Assembly (NCBI GenBank): GCA_045650665.1
Contig: JAZRRL010000019.1
Coordinates: 8,454-72,453 of the forward strand
Direction of reading: 5' to 3'
DNA length: 64,000 nucleotides
Source of the DNA: Faecousia sp.
GTDB taxonomy: Bacteria; Bacillota; Clostridia; Oscillospirales; Oscillospiraceae
Made by a program: the position numbers and the translations under genes. Positions 1 to 64,000 of the stretch are shown in pieces. Numbering within the stretch: the first letter of the stretch is position 1; the number at the start of each line of letters is the position of its first letter. The notes beneath the pieces were generated by a model. That model was given only the letters and a program-made list of their open reading frames with translations. It did not search any database and had not been told where the DNA came from.

Positions 1-2
1 AA

Positions 3-806
3 AAGACCATTTATGTGGTAGGCGACAGCGCCGGTAATTATGCATTTATGGATGGCAGCGTTATGGACGAGATTTCTGATGATATCTATGCCGATGCACT
101 GGCCATCGTGCTGGACACCTCTGCCCGTCACCTGATCAGCGACGAGCGGTATCCCACCGCCCATCGCACTGCTCGCATGGATCACCACATTTTTGTGGAA
201 AAGATCTGCGATGTAGAGGTAACGGATACATCCTACGAAAGCTGCTGCGGTCTGGTAACCGAGTTTGCGCTGGCTAGTGGGCTGAAGCTCTCCCCTGCCA
301 GTGCCAAAGCGCTGTATACCGGCATGGTCACCGACTCCGGCCGTTTCCGTTACGATTCCACCACTGCCCAGACCTTCCGTCTGGCATCTGCGCTGATGGA
401 GCAGAAATTCGACACCAACGATATCTACCGCAATCTGTATGCCGACGATTTTTCAAAAATTCGTCTGAAGGCACAGTTTGTGCTGAAGATCAAATTCACT
501 GATTGTAATGTAGCCTACATCTACACCACAAAGGAAGAACTTTCTGAGCTGTGCGTGGACACCTTTACCGTTTCCCGTGGCATGGTAGGCACCATGTCCG
601 ACATCAAGGGTGTGGATATTTGGGTTAATTTCACCGAAACCGAGCAAGGCGTGCTGTGTGAGCTGCGCTCTTCTAAGTATAACATCAACCCTATTGCCGT
701 AAAATATGGCGGCGGCGGTCACGCAAAGGCCAGCGGCGCTTGTGTGGCAAGCAAGGAGATCGCCATGCAGATGCTCAGCGACCTGGACGCACTGACAAAG
801 GAGTAA
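3..806 (+). CDS. DHH/DHHA1 family phosphoesterase (NrnA-like oligoribonuclease/pAp phosphatase), 5' end outside window
   Basis: DHH motif (RMDHH), TDSGRF, GGGH motifs; frame is open back to position 3. Confidence 0.88.
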   Translation, partial: KTIYVVGDSAGNYAFMDGSVMDEISDDIYADALAIVLDTSARHLISDERYPTAHRTARMDHHIFVEKICDVEVTDTSYESCCGLVTEFALASGLKLSPASAKALYTGMVTDSGRFRYDSTTAQTFRLASALMEQKFDTNDIYRNLYADDFSKIRLKAQFVLKIKFTDCNVAYIYTTKEELSELCVDTFTVSRGMVGTMSDIKGVDIWVNFTETEQGVLCELRSSKYNINPIAVKYGGGGHAKASGACVASKEIAMQMLSDLDALTKE

Positions 807-809
807 CCT

Positions 810-1796
810 ATGAATACAAAAACTATGCAGGCTATTCTGCAGAAAATCAAAGACTATGACCGCATTGTCATCACCCGGCATTTCCGCCCGGATGGCGACG
901 CTGTTGGCGCCACCAAGGGCTTTGCTGCTATACTCCGGCTGAGCTTCCCGGAAAAGGAAATTCTGCTGATCAACGAGGATCAGTCCGAGTATCTGTCCTT
1001 CCTGGGCGGTGAAAGCGAACCCATTGCGGAAGATAAATATGCCGATGCTCTGGGTATTATTCTGGACACCGGCACAATCGACCGGGTATCCAACAAGAAG
1101 ATCACCCTCTGCAAGGAGATCATCAAGATCGACCATCATATTGATCACAATCCCTACGGCGATATCTCCTGGGTGGAAGATTTCCGCAGCTCTGCCTGCG
1201 AAATGGTAGTGCGGTTCTATGAGGCCTTTGCAAATGAGCTGAAAATTGACACAGAAGCCGCCACATATCTGTATGCCGGCATGGTCACCGACTCCGGCCG
1301 TTTCCGTTTCAGCTCCGTTTCCGGCGATACCATGCGCCTGGCAGGTATCTTACTGGATCAGGGCATCGATACCGATGTGCTGTTTGCAAATCTGTACCTG
1401 AAAGAATTTGATATGTTCAAATTTGAGTCTTATGTGTACGACAAAATGTGCATCACCGAAAATGGCGTTGCCTACATTTATGTAGATCGCGCCATGCAGG
1501 AGAAATTTAACCTTTCTCAGGAAGATGCATCTTCTGCTGTCGGCTACATGGACACCATCAAGGGTGCGCTGTGCTGGATCGCATTTATTGAAGCTCCCGG
1601 CGACGAAAAGGTCATTCGGGTGCGTCTGCGTTCCCGTTTTGTCACCATCAACACCATCGCAGAAAATCACCACGGCGGCGGTCACGCCTGCGCCAGCGGT
1701 GCTACTGTCTATTCTGAGGAAGAGATGCAGCAGCTGATTGCAGAAGCCGACGCAAGAGTAAAAGAATACAAAGAAACCCATGAGGGCTGGTTATGA
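810..1796 (+). CDS. nrnA: DHH/DHHA1 family phosphoesterase (NrnA-like)
   Basis: HFRPDGDA, IDHH, TDSGRF, GGGH motifs. Confidence 0.88.
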   Translation: MNTKTMQAILQKIKDYDRIVITRHFRPDGDAVGATKGFAAILRLSFPEKEILLINEDQSEYLSFLGGESEPIAEDKYADALGIILDTGTIDRVSNKKITLCKEIIKIDHHIDHNPYGDISWVEDFRSSACEMVVRFYEAFANELKIDTEAATYLYAGMVTDSGRFRFSSVSGDTMRLAGILLDQGIDTDVLFANLYLKEFDMFKFESYVYDKMCITENGVAYIYVDRAMQEKFNLSQEDASSAVGYMDTIKGALCWIAFIEAPGDEKVIRVRLRSRFVTINTIAENHHGGGHACASGATVYSEEEMQQLIAEADARVKEYKETHEGWL

Positions 1797-2515
1797 GAAT
1801 TTTAATTACAAACGATGACGGCATTTATGCCGAGGGCGTACTGCCTCTGGTGCAGTGGGCCAAGACCAAGGGCGAAGTAACTGTCGTTGCACCTAAGGTG
1901 GAACAGAGCGCCAAGAGCCACGGCATTGAAATCCACAAGGCTTTTGAAGCCAAGAAGGTGGATCTTTTCGAAGGTGTTGACGCATGGGCAGTGGATTCCA
2001 CCCCCGCAGACTGTGTACGTCTGGCAATTTTGGGCATGCACATGGAGTTTGATTTGGTGATCTCCGGTATCAACCGAGGTTTGAACATTGGCCGTGACAT
2101 CATGTACTCCGGTACTGTTTCGGCAGTTTTCGAGGCCGGCAATCTGGGCGTGAATGCCATGGCAGTGTCTACCTCCCCCGCCTACTATCAGGATGCTGCC
2201 AAGGAAATGGATAAAATCTGGGATTTCATGGTGAAATACGATCTGTTCAGCAAAAACAGTATGTATAACATCAATATTCCTACCGGCGGCAGTGACGAAT
2301 TCCGTTTCACCCGTCAAGGTGGTAACTATTATTCCGACAAATTCCGCCCTGATGAGAATGATATGTATTTCCCCTGCGGTATTGACGTATTTGCCGCATG
2401 TAACAGCAAGGAATTTGACACCGATGCGGTACTGGTGGACAAGGTCATTTCCGTAATGCCTTTGACATTGGATCGGACAAATCTGGAGCTGTACCAGGAA
2501 CTGAAAAATCTCTAA
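1793..2515 (+). CDS. surE: 5'/3'-nucleotidase SurE
   Basis: ILITNDDG, GTPADC-like STPADC, SGINRG and YSGTV motifs; 4-bp overlap with upstream gene. Confidence 0.93.
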   Translation: MRILITNDDGIYAEGVLPLVQWAKTKGEVTVVAPKVEQSAKSHGIEIHKAFEAKKVDLFEGVDAWAVDSTPADCVRLAILGMHMEFDLVISGINRGLNIGRDIMYSGTVSAVFEAGNLGVNAMAVSTSPAYYQDAAKEMDKIWDFMVKYDLFSKNSMYNINIPTGGSDEFRFTRQGGNYYSDKFRPDENDMYFPCGIDVFAACNSKEFDTDAVLVDKVISVMPLTLDRTNLELYQELKNL

Positions 2516-2519
2516 AAAC

Positions 2520-2545
2520 AAGGCCGGTGCGTTTGCACCGGCCTT
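2520..2545. terminator. Bidirectional hairpin terminator between convergent genes
   Basis: aaggccggtgc-gttt-gcaccggcctt. Confidence 0.75.
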
Positions 2546-2550
2546 TGCCT

Positions 2551-3750
2551 TTACATTGTATAATTGTCGAAATACCCCTGAATCAGGATGATGGGCGTAC
2601 CCTTGTCACCGGAACCGGAGGTCAGGTCACACAAAGAGCCGATCAGGTCTGTCAACCGACGGGGTGTTGTACCCTGAGATGCCATGGAGCCAGCCAAATT
2701 ACCCTTGCTGCGGATACGTTCCTCAATCGCCTGCTTCAGCTGTGCACCGGATAGACCGGCAAAATCGTTATCTGCCAGATATTTCAGCTTCAGTTCATTG
2801 GGAGTGCCCTCCAGACCGGAGGTATGGGCAACAGACACGCTGGGGTCTGCCAGTTCCCAAATCTTACCCACGGGATCCTTGAATGCACCGTCACCGTAGA
2901 CCATCACTTCAATATGCTTGCCGGTGATCTTCAAAAACCGCTCCTGAATATCCAGTACCAGATCGCCACATTCCTTGGGGAACAGCTTGATAGTGGTTTC
3001 CGTAGACTTATTGGAGCCAAGCAGGCCAAACTTTTCGTTGTAACCACTGCCGTCCACAGATTCTGTCAGAATATCATCCAGACCGCAGATCACCTGGGCA
3101 CCGGCTGCCTTCAAGATCCGCTTTGTGCGGGCACGGCTGTGAATATCGCAGGTCAGCACATTTTTGGTGTAGTCCAAAATGGCGCGGGGATTGTTGGCCA
3201 GGATGATTTCCGCCTCACAGCCTTCTTCCCGAATCAGGTCGCCATAGTATTTCACGTAGTCCACCAAAGTAAAGGGGTGCAGGTTTTCGCCGAACAGTTC
3301 CCGATACTTCGCCTCTGTCAGCACATCGCTGTAGGGATTGATACCCGCCTCATCCAGACGGTCCAGACTCACCAGCTCGTTGCCCACCTCATCGGAGGGG
3401 TAGCTGAGCATCAGTACAATCTTCTTGCTGCCACGGGCAATACCCCGCAGGCAGATAGCAAAACGGTTGCGGGACAGAATGGGGAAAATCACACCCACAG
3501 TCTCGCCGCCCAGTTTGCTGCGTACATCCTTTGCAATGGCATCCACAGAAGCATAGTTACCCTGGGCCCGTGCCACCACGGATTCCGTAATGCCTACCAC
3601 ATCCCGGTCACGCAGAGCAAAGCCTTCGGCCTGTGCCGCCTCCATCACACTTGCAACCACAATGTTTGCCAAATCGTCACCCTGCCGGATAATGGGGCAG
3701 CGAATGCCACGGGATGTCGTACCAACTTTTCTTTCCATAATGAACCTCAT
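2551..3750 (-). CDS. F420-0:gamma-glutamyl ligase (CofE)-like family protein
   Basis: N-terminus GIRCPIIRQGDDL...DVVGITESVVARAQGN and C-terminal GSGDKGTPIILIQGY typical of the clostridial CofE-like family; likely start is MERK, slightly downstream. Confidence 0.75.
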   Translation of the reverse strand: MRFIMERKVGTTSRGIRCPIIRQGDDLANIVVASVMEAAQAEGFALRDRDVVGITESVVARAQGNYASVDAIAKDVRSKLGGETVGVIFPILSRNRFAICLRGIARGSKKIVLMLSYPSDEVGNELVSLDRLDEAGINPYSDVLTEAKYRELFGENLHPFTLVDYVKYYGDLIREEGCEAEIILANNPRAILDYTKNVLTCDIHSRARTKRILKAAGAQVICGLDDILTESVDGSGYNEKFGLLGSNKSTETTIKLFPKECGDLVLDIQERFLKITGKHIEVMVYGDGAFKDPVGKIWELADPSVSVAHTSGLEGTPNELKLKYLADNDFAGLSGAQLKQAIEERIRSKGNLAGSMASQGTTPRRLTDLIGSLCDLTSGSGDKGTPIILIQGYFDNYTM

Positions 3751-3913
3751 TTCTCAGGAGCATTTTTACAGTACAGTTATACCGCAATCCGCCGGTTTTT
3801 TCAATATTTTTTTCGCATATGTCGAAAAAAACAGCATTTAAAACAATTTTTCTTGTGTGAACTGAAAAAATCTTAGGAAAACGCAAAAATTAGATAAAAA
3901 AATATAAAAAGAT

Positions 3914-3942
3914 TTGCAATTTCTTTTTCAATATGGTATACT
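3914..3942 (+). promoter_or_regulatory. sigma70-type promoter of ppdK
   Basis: TTGCAA-17 bp-TATACT with TG extension. Confidence 0.7.
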
Positions 3943-4032
3943 GGTACGGCTAAATACGGGTATTGACCCAAAGCAACACGAATTCATCAATTCTGGGCCT
4001 ATGGCCCGTCAATAAACGAAGGGAGTTTTATA

Positions 4033-6657
4033 ATGTCTCACAAGTATGTTTACCTATTTACCGAAGGTAACGGCTCTATGCGCGAGCTGCTGGGCGGTAA
4101 GGGCGCAAACCTGGCCGAAATGACCAACATTGGTCTGCCCGTTCCTCAGGGCTTCACCATTTCTACCGAAGCCTGCACCCAGTACTACGAGGATGGCCGC
4201 CGTATTAACGATGATATTCAGGCAGAAATCATGGAGTATGTTGAAAAGCTGGAAGGTATCACCGGCAAGAAGTTCGGTGACCTGGAGAATCCTCTGCTGG
4301 TTTCCGTCCGTTCCGGCGCCCGTGCTTCTATGCCCGGCATGATGGACACCATTCTGAACCTGGGTCTGAACGAGCAGGTTGTTGAGGTTATGGCTGCCAA
4401 GTCCGGCAACGCTCGCTGGGCATGGGACTGCTACCGCCGCTTCATCCAGATGTACTCCGACGTTGTTATGGAAGTCGGCAAGAAGTACTTTGAAGCCCTC
4501 ATCGACGAGATGAAGGAAAAGAAGGGCGTTACTCAGGACGTTGACCTGACCGCTGAAGATCTGAAGGAGCTGGCTGCTCAGTTCAAGGCCGAGTACAAGG
4601 CTAAGATCGGTGCAGAGTTCCCCGCTGATCCCAAGGAGCAGCTGATGGGCGCCATCAAGGCTGTTTTCCGTTCCTGGGACAACCCCCGTGCAAACGTCTA
4701 CCGTCGTGACAACGATATCCCCTACTCTTGGGGTACTGCTGTTAACGTGCAGTCCATGGCCTTTGGTAACATGGGCGACGACTGCGGCACCGGTGTTGCT
4801 TTCACCCGTGACCCCGCTACCGGCGAAAAGAAGCTGATGGGCGAGTTCCTGACCAATGCTCAGGGCGAAGACGTGGTTGCAGGTGTTCGTACCCCCATGC
4901 CCATTGCACAGATGGCTGAGAAGTTCCCCGAAGCTTTCAAGCAGTTCGTGGAAGTTTGCTCCATTCTGGAAAACCACTATCACGACATGCAGGATATGGA
5001 GTTCACCGTCGAGCACGGCAAGCTGTATATGCTGCAGACCCGTAACGGCAAGCGTACCGCTCAGGCTGCTCTGCAGATCGCTGTTGACCTGGTTGCTGAA
5101 GGTCACAAGACCGAGGCTGAGGCCGTTCTGATGATCGACCCCCGTAACCTGGACACTCTGCTGCATCCCCAGTTCGATGTGAAGGCTCTGAAGGCTGCTA
5201 CTCCCATCGGCCGTGGTCTGGGTGCTTCTCCCGGAGCTGCTTGCGGCCAGGTCGTCTTCTCTGCTGAAGATGCTGAAGCTTGGAAGAACGCCGGCAAGAA
5301 GGTTATCCTGGTTCGTCTGGAAACCTCTCCCGAGGATATCACCGGCATGAAGGCCGCTCAGGGTATCCTGACCGTCCGTGGCGGTATGACCTCCCACGCA
5401 GCGGTTGTTGCCCGTGGTATGGGTAAGTGCTGTGTTTCCGGCTGTGGCGAGATCAACATGGACGAGGAGAACAAGAAATTCACTCTGGCAGGCAAGACCT
5501 ATGCTGAGGGCGATTGCATCTCCATCGACGGTTCTACCGGTAACATTTACGACGGCCTGATTCCCACTGTTGACGCTGAGATTTCCGGCAACTTTGGTAT
5601 CATCATGGGCTGGGCTGACAAGTTCCGTGTCCTGAAGGTTCGTACCAATGCCGATACTCCCACCGACGCTAAGAAGGCTCGTGAGCTGGGCGCAGAAGGC
5701 ATCGGCCTGTGCCGTACCGAGCACATGTTCTTCGAGGCTGATCGTATCGCTGCATTCCGCGAAATGATCTGCTCCGACACCGCTGAGGAGCGCGAGGCTG
5801 CTCTGGCTAAGATTCTGCCCTATCAGCAGTCCGACTTCGAGAAGCTGTACGAGGCTCTGGAAGGTATGCCCGTGTGCATCCGTTTCCTGGATCCCCCGCT
5901 CCACGAGTTCGTTCCCACCACTGAGGAAGACATCGCTCTGCTGGCTAAGACTCAGGGCAAGACCGTTGAGCAGATCAAGGCTATCATTTCCTCCCTGCAC
6001 GAGTTCAACCCCATGATGGGTCACCGTGGCTGCCGTCTGGCTGTCACCTACCCCGAGATCGCAAAGATGCAGACCAGCGCTGTTATCCGCGCTGCCATCA
6101 ATGTGCAGAAGGCTCATCCCGATTGGAATGTGCTGCCTGAGATCATGATCCCCCTGGTTGGCGATGTGAAGGAATTGAAGTACGTCAAGAGCGTGGTTAT
6201 CGCTACTGCTGACGCTGAGATCGCCGCTGCCGGCATTGAGCTGAAGTACGAGGTCGGTACCATGATCGAAATCCCCCGTGCTTGCTTGACTGCAGACGAA
6301 ATCGCACAGAATGCTGACTTCTTCTGCTTCGGCACCAACGACCTGACTCAGATGACCTATGGCTTCAGCCGTGACGATGCAGGCAAGTTCCTGAACGCTT
6401 ACTATGATTCCAAGATCTTTGAGAACGATCCCTTCGCAAAGCTGGATCAGACCGGCGTTGGCAAGCTGATGAACATGGCCTGCACTCTGGGTCGTGCAAA
6501 TAATGACCACCTGCACATCGGTATCTGCGGTGAGCACGGCGGCGACCCCACATCCGTGGAGTTCTGCCATGCAATCGGTCTGGACTATGTGTCCTGCAGC
6601 CCCTTCCGCGTACCCATCGCCCGCCTCGCCGCCGCCCAGGCTGCCATTAAGGGCTAA
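4033..6657 (+). CDS. ppdK: Pyruvate, phosphate dikinase
   Basis: 874 aa; GGKGANLAEM, SVRSGA, GGMTSHAAVVARG phospho-His motif, GTNDLTQ, GICGEHGG; strong codon bias. Confidence 0.98.
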   Translation: MSHKYVYLFTEGNGSMRELLGGKGANLAEMTNIGLPVPQGFTISTEACTQYYEDGRRINDDIQAEIMEYVEKLEGITGKKFGDLENPLLVSVRSGARASMPGMMDTILNLGLNEQVVEVMAAKSGNARWAWDCYRRFIQMYSDVVMEVGKKYFEALIDEMKEKKGVTQDVDLTAEDLKELAAQFKAEYKAKIGAEFPADPKEQLMGAIKAVFRSWDNPRANVYRRDNDIPYSWGTAVNVQSMAFGNMGDDCGTGVAFTRDPATGEKKLMGEFLTNAQGEDVVAGVRTPMPIAQMAEKFPEAFKQFVEVCSILENHYHDMQDMEFTVEHGKLYMLQTRNGKRTAQAALQIAVDLVAEGHKTEAEAVLMIDPRNLDTLLHPQFDVKALKAATPIGRGLGASPGAACGQVVFSAEDAEAWKNAGKKVILVRLETSPEDITGMKAAQGILTVRGGMTSHAAVVARGMGKCCVSGCGEINMDEENKKFTLAGKTYAEGDCISIDGSTGNIYDGLIPTVDAEISGNFGIIMGWADKFRVLKVRTNADTPTDAKKARELGAEGIGLCRTEHMFFEADRIAAFREMICSDTAEEREAALAKILPYQQSDFEKLYEALEGMPVCIRFLDPPLHEFVPTTEEDIALLAKTQGKTVEQIKAIISSLHEFNPMMGHRGCRLAVTYPEIAKMQTSAVIRAAINVQKAHPDWNVLPEIMIPLVGDVKELKYVKSVVIATADAEIAAAGIELKYEVGTMIEIPRACLTADEIAQNADFFCFGTNDLTQMTYGFSRDDAGKFLNAYYDSKIFENDPFAKLDQTGVGKLMNMACTLGRANNDHLHIGICGEHGGDPTSVEFCHAIGLDYVSCSPFRVPIARLAAAQAAIKG

Positions 6658-6672
6658 TATTTCCTAATAATG

Positions 6673-6700
6673 AATCCCCTCGGAGCAATCCGAGGGGATT
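6673..6700 (+). terminator. ppdK terminator
   Basis: aatcccctcgga-gcaa-tccgaggggatt. Confidence 0.85.
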
Positions 6701-6720
6701 TGTGTATAACGATTGTTCGG

Positions 6721-6927
6721 TTACAGTTTTTCAAAAACCATTGTTGCCTGAATTCTGTCGCCACCGCCGAAACCAGAACTATGTGCAGATGCGGTTGTGA
6801 TTGTATGTAATCTATAACCCTTCGCCGCTTGTGCATTAATAACGTTTTCCAATTCGCCTAAATTCTTGGATGCTGTACCGATAAGTTTTTCCTTTAGTGT
6901 TACCTGTAAAACTACATATTGTGGCAT
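6721..6927 (-). CDS. DUF4177-like small protein (cassette 1 cargo)
   Basis: 68 aa; LENVINAQAAKGYRL...ATMVFEK pattern; own TTTACA-17-TATAAT promoter on minus strand near 6958-6987. Confidence 0.75.
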   Translation of the reverse strand: MPQYVVLQVTLKEKLIGTASKNLGELENVINAQAAKGYRLHTITTASAHSSGFGGGDRIQATMVFEKL

Positions 6928-7017
6928 GATTTTACCCCCTTTTATTAAATGGTATTTTAATTATAGAATAATTTGTCATATTTGTAAAGAGGGAAAGAAT
7001 ATATGGTTTTTAAGCAA

Positions 7018-7063
7018 TTTCCCTCTTTTGCTGATAGCAGCCCAGGCTGCTATCAAGGGCTAA
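7018..7063 (+). repeat. att-like repeat R1: box + palindromic core + ppdK tail (AQAAIKG*)
   Basis: tttccctcttttgc tgatagcag cccaggctgc tatcaagggctaa. Confidence 0.92.
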
Positions 7064-7081
7064 TTGCTTAACCTAATAATG

Positions 7082-7109
7082 AATCCCCGTGGATTGCTCC
7101 ACGGGGATT
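7082..7109 (+). terminator. Terminator following R1
   Basis: aatccccgtgga-ttgc-tccacggggatt followed by T run. Confidence 0.85.
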
Positions 7110-7165
7110 TTTTATATTGCAAACACCTACTATTAAGATTATAATATAATCAAGAGGTGAGGCGA

Positions 7166-7372
7166 ATGATAAGCTCAACAGAACAAAGGTTAATTGAGGC
7201 AATGATTGACTACGGTGCAAACGAGGAATTGATACATGTGTTGTGTTCCGCTTTGTCGTCGGAGCAGCAAGAAAACGCCATCCATCTTATGCAGAGACAT
7301 TATCAAAAATACAGGGAAGTAACAGAAGAGGATATGCTAAAAGTGCTTCTGATATTAACAAAGCCATCCTGA
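7166..7372 (+). CDS. Hypothetical small helical protein (cassette 2 cargo A)
   Basis: TTGCAA-17-TATAAT promoter and AAGAGGTGA RBS upstream; ATG at 7166 preferred over GTG at 7157. Confidence 0.65.
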   Translation: MISSTEQRLIEAMIDYGANEELIHVLCSALSSEQQENAIHLMQRHYQKYREVTEEDMLKVLLILTKPS

Positions 7373-7446
7373 GAAATCCGCGGGATTGCCCCATCTATTA
7401 CAGAGAACTGCACCCTACGCTATAATGCAATCAAGAGGTGAAACAT

Positions 7447-7614
7447 ATGTGCAAAGACCAAGAGTCCACTAAAACTGGGTTCAGACCCATAACCAAAGAA
7501 GATGGGCTTGCGTATATAGAATGGCTTAAAAACGGAGGCAGAGATGTCTTAGCAGACCACATATTTACAGACGATTTTAAGGCAAAAACGCCCAAGGAAG
7601 ACAATAGGAAATAA
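7447..7614 (+). CDS. Hypothetical 55-aa protein (cassette 2 cargo B), not in ORF track
   Basis: MCKDQESTKTGFRPITKEDGLAYIEWLKNGGRDVLADHIFTDDFKAKTPKEDNRK*; TATAAT and AAGAGGTGA directly upstream; stop abuts R2. Confidence 0.55.
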   Translation: MCKDQESTKTGFRPITKEDGLAYIEWLKNGGRDVLADHIFTDDFKAKTPKEDNRK

Positions 7615-7660
7615 TTTCCCTCTTTTGCTGATAGCACCACAGGCTGCCATCAAGGGCTAA
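7615..7660 (+). repeat. att-like repeat R2 (tail PQAAIKG*)
   Basis: tttccctcttttgc tgatagcac cacaggctgc catcaagggctaa. Confidence 0.92.
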
Positions 7661-7719
7661 GTTTCAATAAAATGTCCGCCGCTGGATTTCCAGCGGCGGA
7701 TATAATATAATCGGGGCCT

Positions 7720-8607
7720 TTATTTAGGTTTCGTTACTTGACGGATGCCGATCAGGATCAGCACTGCGCCCAGTAATAGCGTAATGTTCATAGGCTCTTT
7801 GAGGAATACCACACCTGCAAAAACCGAGCAAAGGGTGGACAGCGCACCAAAGGAGGATATCTTGAACACCGACATTTTTCCGGAGGCGTAGTTGACCAGA
7901 AGCTGTGCCGCAACGGAGCAGAGCAATCCAAGACACAGCACGGACACCAGGTATTCCACATGAAGCAGGGGCTCCACAAAGGTTTTGATGTTCCAATCCA
8001 CAGAGTTCATACCCATCAGGGAGAAGACCAAAGCGGCATTTGCCAGCACCAAAAAGGAACGTTCGAAGGTGGTGAACTCCTCTGCGGCTTTTCTATTGAT
8101 GGTTTTGTAAATGGCGGAGGACAGCAGGGTCAGCAGCAGGATAATAATGCCTAAAGGCTTTATAACGCCCAGTTCTTTACCGGATACTGTCATAAGAATC
8201 ACGCCTGCTACCGGCATAAGACAGAACAGCGCCTGCCGGGGTGTGGGATATTCCCGGAGAAACAGGGCGCCTGTACCGATGGTCACCACGGGCACTACCG
8301 CCAGCACCAGACCGGAAATAGTTGTGTTGGTATAAAGGAGGCCGTAGGTTTCCAGAAAATAGTAAACTACCTGCATAATCAGCATCAGCACGATGGGCTT
8401 CCAGTTTTTGCCCTTGAAGGAAAGCTTCCCCTTTCCCAAAAGCATAAGGACCACCATAAACAGAGCTGCAATCAGAAATCTGTGCGCCAGCATCACATTG
8501 GGGTCAGGGGATGCGGACAGACCAATCTTGGTAAACAAAAAGCTGAATCCCCAGATGACATTGCCCAGAGCAGCGCAAATTGCCGGCAATAGTGACTTGT
8601 TTTTCAA
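7720..8607 (-). CDS. DMT/EamA family transporter (cassette 3 cargo)
   Basis: About ten hydrophobic segments, IWGFSF and duplicated EamA pattern; TTG start at 8607 after GGAGG; own TTTACA-17-TATAAT promoter. Confidence 0.88.
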   Translation of the reverse strand: MKNKSLLPAICAALGNVIWGFSFLFTKIGLSASPDPNVMLAHRFLIAALFMVVLMLLGKGKLSFKGKNWKPIVLMLIMQVVYYFLETYGLLYTNTTISGLVLAVVPVVTIGTGALFLREYPTPRQALFCLMPVAGVILMTVSGKELGVIKPLGIIILLLTLLSSAIYKTINRKAAEEFTTFERSFLVLANAALVFSLMGMNSVDWNIKTFVEPLLHVEYLVSVLCLGLLCSVAAQLLVNYASGKMSVFKISSFGALSTLCSVFAGVVFLKEPMNITLLLGAVLILIGIRQVTKPK

Positions 8608-8756
8608 AAAGACTACCTCCCGAAACAATTTTTTCAATTATATATTAGAAAAAAGGAAATGTAAAGGCGTCTTTCCGGTTAAAAAGATTTCCTGCAACTA
8701 TTTTTATCAAGCTTTGCTTTTGCTGCGGGCTTGCAAAGCAGACATATCGACAATCG

Positions 8757-8860
8757 TTTCCCTCTTTTGCTGATAGCAACCCAGGCTGCAATTAAAGAAT
8801 CTAAGTAATTAGATTTATAATGCAAACCAACTCCTCTCGGAGCAATCCGAGGGGAGTTTT
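8757..8860 (+). repeat. att-like repeat R3 with tail QAAIKESK* and terminator
   Basis: 104 bp; direct repeat of 9344-9447 with 1 mismatch in the 81 bp from the core onward. Confidence 0.95.
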
Positions 8861-8924
8861 ACACCCATTGCAAACATTTCCTTAAAATGATATAATAGAG
8901 AAAAGGCAAAAGGAGGTATGCTGT

Positions 8925-9338
8925 ATGGTTCTCAAAGAATTTCGCATCACCCATAGCACACTGATCGAGCATTATCAGTTTATCGAAGCGCATCTTGAGG
9001 GTATTTATGCCGCTATTTCCGGCAAGCCTTTTGGGGATGGGATAAAAGATGTAGAGAAAAACAGCATCAGCGGTGTTATCAGAGAGATCAGAGATATTGA
9101 AAAAGAGAAGAGAATGCAGGTCTTTTCGGAGAATGAGTACACACAGCTGCGACAAATCATCGAAAGGCGGAACTTTTGGTGTCACTGCTGTTATTTTGAA
9201 ATGTCCTTTGATCTGAAAACCGGCGGTCCTGCCAGAGTCAGAGATGTTCAGACGCTTTTTGAGGACCTTAAAACAGCCGAGCATTGGCGAGAACAACTGT
9301 TTCACAAGAAAATTGATTTACTGGAACAAAAACGGTAA
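8925..9338 (+). CDS. Hypothetical protein with HEPN-like RxxxxH motif (cassette 4 cargo)
   Basis: 137 aa, predicted helical; RNFWCH at 9168-9185; TTGCAA(8868)-17-TATAAT(8891) promoter and AGGAGG RBS. Confidence 0.6.
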   Translation: MVLKEFRITHSTLIEHYQFIEAHLEGIYAAISGKPFGDGIKDVEKNSISGVIREIRDIEKEKRMQVFSENEYTQLRQIIERRNFWCHCCYFEMSFDLKTGGPARVRDVQTLFEDLKTAEHWREQLFHKKIDLLEQKR

Positions 9339-9343
9339 CTCTA

Positions 9344-9447
9344 TTTCCCTCTTTTGCGGTCTGTCGCCCAGGCTGCAATTAAAGAATCCAAGTAATTAGA
9401 TTTATAATGCAAACCAACTCCTCTCGGAGCAATCCGAGGGGAGTTTT
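9344..9447 (+). repeat. att-like repeat R4 with tail AQAAIKESK* and terminator
   Basis: tttccctcttttgc ggtctgtcg cccaggctgc aattaaagaatccaagtaa ... ctcggagcaatccgag. Confidence 0.95.
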
Positions 9448-9501
9448 GTATCGTTGCAAACGACTTTATAAAATGTTATAATTACAAAAAGAGGTGATTA
9501 C

Positions 9502-10194
9502 ATGGATGTATTCGATTTTTCAAAAAAGGCCGTGCTTTGGGATCTGGACGATACCCTTTACAGCCGCAGGGAAGCTGCTCGCAAAATGTTCCCCGGTATG
9601 TTCCGTCAGTGCCTTTATACGGATCGAAGCGACGCCTTTCTCAACGAAGCTGCCGCATTCATGATGACCAAGGTCAAGCGCAACAGCATGACCCACGAAG
9701 ATGCATTCCGTGCCCTTTTGAAACGTTACCCTTCAGACAAGCCCTATGTCCGGTCTGAATGTCTTGCATATTATTACGCCCATATCCGTGATTTTGCAGT
9801 TCCCTTTCCCGAAACAATCGAGATCATTCAAAAGCTAAAGGCGCATGGTCTGAAAATGGCCATCGTCACCAATATCACCCCTGAACTGCTGGAGCATCAG
9901 AAGAAAAAAGTTCAAGCGCTGGGAATTGCGACTTTGTTTGATGCCATTGTTTTTTCCGCAGAGCTGGGTGTCCATAAGCCTGACAGACGTATTTTTGACC
10001 ATACTGCCTCTCTTTTAGGTGTTCCCAACGAAGATTGTCTGTTCGTGGGAGATGACCCTGAATCGGACGTTGCCGGTGCTTTGGCTGCCGGTATGGAAGC
10101 TGTTTGGCTGGATCATTGGAATTCTGACAATATTTTTTACAACACTCCCCTCGTACATCAGGTGCATTCTGCGTCAGAATATTTCGTGCTGTAA
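9502..10194 (+). CDS. HAD-IA family hydrolase
   Basis: WDLDDTL motif I, VTN, KP and GDDPESD motifs; TTGCAA(9454)-17-TATAAT(9477) promoter. Confidence 0.92.
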   Translation: MDVFDFSKKAVLWDLDDTLYSRREAARKMFPGMFRQCLYTDRSDAFLNEAAAFMMTKVKRNSMTHEDAFRALLKRYPSDKPYVRSECLAYYYAHIRDFAVPFPETIEIIQKLKAHGLKMAIVTNITPELLEHQKKKVQALGIATLFDAIVFSAELGVHKPDRRIFDHTASLLGVPNEDCLFVGDDPESDVAGALAAGMEAVWLDHWNSDNIFYNTPLVHQVHSASEYFVL

Positions 10195-10229
10195 TATGCA
10201 GCAATTTTAGGATGATCGGAGGATTTTCC

Positions 10230-11093
10230 ATGAAGATTTCAACAGAAATCGCCTCGGCAGCGCGCATTGTTGGCATGAAGAAAGCTGTAGAGCTTTACGC
10301 AAAAGCAGGTTTTGACGCCTGGGATTTTTCCATGCTTGATATGTGCCGAATCGATTGGAATACAATGCTGCCTATGCCCACCAACAGTCCCCTCAGCGGC
10401 AAGGATTATCTTGCCTTTGCCCGGGAATTGAAGAATATTGGTCTTGACAACGGAATCGTGTGCAACCAGTCCCACGCACCTTTCCCCGTAGAGGTAAAAG
10501 CCGTCCGCAGTTATTTAAAACGCGCCATCGAATGCACCGCAGAGGCAGGCGGCAAAATTTGCATTATTCATCCTGACAATGGCAAAACCGCTGAGGAAAA
10601 TGCCGAAATGTATCATGAGCTTTTGCCTTTTGCGAAAGCATGCGGTGTTAAGATCGCAACGGAAAACATGTGGAATTGGAACGATGAGAAAAACGAGTCC
10701 TGCTTTGCTGCTTGTGCAACCGCAGAGGATTTCAAAAAACATCTTGATGTAATCCATGATGACCATTTTGTTGCTTGTCTTGATTTGGGGCATGCGGAAA
10801 TGCGGGGCTCCGGCAACGGTGCTGTGTATATGATAAAAACCCTGGGTCATCATCTGCAAGCATTGCATATTCACGACAATGACCGCTGGCATGACAGCCA
10901 TCAAATCCCCTTTTCTATGGATATCGATTTTGATTCCATCGTAAAAGCCCTCAAGGAAGTGGGTTACAGCGGATATTTTACATTGGAAGCAAATCAATTC
11001 CTTACAAATTATCACGAAAGCAACGTCTTTGAAGGCATGGTAGCACTCCGGAAAAGCGCACGAAAGCTTGCTGATCAATTTGAACAGCTGTAA
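10230..11093 (+). CDS. Sugar phosphate isomerase/epimerase (xylose isomerase-like TIM barrel)
   Basis: ATEN, DLGH, HIHDN, TLE metal-binding motifs; GGAGG RBS before ATG 10230. Confidence 0.88.
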   Translation: MKISTEIASAARIVGMKKAVELYAKAGFDAWDFSMLDMCRIDWNTMLPMPTNSPLSGKDYLAFARELKNIGLDNGIVCNQSHAPFPVEVKAVRSYLKRAIECTAEAGGKICIIHPDNGKTAEENAEMYHELLPFAKACGVKIATENMWNWNDEKNESCFAACATAEDFKKHLDVIHDDHFVACLDLGHAEMRGSGNGAVYMIKTLGHHLQALHIHDNDRWHDSHQIPFSMDIDFDSIVKALKEVGYSGYFTLEANQFLTNYHESNVFEGMVALRKSARKLADQFEQL

Positions 11094-11140
11094 TCTTAGG
11101 AAGGCGCATTGTTCCCGCTTGCTTCGTATTAAGAAATAAC

Positions 11141-11169
11141 AAACCCTTCGGATTTCTCCGAGGGGTTTT
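11141..11169. terminator. Bidirectional terminator
   Basis: aaacccttcgga-tttc-tccgaggggtttt. Confidence 0.75.
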
Positions 11170-11171
11170 CT

Positions 11172-12167
11172 TTACTTAGAACCAAATAGGTGCGCCACAT
11201 AGAACATGGGAAGGATCTCATCGTGCATCCGGTAGGTAATGCCGATGCCGCATTCCTTAAAATCTGCACTGATCATGGAGGCGTAGTGTCCGGGACTATT
11301 CTTGAAGCAATAGAATATCCAGGCAGATGCCGCCTGAATTTGCGCATCCGAACCGACCCACTTATCTGCGCTGGTATAAGTTCCGTCCCCCACATGGGAG
11401 GTTATACACAAATTCTCTCCCAATGTGTAGTAAGGATAATCCTGAGAATCAACAACTGTACTGAAGGGTTGTCCATCAGGTCTTGTATGAGAAAAGAGGG
11501 TTGTGATTTCCACGCTTCTGATCTGCCCACAGCTATCCAGATAGGCATTGGCTGTCAGGGAATGCACGCCCAATCTGTTTCGTTCCAAATTCACCAGCTC
11601 AAAAAAGCCTTCCTTGATCTTTTCCAGTTGCTCCTGGGTGACGGTTGCCGCGCTGGGTTCACTGGGCGGCAGGACCGGGATTGGCTTATTCTCTGTGGTT
11701 TTGCAGGTTTGGCATTTTCTTTGTAAATTTCCCTCTGCAGTGGTTGTGGGTGCTTTTGTAGTCGTCCACTCACTCCAGCTATGGCCGGTGGCAGAAATCG
11801 TTTCTGTATAGGAATCTCCACAAGCGCAGGCGTAGGTTTTGACGCCATCTGCAGTGCAGGTTGCCGCTTTTGTAACATTGCCGCTATAGTTATGGGTATG
11901 CGCCGGCTCAGTTGGCTTTGTCCCTTCAGTAGGAACGGTGGTTTCCGGGGGCTTTGTTCCCTCTGCAGGCGGTTGTGTTTGAGCCGGTGGCGCAGAGGTT
12001 TCCGTCGGAGGGATACTGATTTGACTTTCGGTGGTGCCGGTGCTGCCCGGCTGTGATTGCGATAAGCCGGACGATGTTTGCCCGGCATTGTCCATTGCCG
12101 GTTTCACGCAGGCAGCAAATGAAAGCGATAAGCTGATTGCCAGCAATATCGCAAGATATTTTTTCAT
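11172..12167 (-). CDS. Lipoprotein with Pro/Thr linker and C-terminal CAP (SCP-like) domain
   Basis: Lipobox LSFAAC; VNLERNRLG, FSHTRPDG, GENL, SPGHYASM CAP motifs. Confidence 0.85.
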   Translation of the reverse strand: MKKYLAILLAISLSLSFAACVKPAMDNAGQTSSGLSQSQPGSTGTTESQISIPPTETSAPPAQTQPPAEGTKPPETTVPTEGTKPTEPAHTHNYSGNVTKAATCTADGVKTYACACGDSYTETISATGHSWSEWTTTKAPTTTAEGNLQRKCQTCKTTENKPIPVLPPSEPSAATVTQEQLEKIKEGFFELVNLERNRLGVHSLTANAYLDSCGQIRSVEITTLFSHTRPDGQPFSTVVDSQDYPYYTLGENLCITSHVGDGTYTSADKWVGSDAQIQAASAWIFYCFKNSPGHYASMISADFKECGIGITYRMHDEILPMFYVAHLFGSK

Positions 12168-12324
12168 ATGGATCACCTCTTTGCTGATTATAGCATTTCT
12201 TCGCCGAAAAAGCAATTTTCCCGCCAAAACCTCTTTTTACCAAATGGGGGTGGCTTTTTTTGTCGAAAGGTGTTATACTTAGTTCAAATATACCCATTCC
12301 CCCACGAGAGAAGGTGCGGTTACT

Positions 12325-13560
12325 ATGAAAGAACATAAGCGAAATAAATGCAAAAAGAGTGTTAATAAGGTACAAGATGTAAACAGCACCCTGCTGGCTG
12401 TGGTCTATAGTGCCGTCAGATTTTATTATTCTCTTTGCGGTATCCGGGTGAAAGCCGTTAACAGAATCGGCAAGCTCCAGAAACCGTCCATCATACTGTG
12501 CAATCACGGTTCTTTTGTAGACTTTATCTACGCTGCAGCCCTGCTCAAAAAATACAAGCCGCACTTCATCATCGCACGGCTTTACTTTTACGACAAACGC
12601 CTGCGGTGGCTGTTGAAAACCATGGGCGGCTTCCCCAAGAGTATGTTCGCCTTGGATACGGAAAGCACAAAAAACTGTCTGACAGTTTTGCGCTCCAACG
12701 GCATTCTGGCTATGATGCCCGAAGCACGTCTTTCCACTACAGGCCGGTTTGAGGACATTCAGAGCAACACCTATTCCTTTATCAAAAAAGCAGGTGTCAA
12801 TGTATACACGGTCAAGTTCAACGGAGATTATTTTGCCGATCCTAAGTGGGGCAAGGGTTTCCGTCGCGGTGCAGTGGTTGAGGCGGAGCTGGATATTTTG
12901 TACACCACTGAGCAGGTGAAAGAGCTTTCTGTGGAGCAGCTGAAGCAGGGCATTGAACAACGTCTTGACTATGACGAATTCCGTTGGCTGGAGAAACGCC
13001 CCAAGCTTCGTTATCGATGCCGTCGCATGGCCGAGGGTTTGGAAAATATCCTGACCACCTGCCCCATTTGCAAGCAAAAGCATACTATTATCACCCAGAA
13101 AAACAAGGTTTTCTGTGAACACTGCGGTCATCTCACCGATTTGGATGAACGGTATCATTTTACCGGTGATTTCCAATTTAAAAATCTTGCCCAGTGGTAT
13201 GATTGGCAAAAAGCGCTTTTGGAAAAAGAAATTCTGGAAAATGAAAATTATACGCTGTCCTCCGAGGTGGAACTGCGGCTGCCCAGCAATGGCAAGGGGC
13301 TGACCCGTCACGGTGGTCACGGCGTATGCACCTTGAGCCGGGAGGGCCTTGTTTACACCGGCACTAAGGATGGGGCAGATATACAACTGCATTTCCCCAT
13401 TGCGCAGATTTACAGATTGCTTTTCGGCGCAGGCGAAAACTTTGAAATATACAATGGTACGGAAATTTTGTATTTTGTCCCCACTGAAAAGCGTTCGGCT
13501 GTGGATTGGTATATGGCGTCCATGATCTTGCACGACCGCTCTGCCCAGCCCAACGCATAA
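12325..13560 (+). CDS. Lysophospholipid acyltransferase family protein (PlsC-like) with zinc ribbon
   Basis: NHGSFVD (HX4D) motif, MPEA, CPIC...CEHC. Confidence 0.82.
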   Translation: MKEHKRNKCKKSVNKVQDVNSTLLAVVYSAVRFYYSLCGIRVKAVNRIGKLQKPSIILCNHGSFVDFIYAAALLKKYKPHFIIARLYFYDKRLRWLLKTMGGFPKSMFALDTESTKNCLTVLRSNGILAMMPEARLSTTGRFEDIQSNTYSFIKKAGVNVYTVKFNGDYFADPKWGKGFRRGAVVEAELDILYTTEQVKELSVEQLKQGIEQRLDYDEFRWLEKRPKLRYRCRRMAEGLENILTTCPICKQKHTIITQKNKVFCEHCGHLTDLDERYHFTGDFQFKNLAQWYDWQKALLEKEILENENYTLSSEVELRLPSNGKGLTRHGGHGVCTLSREGLVYTGTKDGADIQLHFPIAQIYRLLFGAGENFEIYNGTEILYFVPTEKRSAVDWYMASMILHDRSAQPNA

Positions 13561-13572
13561 GGAGGAATTGTT

Positions 13573-15021
13573 ATCCTTACGAAAGAAAAAACCGCCAAAG
13601 AAAAAGAGCAGGCATATTCCAATATCAGTATCCGTTCCTTTGTGACGGTCGCTGCGATCCTGCTGGCGATGCTTGTATTTTGCGGCTCCCTCTCTTACTA
13701 CATTCCTCAGGGTGCATTTGAGCGGGATGCCAGCGGCAACATTCTTCCCGATACATATACCGCAGGTCAGGTTGAAGGCATTGCGCCTTGGCGGGTATTT
13801 ACCGCACCTGTGCGGGTATTTGCCTCGGAAGATGCCATCACCATTATTATGATCAGCGTCTTCCTGCTGGTCATGAGTGGCGTATTTAATCTTCTGGACA
13901 AAACCGGGGGCATCAAGGTCTTCATCGTGCATATTATGCGCAAGCTTCGGGACCGTGGCGGTCCGGTGGTGTGCATTACAGTGCTGATCTTCATGCTGTT
14001 CGGCAGTCTGTTCGGCATGTTTGAAGAGTTGGTGACCCTGCTGCCGCTGATCATTGTATTTATGCTGTCCATGAAGCTGGATACCATGATCGGTCTGGGC
14101 GCATGTCTGATGGCAGCCTGCTTTGGCTTCTCCACTGCGATTACCAATCCCTTCTCCGTAGGCACAGCAGCACAGCTGGCAGGGATCCACGCATCCTCCG
14201 GTGCATGGCTGCGAATCGTATTCTTTGGAATCGTATATCTTTGTCTGTGTCTGTTTTTGATGGGATATCTGAAGAAAATAAGCCAGGATCCCAAGTCCTC
14301 CCTGACTTATGAAGCTGACCTGAAAAAGCGGGAAAGTCTTATTGCAGAGCCTGACGCACTTCCCCAGGATCAGGAACGGATCTTCCGGGCATACAGCACC
14401 TTCTTCGCTATTCAGGGTGTACTGCTGGTGGCTATTGCCTGCATTCGCCAGATCTCCGGCTTTGCCATTCCTCTGCTGGCGGCAAGCTTTTTGATCTCCG
14501 GACTCATCTCCGGTCAGGTGGTTTGCAGAAATTTCAAACAGGTACTCAGCTATTTTCTCAAAGGTGCGGCAGCTATGCTGCCTGCTGTGGTAATGATCGC
14601 CCTTGCCTCCTCCATCAAGCTGGTTATGGACGAGAGTAACATCATCGACACGGTGATGTATTCTGTTCTGCGGCTGCTTGTGGGCAGAGGAAAATTTATC
14701 ACAATCCTGCTGATCTATGGCCTGATCTTGTTCTTACAGCTGTTCATCGGCTCGGCTTCAGCAAAGATCTTTCTGGTCATGCCCATAGTCCTGCCCATCA
14801 CCAATGCTTTGGGCATTTCTCCCACTCTTGTAATTTTGACCTACTGCATGGCAGATGGCTTTACTGATGTGATTCTGCCCACCAATCCGGTGCTGCTGAT
14901 TGGTCTGTCCATGGCCAATGTTTCTTACTGGAAATGGCTCAAGTGGACCTGGAAATTGCAGCTTTTGCTTTTCAGCATATCCGTTTTGGTGCTGTTTTTC
15001 GGCGTTATGATCGGCTATTAA
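13573..15021 (+). CDS. YfcC/DcuC-like membrane transporter (start uncertain; ORF track start 13642)
   Basis: About 12 TM segments, GFSTAITNPFSVGTAAQLAG, DGFTDVILPTN typical of YfcC family. Confidence 0.8.
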   Translation: MLTKEKTAKEKEQAYSNISIRSFVTVAAILLAMLVFCGSLSYYIPQGAFERDASGNILPDTYTAGQVEGIAPWRVFTAPVRVFASEDAITIIMISVFLLVMSGVFNLLDKTGGIKVFIVHIMRKLRDRGGPVVCITVLIFMLFGSLFGMFEELVTLLPLIIVFMLSMKLDTMIGLGACLMAACFGFSTAITNPFSVGTAAQLAGIHASSGAWLRIVFFGIVYLCLCLFLMGYLKKISQDPKSSLTYEADLKKRESLIAEPDALPQDQERIFRAYSTFFAIQGVLLVAIACIRQISGFAIPLLAASFLISGLISGQVVCRNFKQVLSYFLKGAAAMLPAVVMIALASSIKLVMDESNIIDTVMYSVLRLLVGRGKFITILLIYGLILFLQLFIGSASAKIFLVMPIVLPITNALGISPTLVILTYCMADGFTDVILPTNPVLLIGLSMANVSYWKWLKWTWKLQLLLFSISVLVLFFGVMIGY

Positions 15022-15030
15022 ACGAAATAT

Positions 15031-15063
15031 AAAAATCCGCCTGTATTTTTCAGGCGGATTTTT
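15031..15063 (+). terminator. Terminator
   Basis: aaaaatccgcctg...caggcggattttt. Confidence 0.8.
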
Positions 15064-15156
15064 GTCTTCTATGGGTAATATTTCCTTGATTTTATTGTAA
15101 TAAGTGGTACAATGAAAGCAGGTATTGCAAAATATTGTCAGATAGGAGCGTGCAAT

Positions 15157-18100
15157 ATGCGTATTTGGTTTCAAATTGCGTTGGGCTTAATCCCGGCTAT
15201 CATCATTTTTTTGAGCCTGACACTTTCAGGACTTAAAAAGAAAGGTAAGGACTGGCTTGTCCATGTAATTGCGCTGTCAGCTTGCACCGTCGCAGCGGTA
15301 TCGCTGTGCGTTGTGGGTGCTACTGTTCCTAAAGCCAAGCAGGGCTTGACTTCCGAAAAGCAGACAGAGCTAAACCTGGAACTTGCCTATGCAGTTGCCA
15401 GTGTCGGAGATTTTGAACTGGCGGATGGGATCATTGATTCCATGCGTGCCTCCGGCGCAGAGTCGTCTATGGTGGCAGAATGTCAAGCACTGCTCTATGC
15501 CGCAAAAGGCGATGCCGTATCCGCCAAGGCGCTGCTGGTCAAAGCCAACATGCTGGAAGCTGTAGATGATTACGATTCCCTAATCACATTGTGTGACGAG
15601 GCGATTGCAGAAGATGCCGTAGCCATGGGCAGCGAGAACTCCGGCAAGCGTGGCGCACTGATGAGCGTTGCAGCTGATAAGATCAGCAAGAAATTTAAAA
15701 AGAGCAAGGTGCAGGACGTAGCGCAGGCACTGGTAGATGCAGAGGCTGTCTATCAGGAATTTCTGCTGAATGACAATCTGGATACTGCCAAGGCTGCTGA
15801 TCTGGCCAATACCATTGAGACGGCCTGCAAGAAAAATTCTGCACTCAGACAGATCAAAGAGGTCCGTCTTTGCAGGCTTAAGCTGTTGGTGCTATCTGAG
15901 GACTACAGCGCTATTGCGCAGGAAATCAGCACAAATGCTTCCTTTGACGAGCTTGCCATTGTTGCAGAGCTGTATGTCAATAATGTTGTGACCAATAAGG
16001 ACTTTGCGCCGCAATATGGTAAAGACTACATCACCATTGCGCAAACGGTGAACAAGCAACTGCGGAACATTGAAGATAAGGTTCTGGACGAGTCCCCTGA
16101 AAAGAAGCAGGAGTTGAGAAATCTAATCGACAGATTGGATATTTCCCAGAAGAGTCCCGCCATCAGCCGTTTGAAGGCCGAACTGCGTGCCCATGCGGAT
16201 AATGTGCAATCCGCAGACCGTCCCAAGGCATATATGCAGTTGGCCCGTATGGAATACACTGACGGAAACGACAAGGAAGCTTCCCAGCATATCAGTGCTG
16301 CGCTGAACACAGTCGGTATGTCCGATGACGAACGTTTCTCCACACCCATGATGGAGATCGTCGATTCCATCACTGATAAAGAGAATCTGGAGAAGGTAAA
16401 GAACATTGCTCAGTACGCAGAAGATGTTACGAAGAACTCTTCTGACTATATCGTGGTAAAATCCATTGAAAAGGCTCAGCAAAATGCGATCAATGGCGGT
16501 GGAAATGCAGGTAATGCGGCCGATGGCAGCAACACCGAAGACAAGCGAAATCCCTTTGAGGTGTTCTTTGCAGATGAGGCCAGCCAAAAGCGTAATGCCT
16601 TCAGCATCACCAGTGTAGATGCCAGCAAGTTTGAAACAGTAAAGCTTGTTGTCAACGTAGATCCCTCCATTTCCATCACAGCAGAAGAACTGCAGAAGCT
16701 CATTGCTATCAAAGACTGTGGCGTAAACATTGAAAACTTCACGGTGGAGAAGGTCACCTACTCCGGCGCAAACATCGTGCTGTGCTGTGACACCTCCGGC
16801 AGTATGAGCGGTCAGCCCATTGAGGATCTGCGCAATGCTGTGAAGCAGTTTGTGCAAAGCTCCTCGGATATTGAAAACATCGCACTGGTTGCCTTCGACA
16901 GCGGCACCGGCCCCGTGTATCAATTCAGTGCAGGCAAGGAGACCATCATCTCTGCAGCCGACTCTCTGTACGCCAACGGCGGCACCAATATGTACGGTGC
17001 TGTTCTGGAATCCATCCAGATGTTCACCTACAACGAGAACACTCTGAACTTCATTTTGCTGATGTCCGACGGTGAGGACGGTGTTTCTCCCACCATGGAA
17101 CAGATCGAAAACAATGTCGGTGCAGCATGTAAGGAAAAGGGCATCACTCTGTTTTCCCTTGGCCTGAGTTCCGGTGTAAATGTGGATTACATGAACACCT
17201 TTGCAACCACTACCGGTGGTTATTTCGTATACATCAATGACTCTGCCACAATGAATGATTTTTATGCCAAGCTTCGCGGCCAGATCCTGAACCGGTATAT
17301 CATCACCTATGAGGCAAAGGACACCCTCAGAGCATCCCGCAATGTGACGGTTTCTCTGAAGGACAGCATCAACGACAATATCGTTTCCGACACCAAGCAG
17401 TACAACATGTACGGCAGCGATGTAGACACCTCTACTGATAGCCATGCATCCAGCGTCATTCAGCTGGAGGGTCTGTCTGTCAGCGGTCTGGACACCCGTC
17501 GTGTCTACACCAACAGCAACGCTATCACCGTTGATTTGCTGGGTACAAAGTTTACCAGCAAAATGGTGTTTGATATCAAGCTGGACGGCAAGCTGAACTA
17601 TGAGGGTCTGGCATACGAATTTATTGACGAAGGCACCATTCGCCTGACGCTGCCTGGCGGTATGGCTTGTGATACATACGATCTGGTGGTGAATGTGGAT
17701 GGCAAGGTCGCCATTCTCCCAAATGAACTGACGGTTTCCTCCAAGGAAAAGGAGCGAACCACTACCTTCGGTAATTACATCTTCACCTCCGACAATCGCA
17801 TTGATACCGAGAACGGTGTCGTTCTGTCCGGCTATGTTACCATGAATGGCTGGTTGCACTTCAATGGCGATGTTACCATCACCGGCGACCTGAACGGCTA
17901 TTCTATCCGGGTTACGGACACCGCAGGCTCCTACATCAAATACTACAAAGATTCTGCCTCCGGTTTGGCCAAATCTCTGGCAAATAACAATATTACTATT
18001 CCCATCGGGCCCCTGGGTTCCTTTAATATCTACAATGACACCTATTCCCAGGGTGATTCCCCCACCCACCGGGTTGATACCGTGGTCATTCCTGTTGCAT

Positions 18101-19233
18101 ACGTCTATATTTTGGAATGCCGGGCTCCCGGTTTGGAGGTTTACCCCGACAAGATTGTTGTAAAATCCAACGGCTTTACAAGCAAGTTCCCCATGCAGGA
18201 TGTGTTGCTCAAAGCAAGCTCTTTGGATGATCTGTATACCTTCGATTTCAACATTGATTTCATGCTTACAAACAAATCGTTGGATCTGAAGGCGGAATTT
18301 AACAATAAGCTGACGGAAGATGAGGAAAGTACCTATACCAACCGTGTTCCCGCAAACTTCGGTATGATGCCCATCTATACCACCCCCGCCACTTACGAGG
18401 TTAAGATCAACACCAACACCAATGAATACCTGATCGATTTTGCGGTGAAGGTCGCCTTTATTGACAGCGAAGGCATTGGTTTGAAGATGGAATGGGGTGC
18501 AAGAGAGAAGGACGCAGGCCTGCAGTTCCTGATTCCCAAGACTGTGGTCCTCAAGTCCGATTTTGAGATCAAGTCCACCCTTGGCACGGTTCCCGTGACT
18601 TATCGGGATTTCAACATTGGTCTGGAAGATATCGATCCGAACACCAATATCTTCAACTGGAAGCTGGTAGGCGGTTTTGATTTGGAAACCACCAAGCTCA
18701 GCTCCTATATTCCCGGTCTGAAGGATTATATCGGCGATCCCGCATTGCTCAAGCTGGATGATATCAAGGCTTCCCTTTCTCTGGGTCAGGCATACATCGG
18801 CGTGGAATGTGAAGGTAAATTCCTGGAGCAAATCACCTTGGGCAAGCTGGCCATCGAAGCCGGCAAGATCCCCTATACCTGCGAGCTGCTGGGTATGTAC
18901 GACCAAACTGCCATCGGCATGAAGGCCTCCCTCACCGCCGGTATTATCTGGGATACCCCCAATGTGGACATCAATCTTTCCGGTACCGGTATTCTCAATC
19001 TGCACACCCGGTTCTTCGGTATCGAGGTTCAGGGTATTTGTGATCTTGAGGTAGCATGGTGGATCTTTGAAAAAGAATTCTACCAGGAAGGCCGTGCCCT
19101 GATGGGCTTTATGAATGACGGCAATCGCTCCGCATTTGTGATCAAGGCCCGGGATACCCGCGCCAGCGGATCTCAGGAAGTATATCTGTATATCGACAGC
19201 GACGGTGTCGACTGCGGCATCAAAAAACTGTAA
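15157..19233 (+). CDS. Large membrane-anchored VWA-domain protein (TPR-like N-region, VWA, beta-rich C-region)
   Basis: Two N-terminal TM segments; MIDAS DTSGS, GGTN, LMSDG; AGGAG RBS before ATG 15157. Confidence 0.82.
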   Translation: MRIWFQIALGLIPAIIIFLSLTLSGLKKKGKDWLVHVIALSACTVAAVSLCVVGATVPKAKQGLTSEKQTELNLELAYAVASVGDFELADGIIDSMRASGAESSMVAECQALLYAAKGDAVSAKALLVKANMLEAVDDYDSLITLCDEAIAEDAVAMGSENSGKRGALMSVAADKISKKFKKSKVQDVAQALVDAEAVYQEFLLNDNLDTAKAADLANTIETACKKNSALRQIKEVRLCRLKLLVLSEDYSAIAQEISTNASFDELAIVAELYVNNVVTNKDFAPQYGKDYITIAQTVNKQLRNIEDKVLDESPEKKQELRNLIDRLDISQKSPAISRLKAELRAHADNVQSADRPKAYMQLARMEYTDGNDKEASQHISAALNTVGMSDDERFSTPMMEIVDSITDKENLEKVKNIAQYAEDVTKNSSDYIVVKSIEKAQQNAINGGGNAGNAADGSNTEDKRNPFEVFFADEASQKRNAFSITSVDASKFETVKLVVNVDPSISITAEELQKLIAIKDCGVNIENFTVEKVTYSGANIVLCCDTSGSMSGQPIEDLRNAVKQFVQSSSDIENIALVAFDSGTGPVYQFSAGKETIISAADSLYANGGTNMYGAVLESIQMFTYNENTLNFILLMSDGEDGVSPTMEQIENNVGAACKEKGITLFSLGLSSGVNVDYMNTFATTTGGYFVYINDSATMNDFYAKLRGQILNRYIITYEAKDTLRASRNVTVSLKDSINDNIVSDTKQYNMYGSDVDTSTDSHASSVIQLEGLSVSGLDTRRVYTNSNAITVDLLGTKFTSKMVFDIKLDGKLNYEGLAYEFIDEGTIRLTLPGGMACDTYDLVVNVDGKVAILPNELTVSSKEKERTTTFGNYIFTSDNRIDTENGVVLSGYVTMNGWLHFNGDVTITGDLNGYSIRVTDTAGSYIKYYKDSASGLAKSLANNNITIPIGPLGSFNIYNDTYSQGDSPTHRVDTVVIPVAYVYILECRAPGLEVYPDKIVVKSNGFTSKFPMQDVLLKASSLDDLYTFDFNIDFMLTNKSLDLKAEFNNKLTEDEESTYTNRVPANFGMMPIYTTPATYEVKINTNTNEYLIDFAVKVAFIDSEGIGLKMEWGAREKDAGLQFLIPKTVVLKSDFEIKSTLGTVPVTYRDFNIGLEDIDPNTNIFNWKLVGGFDLETTKLSSYIPGLKDYIGDPALLKLDDIKASLSLGQAYIGVECEGKFLEQITLGKLAIEAGKIPYTCELLGMYDQTAIGMKASLTAGIIWDTPNVDINLSGTGILNLHTRFFGIEVQGICDLEVAWWIFEKEFYQEGRALMGFMNDGNRSAFVIKARDTRASGSQEVYLYIDSDGVDCGIKKL

Positions 19234-19246
19234 AGGAGGGTAAAAA

Positions 19247-21163
19247 ATGAAGAAGCAATATTTACGCATTCTCATTGTTCTGGTCATCTGTGCTTTGTTG
19301 ACCGGTGGATTCCCTCTGACAGCAGCTGCTGCCACGGAAACTGCAGAACTTTTCACTTTGGATTCCACCCAGAATATGGGTATTACAGTCAAGTATGAAA
19401 CCGAAGCTCCTGCTGTGGAATTTATTGCCCCCGACGGAACAATTTACGGTGCGCAGGCCATTGCCAACGGCAAAATGACCGTAACCGATTCCGGCACAGC
19501 CTTGTTCTTCCGGATTCCCAATGCCCAGCCGGGTACATGGCAGATCCGTTACGACAAAAAGAGCAACACCAATATCGAGGTGGCTTACGCCCCCTACGTA
19601 ACCGCCTTGAATATTGATCAGTTTTCCTTCAATAAGGTTTCTGACAACACCTTGGATGTTCAGTTTTTGGTAAGTCACGACAAGCGCATCGGCTATGACT
19701 ATAGCATTTATGCCATCGTCATGGAAAATGGTGTAGTTGCCGGCCAAAAACTGCTCATGCAGGGCTATGGCAACACCAATGCACAGCAGCAAACTGTTGT
19801 TTATCTTGATTCTCTGGCTACTCACTCTAATTACAAGCTCATTTTGGAAGTAAATGCCCGGGAAAACGATATGCCGGTGTTTGATTCCATGATATCGGAG
19901 GCTACATTTGACTACACCGATCCCAATGCCGAAATTGCGCCTGAAGGTTTCCACGTGGAGATCGACACCGCCGGCTCTCTGCTGATCAAGTGGGAAAATA
20001 CAGCTGCTGCATTCCGAAAGGCCCTTGTTGCGGTTTATTTGAATGACGGGGCAGAGCCTGCCTACTACAACACCTTTGAATCCCACATTACCAGCACAGA
20101 AATTGCCCTGGATATGGCAACTACAAAGAACGTCCGCATTGATCTGTCTTACAAAGATTACAGCGACAAGCCCTCCCAAATTGCCAGCCGTTCCATTGAT
20201 ATGTCCCTTGCTTCCAAGGTGATTGTAAAGTGTGAGGACATCAGCGCAGCTGCTCAGGCAGAGATCATCTACCAGCTGGATCGTTTGCCCGGTGCACCTT
20301 TCCCTGCGGTTCTGACGGTCAATGGCGTCGCCCAGGAGCTTTCTCTGAAGGGAAATAACTCCTTCTCTGTGAAGCTGGAAGCTTTCCGTAATACATTGGA
20401 ATTGCTTTGGCGCTATGATGAATATACCACCTTCCGTATCGAGAAGGACATTTATTCCGACCGTCTGGCTCCCTCGCTAAATATTCCGGACGTGACGAAT
20501 AAAGTATTGACCGATCAGTCCTCCTATATCCTTACCGGATCAGTAGATCCCGGATGTACCGTAACTGTCAACGGCACGGAAATTGCCGTGGACAACAATG
20601 GTATCTTCACCTCTGAGCTTTCCCTGAAGGCAGGCGAAAACGTCTTTACTGTTATTGCTGTTGGTCCCAACGGCAACCGTACACAGCGTTCCATCACTGT
20701 ACAGTGGGTGGAATCCGGTGTAATCGGTGCCAGCGGTTTGATCGCCCGCTTGCTGAAATATGTACCTCTGGCTGCTTGCGCATTGCTGAGCATCATATTG
20801 AGCATTTTCGTGATCCGCTCCAGAAAGAAATATCAGGCCGTTCAAAGCGAAAAGGGTACACGAGCCGCTGTCTTTGCCATCGTAAACAGCAGCTGCGCAT
20901 TGTTGGTTGTTCTTGCCTCACTGGTAACTGCAGCTTTGGCCGCATTCTGGCTCTATCTGCTGATCCGGTCCAATTCCGCAGGATTCTATGATATCGTGGT
21001 TGCCGACGGTGTTAATCAGGCATACGAACTGCTGCAAACCCGTGATAAATACATGTGGAGCGCCATCATCTCTGCCGGATGTCTGGCCGTAACCATCGGT
21101 CTGCGCATTCTGTTTAAGAAATTGTCAAAAAAAGCTCCTAAAGCAAAAAACAACGATCAATAA
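19247..21163 (+). CDS. Secreted Ig-like/beta-sandwich protein with C-terminal membrane helices
   Basis: Signal peptide; LTGSVDPGCTVTVNG...LKAGENVFTVIA Ig-like module; C-terminal hydrophobic helices and basic tail. Confidence 0.72.
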   Translation: MKKQYLRILIVLVICALLTGGFPLTAAAATETAELFTLDSTQNMGITVKYETEAPAVEFIAPDGTIYGAQAIANGKMTVTDSGTALFFRIPNAQPGTWQIRYDKKSNTNIEVAYAPYVTALNIDQFSFNKVSDNTLDVQFLVSHDKRIGYDYSIYAIVMENGVVAGQKLLMQGYGNTNAQQQTVVYLDSLATHSNYKLILEVNARENDMPVFDSMISEATFDYTDPNAEIAPEGFHVEIDTAGSLLIKWENTAAAFRKALVAVYLNDGAEPAYYNTFESHITSTEIALDMATTKNVRIDLSYKDYSDKPSQIASRSIDMSLASKVIVKCEDISAAAQAEIIYQLDRLPGAPFPAVLTVNGVAQELSLKGNNSFSVKLEAFRNTLELLWRYDEYTTFRIEKDIYSDRLAPSLNIPDVTNKVLTDQSSYILTGSVDPGCTVTVNGTEIAVDNNGIFTSELSLKAGENVFTVIAVGPNGNRTQRSITVQWVESGVIGASGLIARLLKYVPLAACALLSIILSIFVIRSRKKYQAVQSEKGTRAAVFAIVNSSCALLVVLASLVTAALAAFWLYLLIRSNSAGFYDIVVADGVNQAYELLQTRDKYMWSAIISAGCLAVTIGLRILFKKLSKKAPKAKNNDQ

Positions 21164-21165
21164 TC

Positions 21166-21199
21166 AAAAAACACCTCTGTTTTATACAGAGGTGTTTTC
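21166..21199. terminator. Bidirectional terminator
   Basis: aaaaaacacctctgt-ttta-tacagaggtgtttt. Confidence 0.75.
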
Positions 21200-22048
21200 T
21201 TTCATCCATATTTCTTTTTGTTCTTCAGAAAGATGCGGTGTCAACACAATGATCTGCCGGTTTAATTGCAGTGTCCGTTGGATCAGGCTGCTGATATCTG
21301 TACTTTCGTCCAAAAATTCCAAAAAATTTTTGATCACCAACGGTTTTTTCACATGGTGCAGATCCCGGAGCGTTTCGATGCTTTCCCAAAATGCGGCAAT
21401 GTTTAAAAAGCATATATAGTGAAATAGCTTTTCTTCCGTTGTACTCAAGTGGAGCTCCCCGGAAAAATCCGGGCACACCGCCTGGAAGATTCCCTGATGA
21501 TCCAAAACGGCCAGATATTTCTTGCTGACATGGATGCGCTCAGGTGAAAATGTTTTCATATAGCGGTATAAATACGCTTGGAAGGTTTTTGTGTTTGTGA
21601 CCCCCTCACTTCTGGCACCAAAATTACTGGCTCTGCTGATTTCCTTGTAATTGCGGTATAGGTACAGTCGCATAGGCAGGGTTCTGTCCCTGCCGTCAAA
21701 GCTTTCTACAGCATCCTGCTCCGGGCAATGGGACAATGCGCTGCAATATTTATCTATTGCAGCATTCCCTTGTGCATCTGCCACCGACAGTTTTAATTGC
21801 CCATTTTCCACTGTTGCTTCCACTGCATACAAGGTGTTCTCCAAACAAATTTCAGCAACCAGGCGGGTATCTTTGTGTATCCATTTTCCTGGTATCCCCC
21901 ATTGCATCTTATTGCACAGTAACAATTGGATCATTGCAGAAAGTTCCGGGACAAATCTTGTCTCGATCAGATTTAGCTCCGGAGTTAACACAGCATCATA
22001 AAAAGAAACCGATCCAAAATTTCTTGCTGTAATACGCTTTATGACCAT
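21182..22048 (-). CDS. Hypothetical protein resembling a degenerate ABC/SMC-type ATPase
   Basis: MVIKRITARNFGS N-terminus; LSTTE, PLVIKNFLEFLD and QIIVLT at the positions of signature, Walker B and H-loop; no Walker A. Confidence 0.55.
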   Translation of the reverse strand: MVIKRITARNFGSVSFYDAVLTPELNLIETRFVPELSAMIQLLLCNKMQWGIPGKWIHKDTRLVAEICLENTLYAVEATVENGQLKLSVADAQGNAAIDKYCSALSHCPEQDAVESFDGRDRTLPMRLYLYRNYKEISRASNFGARSEGVTNTKTFQAYLYRYMKTFSPERIHVSKKYLAVLDHQGIFQAVCPDFSGELHLSTTEEKLFHYICFLNIAAFWESIETLRDLHHVKKPLVIKNFLEFLDESTDISSLIQRTLQLNRQIIVLTPHLSEEQKEIWMKENTSV

Positions 22049-22154
22049 AGCTGCAATTTACTTGATTTACACATACGTCTTACCTCGTCCACGGGAAATT
22101 CCCTTGTTAGGCTCACTATACCACAGATCATGTCCTGAAATCGGTACTTAACAC

Positions 22155-22185
22155 AAAAAGAACCGCAAGATTTGCGGTTCTTTTT
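22155..22185 (-). terminator. Terminator after WYL gene
   Basis: aaaaagaaccgcaa-ga-tttgcggttcttttt. Confidence 0.8.
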
Positions 22186-22188
22186 GAA

Positions 22189-23172
22189 TCAATCATATTT
22201 GTCCATACCTTTTTTCAAGGCATCCCGGATGCTGTTTCTCAAGTGCACCGGCTCCAGAATCTCCACATGGTTCAGGTACTGCAGCGCCCAATGTTCCATA
22301 GCGCTGGGGCTTGCCCAAAGGGCGATGCTCACCTTGTCAGAATCGGCAGCGGCCTGAATGATAATGTCCTTGCCAAACCAATCCACAACCTGATCCACGA
22401 TTTTGGCATCTGCAACGAATCGGATCCGTTCAGGCTCATCGGTGTACATATAGGGCATGGTGGTAGAGAGTTTTTTATAATCAACGCCGCTTTCATACCC
22501 GGGAATATCCCGAATGGGTTTTGCCGGCTTGTCATAAATGCGGATATTGCTGATGTGATCCAGTCTGTGGAAGGTCATGTTGCCCCAATAATCACTGTAA
22601 CCCATCAGGTAGTAGCGCTGATTGTGCAAAATCAGCTGATAAGGCGTAACACGCTGGAAAGAGGACTTGTGCAACTGCTTGTCCAGACCATATTTGTTGT
22701 AATCGTACTGCAGTTGCTTGCCTTCCTCGATAGCACTGTCCACCAGCTCAATGTTGTAAAACAAAGCGGGATTTTCCGTTTTATTCCACTCTTTCACTGT
22801 ATGGATATTTTTCACATGGGAACGGAAATATTTGTTGGAAAGGCCGCACAGCTTTTCGATGAGATCCGTAGATTGCCGGGCATTGATATGCTGGCTGCAG
22901 AGGATGCCATCGATCAACAGCTTCAGTTCAGAATCTTCAAACTCCCGGCTTGCCAGGAAACTGCCTGCCCGACGAGAGTCGATATCCACCCCTGCTTCCT
23001 TCAGCAGAGAAAGATTGCGGCCCACGGCTTTTCTCTCGATTACGATGCCATAATCCTTCTCCAAACGATCTACAATTTCATCCTGCGTGAGCGGATGGTC
23101 ATAGTCACTGTACTTTTGCAGTATCTGCCAAATGCGAATCAACGCAAGTTTCTTCGGTTCAAAGCTATCCAT
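22189..23172 (-). CDS. WYL domain transcriptional regulator (YafY/PafB-like)
   Basis: N-terminal wHTH (IERKAVGRNLSLL), VTPYQL..HNQRYYLMG, FHRLDHI, WALQY..HVEILEP. Confidence 0.9.
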   Translation of the reverse strand: MDSFEPKKLALIRIWQILQKYSDYDHPLTQDEIVDRLEKDYGIVIERKAVGRNLSLLKEAGVDIDSRRAGSFLASREFEDSELKLLIDGILCSQHINARQSTDLIEKLCGLSNKYFRSHVKNIHTVKEWNKTENPALFYNIELVDSAIEEGKQLQYDYNKYGLDKQLHKSSFQRVTPYQLILHNQRYYLMGYSDYWGNMTFHRLDHISNIRIYDKPAKPIRDIPGYESGVDYKKLSTTMPYMYTDEPERIRFVADAKIVDQVVDWFGKDIIIQAAADSDKVSIALWASPSAMEHWALQYLNHVEILEPVHLRNSIRDALKKGMDKYD

Positions 23173-23205
23173 AGGGATTCTCCTTTCTCTATTGGATGGC
23201 GTGTT

Positions 23206-24687
23206 TTATTTGCAAACCTCGATTAGCTTTTCCCAGACCTTCACCATGGCATAGGTGTCCAGTCCGCAGTATTTCAGCAGTTGCTGTCTTGTGCGTTCCA
23301 GTTCTTCCGGGCTCATTTTCTCCATTCTTACAAAGGCCGCAGAGGCCTCGCTGCCGTTGTGGACACCTTCCAGATTATGATAATTCAGCTCCGCGTTATT
23401 GGGGAACAGCGCAGGCAGCACATATTTGATGGAATACGAGCCCTGCATATCCCGGCAGTAATACCACTTTTTTTGGAAGGGGACCATCAAATCCACAATA
23501 TGGTCGTGAATGTTCATCAGGTGTTCCCGCAGGTCGGGATACAACTCAGCAAGGCCCTTGATCCGACCCTTTTCAAAGCCCATATTGTAGGCAACTGTGC
23601 ACACATCCTTGGGGATGTCTGTACAAAGCTGCTCTGCCAGTGCCCGACGGGGGTCTTTCCCCGGATATGCCAGAAATTCCTTGTGTTCCAGTGTGCCATT
23701 CTCCTGCTCAATATAGTGCAAGGAGTACTGGAATACGATCTGCTCATAGGGCCGGACATCGTCATAGGGAGGAATTGCGGATTGGAAGGATTCAAAATCC
23801 AGAAAATACAGCGGGAAGGTCAGCTTTTTCATGAAATCCCGCAAATTTGACAGTTCAATATGGGGCGGGCAGGGGTACAATTCATGCTCAATCTGCAGGT
23901 ACTGTTTCGGCGAAAGCAGGTCGCAGGTGTTCAGCTCCTGAAAGGAAACGATTCCCTGATTATAGCACTTAAACATCGTTCGGCCCTGCGCACCGGCAAG
24001 ATCAAACACATTCGGCTTGGGCAGATCCTTGGTACAGTGACCAAAGAAACCGCAGTCATAGGGCGCAAAGCAATGAGGGCCAATATCATCTGTAGGCTCT
24101 TTTTCCTGCGCCATATAGGTGCGAAAATAGTCGATATTGTTTGCGATCTCCTGCTGCAAATCCAGTGCGCTGGCAGTAATATCCACGATCTTAAACAATT
24201 CGTTCAGCTCCAGATCGCCCTTGCGCAGGTATTTGTTGTTAACATGTACAATGCTGCAGGAGGCCACCGGATAGCCCAACTTACTCAGTACATAGTACTG
24301 GTATGCTGCGTCATGATGGTAAATTTCCTTGACCTCGGTGGAGCTCTTGACCTCATACAGGGCAAATTCCCCACTGGGAAGGCGCTTCAGGATATCTACG
24401 CTGCAGAACAGCCCGTCCACAGAGAAGGAAGCCTCTGCAATAATGGGCGTCTTCTGCTCCATGAGCTTGGCTGTGGTGGAGATCATCTCCCCCAGATCAC
24501 CATAGGGAACTTCCACATAGTCACCAAACAATCCCATCGCCAGATCGCCAACAGCCAGACCGGTTTCCAAAACCGATTGGTTCATGCAGGAAGCGTCAAA
24601 GGCATCGGGATTGTGCTTCATCAGCCACAGCATTTTGGGACATTGCAGCCCTGAGCAGTATTTGGATTTGGAAAGGCTGTATTTCAT
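23206..24687 (-). CDS. DUF2779-like protein: PD-(D/E)xK nuclease-like N-domain plus RNase H-like exonuclease C-domain
   Basis: LSKS..QCPK.LWL; VDIL...YEVKSS; HC...CGF..HC; LDFES, YNMGFE, YCGLD; AAGGAG RBS before ATG 24687. Confidence 0.8.
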   Translation of the reverse strand: MKYSLSKSKYCSGLQCPKMLWLMKHNPDAFDASCMNQSVLETGLAVGDLAMGLFGDYVEVPYGDLGEMISTTAKLMEQKTPIIAEASFSVDGLFCSVDILKRLPSGEFALYEVKSSTEVKEIYHHDAAYQYYVLSKLGYPVASCSIVHVNNKYLRKGDLELNELFKIVDITASALDLQQEIANNIDYFRTYMAQEKEPTDDIGPHCFAPYDCGFFGHCTKDLPKPNVFDLAGAQGRTMFKCYNQGIVSFQELNTCDLLSPKQYLQIEHELYPCPPHIELSNLRDFMKKLTFPLYFLDFESFQSAIPPYDDVRPYEQIVFQYSLHYIEQENGTLEHKEFLAYPGKDPRRALAEQLCTDIPKDVCTVAYNMGFEKGRIKGLAELYPDLREHLMNIHDHIVDLMVPFQKKWYYCRDMQGSYSIKYVLPALFPNNAELNYHNLEGVHNGSEASAAFVRMEKMSPEELERTRQQLLKYCGLDTYAMVKVWEKLIEVCK

Positions 24688-24721
24688 GCGATCCACTCCT
24701 TATATGTATATTGGTGGAAAA

Positions 24722-25873
24722 TCAATCTATAACGCCAAGCCCCTTGGCAATAATGGTGATGAAATCCTGCACGTTGGTCACGATGCCAACGGAAGAAAGG
24801 CTGCCACGGTCGGAAAGCTTATTCACAGCAAATTCAGAAGCATCCACGCAGTACAGGAAAACCGGCCGGACAGTGCCATCGTCGGTTACGGTAAAGGAAG
24901 GTGTCATGTTGCCGGTTGCAATGGTGTGCAGCATGGTGGCAAGGCAAATGACCGTTGTTGCATTCTTAACCAAAGAACGCATGGCGTTCTGTCCCGCATA
25001 GGCATCGCCGATGACCTCGGGCAGCGGGCCGTCATCCCGGATAGAGCCCGTTAAAACAAAGGGTATATCGTTTTTAACAACGCTGTGGATAATGCCATTG
25101 TCGATTTTATATTCCTCAATAAACTTGGGGATAGAACCGCAGCATCTAACCTTATTGATCACGTCCAAATGGTTGTAGTGGCCATTGGGCTGGGATTTCT
25201 GGGTATAGATATCCTGACCCAGAGCGGTGTGCAGTAGTGCACCCTCCAAATCATGGGTAGCAAGGGCATTGCCGGCCATCAGACCATGGGCATAGCCATT
25301 GTTTACCAGTGCCTCCATGGCACGACGGGCATCAAAGTCAAAGGAAAAAGCAGGGCCCATGACCCAAAGAATGTTGCCATGTTCCTTTTCATATTTCAAC
25401 AACTGAATCAGCTTATCGTAGTCTTTGGCGAAAGAGGTTTCTCTGCTGCGACCCTGCCGGAATACAAAACGATCTTCCAGTTCTTCGGTCTTTTCCTCAA
25501 AGCCGTTGCAATGGACATAGATACCTTCTTCGCAATCCTCAGTTCTGCCGATAATAACCCGGTCGCCCTTCTTCAGGTTGCGGTTTTCCACCACCTGCAG
25601 CACGCCATCTGTACCGATCACTACAGAGGAGTCCATACGGCTCTTGGTAGCCAGCGTCCACTGACCGTCCAGCTTAAAGTATTCAGGGAACATGGACGTA
25701 CTGTGGAAATTTTCCGGTGCTACACCATCCATGGGCGTTGCTTCCCAGCGCACATTGGGAGCATTTGCAAACTTTTCTTTCCCAAAATCCGGAGCATGAT
25801 AGGTAGGAATAATTTTCTGCATAATTTTACCTTCTGTAACGTTTTTTGTAGTTTCTTCCGTTCGTTTTAGCAT
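24722..25873 (-). CDS. TIGR00300/LOR-SDH-like protein (AgrE/ArgZ C-terminal ornithine cyclodeaminase-like); start probably MQKII
   Basis: DGVAPENFHST, RMD, GNALATHDLE, GHYNH, PFVLTGSIRDDGPLP. Confidence 0.75.
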   Translation of the reverse strand: MLKRTEETTKNVTEGKIMQKIIPTYHAPDFGKEKFANAPNVRWEATPMDGVAPENFHSTSMFPEYFKLDGQWTLATKSRMDSSVVIGTDGVLQVVENRNLKKGDRVIIGRTEDCEEGIYVHCNGFEEKTEELEDRFVFRQGRSRETSFAKDYDKLIQLLKYEKEHGNILWVMGPAFSFDFDARRAMEALVNNGYAHGLMAGNALATHDLEGALLHTALGQDIYTQKSQPNGHYNHLDVINKVRCCGSIPKFIEEYKIDNGIIHSVVKNDIPFVLTGSIRDDGPLPEVIGDAYAGQNAMRSLVKNATTVICLATMLHTIATGNMTPSFTVTDDGTVRPVFLYCVDASEFAVNKLSDRGSLSSVGIVTNVQDFITIIAKGLGVID

Positions 25874-25955
25874 TGGCCACAGGCAAAGTCCAGCAGACCT
25901 TGTCGTGGAGCCAACCGCCCAGCCGTTTTCTGATGTGGCATTTGACAGGATTCAG

Positions 25956-27635
25956 TTATTGATACAGAGAGTATATAACCTTCCAGGTTCTTGTTTCCAC
26001 ATAGTTATCCAGATTCCACGCATCACCCTGAACGGCATATTCATGCAAAACTCCTTCACAGCCGTCCACCGCTTCCATATTGTAGTGGTATCGGATGCGG
26101 TCGGAATCCTCGGGAATCTGGCTGATCAGCTCGCCAAAGTCTTCGTATTCAGCGCCCAGTGCATGCAGCACTGTGGGGAAGATATCTGCATGACTCAAGG
26201 GTGCCTGGCTGGTCTGGATGGGCACGGTAGCATCTGCGCCTGCTTCCTTCACCAAAAGCAGACAGGTTTGCGGTTTGGCAAAGTAACCCAGGTAATCGCC
26301 ATGATCTGCAGTGATGATGATGGTGGTATTGTCATAGACCCCCAGTTCCTTCAACTGCCGAATATATTCCTTGATGATCTTCATATCTCCACGCAAAGCC
26401 TGGGACAGCGTGACATTGGCCTGATATTCCATGTTTTCGTTAAAATCTGCGCCGGGGTGAGATCCAAACATATGGTAGAACCGGAATGCAGAATCATAGC
26501 TGCTATTCACAGACAGCTTTTCATTTTGAATGGTGGCATAGAATTCATGATCGTCATTTATGGGGGCAAAATCCTCTGTGCGAACCAGGGATTCATCGTT
26601 CACCGTTTCCGTCATATAGGCAAACATGCCCTTGAAAGCATAGGGCGCACCCCGGAAGCAGGACACCTTGAGCGTCTGCCCCAGGAATGCAAAAAGCTTA
26701 ATATCCGTAATATTATTGGAATCCATGGTCTTGTAGTTGTCTACATAGGGCATGGCATATTCCCCTATATATCTGGGATCGGTATACCAACGAATGTCTG
26801 TACCCTGCTTGTCAATGCGATCCATAAATTCATTATCCCGGAGGGAATTGTCAATATAGGTAGGATACGGAATATCATTGAAATATTTTTCACCGGACAG
26901 CATATAGGTAATCGCCGGGAAGGTGCGGGCATGGGTGTAAACCATATTGGGATAGTAGGTGAAGCCATCCAGACCGTCAAACAGCGCAGGGTCCTCCGCC
27001 AGCGCATCCTTTACAATGTGACCATCGCAATAGTCAATAGTAAAATACACAACATTGTTCTTCTCGGAAACCTCCAGGCGGCCTTCCTCTGAAAAATACA
27101 GATTCTTGGTATTGTGCACGGAACGGTCATAGGTCAGATACAAGGACATAAAGCCGGTCAGCTGCATGACAAACAGCGCAACGGCCAGATACTTTGTAAC
27201 TGTAATAAACACTTTTTCCTTTTTCAGCTTTTTGCAGATAAGCCAAGCGCCAAAAACTGCACTGAAAATAATAAGCCATATAAAGGCGTTGCCCAGTTTT
27301 GCACCTCTAGACACATTCAATGTGTTGCCATCAAGGGCAATCATCTGGCCATTGAACAACAGAAACTGCAGGTAGAAACACAGCGTTATACCAAGAACAC
27401 CGAGATTGACAAATTTCAAAACCTTAACAGGCAGAAAACTTACCAATACGGAAAAAATTACCGCAGCAACCAGAGCTGTCAGGCCAAGGATTACCACCGC
27501 CGCATCCAGAGAAAAGCGGAAATCCGTGGGATTGCCCAGGTAAACCTCAATGGGCGCAAAAAACAGCAGTGTAAACAAGCCTACGCCGCTGAAAATAAAT
27601 GCAGAAAGCAATTTTTTGAAATATTTTTTCTTCAT
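25956..27635 (-). CDS. Membrane-anchored sulfatase/LtaS-fold protein
   Basis: Five N-terminal TM segments; NVVYFTID, RTFPA (Thr nucleophile position), HMFGSHP, IITADHG. Confidence 0.78.
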   Translation of the reverse strand: MKKKYFKKLLSAFIFSGVGLFTLLFFAPIEVYLGNPTDFRFSLDAAVVILGLTALVAAVIFSVLVSFLPVKVLKFVNLGVLGITLCFYLQFLLFNGQMIALDGNTLNVSRGAKLGNAFIWLIIFSAVFGAWLICKKLKKEKVFITVTKYLAVALFVMQLTGFMSLYLTYDRSVHNTKNLYFSEEGRLEVSEKNNVVYFTIDYCDGHIVKDALAEDPALFDGLDGFTYYPNMVYTHARTFPAITYMLSGEKYFNDIPYPTYIDNSLRDNEFMDRIDKQGTDIRWYTDPRYIGEYAMPYVDNYKTMDSNNITDIKLFAFLGQTLKVSCFRGAPYAFKGMFAYMTETVNDESLVRTEDFAPINDDHEFYATIQNEKLSVNSSYDSAFRFYHMFGSHPGADFNENMEYQANVTLSQALRGDMKIIKEYIRQLKELGVYDNTTIIITADHGDYLGYFAKPQTCLLLVKEAGADATVPIQTSQAPLSHADIFPTVLHALGAEYEDFGELISQIPEDSDRIRYHYNMEAVDGCEGVLHEYAVQGDAWNLDNYVETRTWKVIYSLYQ

Positions 27636-27763
27636 TTTGTTCTCTCCGTTTCATAAGCTATTTCTCATTTTATTTGTATTTTACGCAATTGTCAATGCTG
27701 TTTGTAGACAAAAAGCGTCTTTCGTGCTATAATGCAGATATTCTGTAACTTGAAGGTGAAATC

Positions 27764-29863
27764 ATGGAATTTTTAGAGGGCATCATTGCCTATCCCTTAG
27801 GGTTTGTAATGAATATCTGCCATCGGTTGCTTCGCGATTACGGCATTGCCATCATTGCATTTACACTGGTTACCAAGTTCATTCTGCTCCCCCTTTCTGT
27901 TTGGGTGCAGAAAAACTCCATCAAAATGGTGCAGATGCAGCCGGCCATCAACCGGATCAAGGCCAAATTCTTTGGCGACGCGGACTCCATTGCAGATGAA
28001 GAAGCAAAGCTTTATAAACAGTATAAGTACAATCCTCTGGCCAGTATTTTCCCCCTGCTGGTGCAGATTTTACTGCTGATGGGTGTCGTAGCGGTTATTT
28101 ACAACCCCTTCGACTATCTGTTCCACATGGATGCAGCGGTGATCTCCGGCATCAATCAGGTGGCCAGCGAACTGTCCGGCATTCCGGTGGCGGATTCTTC
28201 CATTCAGCTGACTGCCATTGAGTACATCAAGAATCCTGAATATGCCGACGCTTTTGCAGCCCTTCCCGGCATCGAGACTTATTGGGAGCAGATCGTCAAT
28301 TTTGATCTGCGGTTCTTGGGTATCAATCTTTCCCACAATCCCAGCATCGTATGGGGCATTACCATCGTAGTCCCCTTGGTGGCCGGTCTTTCCGCCGCAT
28401 GGCTGTGCGTTGCCCAGAACAAGGAAAATGTCCTGCAGGCCGAGCAAAGCAAAGCCAACCAGTGGAGCATGTCCATTCTGTCCGTTGGTCTTTCTCTTTA
28501 CCTTGGCTTCTTCGTTCCTGCCGGCATTGCACTGTACTGGATTGCCAGTAATCTGTTTGCCATTGCGCAGCTGTATTTGCTGAATATGGCAATCCCGCCT
28601 AAGAAATATGTGGACTATGCAGAGCTGGAAGCAAGCCGGAAAGAGCTGGCACAGCTGAATGCAATGGTAGAAAAGAAAAAGCCCTTCCAGAAGGATGTAA
28701 ACGCCAAACGGGAACGGGCTGACTACAAGCGTTTCTTCTCCATTCGCAACAAGCACCTGGTATTTTACTCCGAGCGCAGCGGTTTCTACCGTTATTATAA
28801 AGAAATTATTGAGTTTATTTTGTCTAAGACCACCGTGGCTATCCATTACATCACCAATGATCCTGATGACATTGTTTTTGAGCTCGCTAAGGAACAGCCC
28901 CGGCTGAAACCCTACTACATCGGTGTAAAGAAGTGCATCACTTTGATGATGCGTATGGAGGCAGATGTGGTGGTCATGACCACCCCGGATCTGGATAATT
29001 TCTACCTGAAGCGTTCCTTAATGCAGAAGGATATCAACTACATCTATGTTCCCCATGACCCCGCCAGTATGCACATGGGCTTCCGGGAGCATTGCATGGA
29101 CCACTTTGATACTATCTTCTGCACCGGTCCGCATCTGGCTCAGGAAATCCGCGCCACGGAAAAGGTCTACGGCACCAAAGAAAAGGAACTGGTGGAGTTC
29201 GGTTATCCTTTGATTGAAAATCTCATCGCTTCCTGCGAACAGCTGGAGCCCAATACATCTTCCAGAAAAACCGTTCTCATTGCTCCCTCCTGGCAGGAAG
29301 ATAACCTGCTGGACAGCTGTGTGGATGACCTGATCAACAGCATTTACGGCGACGATTACAAGATCATCGTTCGTCCCCATCCGGAGTATGTGAAGCGCTA
29401 CAGCGGTAAATTGCAGATGCTGGTGGATCGTTATCAGGATAAGGTTGGCGAAGGTCTGGAATTTGAATTGGATTTCAGCACCAGCAAATCCGTCTACAGC
29501 TCCGATATTCTGATCACCGACTGGTCCGGTGTTGGCATTGAATTTGGCTTTGCCACACTGAAGCCCGTAATTTTCATCAATACCAAAATCAAACTGCAGA
29601 ATGAAAATTACAAAAATATCGGTCTGGAGCCTCAGGAGATTGCCCTGCGAAATGTTCTGGGCGTAGCCTTGGAAAAGGGCGAAATCCAGGAAAAATTTGC
29701 CGATACTGTCAAATCCCTCATGGGTAACGAAGACTTTAAAGAAAAAATCAAAGCCAAGCGGGAGGAATATTTCTATAATCTTGGTTCCGGCGGTGTGCAT
29801 GGTGCCAAGTATATTATCCGCTATTTGCTTGATAAGAAAAAAGAAAAGGAGAATACCAAATGA
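27764..29863 (+). CDS. YidC/Oxa1 insertase fused to CDP-glycerol glycerophosphotransferase (TagF/TagB-like) domain
   Basis: N-half YGIAIIAFTLVTK..LLPL, QPAINRIK, YNPLAS, GIALYWIASN; C-half IAPSW, RPHP, SDILITDWS. Confidence 0.82.
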   Translation: MEFLEGIIAYPLGFVMNICHRLLRDYGIAIIAFTLVTKFILLPLSVWVQKNSIKMVQMQPAINRIKAKFFGDADSIADEEAKLYKQYKYNPLASIFPLLVQILLLMGVVAVIYNPFDYLFHMDAAVISGINQVASELSGIPVADSSIQLTAIEYIKNPEYADAFAALPGIETYWEQIVNFDLRFLGINLSHNPSIVWGITIVVPLVAGLSAAWLCVAQNKENVLQAEQSKANQWSMSILSVGLSLYLGFFVPAGIALYWIASNLFAIAQLYLLNMAIPPKKYVDYAELEASRKELAQLNAMVEKKKPFQKDVNAKRERADYKRFFSIRNKHLVFYSERSGFYRYYKEIIEFILSKTTVAIHYITNDPDDIVFELAKEQPRLKPYYIGVKKCITLMMRMEADVVVMTTPDLDNFYLKRSLMQKDINYIYVPHDPASMHMGFREHCMDHFDTIFCTGPHLAQEIRATEKVYGTKEKELVEFGYPLIENLIASCEQLEPNTSSRKTVLIAPSWQEDNLLDSCVDDLINSIYGDDYKIIVRPHPEYVKRYSGKLQMLVDRYQDKVGEGLEFELDFSTSKSVYSSDILITDWSGVGIEFGFATLKPVIFINTKIKLQNENYKNIGLEPQEIALRNVLGVALEKGEIQEKFADTVKSLMGNEDFKEKIKAKREEYFYNLGSGGVHGAKYIIRYLLDKKKEKENTK

Positions 29864-30069
29864 TCAATCCCACTTTCTTGTATGTTGACCCCTCTGTTGT
29901 TACTTACGGCATTCAGGCCATTGCCGGTGTTGCCATTGCGGTTGGTGCAGTGGTTGCCATTGCCTGGAGAAAGGCCAAGAAAAAGGTCGCTAAGGCACTG
30001 AAGATCGAAGAAAACAGCAAAAAGGAAGAAGATGCCGAAATCACACTGGTGGAAGAGGATATTATCTGA
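29860..30069 (+). CDS. Small single-pass membrane protein with YVDP motif
   Basis: LYVDPS, hydrophobic helix, basic then acidic tail; 4-bp overlap with upstream gene. Confidence 0.7.
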   Translation: MINPTFLYVDPSVVTYGIQAIAGVAIAVGAVVAIAWRKAKKKVAKALKIEENSKKEEDAEITLVEEDII

Positions 30070-30101
30070 TTCTATCTTTTCTGAGGAGGTAACGTACTTC
30101 T

Positions 30102-30389
30102 ATGTATGCCATTTACGTAAAATTCACTTGCCTGCCGGACAAGCGGGCAGCATTTATCCAAAAGGTTAAGGATACCGGTGTTCTGGAGGCGATTCGCGCC
30201 GAGGACGGCTGCATCCGCTACGACTATTATCTGTCGGAGAAGGATCCCTGCGAGCTATTGCTCATTGAGCAGTGGGAAACCCAGGAAAAGCAGCAGATTC
30301 ATATTGGCCAACCCCATATGGATACCCTTCGTTCCTTTAAGAACGACTACATCACCGATACAAAATTGGGTGAATTTGAACTGAAATAA
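30102..30389 (+). CDS. Antibiotic biosynthesis monooxygenase (ABM)/putative quinol monooxygenase
   Basis: IRAEDGCIRYD, LIEQWET...H...PH pattern. Confidence 0.85.
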   Translation: MYAIYVKFTCLPDKRAAFIQKVKDTGVLEAIRAEDGCIRYDYYLSEKDPCELLLIEQWETQEKQQIHIGQPHMDTLRSFKNDYITDTKLGEFELK

Positions 30390-30420
30390 AAAGCAGGGCG
30401 GAAATTCCGCCCTGCTTTTT
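30388..30420 (+). terminator. Terminator
   Basis: aaaaagcagggcgg-aaatt-ccgccctgcttttt. Confidence 0.8.
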
Positions 30421-30502
30421 TATGCATATATGATCTTTATTGCAAACGTAACAAAACTGTGATAAAATAAGTGTATCCCAAAATTTAGAAAGGATGATCT
30501 CG

Positions 30503-31156
30503 ATGAAAAAGTTTTTGTGTATTTTGATGGTAGCTGTTATGCTCCTCGGCCTAGTGGCTTGTACCACAGATGAGGACATTCGTGGCAGTGTTTCCACTGA
30601 CCCCACCAGCGAAGAATCCTTCTCCTTGGGCAAAACCAAAAATAACTGCTACGAAAACACTTTCCTGGGCATCAGCTGTACCCTTCCCTCCGAGTGGATT
30701 TTCTACACCGATGAGGAAATTTTGGAACTTAACAATATTGTGTCAGACATGGTTGACGAAGATGTGGCTAAGGCCCTTGAGGCAGCAAACATCATTTACG
30801 ATATGTACGCTACCAACCCCAACGATTACAGCTCCGTTAACGTCAATCTGGAAAAGCACACCGCCACACAGGTGGCAGCCATGAATCTGAAGACCGTTAT
30901 TGAAGCACAGTTTTCTGTCATTAAGAGTTCTTATGAAAACATGGGCTACACCGACGTCAATGTCCAGTACCAAAAGATCACTGTGGACGGCAAGGAATTA
31001 GACGGTGCTGTCATCACGGCAAAAATTTCCGGTTTGCAGTTTAATGCTACCCTTTTCTGCTTCAAAAAGGGTCGCTATCTTTCCAATGTCACCATTGCTG
31101 CCTTTGGCGCTGACAAGGTGGATGCAATTTTGGATTGCTTCACTTTCGATAAATAA
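30503..31156 (+). CDS. Hypothetical lipoprotein (PsbP/DcrB-like fold possible)
   Basis: Lipobox LVAC; LGISCTLPSEW; C-terminal beta strands. Confidence 0.7.
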   Translation: MKKFLCILMVAVMLLGLVACTTDEDIRGSVSTDPTSEESFSLGKTKNNCYENTFLGISCTLPSEWIFYTDEEILELNNIVSDMVDEDVAKALEAANIIYDMYATNPNDYSSVNVNLEKHTATQVAAMNLKTVIEAQFSVIKSSYENMGYTDVNVQYQKITVDGKELDGAVITAKISGLQFNATLFCFKKGRYLSNVTIAAFGADKVDAILDCFTFDK

Positions 31157-31204
31157 TACTTATAAAAAACCGGCACACCTTGTGAAAGGTGTGCCGGAAC
31201 TTTT

Positions 31205-32221
31205 TTATTCACCGTAACCCATGGGGTTGTTTTTCTGCCATCTCCAGGCATCCCGGCACATATCATCCAGGTTCTTGCCTGCCTTCCAGCCCAGCTTTTC
31301 TGCGCTCTTGGCGGGGTCTGCATAGCAGGTGGCCAAGTCGCCGGGGCGGCGGTCTGTGATCACATAAGGTACTGCAACCTCATTGACCTTCTCGAAGCTC
31401 TTGACCATATCCAGCACAGAGTAGCCGGTGCCGGTACCCAGATTGAATACCTCACAGCCAGCGTTGGCAATGACGAATTTCACAGCTGCCACATGGCCCT
31501 TGGCCAGGTCCACCACGTGAATGTAGTCGCGGACACCGGTGCCGTCATGGGTATCGTAGTCGTTGCCGAAAACACTCAGCTTTTCCCGACGGCCAACAGC
31601 CACCTGGGTGATGTAGGGCATCAGGTTATTGGGAATGCCACGGGGATCTTCACCGATACGGCCGCTGATGTGCGCGCCGATGGGATTAAAGTACCGCAGC
31701 AGCACAATGCCCCACTCCTTGTCAGCATTGGCCATGCCGGACAGAATCTGCTCGGTCATATACTTAGTCCAGCCGTAAGGATTGGTGCAGTTGCCGGTAA
31801 CGGAGGTTTCCTTCAGGGGCATTTCATTGCCTGCAGTATACACTGTTGCAGAGGAGGAAAAGATAATATTCTTCATGCCCACATCCTTCATCACCTTGGT
31901 CAGCACCAAAGTAGAATTCAGGTTGTTGTCGTAGTACTCCCAGGGCATAGCCACGGATTCGCCCACAGCCTTCAGACCGGCAAAGTGAATCACACAGCCG
32001 ATCTCATTTTCTGCGAAGATCTTGCGCAGCAGCGCCTCATCACGGACATCGCCCTCATAGAATTTCAGGGTCTTTCCGGTGATTTCCTGCACACGCTTCA
32101 AACTTTCGGGATTGGAATTACACAGATTGTCGATGACCACTACACCGTAACCGCTTTCCAGCAGTTCCACGCAGGTATGGGAGCCGATATAGCCAGCACC
32201 GCCTGTAACCAGAACGTTCAT
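31205..32221 (-). CDS. galE: UDP-glucose 4-epimerase
   Basis: GGAGYIGSH, HFAGLKAVGES, SSSATVY, YGWTK, LRYFNP. Confidence 0.97.
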   Translation of the reverse strand: MNVLVTGGAGYIGSHTCVELLESGYGVVVIDNLCNSNPESLKRVQEITGKTLKFYEGDVRDEALLRKIFAENEIGCVIHFAGLKAVGESVAMPWEYYDNNLNSTLVLTKVMKDVGMKNIIFSSSATVYTAGNEMPLKETSVTGNCTNPYGWTKYMTEQILSGMANADKEWGIVLLRYFNPIGAHISGRIGEDPRGIPNNLMPYITQVAVGRREKLSVFGNDYDTHDGTGVRDYIHVVDLAKGHVAAVKFVIANAGCEVFNLGTGTGYSVLDMVKSFEKVNEVAVPYVITDRRPGDLATCYADPAKSAEKLGWKAGKNLDDMCRDAWRWQKNNPMGYGE

Positions 32222-32408
32222 AATGCTACCTCACTTTAAAGTTTTTCTTTATTTTAATGCATCACGCAGAAAAAAGCAAGCCTACTAATGTACACGTTTC
32301 CGTTTTATGCTTGCTATTTTCAGCAAAGAAAGGTATAATGTTATGAGGAGTAATGTACACTCCCGTCTTGCATTATGCTTTTATCCGCCCCAAGAAGGAG
32401 GGTTTTCT

Positions 32409-34022
32409 ATGGATACGATTTATATCACCGGCCACCGCAACCCGGATACTGACTCCATTGTTGCCGCCATGGCTTATGCCGCTCTGCGCAACGCTCTGGG
32501 CGACCGGGAATATGTTGCTGCCTGCCTGGGTCACGTTTCTGACGAAACACAAATCGTGTTGGATCGTTTTGGTTTTCAGGCGCCCCAGCGCATCACCAGC
32601 ATGCACACCCAGGTTAAGGACCTGGAGTTCGATATGCCCACTGTTTTTTCCACCGCCGTTACCATGGGTCGTGCATGGGAGGAACTGAGTCGGCAAAGCA
32701 GTCTTAATGCCATTCCCATCGCCAATGAAGACGGCACGCTTTACGGCATGCTATCCCGTACCGACGTAGCTGACTACAATATGAATCTGGTTTCCGGCGG
32801 TCGGCTCAACGCAGTTCCGCTGTTCAATGTGCTGTCCGTTTTGGAAGGAAAGGTCATCAACGAAGCCGGTGAAAAAATTGACGAGATCACCGGTAATGTG
32901 ACCATTGCTCTGCCCCAAAGCCGGGAAAATCTCATGTTCAACGATCCGGAAACCGTAGTTTTGTGCGGTGACCAGCCGGATATGATCCGTCGGGCGTTGG
33001 AAATGAACGTAAACTGTCTGGTGCTGTGTCAGGCAGAACTTAGCGAGGAGCTGCGTAAATTACCTACCAAGACCTGCATCATTTCCACACCTTTCGATGC
33101 TTATCAGGCAGTGCATCTGATTTTTCAATCCACCCCCATTGGCCGCATCTGCAGCGGTCAGACGCTTTACTGTTTCCATCTGGAAGATCGGGTGGACGAT
33201 GTGCGGGAGATCATGCTCAAGCACCGTTTCTCCAGCTATCCCATTCTGGATGAAAACGAAAAGGTCGTGGGCGTGCTCAGCCGCTACCACTTGCTCCGTC
33301 CCCGTCGTAAGCGGGTGGTGCTGGTGGACCACAATGAGGCTGCTCAGTCCGTTCCCGGTTTGGAAGAAGCGGAGATTCTGGAGATCATCGACCATCACCG
33401 TCTTGCGGATATTCAGACTGCCAATCCTATTTATGTGCGTAACGAACCCGTGGGTTCTACGAATACCATCATCGCCAGCATGTTCCAGGATCATGGCTTG
33501 ATGCCTTCTGCCAATATGGCCGGCATGATGGCTGCTGCCATCATTTCCGATACGGTCATGTTCAAGTCGCCCACCTGCACGGATAAAGACCGCCGCACAG
33601 CGGAGCGTATGGCTCGTATCGCCAATATATCGCTGGATGAGCTGGGTCGGGAAATCTTCTCCGCATCTCTGGATTCCAAGACTGTGCATGATTTGCTCAC
33701 CTCGGACTACAAGGAATTCCACATTGCCGGTCATGATCTGGCAGTTTCTCAGATCACCTGCGTGGATAGTCCCAAGATGCTGGAACGCAAGGAAGAATTC
33801 CTGAAGGAAATGCGTGCTTTAGCAGCTGAAAAGGGCTTCTCTATGATCATTCTGATGCTGACCGACGTTCTGTTGGAAGGTACGCAGATCATCTATCTGG
33901 GTGATAACGAGATCATTCAGCAGGCATTTAACCTGACACCCAAGGATAACACACTGTTTCTACCCCATGTTATGAGCCGGAAAAAGCAGGTCATTCCCAT
34001 GCTGTCCGCTCTGTGGGGTTAA
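32409..34022 (+). CDS. ppaC: Mn-dependent family II inorganic pyrophosphatase with CBS and DRTGG domains
   Basis: GHRNPDTDS, VDHNE, IDHH, SRKKQVIP; inserted CBS-DRTGG-CBS region; GGAGG RBS before ATG 32409. Confidence 0.92.
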   Translation: MDTIYITGHRNPDTDSIVAAMAYAALRNALGDREYVAACLGHVSDETQIVLDRFGFQAPQRITSMHTQVKDLEFDMPTVFSTAVTMGRAWEELSRQSSLNAIPIANEDGTLYGMLSRTDVADYNMNLVSGGRLNAVPLFNVLSVLEGKVINEAGEKIDEITGNVTIALPQSRENLMFNDPETVVLCGDQPDMIRRALEMNVNCLVLCQAELSEELRKLPTKTCIISTPFDAYQAVHLIFQSTPIGRICSGQTLYCFHLEDRVDDVREIMLKHRFSSYPILDENEKVVGVLSRYHLLRPRRKRVVLVDHNEAAQSVPGLEEAEILEIIDHHRLADIQTANPIYVRNEPVGSTNTIIASMFQDHGLMPSANMAGMMAAAIISDTVMFKSPTCTDKDRRTAERMARIANISLDELGREIFSASLDSKTVHDLLTSDYKEFHIAGHDLAVSQITCVDSPKMLERKEEFLKEMRALAAEKGFSMIILMLTDVLLEGTQIIYLGDNEIIQQAFNLTPKDNTLFLPHVMSRKKQVIPMLSALWG

Positions 34023-34039
34023 TGGCAAAGGAGTAAATT

Positions 34040-34987
34040 ATGGGCTTTGAGACCCTGCTGGGCAACGACCGGCTGAAACAAAACTTAACAAGCAGTCTTG
34101 CCAAGGGTCGCATCTCCCATTTTTACCTGATTTCCGGCCCCCAAGGCTCCGGCAAGCGCACTTTGGCAAAGCTTCTCTGTGCGGCAATCTTGTGTAAGGA
34201 TTCCCACGCCCCCTGCGGTATCTGCAATATCTGCCGGAAGGTGAAGGAAAACAATCACCCTGATGTCATCACTGTAGATGACCCGGAGCATAAGACAGTA
34301 GCTGTTAAATTGGTGCGTGAAGCGCGGGAGGATATGTATATCCTTCCCAACGAAAGCGACCATAAAATTTATATTTTCCCTCAGGAATTGGGTGTGGAAG
34401 GTCAAAATGCGTTGCTGAAAATTCTGGAAGAACCGCCCCAGTATGGCGTTTTCATTTTGCTGAGCAACAATCCGGAACAGCTGTTGCCCACTGTGCGTTC
34501 CCGCTGTACGGAATTGACGCTGACCAGTTTGCCGGAATCCGTCCTGATTCAGGCATTGGCCAAGGATTTTCCAGAGGCATCTGCGGATGCTTTGACCGCT
34601 GCCGCAGCACGCAGTGGCGGGTACTTAGGTCAGGCGCGGCAATTACTGGAACAGGGCACGGATTTGCCTGCCCAGACAGAGCAATTTCTGACCGCCTTTG
34701 CGGAAAAGAACTCACTGGAATTGACGAGACTTTTGGCATCTATGGAGAAAAACAAGCGGGATCAACTGATCCCTCTGTTGGAAAGCTGGGCAGCTTTCCT
34801 GGAGGAGGCTTTGGCCTGCCGCAGCGGCATGCGTGCCCTGCATCCGCTGACCAAGGCTCTGGCATCCCAGCGCACTTCTCAAGAGCTGATGCAAGCCATC
34901 GGCCAACTGCAAAAATGCATTGCCTATGCTCAAAGCAATGTTTCCCCCGCCGCTATCTGCGGCTATTTGGCCTGGCAATTACGATGA
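34040..34987 (+). CDS. holB: DNA polymerase III delta' subunit
   Basis: HFYLISGPQGSGKRT, C4 zinc site, HPDV, NALLKILEEPP, LPTVRSRC. Confidence 0.92.
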   Translation: MGFETLLGNDRLKQNLTSSLAKGRISHFYLISGPQGSGKRTLAKLLCAAILCKDSHAPCGICNICRKVKENNHPDVITVDDPEHKTVAVKLVREAREDMYILPNESDHKIYIFPQELGVEGQNALLKILEEPPQYGVFILLSNNPEQLLPTVRSRCTELTLTSLPESVLIQALAKDFPEASADALTAAAARSGGYLGQARQLLEQGTDLPAQTEQFLTAFAEKNSLELTRLLASMEKNKRDQLIPLLESWAAFLEEALACRSGMRALHPLTKALASQRTSQELMQAIGQLQKCIAYAQSNVSPAAICGYLAWQLR

Positions 34988-35024
34988 AATCTGCGGCATT
35001 TGCCGTTTCAATAAGGAGTAACCA

Positions 35025-36254
35025 ATGGAAAACAACAAAAATACTGCCGTAGAGGTTGTGGACATTCAGTTCCGCCCCGGGCAGAAGATTTATTATTTTT
35101 CCCCAAACGGCTTGACCTTCAAGGCCGGTGATCACGTGATCATCGATACCGCACGGGGTTCTGAATTCGGCATCGTTGTTGCCGGTAATCACAAGATCCC
35201 CGGCAAGGATGTGGTATCTCCCCTGCGCAATGTTCTGCGAAAGACCACCGCACAAGATGAACGCATGGTGGCAGAAAATCTGGCTACGGAAAAACGTGCC
35301 TACGAGGTGTGTCTGGAGAAAATTGCCGAATACGGTCTGGATATGCAGCTGGTCAGCGCAGAATGCTCCTTCGATGGCAGCAAGATTCTGTTCTTCTTCA
35401 CCGCCGACGAGCGTGTGGACTTCCGGGAGCTGGTAAAAAATCTGGCATCCACCTTCCATACCCGCATTGAGCTGCGTCAGATCGGCGTCCGTGACAAAGC
35501 CAAAATGGTTGGCGGCTTTGGCATTTGCGGTCGTCCCTTCTGCTGTACCACCTTCCTGGACGATTTCCAGCCGGTGTCCATCAAAATGGCCAAGACCCAG
35601 AACCTGAGTCTGAATCCCACCAAAATTTCCGGCACTTGCGGCCGTCTGATGTGCTGTCTGAAATATGAGCAGGATGCTTACGAAGATCTGCTGCGCTCCG
35701 CACCGAAGATGGATTCCTTTGTGGATACCCCCGAGGGTCGTGGTACCATCATTGAGGTGGATCTGCTGCGCCAGCGGGTAAAGGTTCGTCTGGAAAAAGA
35801 GCCGGATTCTATCGTCAATTATCCCAACGCTGAAATCGCAGTTCTGCGCAGCGGCAAGGCCAAAAAGACCGATCCCCCCATTCCGGAGGATCTGGCCCCT
35901 ATTTCCGGCAACGGCAAGTGCAAATCCCGTGAGGAAAGTGAAAAGCGCACCTTCCTGGATCCCATCAAATTCTTTGAGGAGACCGAGGAACTGCACGCCC
36001 CTGCGGAAGAGCCCGCAGCCAAGGAAAATGAAGGCGAGGACAAGGCAAAGCGCAACCGCCGCAATCGCCATCACAACAAAAACCGCAGCGAGCAGAAGGA
36101 GAATGCTCCTCAAGCTGCAGTACCGAAGGCGGAAACACCGAAGGGCGATGAGCCCAAGGCAGATACCCCCGCTCCTCAGGGTCAGCAGAAAAAGAACAAC
36201 CATCGCCGCAACCGGCATCGTCATCACAAGCCTAAGCAGAATCATGCACAATAA
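35025..36254 (+). CDS. ricT: PSP1-domain protein RicT/YaaT with disordered Arg/His-rich tail
   Basis: RVDFRELVK, RIELRQIGVRD, CGRPFCC, ISGTCGRLMCCLKYE; follows holB. Confidence 0.9.
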   Translation: MENNKNTAVEVVDIQFRPGQKIYYFSPNGLTFKAGDHVIIDTARGSEFGIVVAGNHKIPGKDVVSPLRNVLRKTTAQDERMVAENLATEKRAYEVCLEKIAEYGLDMQLVSAECSFDGSKILFFFTADERVDFRELVKNLASTFHTRIELRQIGVRDKAKMVGGFGICGRPFCCTTFLDDFQPVSIKMAKTQNLSLNPTKISGTCGRLMCCLKYEQDAYEDLLRSAPKMDSFVDTPEGRGTIIEVDLLRQRVKVRLEKEPDSIVNYPNAEIAVLRSGKAKKTDPPIPEDLAPISGNGKCKSREESEKRTFLDPIKFFEETEELHAPAEEPAAKENEGEDKAKRNRRNRHHNKNRSEQKENAPQAAVPKAETPKGDEPKADTPAPQGQQKKNNHRRNRHRHHKPKQNHAQ

Positions 36255-36292
36255 AAATGATCGCCCCACAATCGTGGGGCGATCTTCTTGTT

Positions 36293-36685
36293 TTACAACG
36301 AAAAACTATCGGGCAGCAGATCTGCCAGGGTTCTTTCTTCATACCCATCGGGGGTGATCATATAGATCTTAAAATCCTGCTGGCAAAATTCCCGCATCAC
36401 CTGCCGGCATACGCCGCAGGGCGGAAACAGACCGGTAATCACACCATCCTTGCCGCCGCAAACCGCAATAGCGGAGAAATCCCGCTTGCCATCATAGATG
36501 GCCTTGAAAAAGGCGGTGCGCTCTGCGCAGTTGGTGGGGCTGTAGGATGCATTTTCAATATTGCAGCCCTGATAGACGCTGCCGTCTGCGCACAGCAATG
36601 CTGCACCTACCTTATAACCGGAATAGGGCGCATAGGCGTGGGTCATAGCCTCTTTTGCCAGTTCCACCAAGCGTTCAGGTGTCAT
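36293..36685 (-). CDS. cdd: Cytidine deaminase
   Basis: PYSGYKVGAAL, GCNIENASY, CAER, PCGVCRQ. Confidence 0.96.
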   Translation of the reverse strand: MTPERLVELAKEAMTHAYAPYSGYKVGAALLCADGSVYQGCNIENASYSPTNCAERTAFFKAIYDGKRDFSAIAVCGGKDGVITGLFPPCGVCRQVMREFCQQDFKIYMITPDGYEERTLADLLPDSFSL

Positions 36686-37845
36686 ACAATCTCCTCCATA
36701 AAGCTCTTGCCCGGAGTATCCAGCTTGATATCCAACATTTGCGCAACGGTAGCGGCAATGTCTGCAAAACTGTCACGGGTGCCGAGATTTACATTCTTTA
36801 CCTTCTTGCCCATGACCAGCAGCGGCACATACTCACGGGTATGGTCGGTGGTGGCGGTGTAGCCGGGATCACAGCCATGGTCAGCGGTGATCACCACCAC
36901 ATCTTCCTCACCCAATTTTTCCAGAAGCTTGGGCAGAAATGCGTCAAATTCGTTCAGTGCCTCGGCATAGCCGTCGATATTCCGACGGTGACCGTACACC
37001 ATGTCGAAATCCACCAGATTCACAAAGCACAGACCTTCAAAATCCTTGTCGGCATAGTTCAGCGTATGCTCCATGCCATTGGTGTTGGACTGGTTGTACA
37101 CATGCTCGGTAGTACCACGGCCGGCAAAAATATCATAGATCTTGCCTACGCCAATGGATGCCTTGCCTTCCTTCTTCAGTACATCCAGCAAAGTGTCCTT
37201 GGAGGGTTCCAGAGAGAAATCGTGACGGTTGGCAGTACGCTTGAAATTACCGGGCGTTCCTACAAAGGGACGGGCGATGACACGGCCAACACCGTGCTTG
37301 CCCTGCAGAATTTTCCGGGCAATACGGCAATATTCGTACAGCTTTTCCGGAGGAACGATGTCCTCATGGGCGGCAATCTGGAATACAGAGTCCGCAGAGG
37401 TGTAGACGATCAGGTCGCCGGTTTTCATATGCTCCTCGCCAAACTTTTCAATGACCTCCGTTCCGGACCAAGGTGCATTTGCCAGCACACCACAGCCGGT
37501 CTCGGCCATGAAGGGCTCCAGAACTTCTGCGGGGAAACCATCGGGATAGGTGGGCAGGGGGTATTCGGAAACGATACCGCCGATTTCCCAGTGGCCGATA
37601 GTGGTATCCTTACCCATGGAGCTTTCCCGCAAACGGGCATACGCACCGGTGGGTACAGCTACCTTGGGCAGGCAGGTCACGCCGTCGATGTTGCCAAGGC
37701 CGGCGGCGATCATGTTGGGAATATTCAGTTTTGCGGAGGTAGCGCAGGATGCCAGCGTATTGACACCTACGTCACCGAAGGATTCACTGTCCGGCATAGC
37801 ACCGATACCAAGGGAATCCAAAACAATTAAAAAGACTCTTTTCAT
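36682..37845 (-). CDS. deoB: Phosphopentomutase
   Basis: IVLDSLGIG, GKDTTIGHWE, RVIARPF, DMVYGHRR, TADHGCDP, DHTREYVP. Confidence 0.96.
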   Translation of the reverse strand: MKRVFLIVLDSLGIGAMPDSESFGDVGVNTLASCATSAKLNIPNMIAAGLGNIDGVTCLPKVAVPTGAYARLRESSMGKDTTIGHWEIGGIVSEYPLPTYPDGFPAEVLEPFMAETGCGVLANAPWSGTEVIEKFGEEHMKTGDLIVYTSADSVFQIAAHEDIVPPEKLYEYCRIARKILQGKHGVGRVIARPFVGTPGNFKRTANRHDFSLEPSKDTLLDVLKKEGKASIGVGKIYDIFAGRGTTEHVYNQSNTNGMEHTLNYADKDFEGLCFVNLVDFDMVYGHRRNIDGYAEALNEFDAFLPKLLEKLGEEDVVVITADHGCDPGYTATTDHTREYVPLLVMGKKVKNVNLGTRDSFADIAATVAQMLDIKLDTPGKSFMEEIV

Positions 37846-37883
37846 AGGGGCACCTCAAACAGGGGTTTGACAAACGTCAATTC

Positions 37884-38630
37884 TTACTTGTTCTCCATAG
37901 CCACGGCAGTGTCCAGAGCAACCTTCATCATGGTGGTAAAGGCATTCTGACGCTCGTCAGAGGATGTGACCTCGCCGGTGATGATGTGGTCGGAAATGGT
38001 GCAGATGCACAGCGCGCGCTTGCCGTAACGGGCAGCGTTCATATACAGTGCGGCGGCTTCCATTTCCAGAGCCATAACGCCCATCTTCTTCTGGTTATAC
38101 AAGGTATCCAAGCCATAGGGAACTTCAGCATGGTCGCCGTAGAATACATCAGAGGAATTGACGTTACCCACATGATAGGTTGCACCATTTTCCTTGGCAG
38201 CCTCCACAGCAGCGCTCAGCAATTCAAAGTCCGCAATGGGTGCAAACGTGCCGGGGAAATGGAACTGATGGGCAAAATTGGAGTCGGTGCATGCGCCCTG
38301 GGCAATAACCAGGTCATACAGCTTGATTTTCTCCTGAATAGATCCGGCAGAGCCAACACGAATGATGTTCTCCACGCCGTAACCGTTATACAGCTCATGG
38401 GAGTAGATGCCGATGGCGGGCATACCCATACCGGAAGCCATAACGGAAACCTTCACGCCCTTGTAAGTGCCGGTGTAGCCGTGAACGCCGCGGACATTGT
38501 TCACCAGAACGGGGTTCTCCAGGAAATTCTCAGCGATAAATTTGCTGCGCAGGGGGTCGCCGGGCATCAAAACGGTTTTGCCGAAATCGCCGGGAGCGGC
38601 AGCAATATGGGGAGTAGGTGTAGTCAGCAT
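37884..38630 (-). CDS. deoD: Purine nucleoside phosphorylase (hexameric DeoD type)
   Basis: TPHI, MPGDPLR, VRG, GMGMPA, RVGSAG, LEMEAA. Confidence 0.96.
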   Translation of the reverse strand: MLTTPTPHIAAAPGDFGKTVLMPGDPLRSKFIAENFLENPVLVNNVRGVHGYTGTYKGVKVSVMASGMGMPAIGIYSHELYNGYGVENIIRVGSAGSIQEKIKLYDLVIAQGACTDSNFAHQFHFPGTFAPIADFELLSAAVEAAKENGATYHVGNVNSSDVFYGDHAEVPYGLDTLYNQKKMGVMALEMEAAALYMNAARYGKRALCICTISDHIITGEVTSSDERQNAFTTMMKVALDTAVAMENK

Positions 38631-38649
38631 ACTTGTATTCTCCTTTGTT

Positions 38650-39318
38650 TTAGTATGTACCGTCGTTAGCCAGACCCTTTGCGATCTTGACGATACGGCT
38701 GGTGCCCAGGCGGGAAGCGCCCAGCTCGATGAACTTTTCTGCATCCTCGATGCTGGAAATGCCGCCTGCGGCCTTGATCTTCACATGGGGTGCAACATAT
38801 TTTGCAAACAGAGCCACATCTTCAAAGGTGGCGCCGGCCTTGCTGAAGCCGGTAGAGGTCTTGATATAGTCTGCGCCGGAATCAGATACGCACTTACACA
38901 GAGCGATCTTTTCCTCGTCGGTCAGCAGGCAGGTTTCGATGATGACCTTCAGCAGCTTGCCATCGCAAGCTTCCTTAATGGCAGCGATCTCGTCGGTGAT
39001 CTCAGCCCACTTACCTTCCTTAGCCCAGCCGATGTTGATAACCATATCCACCTCGTCAGCGCCATTTGCTACAGCATCAGAAGCCATGAAGCACTTGCTT
39101 GCAGTGGTGGCATAACCGTTGGGGAAACCGATAACGGTGCAGATTGCCAGTTTTTCGCCCACATATTCCTTAGCTTGCTTGACGAAGGATGCGGGAATAC
39201 AAACAGATGCAGTAGCGTACTTCATGCCGTCATCACAGATTGCCTTGATTTCCTCCCATGTGGAGGTCTGTGCCAGCAAGGTATGGTCACATTTTGCCAA
39301 AATTTCTTTGATATCCAT
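38650..39318 (-). CDS. deoC: Deoxyribose-phosphate aldolase
   Basis: DHTLL, GFPNG, DMVIN, KVIIET, IKTSTGF, KAAGGI, RLGTS. Confidence 0.97.
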
Positions 39319-39332
39319 GGTAAATCTCTCCT

Positions 39333-40478
39333 TTAAGATTCTTCGTTTGTATCGTTGGTAAAAATGTAATAGTTTCCGTAGTGATATTCCATGTTGTAGG
39401 TGCTGTAATTTAAGGTTTCCGGATCTTCATCTAAGCCTATATAATCCCAGGTCCGAATGGTTGCACCGGAAATTTCCCCATCCTCCCGATAAATGTATTT
39501 CCAATAGACTACACTGCGATGTGCAGTACCTGCATACCAATAGTCAGGTTCAGCCTTTACCGCAGCATAGGGTTTTTCTGCATTTCCTTCATAATAGAAA
39601 CGAATTATGGTTCTGACATAGTCACCATCGACCAGTTTCTCTTCAATTAACCGTCCCTGGTCATCGTAAAGGTAGATTACCTCGCTTGTAGAACTGGAAT
39701 ATGTCCACAGATGACCCGTTGCTTTCACCACCTTGCCATTTTCATAGGTGTATGCGGCATGGTATTCTTCGCCGGAGTCCTGTACATATCGCTCGGTTGC
39801 AACAGTGCCATCCGGGTTATAGGTATAGGTGCGCACTGCAAACAGATAGCTTTGATTATTCTCCATTGCTCCGACATAGCGGATCTCCGTCAAATTTCCG
39901 TTTGCATCAAACACACATTCTCTCTTCGTATCCGTACGGTCAGGAAGCCTCGCCTGATATGCACGAACATTCAAATCACCGTAATTTTCTATCATTGTTC
40001 CATCCGGCTCATACAAAAATGTGTGCCAATCGCCATCGTGGATATTGCCAAGGGCATCTTCGTACCAAATTTTCCGTTGCAGCGGGACATCTTCCAGAAC
40101 GGTGAATTTCGCCAACCATTCTTCCCGGGTGATGGAAAACGCATCTGGGGGATAGTTATTTTTTACATAATCCGAATCGATCCATGGGTCCACCATGGAT
40201 GCGCCCAGCAGATGGGTATACACCTGCTCGTACAGTTTACTGCCGCTGATATACTGAGGATTATTGGTGTTTTCTTCCCAATAGCCGCCCTGGAGCAGAA
40301 CGTCAATATGCCATACATACTTGTTCAGCGCAGAGATTACAGATGTGCTGGGTTTCTTTTCTTTCGACGTGGTAGAGCTGGTCTTTTTAGGGCCGCGGTC
40401 ATCATCGTCATCTTCTTCGCAGGCTGTAAAGGTGAATACCATGCACAGTGCCAACAAAATTGCAATCAGTTTTTTCAT
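39333..40478 (-). CDS. Lipoprotein with YD/RHS-like repeats
   Basis: Lipobox FTAC; [38 protein letters not shown]. Confidence 0.7.
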
Positions 40479-40489
40479 GCTTGCATTCC

Positions 40490-41098
40490 TCATGTGTTCT
40501 GCCCGTGGAGCTTGATCTTCTTGTGCTCCCGGATGCCGTGAACATAGCATCTGTGGCACATGGCGATGTAGCTGTCGTTACCGCCCAGCACCACCTGCGC
40601 ACCTTGGGTAACGATAAAACCTTCACTGTCGATACGGGCATTGATAATGGCCTTTGCACCGCAATCGCACATGGTCTTGATCTCCTCAATCACATCTGCC
40701 AATTCCATCAGACGCATGGAACCGGGGAACAGCTTGGTCTGAAAGTCCGTACGCAGGCCGAAGCAAAGCACGGGAACCGCATATTCATTGACGATGGAAC
40801 GAAGCTGATCCACCTGATCAGGGGTCATAAACTGGCACTCGTCCACAATGACCACATTGCACTTGCCCTTTTGGGTTTGGGTGAAGCGGTCAAAAATGTC
40901 CATATCCGGCGTCATGACCTCCACATTGGCCTGCAGACCGATGCGGCTGCGCAGAACATCTGCACCATCACGGGTGTCTGCGCTGGGCTTGATAAGCCAG
41001 ACGGACATATCATTTTCTTCGTAATTATACTTGGTAATCAGTGCCTGAGCAGTCTTGCTGGAACCCATTGCACCGTATTTAAAATAAAGCTTTGCCAT
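40490..41098 (-). CDS. tdk: Thymidine kinase
   Basis: YGAMGSSKT, VDECQF, FGLRTDF, C..G..A..NAR, Y.AMCHRC. Confidence 0.96.
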   Translation of the reverse strand: MAKLYFKYGAMGSSKTAQALITKYNYEENDMSVWLIKPSADTRDGADVLRSRIGLQANVEVMTPDMDIFDRFTQTQKGKCNVVIVDECQFMTPDQVDQLRSIVNEYAVPVLCFGLRTDFQTKLFPGSMRLMELADVIEEIKTMCDCGAKAIINARIDSEGFIVTQGAQVVLGGNDSYIAMCHRCYVHGIREHKKIKLHGQNT

Positions 41099-41184
41099 CT
41101 TTCTCTCTCCTTCCCTGCCAGGCACTGTATTATACCAAAAAAGTGCCCTCATTGCAAGGTGTTTTTATAGCATGTTGTCCAAAA

Positions 41185-41649
41185 TTACACTTTGGGCAAT
41201 CCCTTCTGCGCCAGTTCAATATAATGCGCTGCGCTGTGCTGATTGTCTGCAATCTGCTCTGCTGTTGCCGCTTTGACCACCTTTGCAGGACTTCCCAAAA
41301 GCACAGAACCATCCGGTGCATCGATCTTTCCCGTAACCAGTGCGCCTGCACCGATGATACAGTTATTTCCGATTACTGCGCCATTTAAAATAATTGCGCC
41401 CATGCCTACCAAGGTGTTGTCACCAATCGTACAACCATGCACAATCGCACCGTGTCCCACTGTGCAATTTTTACCCAAAGTGGTCTTTTCGTGGAGAATG
41501 CAACGATCCTGAATGTTTGTGCCATCTCCCACTGAAATCGTGCCGCTGTCGCCACGCAGAACTGCACCATACCAGATATTAACCTGATCGCCCAGCACCA
41601 CATCTCCGGTCACCACAGCATCCGGGGCAATATAGACTGCTTTTGCCAT
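41185..41649 (-). CDS. Gamma carbonic anhydrase family (hexapeptide repeat) protein
   Basis: IWYGAVLRGD, NIQD...H, GHGAIVHGC. Confidence 0.92.
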   Translation of the reverse strand: MAKAVYIAPDAVVTGDVVLGDQVNIWYGAVLRGDSGTISVGDGTNIQDRCILHEKTTLGKNCTVGHGAIVHGCTIGDNTLVGMGAIILNGAVIGNNCIIGAGALVTGKIDAPDGSVLLGSPAKVVKAATAEQIADNQHSAAHYIELAQKGLPKV

Positions 41650-41709
41650 ATTCTTCTCCTTGTGTTTTTTCTTTTATTATAGTAGAAAAAACCTATGCTT
41701 GCAAGTATT

Positions 41710-42627
41710 TTATCCCATCGCGGCAGTGACCAAAATACCCAAATTATCCCGATAAATTTCGTCAAATTGTGCGATTGGCAGAGGATTTTCCCCCTCGCCC
41801 ACCTCAATGGTATACCCCGGTCGGCGGAAATACTTGATAAACCAATCCTTGTACCCGGCAAATGCCGACAAAAAAGGCGTTTCCTCCAGAGAATAGCCAC
41901 TTACCTGCGCAAAACGCTCTCCCAAAGCCCGGGCGCCGGGTATATCGTAATCCTGAAACTGCCAATAGATTACCTTGCCTTGGGTGTGATATGCCAACAC
42001 CAACGCAGGATCAACGGCTTCGGTGTAGCCGGCCAAGGCCCGGGTTTCAAACTGATCTAAGGGCGCACGGCCTACGAAATCCCGGGGTGCAGGACGCGTA
42101 AAACCTTGGGCATATTTATTTTCCCGAGCCTGCAACCAACCTGCCGGGTAATTGAGATTTAAGTCCACGCCCAAAAGGTTTGCTTTCCAGCCGTCGGGGA
42201 ACGGAATAGCCGGAAATCCCGATGCGATAGACTGCGCCAACACATATTGGGGATCTCCCTGGGCAATCTCTCCGGTGACCAAGGCAACTCCGTCCGGGTT
42301 AACCATGGGCACTGTGTAAATGGTGGCAGTATTGCGAAGCTCTGCAGCATTCACACCTCCGATTTGTCCGTTCGACTCGATGGCCTGAGCAAAATCCTCC
42401 ACAAATTTCAAAATCACCGGTGTGGTGATCCACTCATTGGCATGGTGGGATGCGGAATACAGTACTTTCCGTGGACCATTACCGATGACCAGCGTGCGAA
42501 TAGGTCTGCCAAAGGCGGTACGTCCCAACAGCTCGCTGCGGCAGAACCGATAACGGGCAGTAATATTTTCAATAGTCCGCACGCACAGCGACGGTGTCAT
42601 CGGTACAGTTGTGTTTACAATCGGCAT
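41710..42627 (-). CDS. M14 zinc peptidase (gamma-D-glutamyl-meso-DAP peptidase I-like, no LysM)
   Basis: HANEW, NPDG, VDLNLN, YHTQG, YTIEVG. Confidence 0.87.
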   Translation of the reverse strand: MPIVNTTVPMTPSLCVRTIENITARYRFCRSELLGRTAFGRPIRTLVIGNGPRKVLYSASHHANEWITTPVILKFVEDFAQAIESNGQIGGVNAAELRNTATIYTVPMVNPDGVALVTGEIAQGDPQYVLAQSIASGFPAIPFPDGWKANLLGVDLNLNYPAGWLQARENKYAQGFTRPAPRDFVGRAPLDQFETRALAGYTEAVDPALVLAYHTQGKVIYWQFQDYDIPGARALGERFAQVSGYSLEETPFLSAFAGYKDWFIKYFRRPGYTIEVGEGENPLPIAQFDEIYRDNLGILVTAAMG

Positions 42628-42724
42628 ACGATCACCTCAAGGATATATATGCACTGCCCTACCGCTTGTTTCCGGAAGAAGTTTGTGGTATACTTTTTAT
42701 ATGACATTGAAAAAGGAGTCCGTT

Positions 42725-44392
42725 ATGCCTATTCAACTGACAACTGTGCAGGGAGAAAAGCTCCTGCAAACAAATGAAACTCCATGGACTATCTATCCCC
42801 GTCCCCAGATGCGTCGTGATAGTTATGTAAACCTTAACGGCACATGGGAACTTTCTGTCGAAGATGAAATTTACGAAATTCGTGTGCCTTTCTGCCCGGA
42901 AAGTCTGCTTTCCGGGGTGCAAAAGCATTTTTCCGAAGGCGCACGCTTAAAATATCGTCGAAAATTTACCTTGCCAGAGGGATTTAACCGGGGTCGGGTG
43001 CTTTTGCACATCGGTGCGGCCGATCAAAAAGCAGAGATTTATGTAAACCAAACCCATTTAGCCACCCACATTGGCGGCTATGACAGTTTCACCGTGGACA
43101 TCACCTCCGCCTTGCAGGCTGAAAACGAATTGGTGATCCTTTGCACTGACGATCTGCGGGATCAAAGCCAGCCCTACGGCAAGCAGGTGCTTCCTAAAAA
43201 ACGTGGTGGCATGTGGTACACCCCGGTGTCCGGCATTTGGCAAAGCGTTTGGTTAGAAAGCGTACCAAAGGAATATATCCAAAAAATCCGCATTGACAAC
43301 CGCGGATATTCTGTGGACATTTCCATTTCCCCCGTTTTGGACGGAAATGTCATCGTTCCCGGTTTGGGCGAATACCCCCTGATTGACGGAAAGGTTACGA
43401 TCACCCCGGAAAAACCCCAGCTTTGGAGTCCGGAAAATCCTTATCTGTACGATTTTTCCGTTGAAACTGCACAGGATAAAATAGACTCTTATTTTGCCAT
43501 TCGTTCTCTGGAAATCAAGGATAACCGGCTATGTCTGAACGGCAAACCCTATTTCTTCCACGGTCTGCTGGATCAGGGCTACTGGCCTGATGGCCTGCTG
43601 ACGCCCGCCACACCGGAATGCTACGATGAGGACATTCTGGCAATGAAGAAGCTGGGCTTCAACATGCTGCGCAAGCACATTAAGGTGGAGCCGGAGGAAT
43701 TTTACTATCAGTGTGACCGGCTGGGTATGGTTGTTTTTCAAGACATGGTGAACAACGGCGATTATTCCTTCTTCCGGGATACTGCTCTGCCCACCATCGG
43801 TCTGCAAAAATTGTCGGATAAGCGTCTGCATCGGGACAAAAAGACCCGGCAGGAATTTCTGCGGCAGATGGAACTGACCGTGCGTCAGCTGCAAAACCAT
43901 CCCAGCATCTGCTACTGGACCATTTTCAACGAAGGCTGGGGGCAGTTTGACAGCGACAATGTTTACGAAATGTTCCGTAAGCTGGATGACACGCGCTTTA
44001 TTGACAGCACCTCCGGCTGGTTCCGGCAGAGAAAGACCGATGTGGACAGCCGTCATGTATATTTCAAGCCTATCAAGCTTACTGCAACAGAAAAACCGCT
44101 GGTACTGTCGGAGTTTGGTGGCTATTCCTACAAGCCGGAAGGCCATGTGTTCAACACGGAAAGCACCTACGGCTACGGAAAATACAAAACAGCAGAGGAT
44201 TTCTCCGCTGCCGTTACCGAGCTGTATGAACAGCAGGTAATTCCCGCCAAGGAAAACGGTCTGTGTGCCGCTGTTTATACGCAAGTTTCCGATATTGAGG
44301 ACGAAACCAACGGTATTCTCACCTATGACCGCAAGGTGTGCAAGCTGACACCGGATAGGATGCTGCCCATTGCAGAAAAACTGTGTAAATGA
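42725..44392 (+). CDS. Glycoside hydrolase family 2 (beta-galactosidase/glucuronidase-like)
   Basis: LLHIGAAD, LNGKP, GFNMLRKH, WTIFNEGWG (acid/base), SEFGG (nucleophile). Confidence 0.9.
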   Translation: MPIQLTTVQGEKLLQTNETPWTIYPRPQMRRDSYVNLNGTWELSVEDEIYEIRVPFCPESLLSGVQKHFSEGARLKYRRKFTLPEGFNRGRVLLHIGAADQKAEIYVNQTHLATHIGGYDSFTVDITSALQAENELVILCTDDLRDQSQPYGKQVLPKKRGGMWYTPVSGIWQSVWLESVPKEYIQKIRIDNRGYSVDISISPVLDGNVIVPGLGEYPLIDGKVTITPEKPQLWSPENPYLYDFSVETAQDKIDSYFAIRSLEIKDNRLCLNGKPYFFHGLLDQGYWPDGLLTPATPECYDEDILAMKKLGFNMLRKHIKVEPEEFYYQCDRLGMVVFQDMVNNGDYSFFRDTALPTIGLQKLSDKRLHRDKKTRQEFLRQMELTVRQLQNHPSICYWTIFNEGWGQFDSDNVYEMFRKLDDTRFIDSTSGWFRQRKTDVDSRHVYFKPIKLTATEKPLVLSEFGGYSYKPEGHVFNTESTYGYGKYKTAEDFSAAVTELYEQQVIPAKENGLCAAVYTQVSDIEDETNGILTYDRKVCKLTPDRMLPIAEKLCK

Positions 44393-44408
44393 AGAAAGAG
44401 GTAATTTT

Positions 44409-45359
44409 ATGAAAAATAAAAAGCACCTTCAAACTGTTGCAATCTCTATGATCATTACCTTGGTTGTGGTTTTCGCTGTACTATTTGGAATCAAGTTGTA
44501 TAAAAAGCACCTTGTACAATCCAGTTACGGCGATACACCCAATTCTGCCAATCAATACGCCAAGAATGTTACTATGATCCAGTTAATCGCCAATCCCGAA
44601 AAGTATGACGGTGAGCTGGTCAGAGTGATTGGTGTCGGCAATCTGGAATTTGAGGGGGATTGCATTGCGCTCAGTAAAGAAGATCTAAAATACGGTGTTG
44701 GAAATTCCATTTGGATCGAACTTGGTAAAAAAGCAATTTCTTATGAAGAAGCCAAACAGTATAACGGAGAATACGTCATTGTTGAAGGCATTTTTGACAA
44801 GGATTACTGCGGTCATATGGGTTTGTTCCGTGGCTCTATCAAAAACATAAACCGTTACGAGCTTTGGAATGTACCGTACGACCCACTTGATATGTATTCC
44901 ATTACCCAGACCGACACTTTTACATACGCCTATAAGGTCGTGGATAAAAACGGTACTGTTTTGTTTTCAGGAGAGACGAATACCAAGCTACCGAAAGTTA
45001 CGCAGGTTAACACCCACACCTTGGAAGTGACTGTACAAACCGGAACCGGACTTGCAACAAATTGGGCGGTATACTGTGATGTAGAAAACAGTAAGCTGTC
45101 TGAAACCTTCCAATATGTTTTGATGGCCCAGGGCGATTATGTTATTTATGCAAAATCAAACAATGGTGAACCAAGCGTCGTCGTTCAAAATATCTTCGAT
45201 AAGTCCGAATATTACAAAGAGTATGTACTAACGAACTGTTCTCCCGTTGCAGGAGATCCTGTGCTCTCTGCAAAACCTGATGGAGAGGGACGCGCAGTCG
45301 TCACCTATCTCACTGGCGAAGATTACAAAGAAACAGAATTGATAATATGTTTTCCATAA
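44409..45359 (+). CDS. Hypothetical membrane-anchored protein
   Basis: N-terminal TM helix; AT-richer than flanks; GAGG RBS before ATG 44409. Confidence 0.7.
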   Translation: MKNKKHLQTVAISMIITLVVVFAVLFGIKLYKKHLVQSSYGDTPNSANQYAKNVTMIQLIANPEKYDGELVRVIGVGNLEFEGDCIALSKEDLKYGVGNSIWIELGKKAISYEEAKQYNGEYVIVEGIFDKDYCGHMGLFRGSIKNINRYELWNVPYDPLDMYSITQTDTFTYAYKVVDKNGTVLFSGETNTKLPKVTQVNTHTLEVTVQTGTGLATNWAVYCDVENSKLSETFQYVLMAQGDYVIYAKSNNGEPSVVVQNIFDKSEYYKEYVLTNCSPVAGDPVLSAKPDGEGRAVVTYLTGEDYKETELIICFP

Positions 45360-45360
45360 T

Positions 45361-45389
45361 AAAATCCCTGCACGAAAGTGCAGGGATTT
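45361..45389. terminator. Bidirectional terminator
   Basis: aaaatccctgcac-gaaa-gtgcagggattt. Confidence 0.82.
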
Positions 45390-45392
45390 CTT

Positions 45393-46610
45393 TTACTTTG
45401 CATTAATTCGGTTCTTAATTTGCTCCAAAGCCGTTTTCATAGCATTGTAAGTTTTCTCGGAAACCCGATCCAAATACCGGTTTTCATAGCCGGCAATTGC
45501 TTCTTGCATCCGCAAGATGCGCATAGAGCCGTCTTCATCTTTTTCCAGATAAACAGGCACATAATCAAAGCCGGTGACCTTGGTTTCTCCCGTTTCGCCA
45601 TCCTTGGTAATTTCCAGATCCAGAAGAACGGAATAATTTGCCTCCACAGTATCGTACAGATCACCCAAGGACCAGGCAACAAATGTTCCATTTTCTTTAT
45701 CCAGCTCCATTTTTTGCACATTGTGGGGATGTGTGCCGATGATGGCATCCACGCCCTCGTCCTGCAGAAGCTGGCAGATCTTCTTTTGTGTCTTGCTGAC
45801 CTGATTGCTTAGCTCGCTGCCCCAGTGAACCAGTGCGATCATCACATCCGGATTATGGGCGGCGGCATTGCGTACAATCTTTGTGATTCCATCGGTATCC
45901 ACCTTCTGGAAGGTGTTTTGGTAATCCTCGTACAGCAGGTTTACACAGTTTTCAGTGGGCAGACCACCGCTGTCCACCATACCCTTGGTAAAAGCCATCA
46001 TAGCGATCTTGATGCCCTTAACCTCCCAGATGATATAGCCGCCGGATTGCTCAAAATCCGCCTTGCCTGAATATGTTCCCAGGGGGGTCATGCCGGCACC
46101 TTGAATTCCCTGAATGGTAGAACTCAAGCCTCGCAGGCTATCGTAAAGTGCGTAGGAATTTGCCGTCTGTAAAACATCTACACCGGCATTTTTCAGCGCT
46201 TTCAGCAATTCCGGAGGTGCATATTTCGTGGCTGTACCGTAAGTGTTTCCACCAACAATTCCCTCGAAATTCAAAATCGTTACATCACCGGATGCCAGCA
46301 CCGGCAGAACATCCTTAAACACCGGAGCAAAATCATAGCCGTTGGCGGTTTCTCCTGCCGCCACACTTTCGTCCGTGATGTTGATATTACCGCCTGCCAC
46401 CAGATGAATCACCTTGTCCGGCAGGGGTGCAGGTTTTTCGGTATTATCCCCATTGTTCCATGGCTGCAGCACAATAACCGCAACTGCAATGGCACAAAAC
46501 AGCAATCCACCCACAAGGAGCAGCGGCATTTTCATTGACAGTTTTCGACGGTATTGGGCGGGCACCGCCTTGCGGCTATGCCGTCTGACCTTTTTCTCTT
46601 GTTCTTCCAT
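45393..46610 (-). CDS. CapA/PGA_cap family metallophosphatase-like protein
   Basis: TM anchor; ILNFEG, LKNAGVDVLQTAN, VHWGSE, IIGTHPH, WSLGD. Confidence 0.85.
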   Translation of the reverse strand: MEEQEKKVRRHSRKAVPAQYRRKLSMKMPLLLVGGLLFCAIAVAVIVLQPWNNGDNTEKPAPLPDKVIHLVAGGNINITDESVAAGETANGYDFAPVFKDVLPVLASGDVTILNFEGIVGGNTYGTATKYAPPELLKALKNAGVDVLQTANSYALYDSLRGLSSTIQGIQGAGMTPLGTYSGKADFEQSGGYIIWEVKGIKIAMMAFTKGMVDSGGLPTENCVNLLYEDYQNTFQKVDTDGITKIVRNAAAHNPDVMIALVHWGSELSNQVSKTQKKICQLLQDEGVDAIIGTHPHNVQKMELDKENGTFVAWSLGDLYDTVEANYSVLLDLEITKDGETGETKVTGFDYVPVYLEKDEDGSMRILRMQEAIAGYENRYLDRVSEKTYNAMKTALEQIKNRINAK

Positions 46611-46705
46611 AGCCGCCTCCTTGTTTTAATAAGTAAGGCTATTATATACCATAAATTCTGTTTATACAAGGAGAAAAAACAGCATTTTCCCCGTATCTAA
46701 TGGTA

Positions 46706-47488
46706 TTATTTTGGAATGGTAATGGTCAGCACGATCTCGCTTTCCGTTTCCCGTCTTTCGGAAATAGCACTGATGCCGGAGGATTGAATCCTACGCAGGG
46801 ATTGGTTCAAATTGTTGAGAAATGCACCCACATTTACACCCCGGTTTCTCTCCAGCTGACCGGTGCGCAGTTCTTCTATGTACTGTTCCGTCCGGGCAAC
46901 ACTCATGCCCAGCCGGGCAATCACCGCAATGGCTCGCATTTTTTCACCCTCATCATTCAGCTTTAGCAACGCCCTTGCATGACGCTCCGTCAATCCGCTT
47001 AGCCGTAAAGCTTCCAAAACTTGTGGGCTATGGCGCAGAATCCGCAATTTATTGGCGATGGCGCTTTGGCTTTTTCCCAAATGTCGGGCGGCCTGTTCCT
47101 GACTCATATTGCAAAGATCCATCAACCGGGAAATTCCCGTGGCCTCCTCCACAAAATCCAGATCCTGCCTCTGAAGATTCTCCACCATGGCAGCTAATGT
47201 GGATTCCTGCTCGTCCATACTCATGACAATGCAGGGAATCTCCGTCAGTCCGGCCATCTGTGCTGCCCGCAGCCGCCGTTCGCCGGCAATAAGTTCATAC
47301 CCCGTGCCGCTTCGGCGTACAGACAGCGGCTGTAAAATCCCGTGCTGGCGAATGGAATCCGCCAATTCAGTCAAGGCTTCCTCCTTGAAAATCTGCCTCG
47401 GTTGGGCAGGATTGGGTCGAATTGCCCGGGCAGGAAGGAACACCACCCTTCCGGTTTCCATATAGGTCTTGAGTTTTACGCATTGCAT
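46706..47488 (-). CDS. ParB/Noc family DNA-binding protein
   Basis: IRPNPAQPR, SIRQHGILQP, LIAGERRLRA, ENLQRQDL, HTH, HARALL. Confidence 0.9.
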   Translation of the reverse strand: MQCVKLKTYMETGRVVFLPARAIRPNPAQPRQIFKEEALTELADSIRQHGILQPLSVRRSGTGYELIAGERRLRAAQMAGLTEIPCIVMSMDEQESTLAAMVENLQRQDLDFVEEATGISRLMDLCNMSQEQAARHLGKSQSAIANKLRILRHSPQVLEALRLSGLTERHARALLKLNDEGEKMRAIAVIARLGMSVARTEQYIEELRTGQLERNRGVNVGAFLNNLNQSLRRIQSSGISAISERRETESEIVLTITIPK

Positions 47489-47644
47489 GGCTGTTCCTCC
47501 TTTGTAAATTGTAGTCCCATTGTACGGCCCGGAAAATGGGAAACTCCACGAAAGGGGGCGCTGTTTTGAAAAATTTTTACGATGCCGTTGCAAGGAAGAA
47601 TTTGCTGTGGTACAATATAGAAAAATCCATAAGGAGGCAGAAAT

Positions 47645-47983
47645 ATGAACTGTCTGTTTTGCAAAATCATCGCAGGAGAGATTCCATCCACCAAAGTTTA
47701 TGAGGATGAAACTGTTTTGGCTTTCCGGGACATCAATCCCCAAGCGCCTACCCATATTCTGGTGATTCCCAAGGCGCACATTCCTTCCGTTGATGGCATC
47801 ACTGCCGAAAACAGCGCTGTGGTTGCCCACATTTTTGAGGTGATTCCCACCATCGCCGCTGCTGAGAAATTGACAAACGGCTACCGTGTAGTCAGCAACT
47901 GCGGTCAGGATGCCGGTCAAACCGTGCATCATCTGCATTTCCACATTCTCGGCGGTCAGGAGCTGAGCCTACAAATGGCTTGA
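47645..47983 (+). CDS. HIT family nucleotide-binding protein (Hint)
   Basis: CLFCKII, DINPQAPTH, GQTVHHLHFHILGG. Confidence 0.95.
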   Translation: MNCLFCKIIAGEIPSTKVYEDETVLAFRDINPQAPTHILVIPKAHIPSVDGITAENSAVVAHIFEVIPTIAAAEKLTNGYRVVSNCGQDAGQTVHHLHFHILGGQELSLQMA

Positions 47984-48029
47984 CATTTTCTGCATTTCCG
48001 CTATAATAATCTCGAACCGCAAAACAAAT

Positions 48030-48125
48030 CAATCTTCGGGGTGCCGGCAGCAGCCGGCTGAGATTGGACTTACGCGTCCTGACCCGTGAACCTGATACGG
48101 CTAATACCGTCGGAGGGAAAGATGC
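48030..48125 (+). ncRNA. TPP riboswitch
   Basis: GGGGTGC...CTGAGA...GACCC...ACCTGAT..GGCTAATACC.TCGGAGGGA upstream of thiT; hairpin with T run near 48143-48185. Confidence 0.93.
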
Positions 48126-48202
48126 ACATATGAGATACAAAGTATCGCATTGCACCTGGACGGGTTTGCAATGCGGTATTTTTTATTTCGGAGGTCATAA
48201 TT

Positions 48203-48754
48203 ATGACAAAAAAACACCGTTCCGTCCGTCTTTTGACAGAAGGAGCAATCCTCATCGCCATGGCAGAAATCCTGAGCTTTCTGCACCTTTACAAGCTGCC
48301 CTGGGGCGGCAGTATCGATTTTGCCATGCTGCCCATTTTGCTGTTTGGCTGTCGTTGGGGCTTTGGCCCGGCTATGCTGGTCAGCACCGTCCACGGCATT
48401 TTGCAAATGCTGTTTGAAGGCGGCATTGCCATCGGCTGGCAGAGCATCCTGGGTGATTATCTGATCGCCTATGCGGTTTTGGGCGTTGCCGGTCTGTTCA
48501 AGGGCAAGTTCATTCCCGGTACGATTGTTGCCTGCACCGCCCGTTTCGCTGTGCATTATGTGGTGGGTGCCACCATCTGGGCGCAGTATATGCCCCCGGA
48601 ATTTTTCGGCATGACCATGACCACCCCCTGGTTCTACTCGGCATTGTATAACGGCGCTTACATGCTGCCGGATACGCTGATTTTGCTGGCGGTATATTTT
48701 CTGCTGTGCAAAACACCCCTGGTCACCTATTTCAAAGGCAATGATTTGAAATAA
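48203..48754 (+). CDS. thiT: ECF-type thiamine transporter S component
   Basis: LPWGGSI, DYLIAY, RFAVHYVVGATIW, YSALYNGAY; preceded by TPP riboswitch. Confidence 0.9.
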   Translation: MTKKHRSVRLLTEGAILIAMAEILSFLHLYKLPWGGSIDFAMLPILLFGCRWGFGPAMLVSTVHGILQMLFEGGIAIGWQSILGDYLIAYAVLGVAGLFKGKFIPGTIVACTARFAVHYVVGATIWAQYMPPEFFGMTMTTPWFYSALYNGAYMLPDTLILLAVYFLLCKTPLVTYFKGNDLK

Positions 48755-48759
48755 TCCAC

Positions 48760-48791
48760 AATCCCCTCCGGGCGAACCGGAGGGGATTTTT
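48760..48791 (+). terminator. Terminator
   Basis: aatcccctccgg-gcgaa-ccggaggggatttt. Confidence 0.8.
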
Positions 48792-48846
48792 CTTCATCCC
48801 CGGGTGGGGGATACAAAATTTTAATGTTTTCAAGGTAAAACACGGA

Positions 48847-48875
48847 TTGACAATTGCCATTTTAAAGAGTAGAAT
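48847..48875 (+). promoter_or_regulatory. sigma70 promoter of cooS operon
   Basis: TTGACA-17 bp-TAGAAT. Confidence 0.75.
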
Positions 48876-48946
48876 AATACTGATACACTATGCGCCCGGT
48901 GCGCTTATTGCGTATCGGCGAAAAAAATAATTAGGAGGAAACTAGA

Positions 48947-50851
48947 TTGAAGGATTGGGCATCTTTAACCACCGTTGAGGAAATGGAAGAAGCCACCAAC
49001 TCTCTGCTGGAAAACGGCAAGAAGGTTGGCGCAGACACCTGGCAGCAGCGTGTCAAGAACCAGACTCCCCACTGTGGCTTCGGCGAAGCAGGTACCTGCT
49101 GCCGAATCTGCTCCATGGGTCCCTGCCGCATCACTCCCAAGGCACCCCGGGGCATCTGCGGCTGCGATGTTCACGGCATCGTTGCTCGTAACTACCTGCG
49201 ATTCACTGTTGGCGGTACTGCCGCACACTCTGACCACGGCCGTGAAATTATGCACACCCTGCACCAGACCAAGGAAGGCGGCAACTATCAGGTCAAGGAT
49301 CCTGAGAAGCTGATCCGTATTGCAAAGGAATGGGGCGTTGAGACCGAGGGTAAGGACATTTACGCTCTGGCACACGAAATGGCTGAGATCGGCCTGCTGG
49401 AGTACGGCTTCCCCTTCGGCGAGCAGAAGTTTGCACAGCGTGCTCCCGAGCACACCAAGGAGCTGTGGAGAAAGGCAGAGATTATGCCCCGCGCTATTGA
49501 CCGGGAAATCGCAACTGCCATGCACATGACCCACATGGGTTGTTCTTCCCTGCCTGAAGCTCTGATCCGTCAGGCTCTGCGCGCAGGCCTGTCCGACGGT
49601 TGGGGCGGTTCCATGATGGGTACCGAGTTCTCCGACGTTATGTTCGGCACTCCCAAGCCCATGGACACTGAGGCTAACATCGGTGTTATGGAGAAGGAAA
49701 ACGTAAACATCGTTGTTCACGGCCACGATCCTTCTCTGTCTGAAATGATCGTTTACTACGCAAACGATCCTGAAATGATTGCTTACGCCAAGAGTGTTGG
49801 TGCTAAGGGCATCACCGTTTCCGGTGTCTGCTGTACATCCAACGAAGTTACCATGCGTCACGGTATCCCCATGGCAGGTAACTTCCTGAACCAGGAAAAC
49901 GTTGTACTTACCGGTGCTTGTGAAGCCATCGTTGTGGACGTGCAGTGTATCTTCCCTGCACTGGGCCCCCTGTCTAAGTGCTTCCACACCAAGTTCATCA
50001 CCACCTCTCCCATCGCCCGGATGCCCGACTCCGAGTTCATCCAGTTCCACGCTGAAACTGCAGGTGAGAACGCAAAGGCGATCGTGAAGATGGCTATTGA
50101 CAACTTTGTCAACCGTACTCCCGAGCTGGTGAACATCCCCAACCAGAAGCAGAAGGCCCGTGTCGGTTACTCCGTTGAGGCTATCAAGAAGGTTCTGGAT
50201 GGCGTTGCAAACTCCCAGGTCGACGAGTTCGGCACTACCAAGCCTTTGATCGAGTGTGTCTATTCCGGCGTTCTGCGCGGTGCTGTGGCAATGGTCGGCT
50301 GTAACAACCCCAAGGTTCGTCCCGACTCCGCACACATCGGCCTGATGAAGAAGCTGCTGGAGAACGATATTATTCTGATCGTTACCGGTTGTAGCGCTCA
50401 GGCTGCTGCTAAGGCCGGTCTGATGGATCCCGAAAAGGCTAAGGAATACTGCGGCGCAGGTCTGAAGAGAGTTTGCGAGCTGGCAGGCATTCCTCCCGTA
50501 CTGCACATGGGCTCCTGTGTTGACATTTCCCGTATGATGGTTCTGGCATCTGACATTGCCAAGGACTGGGGCATCAACATTTCTCAGGTTCCCGTGGTGG
50601 GCTGTGCTCCCGAATGGATGTCCGAGAAGGCTGTTTCCATCGGTAACTATGTTGTGGCTACCGGTATTGAGACCTTCCTGGGCGTTGATCCCTACTCCAA
50701 GGGTTCTACCGAGGTCACCGAGCTGCTCCAGGGCGAAAACGGTGTCAACCAGTGGGTTGAGGCTAAGTTCGTCGTGGATACCGACATCGATGCTCTGGGC
50801 GACAAGATGATCGCTTGCATCGAAGCTAAGCGCGCTGCTCTGGGTATCTAA
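48947..50851 (+). CDS. cooS: Anaerobic Ni-dependent carbon monoxide dehydrogenase catalytic subunit
   Basis: CGFG..G.CCRIC.MGPC (D/B clusters); C-cluster ligands in HGHDP, VCCT, VQCI, GCNN, TGCS, HMGSCVD; TTG start with AGGAGG. Confidence 0.96.
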   Translation: MKDWASLTTVEEMEEATNSLLENGKKVGADTWQQRVKNQTPHCGFGEAGTCCRICSMGPCRITPKAPRGICGCDVHGIVARNYLRFTVGGTAAHSDHGREIMHTLHQTKEGGNYQVKDPEKLIRIAKEWGVETEGKDIYALAHEMAEIGLLEYGFPFGEQKFAQRAPEHTKELWRKAEIMPRAIDREIATAMHMTHMGCSSLPEALIRQALRAGLSDGWGGSMMGTEFSDVMFGTPKPMDTEANIGVMEKENVNIVVHGHDPSLSEMIVYYANDPEMIAYAKSVGAKGITVSGVCCTSNEVTMRHGIPMAGNFLNQENVVLTGACEAIVVDVQCIFPALGPLSKCFHTKFITTSPIARMPDSEFIQFHAETAGENAKAIVKMAIDNFVNRTPELVNIPNQKQKARVGYSVEAIKKVLDGVANSQVDEFGTTKPLIECVYSGVLRGAVAMVGCNNPKVRPDSAHIGLMKKLLENDIILIVTGCSAQAAAKAGLMDPEKAKEYCGAGLKRVCELAGIPPVLHMGSCVDISRMMVLASDIAKDWGINISQVPVVGCAPEWMSEKAVSIGNYVVATGIETFLGVDPYSKGSTEVTELLQGENGVNQWVEAKFVVDTDIDALGDKMIACIEAKRAALGI

Positions 50852-50874
50852 TCACTTAATTTGAGGATTTTCCA

Positions 50875-51639
50875 ATGAAAGTAGCAATTACCGGCAAGGG
50901 CGGTGTGGGTAAAACCACATTGTCCTCCACCCTGGCAAGACTTTATGCCGACGAGGGGCGCACTGTTCTGGCGGCAGATGTGGATCCGGACGCAAATCTG
51001 GGTCTGGCTCTGGGTCTGAGCCAAGAAGAAGTGGATGCCATCATTCCCATTTCCAAAATGCGTGATCTGGCAAAGGAACGCACCGGTGCCAGCGATGACA
51101 ATAAGTTTTACAAGTTGAATCCTTATGTAGCGGACATTCCCGAGAAGTTCGCCAAGTCCATCAATGGTGTAAAGCTGTTGGTCATGGGTACTGTGGATCT
51201 GGGTGGCAGCGGCTGTGTCTGTCCCGAGCATGTGATGCTCAAGTCCATTCTCTCCGCAATGACCTATCGCAAAGACGATGTGGTCATTATGGATATGGAA
51301 GCAGGTCTTGAACATCTGGGTCGTGGAACAGCGGCAAACATGGACCAGTTTATCGTGGTCATTGAGCCGGGTTCCCGCAGTGTGCAGACTTACCGCAATG
51401 TCAAGCGGTTGGCAGCTGATCTGGGCGTCAAACGCGTTCGGGTAGTAGCCAACAAAATTCGGGATGAACAAGACGAGGAATTTATCCGCAGTCAAATTCC
51501 GGAAGAAGATCTGCTGGGCTTCATCCATTACAATCTGGAAATCATGGATGCAGACCGGAATGGAAAATCCCCTTACGATTTCAGCCCCGCGGCAATCGAA
51601 GAAATTCGGCGGATCAAGGAAATCCTTGATCGAGACTAA
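50875..51639 (+). CDS. cooC: CODH/ACS nickel-insertion ATPase CooC/AcsF
   Basis: GKGGVGKT, DVDPDANL, GCVCP, DMEAGLEHLGRG. Confidence 0.95.
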   Translation: MKVAITGKGGVGKTTLSSTLARLYADEGRTVLAADVDPDANLGLALGLSQEEVDAIIPISKMRDLAKERTGASDDNKFYKLNPYVADIPEKFAKSINGVKLLVMGTVDLGGSGCVCPEHVMLKSILSAMTYRKDDVVIMDMEAGLEHLGRGTAANMDQFIVVIEPGSRSVQTYRNVKRLAADLGVKRVRVVANKIRDEQDEEFIRSQIPEEDLLGFIHYNLEIMDADRNGKSPYDFSPAAIEEIRRIKEILDRD

Positions 51640-51664
51640 AAATATCAATATAGGAGGAAATATC

Positions 51665-53800
51665 GTGACACTTTTTGATAGAGTTTTTGGCGGTAACGAT
51701 TACAACTACAACCGTACCGTTGCTGCTATCGACGAGGCCATCGCCAAGTTTGGCGAAGCTGAGCCCGTTGCATTCCCCGCAACCGCTTACAACCTGCCCT
51801 GTTACTACTCCATCACCGGCAAGAAAGTGAATAACCTGGGCGAGCTGAAGGCCGCTCTGGAAAATGACATCAAGCCTATGATGACCCGCGCTCCCCGCCT
51901 GCAGGATGCTTTTGACAGCGGTGTTGCTTCCGCTCTGTGCGCAGAGTTCCTGGAAGTTCTGAAATACATTGGCGGTGCTCAGCCCTATGCAGAGCCCGAA
52001 ATGGGCTTCCTGACCGACGCCTTTGTACGTAACCTGGGTCTGCCCCTGGTTACCGGTGATATTCCCGGCGTGGCCGTTATCATCGGCGGCGCTGAGACAC
52101 CCGAAGACACCGTCGCTCTGGCCAAGTCCTACCAGGCACAGGGCCTGCTGGTCACTGTGACCGGCGAAGGCATCAAGCATCTGGCCGATGCCGGCATGAA
52201 GACCGGTGAAGGCGTCCGTGTCTGCCCCCTGGGTTATGAGATGCAGTCTGTTATCCACGTTGTTTCCGTTGCTCTGCGTGCTGCGCTGATCTTCGGTAAC
52301 ATCACCCCCGGCGACACTAAGAATCTGTATAAGTACACCATGGACCGTGTCCGTGCGTTCGTCAATGCCTACAAGCCCCTGTCCGATGAGATTGTTTCTT
52401 ACGGTGCCGGTGCTATCTGCCTGGGCTTCCCCGTTGTTTCCAACGAGACTGAGAACATGTTCCGTGTTCCCAAGTCCCTGATTCAGCAGCTGGATACCGA
52501 GAAGTGGAACGCTACCTCTCTGGAAGCTCGTGATATCAAGATCAAGATCACCAACATCGACATTCCCGTTTCCTACGCTACCGCTTTTGAAGGCGAGATC
52601 ATCCGTAAGGGTGATATGCAGGTGGAAGTGGACGGCTCCCGTGTGGACTGCTTCGAGCTGGTGCAGACCAAGGCTATGCAGGATGTGGAGGACCACAAGA
52701 TCACCGTTATCGGTCCCGAGATCGACGAGATCCCCGCAGGCAGCAAGATCAGCCTTTCCTACACCATCGATGTGGCCGGCAAGGCTATGCAGGCTGTCTT
52801 TGAGGCCGTTATGGAGCGTAAGATCCATGCATGGCTGAACTGCATCGAAGGCGTTATGCACACCGGTCAGCGTGACATGATCCGCGTCCGTATCAGCAAG
52901 ACCGACTTTGAGGCCGGCTTCAAGTTCCGTCATCTGGGCGAGGTTCTCTACGCCAAGGTCATGAGCGAGTTTGAGGCTGTTGCTGACAAATGCCAGGTCA
53001 CCATCGTGGTTGATGCTGAGCAGAACAAGGAACTGCGTGCCAAGGCCAACGAGGTCTTCAATGCCCGTGATGCAAGACTGGCTTCCATGACCGACGAGTC
53101 CGTGGATACCTTCTACACCTGTATCATGTGTCAGGCCTTCTCCCCCAGCCACGTTTGTATCGTTACCCCCGAGCGTCTGGGTCTGTGCGGTGCTGTTTCC
53201 TGGTTGGATGCTAAGGCTACCAAGGAGTTGGATCCCCATGGTCCCTGCCAGCCCATTCTCAAGGCTGGCTGCCAGGACGAGCGTCTGGGTCGTTACGACT
53301 CCATGGACGACGCTGTCAACACCTACTCCCACGGTGCTGTTGAGAAGATCACTCTGTACTCTCTGTTTGAGGATCCCATGACCTCCTGTGGTTGCTTCGA
53401 GTGTATCTGTGGTGTCGAGCCCTGCTCCATGGGCGTGGTCATCACCTGCCGTGTGCATGCAGGCATGACTCCTCTGGGCATGAGCTTCTCCGACATGGCT
53501 TCCATGTCCGGCGGCGGTGTTCAGACCCCCGGCTTTATGGGTCACGGCAAGCACTTCATCTCCTCCAAGAAGTTCATCGCTGCTGAAGGCGGCCCCGGCC
53601 GTATTGTCTGGATGCCCAAGATGCTGAAGGACCAGATGCGTGAGCGTTTGGATGCAACCGTTCTGGAGATGTACGGTGTTGAGAACTTCACCGACATGAT
53701 CGCTGACGAAACCATCTGCACCGAGGATCCCGAGCAGCTGCTGGAATACCTGGGCGAAGTTGGCCATCCCGTTCTGGGCATGGATCCCTTCGATATGTAA
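51665..53800 (+). CDS. acsB: Acetyl-CoA synthase (A-cluster subunit)
   Basis: CIMCQ..SP.HVC..TPER.GLCG and TSCGCFE A-cluster ligands; GTG start after AGGAGG. Confidence 0.96.
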   Translation: MTLFDRVFGGNDYNYNRTVAAIDEAIAKFGEAEPVAFPATAYNLPCYYSITGKKVNNLGELKAALENDIKPMMTRAPRLQDAFDSGVASALCAEFLEVLKYIGGAQPYAEPEMGFLTDAFVRNLGLPLVTGDIPGVAVIIGGAETPEDTVALAKSYQAQGLLVTVTGEGIKHLADAGMKTGEGVRVCPLGYEMQSVIHVVSVALRAALIFGNITPGDTKNLYKYTMDRVRAFVNAYKPLSDEIVSYGAGAICLGFPVVSNETENMFRVPKSLIQQLDTEKWNATSLEARDIKIKITNIDIPVSYATAFEGEIIRKGDMQVEVDGSRVDCFELVQTKAMQDVEDHKITVIGPEIDEIPAGSKISLSYTIDVAGKAMQAVFEAVMERKIHAWLNCIEGVMHTGQRDMIRVRISKTDFEAGFKFRHLGEVLYAKVMSEFEAVADKCQVTIVVDAEQNKELRAKANEVFNARDARLASMTDESVDTFYTCIMCQAFSPSHVCIVTPERLGLCGAVSWLDAKATKELDPHGPCQPILKAGCQDERLGRYDSMDDAVNTYSHGAVEKITLYSLFEDPMTSCGCFECICGVEPCSMGVVITCRVHAGMTPLGMSFSDMASMSGGGVQTPGFMGHGKHFISSKKFIAAEGGPGRIVWMPKMLKDQMRERLDATVLEMYGVENFTDMIADETICTEDPEQLLEYLGEVGHPVLGMDPFDM

Positions 53801-53810
53801 TAAAAGCACA

Positions 53811-53845
53811 ACCCCCGTCTTCCGAGGAAGACGGGGGTATTTTTT
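53811..53845. terminator. Bidirectional terminator
   Basis: acccccgtcttcc-ga-ggaagacgggggt followed by T run. Confidence 0.82.
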
Positions 53846-53850
53846 ATTTG

Positions 53851-55044
53851 TTATTTCCATTGAGAAATAGGTCTTGTTTGTTCCTGCAGGAGCAAAAGAT
53901 CTGTAATAATAGTATTGGACAGCAGGAAGCCTTCCGCTGTCAAATGCCATCTTCCGTCACCGCCACGCAGGGCATAGCCTCGCTGACGGCACTGAATCAG
54001 CGCCTTTTCAATGGGCGCAAACGGAAGCAGGAATTGCTTTTCGTATTCCTCACCGCTGATACCATAGGTGGTACGCAGGTGCATCATTAAATATTCGCCG
54101 GCTCGTTCTCTTTGGGGAATTGCCTGAATTTCCCGGAGAACCTGACCACCGGAACGAATGCCGGTGATGTAGCCATGCAGATCCCGAACTACAGAAAACC
54201 GCTTTCCGGCAAAATCGGAGCTGGCATCCGGGCCAAAGCCCAGATATTCACCACCGGTCCAGTATTTCATATTGTGCCGGGATTCCCGATTTCGCTTGCA
54301 GAAATTGGAGATTTCGTACTGCTTGTAGCCTTTGCTTCGCAGAATTTCCACCGTTGCCAGATACATATCCGCCTGCATATCGTCATCCGCCATGCGCAGC
54401 TGACTTTGCTGCTGGCACATAGGCGTTCCCGGCTCCAGTTTCAAACCATAGCAACTGATATGTTCCGGCTGCAGCGACACAATATCATGGAGCGTTTGCT
54501 GCCAGGATTCCAGATCCTGCTCCGGCAAGCCGTAGATCAGATCCAGCGACAGATTTTTGAAACCGGCTCTGCGGATCATTTTCACCGCATCAACCGCCAT
54601 TTCATAGTCGTGAGGACGGCCGATGGCTTCCAAAATGGCATTGTCACTGCACTGCACGCCCAAACTGACCCGGTTGAAGCCTTCCCCCCGGAGTCTGCGT
54701 AAAAACTTGGGGGTAATGGAATCCGGATTTGCCTCAAAGGTAATCTCGGCATCCACCGCCACATCAAAAGACCGACGAATGGTAGCAAGAATGGCTGCCA
54801 TACCTTCTGCCCCGAAAAAGCTGGGGGTGCCGCCGCCAAAATAGACAGTATCTACCCGATAATTGGGTGCCAGCGGGCCGGTCTCCCGGATATGGTCACA
54901 GACAGCGTCCAGATAACCGTCACTGAGCTGACGATCCAGCTCCGTCACAGAGTAGAAATCGCAGTAATGGCACTTGCTTTTGCAGAAAGGGACGTGCACG
55001 TAAATTCCCAAAGGTTTTTTCAGTTTTGTGGAGAATAGTGCCAT
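53851..55044 (-). CDS. hemW: Radical SAM heme chaperone HemW (HemN-like)
   Basis: YVHVPFCKSKCHYCDF, YFGGGTPS, YEISNF, HNMKYW; downstream of lepA. Confidence 0.92.
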   Translation of the reverse strand: MALFSTKLKKPLGIYVHVPFCKSKCHYCDFYSVTELDRQLSDGYLDAVCDHIRETGPLAPNYRVDTVYFGGGTPSFFGAEGMAAILATIRRSFDVAVDAEITFEANPDSITPKFLRRLRGEGFNRVSLGVQCSDNAILEAIGRPHDYEMAVDAVKMIRRAGFKNLSLDLIYGLPEQDLESWQQTLHDIVSLQPEHISCYGLKLEPGTPMCQQQSQLRMADDDMQADMYLATVEILRSKGYKQYEISNFCKRNRESRHNMKYWTGGEYLGFGPDASSDFAGKRFSVVRDLHGYITGIRSGGQVLREIQAIPQRERAGEYLMMHLRTTYGISGEEYEKQFLLPFAPIEKALIQCRQRGYALRGGDGRWHLTAEGFLLSNTIITDLLLLQEQTRPISQWK

Positions 55045-55068
55045 GGGTTGCCTCCGAATAGGGAAATT

Positions 55069-56877
55069 TTAATCCTCGTCCAGTTTGAGGACAGCCATAA
55101 AGGCTTCACTGGGTACGGAAACCGTGCCAAAGGTACGCATCCGTTTTTTACCCTCTTTCTGCTTTTCCAGCAGTTTCTTTTTACGGGTGATGTCACCACC
55201 GTAGCACTTTGCCAGAACGTCCTTACGCAGTGCCTTGATGGTCTCACGGGCAATGATCTTGCCACCGATAGCCGCCTGCACAGGAATTTCAAACTGTGCG
55301 CGGGGAATGTTGTCCTTCAGCTTTTCACAGATTTTTCTTGCTCTGGGGTAGGCATTGTCTGCAAAGAGAATAAAGCTCAGTGCGTCCACAATATCACCGT
55401 TAAGCAGAATATCCAGCTTTACCAATCGGCTGGGACGGAAACCAATGAGCTCATAGTCCAAAGATCCGTAGCCACGGGTACGGGACTTAAGGGCATCAAA
55501 AAAGTCGTAAATAATTTCGTTCAGGGGCATTTCGTAGTGCAGCTCCACCCGGTTGGCATCCAGATAGACCATATCTTTAAATTCGCCACGGCGGGAGGTT
55601 GCCAGATCCATGATGTTGCCCACATATTCCTGAGGTGCCATCAGATTGACCTTGACATAGGGTTCTTCTGCCAGCTGGATTTCCATGGGATCCGGGTAAT
55701 CCAGAGGATTGTCCACCATCAGCACCTCACCGTTGTTTTTGGTAACCCGGTAAACAACGTTGGGTGCGGTAGTGATCAGGTCCAGATTGTACTCCCGTTC
55801 CAAACGCTCCTGAATGATTTCCATATGCAGCAGACCCAAAAATCCGCAGCGGAAACCAAAGCCCAGCGCAATGGAGCTTTCCAGTTCATAAACAAAGGAT
55901 GCATCGTTCAGCTTCAGCTTTTCCAAAGCTTCCCGCAGATCCTGGTATTTTGCGCCATCGGCAGGATACACACCGGAATACACCATGGGCTGCACGGGGC
56001 GATAGCCAGGCAGAGGTTCCGTTGCGCCATTTTCAATGGTGGTGATGGTGTCACCCACTTGGGTATCGGACACATTTTTAATGGAAGCCGTGATATATCC
56101 AACCTCACCTGCGCCCAACGCATCCTTGGGTGTCAGCCCCAGAGGATTCATTGTGCCCACCTCCACAACCTTGTAGGTTGCGCCGGTGGCCATCATTTTA
56201 ATATCCTGACCGGCACGAATGGTGCCTTCTTTGATACGGACATAGACGATAACGCCACGATAAGAATCGTAAACACTGTCGAAGATCAATGCCTGCAAAG
56301 GTGCATTGCGATCACCCTTGGGAGCAGGCACATCCCGGACAATCATTTCCAGAACGGAGCGGATGTTGATGCCGTTTTTGGCGGAAATTTCCGGGGCATC
56401 CTCTGCGGGAATGCAGATAATATCCTCGATCTCCGCCTTGACCTCTTCCGGCCGGGCAGAGGGCAGGTCGATCTTGTTAATAACAGGCAGAACCTCCAGA
56501 CCGGCATCGGTAGCCAGGAAAGTATTTGCCAAGGTCTGTGCTTCCACACCCTGGGAAGCGTCCACTACCAGCACAGCGCCCTCGCAGGCTGCCAAGGAAC
56601 GGGAAACCTCGTAGTTAAAGTCCACGTGGCCGGGTGTATCGATCAAGTTCAGGGCATAGGTATCCCCGTCATCCGCCTTGTACGTCAGCTGAACAGCTGT
56701 TGCCTTAATCGTGATGCCGCGCTCACGCTCCAAATCCATGGAGTCAAGCATCTGGCTTTCCATCTGCCGTTGATCAATGGCATTACACTCCTCCAACAGA
56801 CGGTCTGCCAGAGTGGATTTGCCGTGATCGATATGGGCGATAATGGAAAAATTACGAATTTTCGAAAGTTCTGTCAT
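55069..56877 (-). CDS. lepA: Elongation factor 4 (LepA)
   Basis: [55 protein letters not shown]. Confidence 0.98.
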
Positions 56878-57122
56878 ATGTGTATACCTCAATAAATGGC
56901 AGTATTTTTTCCATTATACAGAATTTCAGGCAAAAAGTAAACTGTATGTTTTCTCTGAAAAGTGGGAAAACTTTGCATTGTAACGACAAAAAACGGCAAA
57001 AGCCAAAAAAATCGAATATTTTTTCAGAAAAACCCTTGTCAAAACCGAAAAAACGGGATATAGTCTATGGGCTGAGAAAAGAATGACATACGTTTGACAG
57101 AAAGAGAAAGAGGGGGATTTTA

Positions 57123-58277
57123 ATGGGCTCACAAAAGAAAACTCCGGCCAAGTCCACAGAAGAACTGCAGGCCGAACTGCAAGCACTGATTGTTCAAGGC
57201 CGTAAGGATGGCATGATCCGTGCTTCCGATCTGTCTGCTCTGCTGGAGCAAATGGATCTGACTGCTGAAAAAATTGAGGAGATCTATGACCGCTTTGAAG
57301 GCATGAACATTCAAATCATCGGCTCCGATCTGGATTTGGATCTGAGCGACGATCTGGATATCGGTCTTTTGGACGATGACATGGATCTGGATATGTCCGC
57401 TCTGGACGATGAAGAACTCATCGACCCGGTGGATCTTGCCGCTGAGTACAATTTGGACGATCCGGTACGTATGTACCTGAAGGAGATCGGTCAGGTAAGA
57501 CTGCTGTCCGCAGAAGAAGAAGTGGAGCTGGCGCAGCGTGTTGCTGACGGCGATCAGGCTGCTAAAAACAAGCTGACCGAAGCAAACCTCCGTTTGGTGG
57601 TTTCCATTGCAAAGAAATACTCCGGTCGTGGTCTGCACATTCTGGACCTGATTCAGGAGGGTAACACCGGTTTGATCCGTGCTGTTGATAAGTTTGACTG
57701 GACAAAGGGAAATAAATTCTCTACATATGCCACCTGGTGGATCCGGCAGGCCATCACAAGAGCCATCGCCGATCAGGCTCGTACCATCCGTGTACCGGTG
57801 CATATGGTTGAGGTCATTAACAAAGCAACCCGCTGCAACCGTAAGCTGGTGCAGGAACTGGGACGTGAGCCCACTGTGGAAGAGATCGCAGCTGAGCTGA
57901 ATCTGCCTGTGGAAAAGATCATCGAAGCCAACCGTACCGCTGCAGATACCTTGAGTCTGGACACTCCCGTGGGTGATGAAGAAGATACCTCCATCGGTTC
58001 TTTCGTGGAGGACGAGCGCACCCCGGGTCCCGCAGATGCTACCTCCAACGCCCTGCTTTCTGAGGCACTGAAGGAAATTCTGGACACCCTGACCGAGCGT
58101 GAAGCCGATGTTCTGCGTATGCGCTTTGGTATGTACGACGGCCGCACCCACACCTTGGAGGAAGTGGGTCAGATCTTCGGCGTTACCCGTGAAAGAATCC
58201 GTCAGATCGAGAACAAGGCGATCCGTAAGCTCCGCCATCCCAGCAGAGCAAAGAAGATCAAGGATTTCTATTGTTAA
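57123..58277 (+). CDS. rpoD: RpoD/SigA-like sigma70 factor
   Basis: Region 1.1, [54 protein letters not shown]. Confidence 0.88.
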
Positions 58278-58283
58278 TATGCC

Positions 58284-58309
58284 ACCCGGCTCTGCGGAGC
58301 CGGGTTTTC
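58284..58309 (+). terminator. Terminator
   Basis: acccggctc-tgcg-gagccgggt followed by T run. Confidence 0.78.
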
Positions 58310-58426
58310 TTTTCCACATTCTGCACTTGATTTTCTTGCCTTTTGGGAGTATAATTTATGCTAGGATTGTATTAGAATGCAGAAATGGGCGCAAATTCGT
58401 CCACCTGCTTTTGAGGAGATATTCTT

Positions 58427-59431
58427 ATGAGAAGAAAACGCAGAAATTCCAATATGATTACCACCGTTGCCATTGTTATCTTTGCGGTGGTCGTATTTGC
58501 TATGGTGCCCGTGGTGGGTAACTGGATTTTGGATAAAATCGTCCCCTCCGAACCTGCTGTCAACAGCAGTGTTGCTTCCTCCGATTCTTCCACTGCCCCC
58601 ATCAGCACACCCCCTGCTTCCACCGGCGCACCGGATACAGAAGCGCCGATACTCGTAGGCGTAAAGAATCTGGAGGTTTATCTGGGTGGTACGATTTCTT
58701 ACAAGAACGGCGTTGCTGTTACCGACAATGCCGATCCCAAACCCAAGCTGGAAATCGACAATTCCAAGGTGGATCTGAACACCCCCGGCACCTATGAAGT
58801 TACCTACTGCGCAACCGATGCTTCCGGCAATAAGGCTGCCCCCATCACCGTCACCGTTACGGTGAAGGTAAAACCCGATAATTTCGTAGATCCTGAGGTA
58901 GTTTATGCCAAGGCAGATGCTATTCTTTCCCAGTTTATCCGTGACGACATGACCAACCAGGAAAAGGTAGAAGCTGTTTACGTCTGGACACGGCGCAGCG
59001 TCCACCTGACCTATGGCTCTGCCCCCAAGGGCTTTGACCACGAAAGCGCTGACTGGCTGCAGACCGCCTATCAATTCCTGAACAAGGAAGTTTCCAAGGG
59101 TGACTGTTTCTATTTCTTCGCTGTACAGAAATTGCTTCTGCAGCGGCTGAATATCCCCACCATTGACTGTGAAAAGATCTATGATGGCGACTCTCACCAC
59201 TACTGGCTGCTGGTCAGCATCGACGGTGGCAAGAGCTACTACCATTTCGACAATGTATGGTCCAACGCCCTGTGCTTGGTAACCGACGCAGAATTGGACG
59301 CCTTCTCTGCTGTGTTGGACAGCAATCCCTTCAATCGGGACAAGACCAAATACCCTGCTACACCCACTGAAAAGCTGCCCGCAAGCGAGCTTCCCTGGAA
59401 TGATTCCACTATCCTGGGCGCCAAGTACTGA
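58427..59431 (+). CDS. Membrane-anchored Ig-like (DUF5011-like) plus transglutaminase-like protein
   Basis: TM helix; DTEAPIL..TDNAD..VDLNTPGTYEVTY; GDC, HYW, HFD putative Cys-His-Asp triad. Confidence 0.78.
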   Translation: MRRKRRNSNMITTVAIVIFAVVVFAMVPVVGNWILDKIVPSEPAVNSSVASSDSSTAPISTPPASTGAPDTEAPILVGVKNLEVYLGGTISYKNGVAVTDNADPKPKLEIDNSKVDLNTPGTYEVTYCATDASGNKAAPITVTVTVKVKPDNFVDPEVVYAKADAILSQFIRDDMTNQEKVEAVYVWTRRSVHLTYGSAPKGFDHESADWLQTAYQFLNKEVSKGDCFYFFAVQKLLLQRLNIPTIDCEKIYDGDSHHYWLLVSIDGGKSYYHFDNVWSNALCLVTDAELDAFSAVLDSNPFNRDKTKYPATPTEKLPASELPWNDSTILGAKY

Positions 59432-59439
59432 GGTGTGCC

Positions 59440-60171
59440 ATGAGGGATAACAGAAAAATCTTGGGCGTGATTGGCGGCCTGGGCCCCATCGCAACTGCCC
59501 ATTTCATGGAACTGGTCATCAATATGACCGATGTGGATACCGATCAGGCACACCTGCCCATGATCGTGTACAACATGCCCTTTATTCCCGATCGCACCGC
59601 CTATATTCTGGACAATACCAAAGAAAATCCCCTGCCGAAAATGTTGGAGATTGGAAAGACCCTGCAGGAACAAGGTGTGGATTGCATTGCGATTCCGTGT
59701 GTCACTGCTCATTATTTTATGGATGCGCTGGAAGCACAGATCAATGTTCCGCTGATCAACGGTGTCCGGGAAACGGTTGCACATTTGAAGGAAAACGGTG
59801 TACAGAAGGTGGGTATTATGGCTACCGATGGCACCATTCGCTCTGGAATTTTCCACAAAGAACTGGAAAAGCAGGGCCTGCAGCCCATTGCCCCGCTGGC
59901 AGCTGCGCAAGCAGATGTCATGCATCTGATTTTTAACAATGTAAAGGCCGGCAAAGCTGCCGACATGGATCGTTTTGCTGCAGCCGCCGAGGATCTGCGC
60001 AAGCAGGGCGCTCAGGCCATTATTTTAGGCTGCACCGAGCTGTCCCTGATCAAGCGGGATCATAAAATTGGTGCCGGATTTGTGGATGCCATGGAAGTGC
60101 TGGCACGACAAAGTGTTCTTGCCTGCAACAAGCCTTTGAAAAAGGAATACGACTGTTTGATTACTGGCTAA
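59440..60171 (+). CDS. Aspartate/glutamate racemase family protein
   Basis: GVIGGLGP.AT, IPCVTAH, LGCTELS two-cysteine motifs. Confidence 0.92.
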   Translation: MRDNRKILGVIGGLGPIATAHFMELVINMTDVDTDQAHLPMIVYNMPFIPDRTAYILDNTKENPLPKMLEIGKTLQEQGVDCIAIPCVTAHYFMDALEAQINVPLINGVRETVAHLKENGVQKVGIMATDGTIRSGIFHKELEKQGLQPIAPLAAAQADVMHLIFNNVKAGKAADMDRFAAAAEDLRKQGAQAIILGCTELSLIKRDHKIGAGFVDAMEVLARQSVLACNKPLKKEYDCLITG

Positions 60172-60192
60172 AACCGAGAGGAGAAACCTGCT

Positions 60193-61704
60193 ATGCAGAC
60201 AAATATTTTGGAATATTTGGAAGGAACAGTGAAGCGCTGTCCGGATAAAGTTGCCTTTGCCAATGAGGAAATGGGTCTGACCTTCCGTGAGGTCTATGCG
60301 CAAGCCCGTTCCATCGGCACAAAACTGCATACAGAAGGTTTCTACCGTCAGCCCATTGTGGTGTTCATGCGCAAACATCCTACCACCTTGGCAGCATTTT
60401 TCGGTGCTATCTATGCCGGCTGTTACTATGTACCGCTGGATGATGAGATGCCCCGGCATCGTATTGAGCTGATCTTCCAGACGCTGGGTCCCGGCGCACT
60501 GATCTGCGATGAAACCACTGAAGCCATTGCCGGTGAGTTGAACTATCAGGGCAAGATCTTCCGCTATGAAGATTTGGCAAAGAGCGCTGCAGACGATGCG
60601 GTTCTTGCCGACATTCGGGAGAAGCAGCTGGATATCGACCCCATTTATATCGTGTTCACCTCCGGCTCTACCGGTGTGCCCAAGGGTGTGGTGGCTTGCC
60701 ATCGCAGTGTCATCGACTATGTGGAGCATCTGTGTGATGTGCTGAAATTTGACGAAAATTCTGTTTTCGGCAATCAGACACCGCTGTATTTTGACGCTTA
60801 CCTGAAAGAGGTTATCCCCACGCTGAAATATGGCGCAAAGACGGTGCTGATTCCCAAGCAGCTGTTCATGTTCCCCATCAAGCTGGTGGAATTTTTGAAC
60901 GAGCATAATATCAATACCCTCTGCTGGGTTGTGTCTGCGCTGACCATGATTTCCTCTTTCCGTACATTTGAAACGGTAAAGCCGGAGCATCTGCGCACCA
61001 TTGCCTTTGCCAGCGAAGTATTCCCCATCAAGCAATTTAAACTGTGGCGTGCGGCGCTGCCCAACGCCCGGTTCATCAACCTCTATGGACCTACAGAAAC
61101 CACCGGCATCTGCTGTTATTATGAGGTAGATCGGGAATTTTCCGAGGAGGAAACCCTGCCCGTGGGTCGTCCTTTCAAGAATACCCAGATCATTCTGTTG
61201 GATGAAAACAACAAAGTTCCTCCCGTGGGTCAACAGGGCGAGATCTGTGTCCGTGGCACCCGTCTGACCTTGGGTTACTACTGCAATCCTGAGAAAACAA
61301 GCGAAGCCTTTGTCCAGAACCCTCTGAACGATCTGTATCCGGAGCTGATTTATCGTACCGGTGATCTGGGTCGCTGGAATGAACGTGGCGAACTGGAATT
61401 TGCAGGCCGGAAGGATTATCAGATCAAGCACATGGGTCACCGCATCGAGCTGGGTGAAATTGAGGTCATCGTGAATATGCATCCTCAGGTTCGCTCTGCC
61501 TGCTGTATTTTTGACAACGAAAAGAAGAAGATCGTTCTGTTCTACACCGGCGACATCACTCTGGCAGAACTGACATCTTATATCAAAGGCAAGCTTCCCC
61601 GCTACATGATCCCCAACGTGACCAAACAGCTGGAGGAACTGCCCTACACCCCTAACGGAAAGATTGACCGCAACGGACTTAAAAATCTGTATGCCGGTAA
61701 ATAA
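60193..61704 (+). CDS. Stand-alone amino acid adenylation enzyme (DltA-like)
   Basis: FTSGSTGVPKG, NLYGPTET, YRTGD, GRKDYQIK.MGHRIELGEIE, NGKIDR. Confidence 0.93.
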   Translation: MQTNILEYLEGTVKRCPDKVAFANEEMGLTFREVYAQARSIGTKLHTEGFYRQPIVVFMRKHPTTLAAFFGAIYAGCYYVPLDDEMPRHRIELIFQTLGPGALICDETTEAIAGELNYQGKIFRYEDLAKSAADDAVLADIREKQLDIDPIYIVFTSGSTGVPKGVVACHRSVIDYVEHLCDVLKFDENSVFGNQTPLYFDAYLKEVIPTLKYGAKTVLIPKQLFMFPIKLVEFLNEHNINTLCWVVSALTMISSFRTFETVKPEHLRTIAFASEVFPIKQFKLWRAALPNARFINLYGPTETTGICCYYEVDREFSEEETLPVGRPFKNTQIILLDENNKVPPVGQQGEICVRGTRLTLGYYCNPEKTSEAFVQNPLNDLYPELIYRTGDLGRWNERGELEFAGRKDYQIKHMGHRIELGEIEVIVNMHPQVRSACCIFDNEKKKIVLFYTGDITLAELTSYIKGKLPRYMIPNVTKQLEELPYTPNGKIDRNGLKNLYAGK

Positions 61705-61716
61705 AGGAGAAAAAAC

Positions 61717-61944
61717 ATGGAAGCATTACTGAACATTCTGAACGAACTGCACCCTGAGGTGGATTTTGAAACCGCCACCGGTCTTATTGATGATAAGGTG
61801 CTGGATTCTTTTGATATTGTCACCATCGTGGCTGAGATCGACGCTGAGTACGATGTGCAGATTCCCGCTGTGGAGCTGACTCCCGAAAACTTTAACTCCG
61901 CGCAGGCATTGTATGCTCTGGTGGAAAGATTGATGGAAGAATAA
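61717..61944 (+). CDS. Acyl/aminoacyl carrier protein (DltC-like)
   Basis: 75 aa, acidic; LDSF phosphopantetheine site; LTPENFNS. Confidence 0.92.
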   Translation: MEALLNILNELHPEVDFETATGLIDDKVLDSFDIVTIVAEIDAEYDVQIPAVELTPENFNSAQALYALVERLMEE

Positions 61945-61945
61945 T

Positions 61946-63511
61946 ATGCAATTTACGTCCGTAAGTTTTCTGCTGTTTGCGGCGGTTGTCCTGCTGGGCA
62001 ACTATCTGCTGCCCAAAAAGGTGCGGTGGGTCTGGTTGCTGTGTGGCAGTATGTTCTTCTATGCTCTGGCAGGTGTGCAGTATTTTGCATTTATTTTGCT
62101 AACTGCTGCTTCTACCTACCTTGCGGGCATTGTTATGGGCAAAAATCTGGCCGCGCAGGATGCATTTCTTGCCGAAAACAAGCAGATCCTCACCCGGGAG
62201 GAGAAAAAGGAATATAAGGCAAAAGTCAAGGGCAAGAACCGCATCATTATGCTCATTTGCCTGGTGATCAACTTTGCCGTGCTGGCTCTGTGCAAATTTT
62301 TACTGGCAGAGCCCTTTGCATCCATGGCAAAAAACACCGGCTTGTCCTTTTTGACCTTGGGTCTGCCCTTGGGTATTTCTTTCTACATGTTCCAGAGCAT
62401 GGGCTATGTGATCGACATTTACCGTGGCACTGACAAGGCAGAAAAGAATCCCCTGAAGCTTTTGCTGTTTGTGTCCTTCTTCCCCCAGCTGATTCAGGGT
62501 CCTATCAGCCGTCACGCTGATCTGGCGCCCCAGCTGACTGAAGGCAAAGCCTTCAACGGTAAGGAATTTTCCTTTGGCCTGCAGCGCATGCTGTGGGGTT
62601 ATTTTAAGAAGATGGTCATTGCTGACCGGATTGCTGCAGCGGTGATTGCCCTGCGTGGTCCGGAATTTACCGGTGTTGGTTTTTTCCTGCTGACAGTTTT
62701 TTATGCAGTGCGGATCTATGCCGACTTTACCGGCGGTATCGACATGACCATCGGTCTTTCCCAATCTCTGGGTATCAAGCTGGAGGAGAACTTTGTAAGA
62801 CCTTTCTTCTCCAAGAATATTGCTGAATATTGGCGCCGCTGGCACATTAGCCTGAGCGTGTGGATGAAAAGCTACATCTTCTATCCCCTCTCCGTCAGTC
62901 AGCCCATTCTGAGTCTGAGCAAAAAGGCTCGCACCAAACTGGGCAACTTTGGCAAGCGTTTGCCCGTGTATGTGGCATCCATTGCAACTTGGTGTGTCAC
63001 CGGTATCTGGCACGGCATCACCCCCAATTTTATTTTGTGGGGCATGATGAACTGCTTTGTGATCGTGGTGTCTGAGGAACTGAATCCCCTCTACGAAAAA
63101 TTCCATAACCGCTTTGGCTGGAAAGAGAAAAAGTTGTACGGTGGCTTTGAAATGCTGCGGATGTTTGTTCTGATGAACCTGATCCGCATTGTGGACTTGT
63201 TCCCCGATGTGGGGGATTATTTCCGCCGCATGGGCTCTTTGGTGACCACCTTCAATTTCCATATTCTTTGGGACGGCACTATGATGAAGCTGGGTCTGAC
63301 CAGCCTGGATTACGGCATTTTGCTAGGCGGCATTGTTCTGATGTTTGCTGTGAGCCTATTCCAGGAAAAGAAGGGCAGCGTCCGGGAAGCACTGTGGGAC
63401 AAGCCTCTGCTTCGCTACATCCTTGTATTTACGCTTTTGGTAATCGTACTGCTTATGGGCAGCTACGGCATTGGCTATAATGCAAGCAGCTTTATCTACA
63501 ACCAATTCTAG
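61946..63511 (+). CDS. MBOAT family O-acyltransferase (DltB/AlgI-like)
   Basis: LPLGISFYMFQ, FFPQLIQGPI, GYFKK.VIAD, YADFTG, ENF..PF, WRRWHISL, GIWHG. Confidence 0.94.
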   Translation: MQFTSVSFLLFAAVVLLGNYLLPKKVRWVWLLCGSMFFYALAGVQYFAFILLTAASTYLAGIVMGKNLAAQDAFLAENKQILTREEKKEYKAKVKGKNRIIMLICLVINFAVLALCKFLLAEPFASMAKNTGLSFLTLGLPLGISFYMFQSMGYVIDIYRGTDKAEKNPLKLLLFVSFFPQLIQGPISRHADLAPQLTEGKAFNGKEFSFGLQRMLWGYFKKMVIADRIAAAVIALRGPEFTGVGFFLLTVFYAVRIYADFTGGIDMTIGLSQSLGIKLEENFVRPFFSKNIAEYWRRWHISLSVWMKSYIFYPLSVSQPILSLSKKARTKLGNFGKRLPVYVASIATWCVTGIWHGITPNFILWGMMNCFVIVVSEELNPLYEKFHNRFGWKEKKLYGGFEMLRMFVLMNLIRIVDLFPDVGDYFRRMGSLVTTFNFHILWDGTMMKLGLTSLDYGILLGGIVLMFAVSLFQEKKGSVREALWDKPLLRYILVFTLLVIVLLMGSYGIGYNASSFIYNQF

Positions 63512-63519
63512 GAGAGAAT

Positions 63520-64000
63520 ATGAAGAAGAAAATCGCTTTATTGTCCTCTGTTCTGGTGATCGCAGGCATTCTTTTGTACTGTCTGCAGGCGCTTTTGATG
63601 CCCAAGTATATGGTGGGCAAGCACAAAGAAGGCGCACTCATTGCCGAGTATTACAAAAATGCCGGTAATAACGATGTCATCTTCATCGGTGACTGTGAGG
63701 TTTACGAAAACTTTTCCCCCATTACCATGTGGGAAAATTACGGCATCACCTCTTACATCCGGGGCAGCGCACAGCAGCTGATCTGGCAGAGCTACTACCT
63801 GATGGAAGAAACCTTCCGGTATGAAACGCCCAAGGTGATGGTGTTCAACGTACTTTCCATGAAGTACGATACTCCCGAAAGTCCCAAGGAGAAAAATCAG
63901 CGGGAAGCCTACAACCGCATGACATTGGACGGCATGCGTTGGTCCAAGTCCAAATGGAATTCCATTTTGGCCTCCATGTCCAAGGAGGAACGGGAAAATA
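63520..64000 (+). CDS. SGNH/DltD-AlgJ-like protein, 3' end outside window
   Basis: Own translation: N-terminal TM then DVIFIGDCEVYENFSP..MWENYGITSY.RGS..Q; open to window end. Confidence 0.75.
   Translation, partial: MKKKIALLSSVLVIAGILLYCLQALLMPKYMVGKHKEGALIAEYYKNAGNNDVIFIGDCEVYENFSPITMWENYGITSYIRGSAQQLIWQSYYLMEETFRYETPKVMVFNVLSMKYDTPESPKEKNQREAYNRMTLDGMRWSKSKWNSILASMSKEEREN

Follow-up and report, generated by a model that had tools for sequence, protein, structure and literature searches.

We lean towards reading a gene cassette of Faecousia sp. as a seven-gene accessory operon, complete in itself, that would act as a carrier-fed MBOAT-SGNH relay and place an acidic D-amino acid (D-Asp being the likeliest) on an extracytoplasmic component of the envelope. 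Six of its ORFs (g1 to g6) lie on the + strand at 58427-64000 of the window, the 64,000-nt stretch of DNA that was analysed, and the contig carries all seven. A literature search found no published description of such a pathway, in agreement with the initial annotation, which did not know of it as a characterised one. The interpretation offered there, an acidic D-amino acid as the cargo, is partly supported by the results below.

Organization of the cassette

On the 5' side of the cassette, rpoD is followed by a terminator (58284-58305). A candidate promoter on the + strand (TTGATT-17-TATAAT, 58327..58355), called by its match to the consensus alone (10/12), lies between this terminator and g1. 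Intergenic spacing from g1 to g6 is 8, 21, 12, 1 and 8 bp, which bears out the tightly packed six-gene operon with gaps of 1-21 bp described in the initial annotation, and the gene families named there (transglutaminase-like protein, racemase, adenylation enzyme, carrier protein, MBOAT and SGNH-like protein) hold by profile and fold matches. Outside the window, at window-equivalent positions, follow the gene for a lipoprotein, g7 (64600-65133, 177 aa), and, 3' of it, a bidirectional terminator with a 16-bp stem (65140-65175). Dozens of species have the seven genes in this same order, so the arrangement is not due to chance; the cassette was found in about one-ninth of the sampled gut and rumen Clostridia species.

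The racemase and its inheritance with the cassette

The product of g2 (59440..60171, + strand, 243 aa) is predicted to be an AspR-type two-cysteine, PLP-independent racemase. It scored 146.5 bits against Asp_Glu_race (PF01177, cut-off 31) and 217.8 bits against TIGR00035 (cut-off 93.1), and it also clears the NCBI model of the cysteate racemase CuyB (NF052483) with 212.6 bits (cut-off 190). Its closest solved relative is the aspartate racemase of P. horikoshii, PhAspR (1JFL; E 7e-50, 173 bits), whose two catalytic cysteines both align with Cys87 and Cys198 of g2. Arg52 and Lys169 align with Arg48 and Lys164 of PhAspR, which we take to be the binders of the beta-carboxylate. By its nearest solved relative, g2 is assigned as a putative Asp-type racemase, where the initial annotation had named an Asp/Glu racemase.

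The distribution of the racemase supports a functional link with the cassette. Among 25 genomes of the genus, it was present in all 9 with a cassette or cassette remnant and in 0 of the 16 others (Fisher p = 5e-7); wherever the contig lets this be seen, it immediately precedes g3, and in one decayed cassette it still adjoins the broken adenylation gene. In a set of 400 evenly drawn Clostridia, the racemase was detected in 28 of 45 cassette genomes (62%) versus 59 of 354 others (17%), with an odds ratio of 8.2 (p = 4e-10). It is adjacent to the cassette in 27/39 loci, spread over many families, and the divergence of g2 is correlated with that of g3 (Spearman 0.65, Mantel p <= 0.001), as tightly as among the core genes. 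However, a linked racemase is missing from 12 of the 39 loci, and no AspR homologue (E <= 1e-20) turned up in 17 of the 45 cassette genomes. Conservation of the racemase with the operon, on which the initial annotation had made its reading depend, stands for the genus, for the adjacency in most loci and for the joint divergence, and fails for about a third of the cassettes.

Adenylation pocket, carrier protein and identity of the cargo

The third gene, g3 (60193..61704, + strand, 503 aa), encodes a stand-alone amino-acid adenylation enzyme with an AMP-binding domain and 334.2 bits against TIGR01733 (cut-off 317.4). Its pocket was mapped by alignment to residues 234-335 of GrsA-PheA (1AMU), giving the code DAKCAALGIK (D201, A202, K205, C244, A271, A273, L297, G305, I306 and K490). 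Asp201 and Lys490 stand at the positions of Asp235 and Lys517, which serve the alpha-amino and the carboxyl group, and Ser274 takes the place of the usual Gly302. Conservation of the code was surveyed across 88 relatives; the consensus DAKC-A-[AG]-L-G-[IM]-K is kept in 46 relatives, with the Lys at pocket position 239 (Lys239) invariant; Lys239 is also found in sister clades without any racemase (code DVK...). An identity of g3 with DltA was ruled out, as it reached 272.5 bits on the DltA equivalog model TIGR01734, far short of 559.85, and has a pocket with Lys239 and Ala273. The position of Ala273 is occupied in DltA by a Cys that presumably selects D-Ala.

Between g3 and g5, a place kept in relatives, lies g4 (61717..61944, + strand, 75 aa), 12 bp after the former and 1 bp before the latter. 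It carries the phosphopantetheine-site motif LDS(31)FD, with Ser31, and its profile matches are weak (PP-binding, 19.1 bits vs 20.8; DltC models, 31 vs 68 and 19 vs 52; AmcB). Its size and position fit a putative carrier protein, not a DltC equivalog.

The pocket bears directly on which acidic amino acid would be carried. In surfactin synthesis, the Glu module has the code DAKDLGVV, with the same D-A-K start as g3, and the Asp module has its Lys at position 278, not 239 (PMC10548584). Because a Lys at position 239 is what Glu-activating domains have, the pocket would accommodate Glu no less well than Asp, and the small side chains at positions 299, 301 and 330 give room for a longer side chain. 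The same relay might therefore carry D-Glu, or D-Asp and D-Glu interchangeably, with the AspR-like enzyme in an auxiliary role or of broader specificity. This would account for the racemase-less cassettes, because MurI always supplies D-Glu, and the 17 cassette genomes without an AspR homologue mostly lack a D-amino-acid transaminase too (a transaminase-like gene was found in just 4 of 46 cassette genomes checked). We nevertheless hold D-Glu to be unlikely, though with a real chance of being correct, since g2 gave 173 bits to the P. horikoshii aspartate racemase against just 37 bits on the glutamate-racemase model, and since a racemase strictly bound to the cassette within the genus is hard to square with supply by MurI.

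A quite improbable explanation is that g2 travels along as a passenger or meets some other need (such as peptidoglycan D-Asp cross-bridges or D-Asp catabolism), with an L-amino acid or a different carboxylic acid as the cargo of the relay itself. Cassettes without the racemase keep the same pocket code, so the amino acid would sometimes have to come from another source, and the role known for D-Asp in bacteria is in peptidoglycan (PMC13631041). Furthermore, decarboxylases, GNATs or formyltransferases accompany this relay in sister clades, and the varied pairing shows that its cargo is flexible. Against a passenger stand the absence of the racemase from all 16 cassette-less genomes of the genus, its retention in the decayed cassette, its divergence together with the adenylation enzyme and its adjacency to the cassette in many families.

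Membrane and surface proteins

The MBOAT acyltransferase g5 (61946..63511, + strand, 521 aa) scored 64.5 bits against PF03062 and 145.4 bits against the DltB equivalog TIGR04091 (cut-off 375), and has the conserved His300 in the sequence RRWHIS. Its C-terminus (residues 481-521, nt 63386-63508) adds an extra transmembrane helix and the motif FIY(518)NQF, a fused shuttle motif; the Pfam family DltX (PF12459) aligns end to end with these last 41 aa (E 1.7e-4, 21.5 bits, cut-off 25). FxYxxF at the MBOAT C-terminus is kept in all clades, and the gaps of 1-21 bp leave no room in the cassette for a separate DltX-type small ORF. In DltX and PatA, the Tyr of FxYxxF carries the acyl group (PMC12148441).

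The N-terminally anchored protein g6 (63520..64590, + strand, 356 aa; the window ends at 64000 and the rest lies on the contig) has an SGNH fold in its AlphaFold model (pLDDT 93.9), with GDSL acylhydrolases, DltD (6pfx) and PatB among the Foldseek matches (E 2e-4 to 1e-3). The nucleophile position is held by Cys59 (TGT at 63694-63696, GDCE of block I), accompanied by His301 and Asp297. This residue is Cys in 33 of 34 homologues of the DAK clade and Ser in every other clade.

The surface protein g1 (58427..59431, + strand, 334 aa) begins with an N-terminal TM helix as membrane anchor; a linker rich in Ser/Thr/Pro leads to an Ig-like domain (~residues 80-146), which is joined by a predicted transglutaminase-like core. 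The Pfam families InlK_D3 and Bact_surface_Ig-like were over cut-off, while Transglut_core (PF01841), at 21.3 bits, was slightly short of its 23-bit cut-off. Nonetheless, the triad Cys227-His258-Asp275 is invariant in an alignment of 33 homologues, and PDB hits of the g1 profile include transglutaminase-like cysteine proteases (9crn, 3isr and 4u65; E 8e-5 to 2e-3). The lipoprotein g7 has its lipobox Cys at position 20 and a second Cys, Cys83, that is invariant in the alignment; its predicted model gave weak fold matches only, of BLIP/YfeY type. g1 was found in all DAK-clade loci with the upstream flank available, and co-variation with the DAK code of the g3 pocket is seen for g1, for g7 and for the Ser-to-Cys change of g6. 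The putative Cys-His-Asp enzyme g1 and the Cys lipoprotein g7 are obligatory parts of the cassette.

The composition of the cassette makes it very improbable that it produces a small molecule or aminoacylates a membrane lipid instead of modifying a wall polymer. No polymer-synthesis genes are conserved beside the cassette among the 39 loci, and g3 is at least as near to NRPS adenylation domains as to DltA, both of which would fit such a product. However, the cassette is without a condensation, thioesterase or reductase domain, the products of g1, g6 and g7 are all surface-exposed, and extracytoplasmic envelope-polymer acylation has as its signature an FxYxxF MBOAT together with an SGNH protein (PMC12148441). 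An ordinary divergent dlt operon for teichoic-acid D-alanylation is hardly credible, for although the gene order (adenylation enzyme-carrier-MBOAT-SGNH), the DltX-type motif, the DltD structures among the g6 fold matches and the lack of a second DltB-like gene or other Dlt-like system in the Faecousia sp. genome speak for it, the DltA, DltB and DltC equivalog models all fall far short of cut-off, the g3 pocket has Lys239, and Ala where DltA has Cys, g2 is no alanine racemase, the g6 nucleophile is Cys, and g1 and g7 are extra.

Proposed mechanism

For the D-Asp relay that we favour, we infer which amino acid is carried and in which chiral form, each transfer step and the acceptor along the following lines. 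Cytoplasmic L-Asp would be converted to D-Asp by g2. With ATP, g3 would activate D-Asp, whose side-chain carboxylate could be held by the invariant Lys239, and would load it as a thioester onto the phosphopantetheine arm of g4 at Ser31. The MBOAT g5 would then move the aminoacyl group across the membrane to Tyr518 of its own FIYNQF motif, from which it would pass to Cys59 of g6, giving a thioester rather than the usual seryl ester. Finally, the aminoacyl group would be transferred to the acceptor, with g1 and g7 probably serving as transferase, editing hydrolase or partner.

Two claims of the initial annotation need revision here. It had supposed the same relay as in Dlt, from which the cassette departs by the FxYxxF motif fused to the MBOAT, the Cys nucleophile and the obligatory g1 and g7. 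It had also expected the acidic D-amino acid to add negative charge; an alpha-carboxyl ester of D-Asp or D-Glu is zwitterionic (net 0), because the amine stays free, and would leave the charge of the polymer unneutralised; only with an amine as the acceptor would net negative charge be added.

Such an amine acceptor is envisaged in an unlikely variant of the relay, in which the acyl group would stay largely on thiols, going from the carrier thioester through the Tyr ester to the g6 Cys thioester and perhaps on to a Cys of g1 or g7, and would end in a stable amide, as alpha-linked D-Asp or D-Glu on an envelope amine. The amine would belong to a universal component of the envelope, for which the stem peptide of peptidoglycan, an amino sugar and a protein of the surface are candidates. 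If this were true, it would represent both a new MBOAT-SGNH chemistry and a new extracellular route of D-amino-acid incorporation.

Comparison with known systems

The Dlt system (DltA, DltC, DltB, DltX and DltD), which carries out teichoic-acid D-alanylation in Bacillota, shares with the cassette a stand-alone adenylation enzyme, which in the cassette is accompanied by a putative small carrier, and an N-terminally anchored SGNH-fold protein outside; under the proposed mechanism, both would also have an MBOAT that passes the aminoacyl group through the membrane to the FxYxxF Tyr, and a racemase-made D-amino acid as cargo. They differ in the racemase, an in-operon two-thiol enzyme of aspartate type in the cassette and the PLP enzyme Alr in Dlt, in the FxYxxF motif, fused to the MBOAT in the former and borne by the microprotein DltX in the latter, and in the SGNH nucleophile, Cys in g6 and Ser (Ser-His-Asp) in DltD. 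The cassette also adds two surface proteins, g1 and g7, to the Dlt set. Re-targeting of a DltA/DltC-like pair away from D-Ala is known from AlmEFG of Vibrio cholerae, which adds glycine to lipid A; unlike the cassette, AlmEFG has no MBOAT, SGNH protein or racemase, and AlmG is a lipid A acyltransferase of the cytoplasmic face.

In PatA/PatB and AlgI/AlgJ/AlgX, as in the cassette, FxYxxF sits on an extra C-terminal TM segment of the MBOAT, with a separate SGNH partner (PMC12148441). O-acetyltransferases of the PatA/PatB type use acetyl-CoA as donor and, according to PMC12148441, have no carrier, whereas genes for an adenylation enzyme and a putative carrier stand just 5' of the MBOAT gene in the cassette, which argues for an aminoacyl group as its cargo, and g6 differs from PatB-type partners in its Cys nucleophile. 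A dedicated PLP-independent racemase of the aspartate family is also found with RacD/Racfm and the D-aspartate ligase AslA, which bring D-Asp into peptidoglycan cross-bridges; AslA works in the cytoplasm, as a ligase of the ATP-grasp type, on UDP-MurNAc-pentapeptide, in contrast to the adenylation enzyme and the proposed transfer outside the membrane in the cassette. A further parallel for the aspartate-family racemase is McyF, which supplies D-acidic amino acids to the adenylation domains of microcystin synthesis.

Organization of the cassette

The ORF listing of 54000-64000 confirmed six co-directional genes on the plus strand, at the place where the initial annotation had put them. They encode a transglutaminase-like protein (g1, 58427-59431, 334 aa), a racemase (g2, 59440-60171, 243 aa), an adenylation enzyme (g3, 60193-61704, 503 aa), a carrier-like protein (g4, 61717-61944, 75 aa), an MBOAT protein (g5, 61946-63511, 521 aa) and an SGNH-fold protein (g6, 356 aa), which starts at 63520 and runs past the window end to window-equivalent position 64590. 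The intergenic gaps from g1 to g6 are 8, 21, 12, 1 and 8 bp, and a gene for a 177-aa lipoprotein (g7, window-equivalent 64600-65133) follows g6 after 9 bp. Upstream, a terminator-like hairpin (58284-58305) comes after the end of rpoD at 58277, with a promoter-like site at 58327-58355 between this hairpin and g1. Downstream of g7, a hairpin with a 16-bp stem, an A-run on one side and a T-run on the other, occupies window-equivalent 65140-65175 (8594-8629 of the host contig locus L001), between g7 and convergent Gfo/Idh/MocA-type genes, and looks like a bidirectional terminator common to both. These boundaries and the continuation of g6 and g7 on the contig indicate a seven-gene operon, six genes of which fall within the coordinates of the initial finding. 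Base composition was unremarkable.

Surface and relay proteins

g1 is anchored in the membrane at its N-terminus and has an Ig-like domain (InlK_D3, Bact_surface_Ig-like) above the Pfam cut-offs. Its transglutaminase-like core scored 21.3 bits against a Pfam cut-off of 23; its profile matched transglutaminase-like cysteine proteases in the PDB (9crn, 3isr and the LapG-type 4u65), and Cys227, His258 and Asp275 were invariant among 33 homologues. Several cassettes contain two or three tandem g1 paralogues (L057 4054-7993; L035, L042, L062 and L067).

The carrier-like protein g4 bears the motif LDS31FD. g5 was recognized as an MBOAT (64.5 bits) and reached 145 of the 375 bits required by the DltB equivalog. 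Its last 41 residues, ending in FIYNQF, aligned with the whole Pfam DltX profile (E = 1.7e-4; 21.5 bits, slightly below the cut-off of 25), and a C-terminal F/x-x-Y-x-x-F was present in all MBOATs of the 80 related loci. FxYxxF is an "acyl shuttle" motif whose Tyr holds D-Ala in DltX and acetate in PatA; DltB is devoid of it, while the acetyl-CoA-dependent PatA-type MBOATs carry it as a fusion, on additional helices at the C-terminus, in systems with no carrier protein (PMC12148441). The presence of g3 and g4 together with the DltX-like tail of g5 thus suggests that the cassette combines a Dlt-type donor (adenylation enzyme and carrier) with a PatA-type fused shuttle.

Sequence searches with g6 returned a weak GDSL match and nothing else. 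A confident AlphaFold model built from 34 homologues (pLDDT 93.9) matched SGNH/GDSL acylhydrolases, PatB, and DltD of E. faecium and E. faecalis. Block I of g6 reads GDC59E, with Cys in 33 of the 34 DAK-clade proteins (from cassettes whose g3 pocket code begins D-A-K) and Ser in all sister clades. The lipoprotein g7 has a lipobox Cys and one further invariant Cys, Cys83 in SCAFxGxDK; it had no match among solved structures by sequence, and its model (pLDDT 88) showed weak fold similarity (E ~4e-3, TM ~0.4) to YfeY, DUF4309 and BLIP-like lipoproteins. Across loci, the DAK pocket code occurs together with a Cys-type SGNH protein, g1 with its Cys-His-Asp residues, and g7.

Predicted specificity of the racemase and the adenylation enzyme

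g2 is a PLP-independent racemase (TIGR00035, 217.8 bits; PF01177, 146.5 bits), with the P. horikoshii aspartate racemase PhAspR (1JFL, E = 7e-50) as its closest solved relative. It retains both catalytic cysteines, Cys87 and Cys198, and its Arg52 and Lys169 align with Arg48 and Lys164 of PhAspR, which we take to be the residues that bind the beta-carboxylate. It also scored above the NCBI model for the cysteate racemase CuyB (212.6 against 190), an enzyme of the Asp-racemase family whose substrate is the sulfonate analogue of Asp (PMC11193023).

g3 scored 334.2 bits on TIGR01733, the model for amino-acid adenylation (cut-off 317.4), and gained 272.5 of the 559.85 bits needed on the DltA model; among solved structures, NRPS adenylation domains were at least as near to it as DltA. 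The pocket was mapped by aligning g3 to a GrsA-PheA fragment that matched residues 234-335 of 1AMU exactly. PheA positions 235, 236, 239, 278, 299, 301, 322, 330, 331 and 517 correspond to D201, A202, K205, C244, A271, A273, L297, G305, I306 and K490 of g3, giving the code DAKCAALGIK, in which positions 330 and 331 move by one residue, to I306 and C307, under the BLASTP placement of a one-residue insertion. Ser274 stands in place of the usual Gly302. The code DAKC-[A]-[AG]-L-G-[IM]-K was common to 46 of 88 g3 relatives, with Lys239 invariant among these 46. The Glu module of surfactin likewise starts with D-A-K (DAKDLGVV), and its Asp module (DLTKVGHI) has a Lys at position 278 (PMC10548584). 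Because of this resemblance to the Glu module, the D-A-K/Lys239 pocket speaks for a predicted cargo with a carboxylate or sulfonate in the side chain, while it leaves the choice between Asp and Glu, and the chirality, undecided.

Sister clades have the same adenylation-carrier-MBOAT(FxYxxF)-SGNH(Ser) system with different pocket codes (DVK[ITV][LM]SLCNK, DNLF.CLDAK, SM.YLALDIK and IARC.SQASK). At their loci (L077, L087, L091, L076, L081, L066 and L073), the partner genes lie downstream of the adenylation gene; in place of a racemase they encode an Orn/DAP-type PLP decarboxylase, a GNAT or a formyltransferase. Since both code and partner enzyme differ, the relay serves as a platform whose cargo-supplying enzymes can be exchanged, and the racemase as cargo supplier in this cassette is in keeping with that. 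Some sister-clade systems sit in sugar-modification clusters without an MBOAT.

Shared inheritance of the racemase and the cassette

Within the genus, probably Faecousia (Oscillospiraceae) with 93% identity to the best named relative, the racemase occurred in 9 of 25 genomes, exactly those with a DAK-type adenylation gene, and lay directly upstream of that gene wherever the contig allowed; it was found in none of the 16 other congeners, two of which have a sister-clade system (Fisher p = 5e-7). One congener retains an intact racemase in a decayed cassette (L028, G021:C132, 3841-6939), where the Ig part is all that is left of g1, the adenylation gene (418 aa) is devoid of the SGSTG core motif and is followed by g7, and g4-g6 are absent. 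Another carries two racemase-adenylation pairs (G012:C136:2880-5131 and G012:C73:18849-21097), each adenylation gene being 85% identical to g3; the pairs may derive from two strains, as the genome is 6% contaminated.

In other species, the racemase was within the locus at 27 of 39 DAK-clade loci, mostly between g1 and g3. The racemase-linked form makes up a large crown clade of the g3 tree with about four losses, and a basal group is without the racemase. An unlinked AspR homologue (34-44% identity) was present in 11 of the 14 genomes whose cassette lacks the racemase. With Cys-type g6 as the marker, the cassette was detected in 45 of 400 evenly sampled Clostridia species, covering 22 of 217 genera. 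Among these cassette genomes, 28 of 45 had an AspR homologue compared with 59 of 354 others (odds ratio 8.2, p = 4e-10), on the g6 contig within ~6 kb in about 20 of the 28; in the remaining 17 of 45 no AspR homologue was found. Pairwise divergences of the racemase and the adenylation enzyme were correlated (Spearman 0.65, Mantel p ≤ 0.001) as strongly as those between core genes (0.54-0.66). Co-occurrence, linkage and co-divergence, together with the losses, thus mark the racemase as integral to most cassettes, not all. By the initial annotation, a racemase not conserved with the operon would have refuted the proposal; the racemase is conserved with it, though incompletely.

A D-amino-acid transaminase was rejected as a general source of D-Asp where the racemase is missing, being found in 4 of 46 genomes and always below the cut-off. 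In the genus of G069, G304 and G405, which has the cassette and no AspR homologue, three of four genomes contain a D-amino-acid-transaminase-like gene (238-250 bits, cut-off 277), and in these genomes the g6 reading frame has an unusual length of 508-537 aa. All seven genes of the cassette, the racemase among them, were also seen in a non-Clostridia MAG labelled Candidatus Gastranaerophilales (L044), reflecting either horizontal transfer or a binning error.

Proposed mechanism and acceptor

The analysis shows the parts, their residues and their shared inheritance; as the underlying chemistry, we consider a relay of an acidic D-amino acid slightly favoured. In such a relay, g2 would turn L-Asp into D-Asp, which g3 would adenylate and load onto holo-g4; g5 would move the D-Asp group to Tyr518 of its own tail, and the group would then pass to Cys59 of g6 and from there to the acceptor, while g1 and g7 would act on the outer side of the membrane. 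Within this reading, D-Asp is the likelier cargo, put forward tentatively at somewhat below even chances: some cassettes and some whole genomes have no racemase, g2 also scores above the cysteate-racemase model, and the pocket Lys is at a Glu-type position. D-Glu as the acidic cargo is unlikely.

The initial annotation expected added negative charge, which does not follow. Transfer via the alpha-carboxyl would leave the amine free, so an Asp or Glu ester would be zwitterionic with net charge 0; unlike D-Ala, it would not offset the phosphate charge of the polymer, and it would add no net negative charge unless the acceptor is an amine.

A conserved-neighbour search found no family besides the seven genes in more than 4 of the 39 loci, and those few were antisense artefacts. 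Judged by gene content, the cassette is an autonomous, mobile unit whose neighbours give no pointer to the acceptor. The host genome has no further DltB-like gene. Bearing on a teichoic-acid acceptor, a 699-aa ORF at 27764-29863 (plus strand) encodes a fusion protein in which a YidC insertase domain (PF02096, 111 bits) is joined with a CDP-glycerol glycerophosphotransferase domain of TagF type (PF04464, 47 bits). This is the sole PF04464 match in the genome; as the protein could make a polyol-phosphate polymer, it could supply an acceptor. Canonical DltA-like genes (at least 400 bits on TIGR01734) were present in 14 of the 400 Clostridia genomes and in 0 of the 45 with the cassette, a zero overlap that is not significant (p = 0.38), and mutual exclusion was not supported.

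Significance and comparison with known systems

Dlt D-alanylation is a central determinant of Gram-positive surface charge, cationic-peptide resistance and host signalling. In the class survey, the cassette was about three times commoner than canonical DltA-like genes (45 against 14 of 400 species). If an acidic D-amino acid is installed, major gut and rumen commensals would carry a new kind of envelope decoration, with effects on surface charge, the binding of cations, susceptibility to phages and antimicrobial peptides, and immune recognition, and D-aspartate would gain a new physiological role. The sister clades, with their other pocket codes and partner enzymes, also show the Dlt-type relay to be a platform that diversifies. 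Full-text searching of the literature found no description of the cassette, and a 2026 review of microbial D-Asp covers its peptidoglycan role and catabolism only (PMC13631041). The cassette is of high interest for researchers of the cell envelope and the microbiome.

The nearest systems are the Dlt pathway and the PatAB/AlgIJ-type MBOAT-SGNH acetyltransferases. From its components, the cassette is plainly predicted to work like both, but it fails the defining features of each. Contrary to the initial assumption, it is not the same relay as Dlt: g5 carries the fused FIYNQF shuttle, the nucleophile of g6 is a Cys, g1 and g7 are extra, and g3 falls short on the DltA model (272.5 of 559.85 bits). 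If the proposed chemistry is true, it would be the first MBOAT-SGNH system to have at once a carrier-protein donor, a shuttle motif in fused form and a cysteine as nucleophile.

Follow-up and report, generated by a model that had tools for sequence, protein, structure and literature searches.

A cysteine at the nucleophile position of a putative membrane-anchored SGNH-fold acyltransferase in a Dlt-like gene cassette of Clostridia

We analyzed a stretch of 64,000 nucleotides from Faecousia sp. (the window), which ends within a cassette of genes that are all on the forward strand. The first gene of the cassette (58427..59431) encodes a membrane-anchored protein with an Ig-like part and a transglutaminase core (hereafter, the TGase-like protein), as indicated by a match to Transglut_core in Pfam and by an invariant Cys227, His258, and Asp275. 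Matches to family models identify the next three products as an amino acid racemase of the Asp/Glu family (59440..60171), a DltA-like adenylation enzyme whose pocket starts with D-A-Y-L-K (60193..61704), and a DltC-like carrier protein of 75 amino acids with an LDSFD phosphopantetheine site (61717..61944). These are followed by an MBOAT protein of 521 amino acids (61946..63511), which matches the MBOAT family in Pfam (and TIGR04091, below its cutoff), contains the motif WHG, and has a C-terminal tail that ends with F-I-Y-N-Q-F. Only 9 bp separate the MBOAT gene from the gene that is the subject of this report, which encodes a putative SGNH-fold acyltransferase and begins at 63520.

The end of the window cuts this gene: positions 63520..64000 (forward strand) hold the first 160 codons (the 5' 480 nt) of a protein of 356 amino acids. 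The remainder (L001:2102-2691) was recovered from the window's own assembly, so that the full gene corresponds to L001:1621-2691 (G000:C19). We call its product P0001. A lipoprotein gene follows it just downstream of the window's end (L001:2701-3234). The translation of P0001 begins with MKKK and contains DVIFIGDCEVYE. Its N-terminus has three lysines and a hydrophobic helix at about residues 5–26 (the putative transmembrane anchor), and a soluble domain follows. The predicted topology is N-in and C-out, as in enzymes of the DltD/PatB type. The block I region reads DVIFIGDCE, and codon 59, which lies at 63694..63696 on the forward strand, is TGT (in the context ggt gac tgt gag), which gives G57-D58-C59. 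A preliminary description of the window had reported a cysteine from TGT at these positions of block I, and both the DNA sequence and the translation confirm it.

By itself, P0001 had no significant matches in PDB, Pfam, or NCBIfam, and it could be placed only with a family profile and a fold search. (The match to GDSL_2 from Pfam covers residues 232–308, in the C-terminal half, and scores 18.8 bits, which is below the cutoff of 32.9 bits.) An alignment of 88 homologs (alignment A1) was used both for the family profile and for an AlphaFold2 model of P0001, which has a pLDDT of 95.5 and a pTM of 0.93. All of the significant Foldseek matches for this model are SGNH proteins: GDSL acylhydrolases, DltD, PatB, PAF-acetylhydrolase, and TesA. 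Superpositions onto TesA and other SGNH structures with VIA-align gave Z scores of 12–13, with an rmsd of 2.8–3.0 Å over 160–165 residues. According to the model, P0001 is a membrane-anchored SGNH-fold protein, and the SGNH assignment of the preliminary description was well founded.

Two comparisons put Cys59 at the position of the catalytic serine, as had been proposed from the window alone. First, in the VIA-align superposition onto TesA from E. coli (Z = 12.8, rmsd 2.8 Å, 164 of 179 residues, with residues 50..323 of the model on residues 1..179 of TesA), an ungapped first strand puts Cys59 on residue 10 (I-F-I-G-D-C59 on L-I-L-G-D-S10). We infer from the superposition that Cys59 is equivalent to Ser10 of TesA, which is the nucleophile of that enzyme. 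Second, when the family profile is aligned to the GDSL-like chains 9hi6 and 4iyj from PDB, F-l-G-d-S lines up with F-M-G-N-S of block I, and D-x-G-x-H-x-N-x-x-G lines up with R-D-G-V-H-P-N-L-E-G of block V. The glycine and the backbone context of block I are conserved, and the column for the serine holds a cysteine in P0001. At the other end of the protein, His301 aligns with the block V histidine and precedes the usual x-N-x-x-G. A C-terminal DxxH had been expected beyond the window's end. His301 is indeed there, but the conserved Asp297 is at position -4 (D297-T-G-L-H301), which makes the motif D-x3-H instead of the canonical DxxH with the aspartate at -3. (The column of Gly299 is a gap in 26 of 115 distant homologs, which would give D-x-x-H in those proteins.)

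Other parts of the family are less typical of SGNH proteins. Blocks II (Gly) and III (GxND) are not recognizable in the family's sequence: the consensus is R-G-S after strand 2 and K-V-V-V-x-x-V after strand 3, with no GxND there. Also, P0001 has a helical insertion of about 115 residues (111–225), which carries the family-specific and nearly invariant motif F-P-x-L-R-Y-H176-x-R178-W. This motif and the following D186 (residues 170–186; L001:2128-2178) are nearly invariant in both Ser-type and Cys-type members of the family and have no counterpart among the SGNH blocks. The motif is a candidate for the site that binds the acceptor or the shuttle peptide.

The nearest solved structures are esterases or thioesterases (TesA, sialate O-acetylesterase, and PAF-AH). 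P0001 might therefore be a thiol esterase, with a hydrolytic or editing role: it would remove or recycle the aminoacyl group carried by the MBOAT's tail or by the polymer, and the TGase-like protein or another enzyme would perform the transfer. The atypical blocks II and III fit this idea, as does the occurrence of accessory extracytoplasmic esterases such as FmtA and DltE in Dlt systems. However, the position of the gene, the membrane anchor, and the 9-bp coupling to the MBOAT gene are those of transferases of the DltD/PatB type. Furthermore, in the Ser-type sisters, the SGNH protein that accompanies the MBOAT is the sole extracytoplasmic enzyme, which implies that the ancestral role of the family must have been productive transfer. 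Overall, we consider a hydrolase to be very unlikely.

To see how widespread the cysteine is, we considered the family as a whole, which has over 7,000 clusters at a threshold of 90% identity and about 6,100 when the threshold is 50%. Column 59 is cysteine in all 120 clusters of close homologs. Among 115 distant representatives (clustered at 50% identity), the column is serine in 85, cysteine in 29, and a gap in one, with nothing else. In a sample of 399 genomes from across the class, 86 genomes have a homolog, and we fetched 96 loci. In a tree of 211 sequences, the distribution of serine and cysteine requires two changes: one is for a clade of 67 Cys-type rows (the main Cys clade), which has no reversals, and the other is for a small second clade. 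A 48-row tree from IQ-TREE, for which the nucleophile column was masked, recovered the main Cys clade again (support of 66). Across 16 sampled members of this clade, there are about 9.4 substitutions per site, and column 59 does not change. G-D-C is present, with Asp297 and His301 intact, in all 42 of the main clade's proteins from the genomes. Thus, the GDC that drew attention to this protein is conserved among its homologs and is not sporadic.

The codons also suggest that the cysteine has been maintained by selection. Within the Cys clade, 24 of the codons are TGT and 22 are TGC, so synonymous changes occurred repeatedly while the amino acid stayed constant. The Ser-type sisters use TCN codons (mostly TCC), which are one step from TGY. 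This implies that the switch was a single C-to-G step and that the reversal was equally accessible, yet it was never fixed. Judging from the alignments and codons, Cys59 is real, it defines a clade, and it is under purifying selection. At seven other positions in the SGNH protein (Y44, I80, E102, P119, Y131, L219, and W262), the Cys clade has a residue that reaches at least 90% fixation and is seldom seen outside it. None of the positions that switch with Cys59 is a second clade-specific cysteine. We rejected a structural disulfide for Cys59 because there is no such second cysteine; C239 is conserved across the family, including in the Ser-type proteins.

A conserved cysteine could also be a silent swap. 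In that case, Cys59 would be the nucleophile but would do the same job as the serine of the sisters (O-acyl transfer to a hydroxyl), and it would be unrelated to the partner proteins and to the substrate. A single TCY-to-TGY mutation would have been fixed once and then kept because the active site adapted to it. The one-step distance to the sisters' TCN codons is as this scenario expects, and the serine/cysteine trait changed at most two or three times in the whole family. Furthermore, in a tree of 88 rows, the single GDS protein P0165, which is the nearest Ser-type relative, floats inside or beside the Cys clade and cannot be separated from the Cys-type rows, which hints that the two residues are interchangeable. 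There is also a precedent, as TviD performs ordinary O-acetylation with a cysteine (PMC8760489). On the other hand, there was no reversal over about 9 substitutions per site even though one nucleotide would suffice, and the seven other positions switched along with the cysteine. The association of the cysteine with partner genes, which is described below, bears on this question in two ways: it is a single phylogenetic event, as a silent swap would allow, but the partner genes persist beside the Cys-type gene even where the genes for the MBOAT, the adenylation enzyme, and the carrier protein are not adjacent. We think that a silent swap is rather unlikely.

The small second Cys clade comprises P0178, P0196, P0212, P0224, and the proteins at L112:7989-9590, L113:7989-9590, and L114:7842-9104. 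In these proteins, block I reads L-G-S-C-N, the column of His301 is arginine, and the column of Asp297 is threonine or serine (...SGGARLN...). The cysteine and the arginine are invariant at 35–37% identity. Most members have an additional C-terminal domain, and the MBOAT gene is the only adjacent partner. In an AU test with 48 rows, the hypothesis that both Cys clades arose only once was just marginally rejected (p = 0.0445, with groups that were named after the tree was seen). We rejected this clade as an independent replicate of the association between the cysteine and the partner genes, as it has only the MBOAT and has lost both the histidine and the aspartate of the triad. From its sequence, it is probably either a pseudoenzyme or a user of different chemistry.

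As members without the triad exist, P0001 might also be a non-catalytic scaffold, which would dock the MBOAT's tail and the partner proteins, or a redox sensor with Cys59 as a regulatory thiol. This seems the least probable of the explanations that we considered. Asp297 and His301 are kept throughout the main clade, other residues that are invariant across the family are intact as well (G57, H176, R178, D186, G200, N303, G306, and K309), and Cys59 lacks a clade-specific partner cysteine.

In the main Cys clade, the order of the genes in the cassette is conserved: TGase-like protein, racemase (optional), adenylation enzyme, carrier protein, MBOAT, Cys-type SGNH, and lipoprotein. We counted neighbors within 8 kb for 42 loci from the main Cys clade and for 78 Ser-type loci. 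The TGase-like gene is present at 39 of the Cys-type loci and the lipoprotein gene at 40, as compared to none of the Ser-type loci for either gene. The other components occur at loci of both types: 34/42 versus 30/78 for the adenylation enzyme, 34/42 versus 33/78 for the carrier protein, and 37/42 versus 74/78 for the MBOAT. For instance, the Ser-type sisters from metagenome-assembled genomes of Lachnospiraceae (L098-L111) have the adenylation enzyme, carrier protein, MBOAT, and SGNH (with GSS) but none of the three additional genes. The preliminary description had suggested that the cysteine might be correlated with the racemase. The racemase is found only beside Cys-type genes (0/78 Ser-type loci), but at just 20 of the 42 Cys-type loci, so we rejected it as the primary correlate and as the explanation for the cysteine. 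The Cys-type SGNH gene is most tightly associated with the genes for the TGase-like protein and the lipoprotein.

Some Cys-type loci depart from the conserved order. Misses at L011, L019, and L024 are explained by the ends of contigs. L040 is a true exception: the full relay is present, with neither the TGase-like gene nor the lipoprotein gene. Seven loci have no local adenylation enzyme and carrier protein, and two of these consist of the TGase-like protein, MBOAT, SGNH, and lipoprotein. The other five (L037, L039, L041, L042, and L043) come from five genomes in a single genus, and they have no adjacent MBOAT gene either. At these five loci, the genes for the Cys-type SGNH protein and the lipoprotein lie amid arrays with up to six paralogs of the TGase-like protein and a second copy of the lipoprotein, while an MBOAT, an adenylation enzyme, and a carrier protein are all absent from the surrounding 8 kb. 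The sole MBOAT in each of these genomes is 35% identical, is encoded elsewhere, stands alone, and ends with FIYARI or FIYATI.

The change from serine to cysteine, the gain of the TGase-like protein, the gain of the lipoprotein, and an altered adenylation pocket can all be traced to the same branch. These changes amount to one evolutionary event and have no statistical weight as replicates, so the associations cannot tell which of the partners explains the cysteine.

We also examined the partner proteins for hints of what is being transferred. The fifth position of the adenylation pocket is lysine or arginine in all 34 of the adenylation enzymes from the Cys clade (D-A-x-L-K/R), while the sister lineage has D-A-S-L-I. 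We rejected the idea that the basic residue is unique to the Cys clade, because some Ser-type cassettes have D-V-S-V-K. These residues indicate that the pocket is not DltA-like and probably does not select alanine. As for the racemase, it scores above the NCBIfam equivalog cutoff for the cysteate racemase CuyB (212.6 versus 190 bits) and also above that of TIGR00035, a general model for amino acid racemases, so its substrate need not be aspartate or glutamate.

The three catalytic residues of the TGase-like protein (Cys227, His258, and Asp275) are invariant in 49 of 49 aligned rows, and 20 of the 20 members that we tested match Transglut_core (best E = 2.9e-11). In the lipoprotein, the single invariant residue besides the lipobox cysteine is Cys83, in E-x-x-S-C-A-x-x-G. 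Its folded domain (residues 50–177, with pLDDT of 91–98 for each 10 residues) resembles small extracytoplasmic domains of the YfeY, DUF4309, SCP-N-terminal, and BLIP-like kinds (Z scores of 9.5–11.5), and we read the modeled domain as a probable binding or adaptor module. In four genomes, it forms a C-terminal extension of the Cys-type SGNH protein as a gene fusion (L020, L023, L028, and L030; phmmer E values of 1e-12 to 1e-16).

The MBOAT tails beside the GDC genes of the main clade all read F-I-Y-x-x-F. FxYxxF is an experimentally defined acyl-shuttle motif whose tyrosine feeds the SGNH partner (PatB or DltD); it is fused to MBOATs of the PatA type and is carried by DltX in the Dlt system, and pathways with the fused motif lack a carrier protein (PMC12148441). 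By its sequence, FIYNQF fits this motif, and an MBOAT with this tail next to a putatively membrane-anchored SGNH protein is the layout of the MBOAT–SGNH acyl shuttles. The cassette combines the fused motif, which is typical of PatA/AlgI-type MBOATs that use acyl-CoA, with a loading module like DltA and DltC, and thirty of the Ser-type cassettes have the same hybrid layout.

As compared to the DltXABCD system, P0001 shares with DltD an N-terminal membrane anchor, an extracytoplasmic SGNH fold, a position as the last gene of an operon with an adenylation enzyme, a carrier protein, and an MBOAT, and the expected acceptance of an aminoacyl group from the tyrosine of FxYxxF (PMC12148441). The differences are that DltD uses a serine instead of a cysteine, that the shuttle motif is carried by the DltX microprotein instead of being fused to the MBOAT, and that our cassette has a pocket that is not DltA-like and has the TGase-like protein and the lipoprotein as additional partners. 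The label of DltD-like from the preliminary description did not hold at the level of the family: Foldseek matched the DltD structures (6pfx, 3bma, 7dxm, and 6o93) with TM-scores of only 0.3–0.4, P0001 did not match the DltD family PF04914 even at E ≤ 10, and it had no match in NCBIfam. We also searched the six-frame translation of the whole genome (G000, a 94%-complete assembly) with PF04914 and found no hits, although two control genomes (B. subtilis and L. lactis) gave positive results. By these searches, the organism may have no Dlt-like system other than this cassette.

PatA and PatB also have an MBOAT with a fused C-terminal FxYxxF and a separate SGNH transferase (the fold match to PatB has a Z score of 11.3). 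However, PatA uses acetyl-CoA, with no carrier protein, whereas this cassette joins the fused motif to its DltA/DltC-like module, and PatB uses a serine. The Ser-type members of the family, which are from Bacillota, are 30–45% identical and share the architecture, the cap motif FPxLRYHxRW, and an MBOAT with a FIYxxF tail; a subset of them also have the adenylation enzyme and the carrier protein. They differ in block I, which is G-S/D/N-S with the serine, and in never having the three additional genes. In the ESM Atlas, the family has no label besides the automatically assigned "SGNH/GDSL hydrolase family protein," again from Bacillota.

The only described SGNH-fold enzyme with a cysteine in block I that we found in a literature search is TviD, the O-acetyltransferase for the Vi antigen of Salmonella Typhi and Bordetella. 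TviD has Gly-Ser-Cys in block I, and its activity requires Cys18 and His253 but not the aspartate, as determined from a homology model and mutagenesis; it has a C-terminal TPR domain, no homologs outside of Vi-antigen systems, and no described MBOAT partner (PMC8760489). Its likeness to P0001 is limited to the block I cysteine in an SGNH fold, as P0001 has a transmembrane anchor and an MBOAT partner and has no TPR domain. In the literature that we searched, neither a Cys-type SGNH enzyme that is partnered with an MBOAT nor this cassette is described, and searches for this type of operon returned only papers on the canonical dlt system. Because of TviD (PMC8760489), a cysteine nucleophile in the SGNH fold is not unprecedented, and we read the proposed acyl transfer by an MBOAT–SGNH pair via a putative thioester as a new variant.

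The best explanation for these features of the sequence and the model is that P0001 is an outward-facing acyltransferase at the end of a Dlt-like cassette for aminoacylation of the envelope, and that it uses Cys59, His301, and probably Asp297. We think it likely that P0001 is a Cys-His(-Asp) SGNH transferase in which Cys59 acts as the nucleophile and accepts an aminoacyl group from the tyrosine of the MBOAT as a thioester. Our analysis shows the SGNH fold, where the cysteine lies and that it is fixed, the intact histidine and aspartate, and the association with the cassette and the partner genes; we infer that a thioester forms, which acyl group is transferred and to what acceptor, the roles of the partners, and the reason for the cysteine. 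The adenylation enzyme would load an amino acid onto the carrier protein (judging from the pocket, not D-alanine; where the racemase is present, the D-form). The MBOAT would then carry the amino acid across the membrane to the tyrosine of its own fused FIYNQF tail, and Cys59 would attack the aryl ester of the tyrosine to form an aminoacyl-thioester enzyme. Finally, the group would be passed to an acceptor in the envelope, together with the TGase-like protein (with its Cys-His-Asp) and the Cys-bearing lipoprotein. The window also encodes CODH/ACS, which suggests that the host is an anaerobe and makes an exposed catalytic thiol plausible.

As to why a cysteine would be favored, a thioester can pass isoenergetically to another thiol or can be aminolysed to an amide, but the alkyl ester of a serine cannot go uphill to a thiol. 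This would explain a change from serine to cysteine on the branch that gained a partner with Cys-His-Asp. A speculative extension of our proposal, which we consider doubtful, is a relay of thioesters: the acyl group would move from the MBOAT's tyrosine to Cys59, then by transthioesterification to Cys227 of the TGase-like protein, and then form an amide on an amine in the envelope, such as an amine of the peptidoglycan stem peptide. The lipoprotein, with its Cys83, could serve as an adaptor or an intermediate station. These observations fit a link between Cys59 and the partner thiol enzyme but do not prove it.

The cassette is unevenly distributed. The closest homologs of the window's Cys-type protein (E values of about 1e-130 to 1e-145) belong to other families of the class. 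Within the window's own order, the genomes have only distant homologs of the Ser type, and the one genome from the same family has none. This patchy distribution may reflect horizontal transfer of the cassette.

Pairs of MBOAT and SGNH proteins are a general bacterial route to the acylation of envelope polymers, including the D-alanylation of teichoic acids and the acetylation of peptidoglycan, alginate, and cellulose. To our knowledge, all of the characterized pairs use an acyl-serine enzyme and make esters. The lineage with the cysteine is large and spans many families of Clostridia, with relatives that are annotated as being from gut and rumen metagenomes. On the branch where it replaced the serine, it also recruited a thiol enzyme of the transglutaminase type and a Cys-bearing lipoprotein, and the cassette predicts thioester chemistry outside of the membrane. 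It also blurs the published dichotomy between systems with a carrier protein and DltX and systems with acyl-CoA and a fused motif, because here the carrier protein and the fused motif occur together. If the relay is correct, then the cassette would do for N-aminoacylation (amide formation) what the Dlt, Pat, and Alg systems do for O-acylation. More broadly, the cassette may mark a new decoration of the envelope in abundant gut anaerobes.
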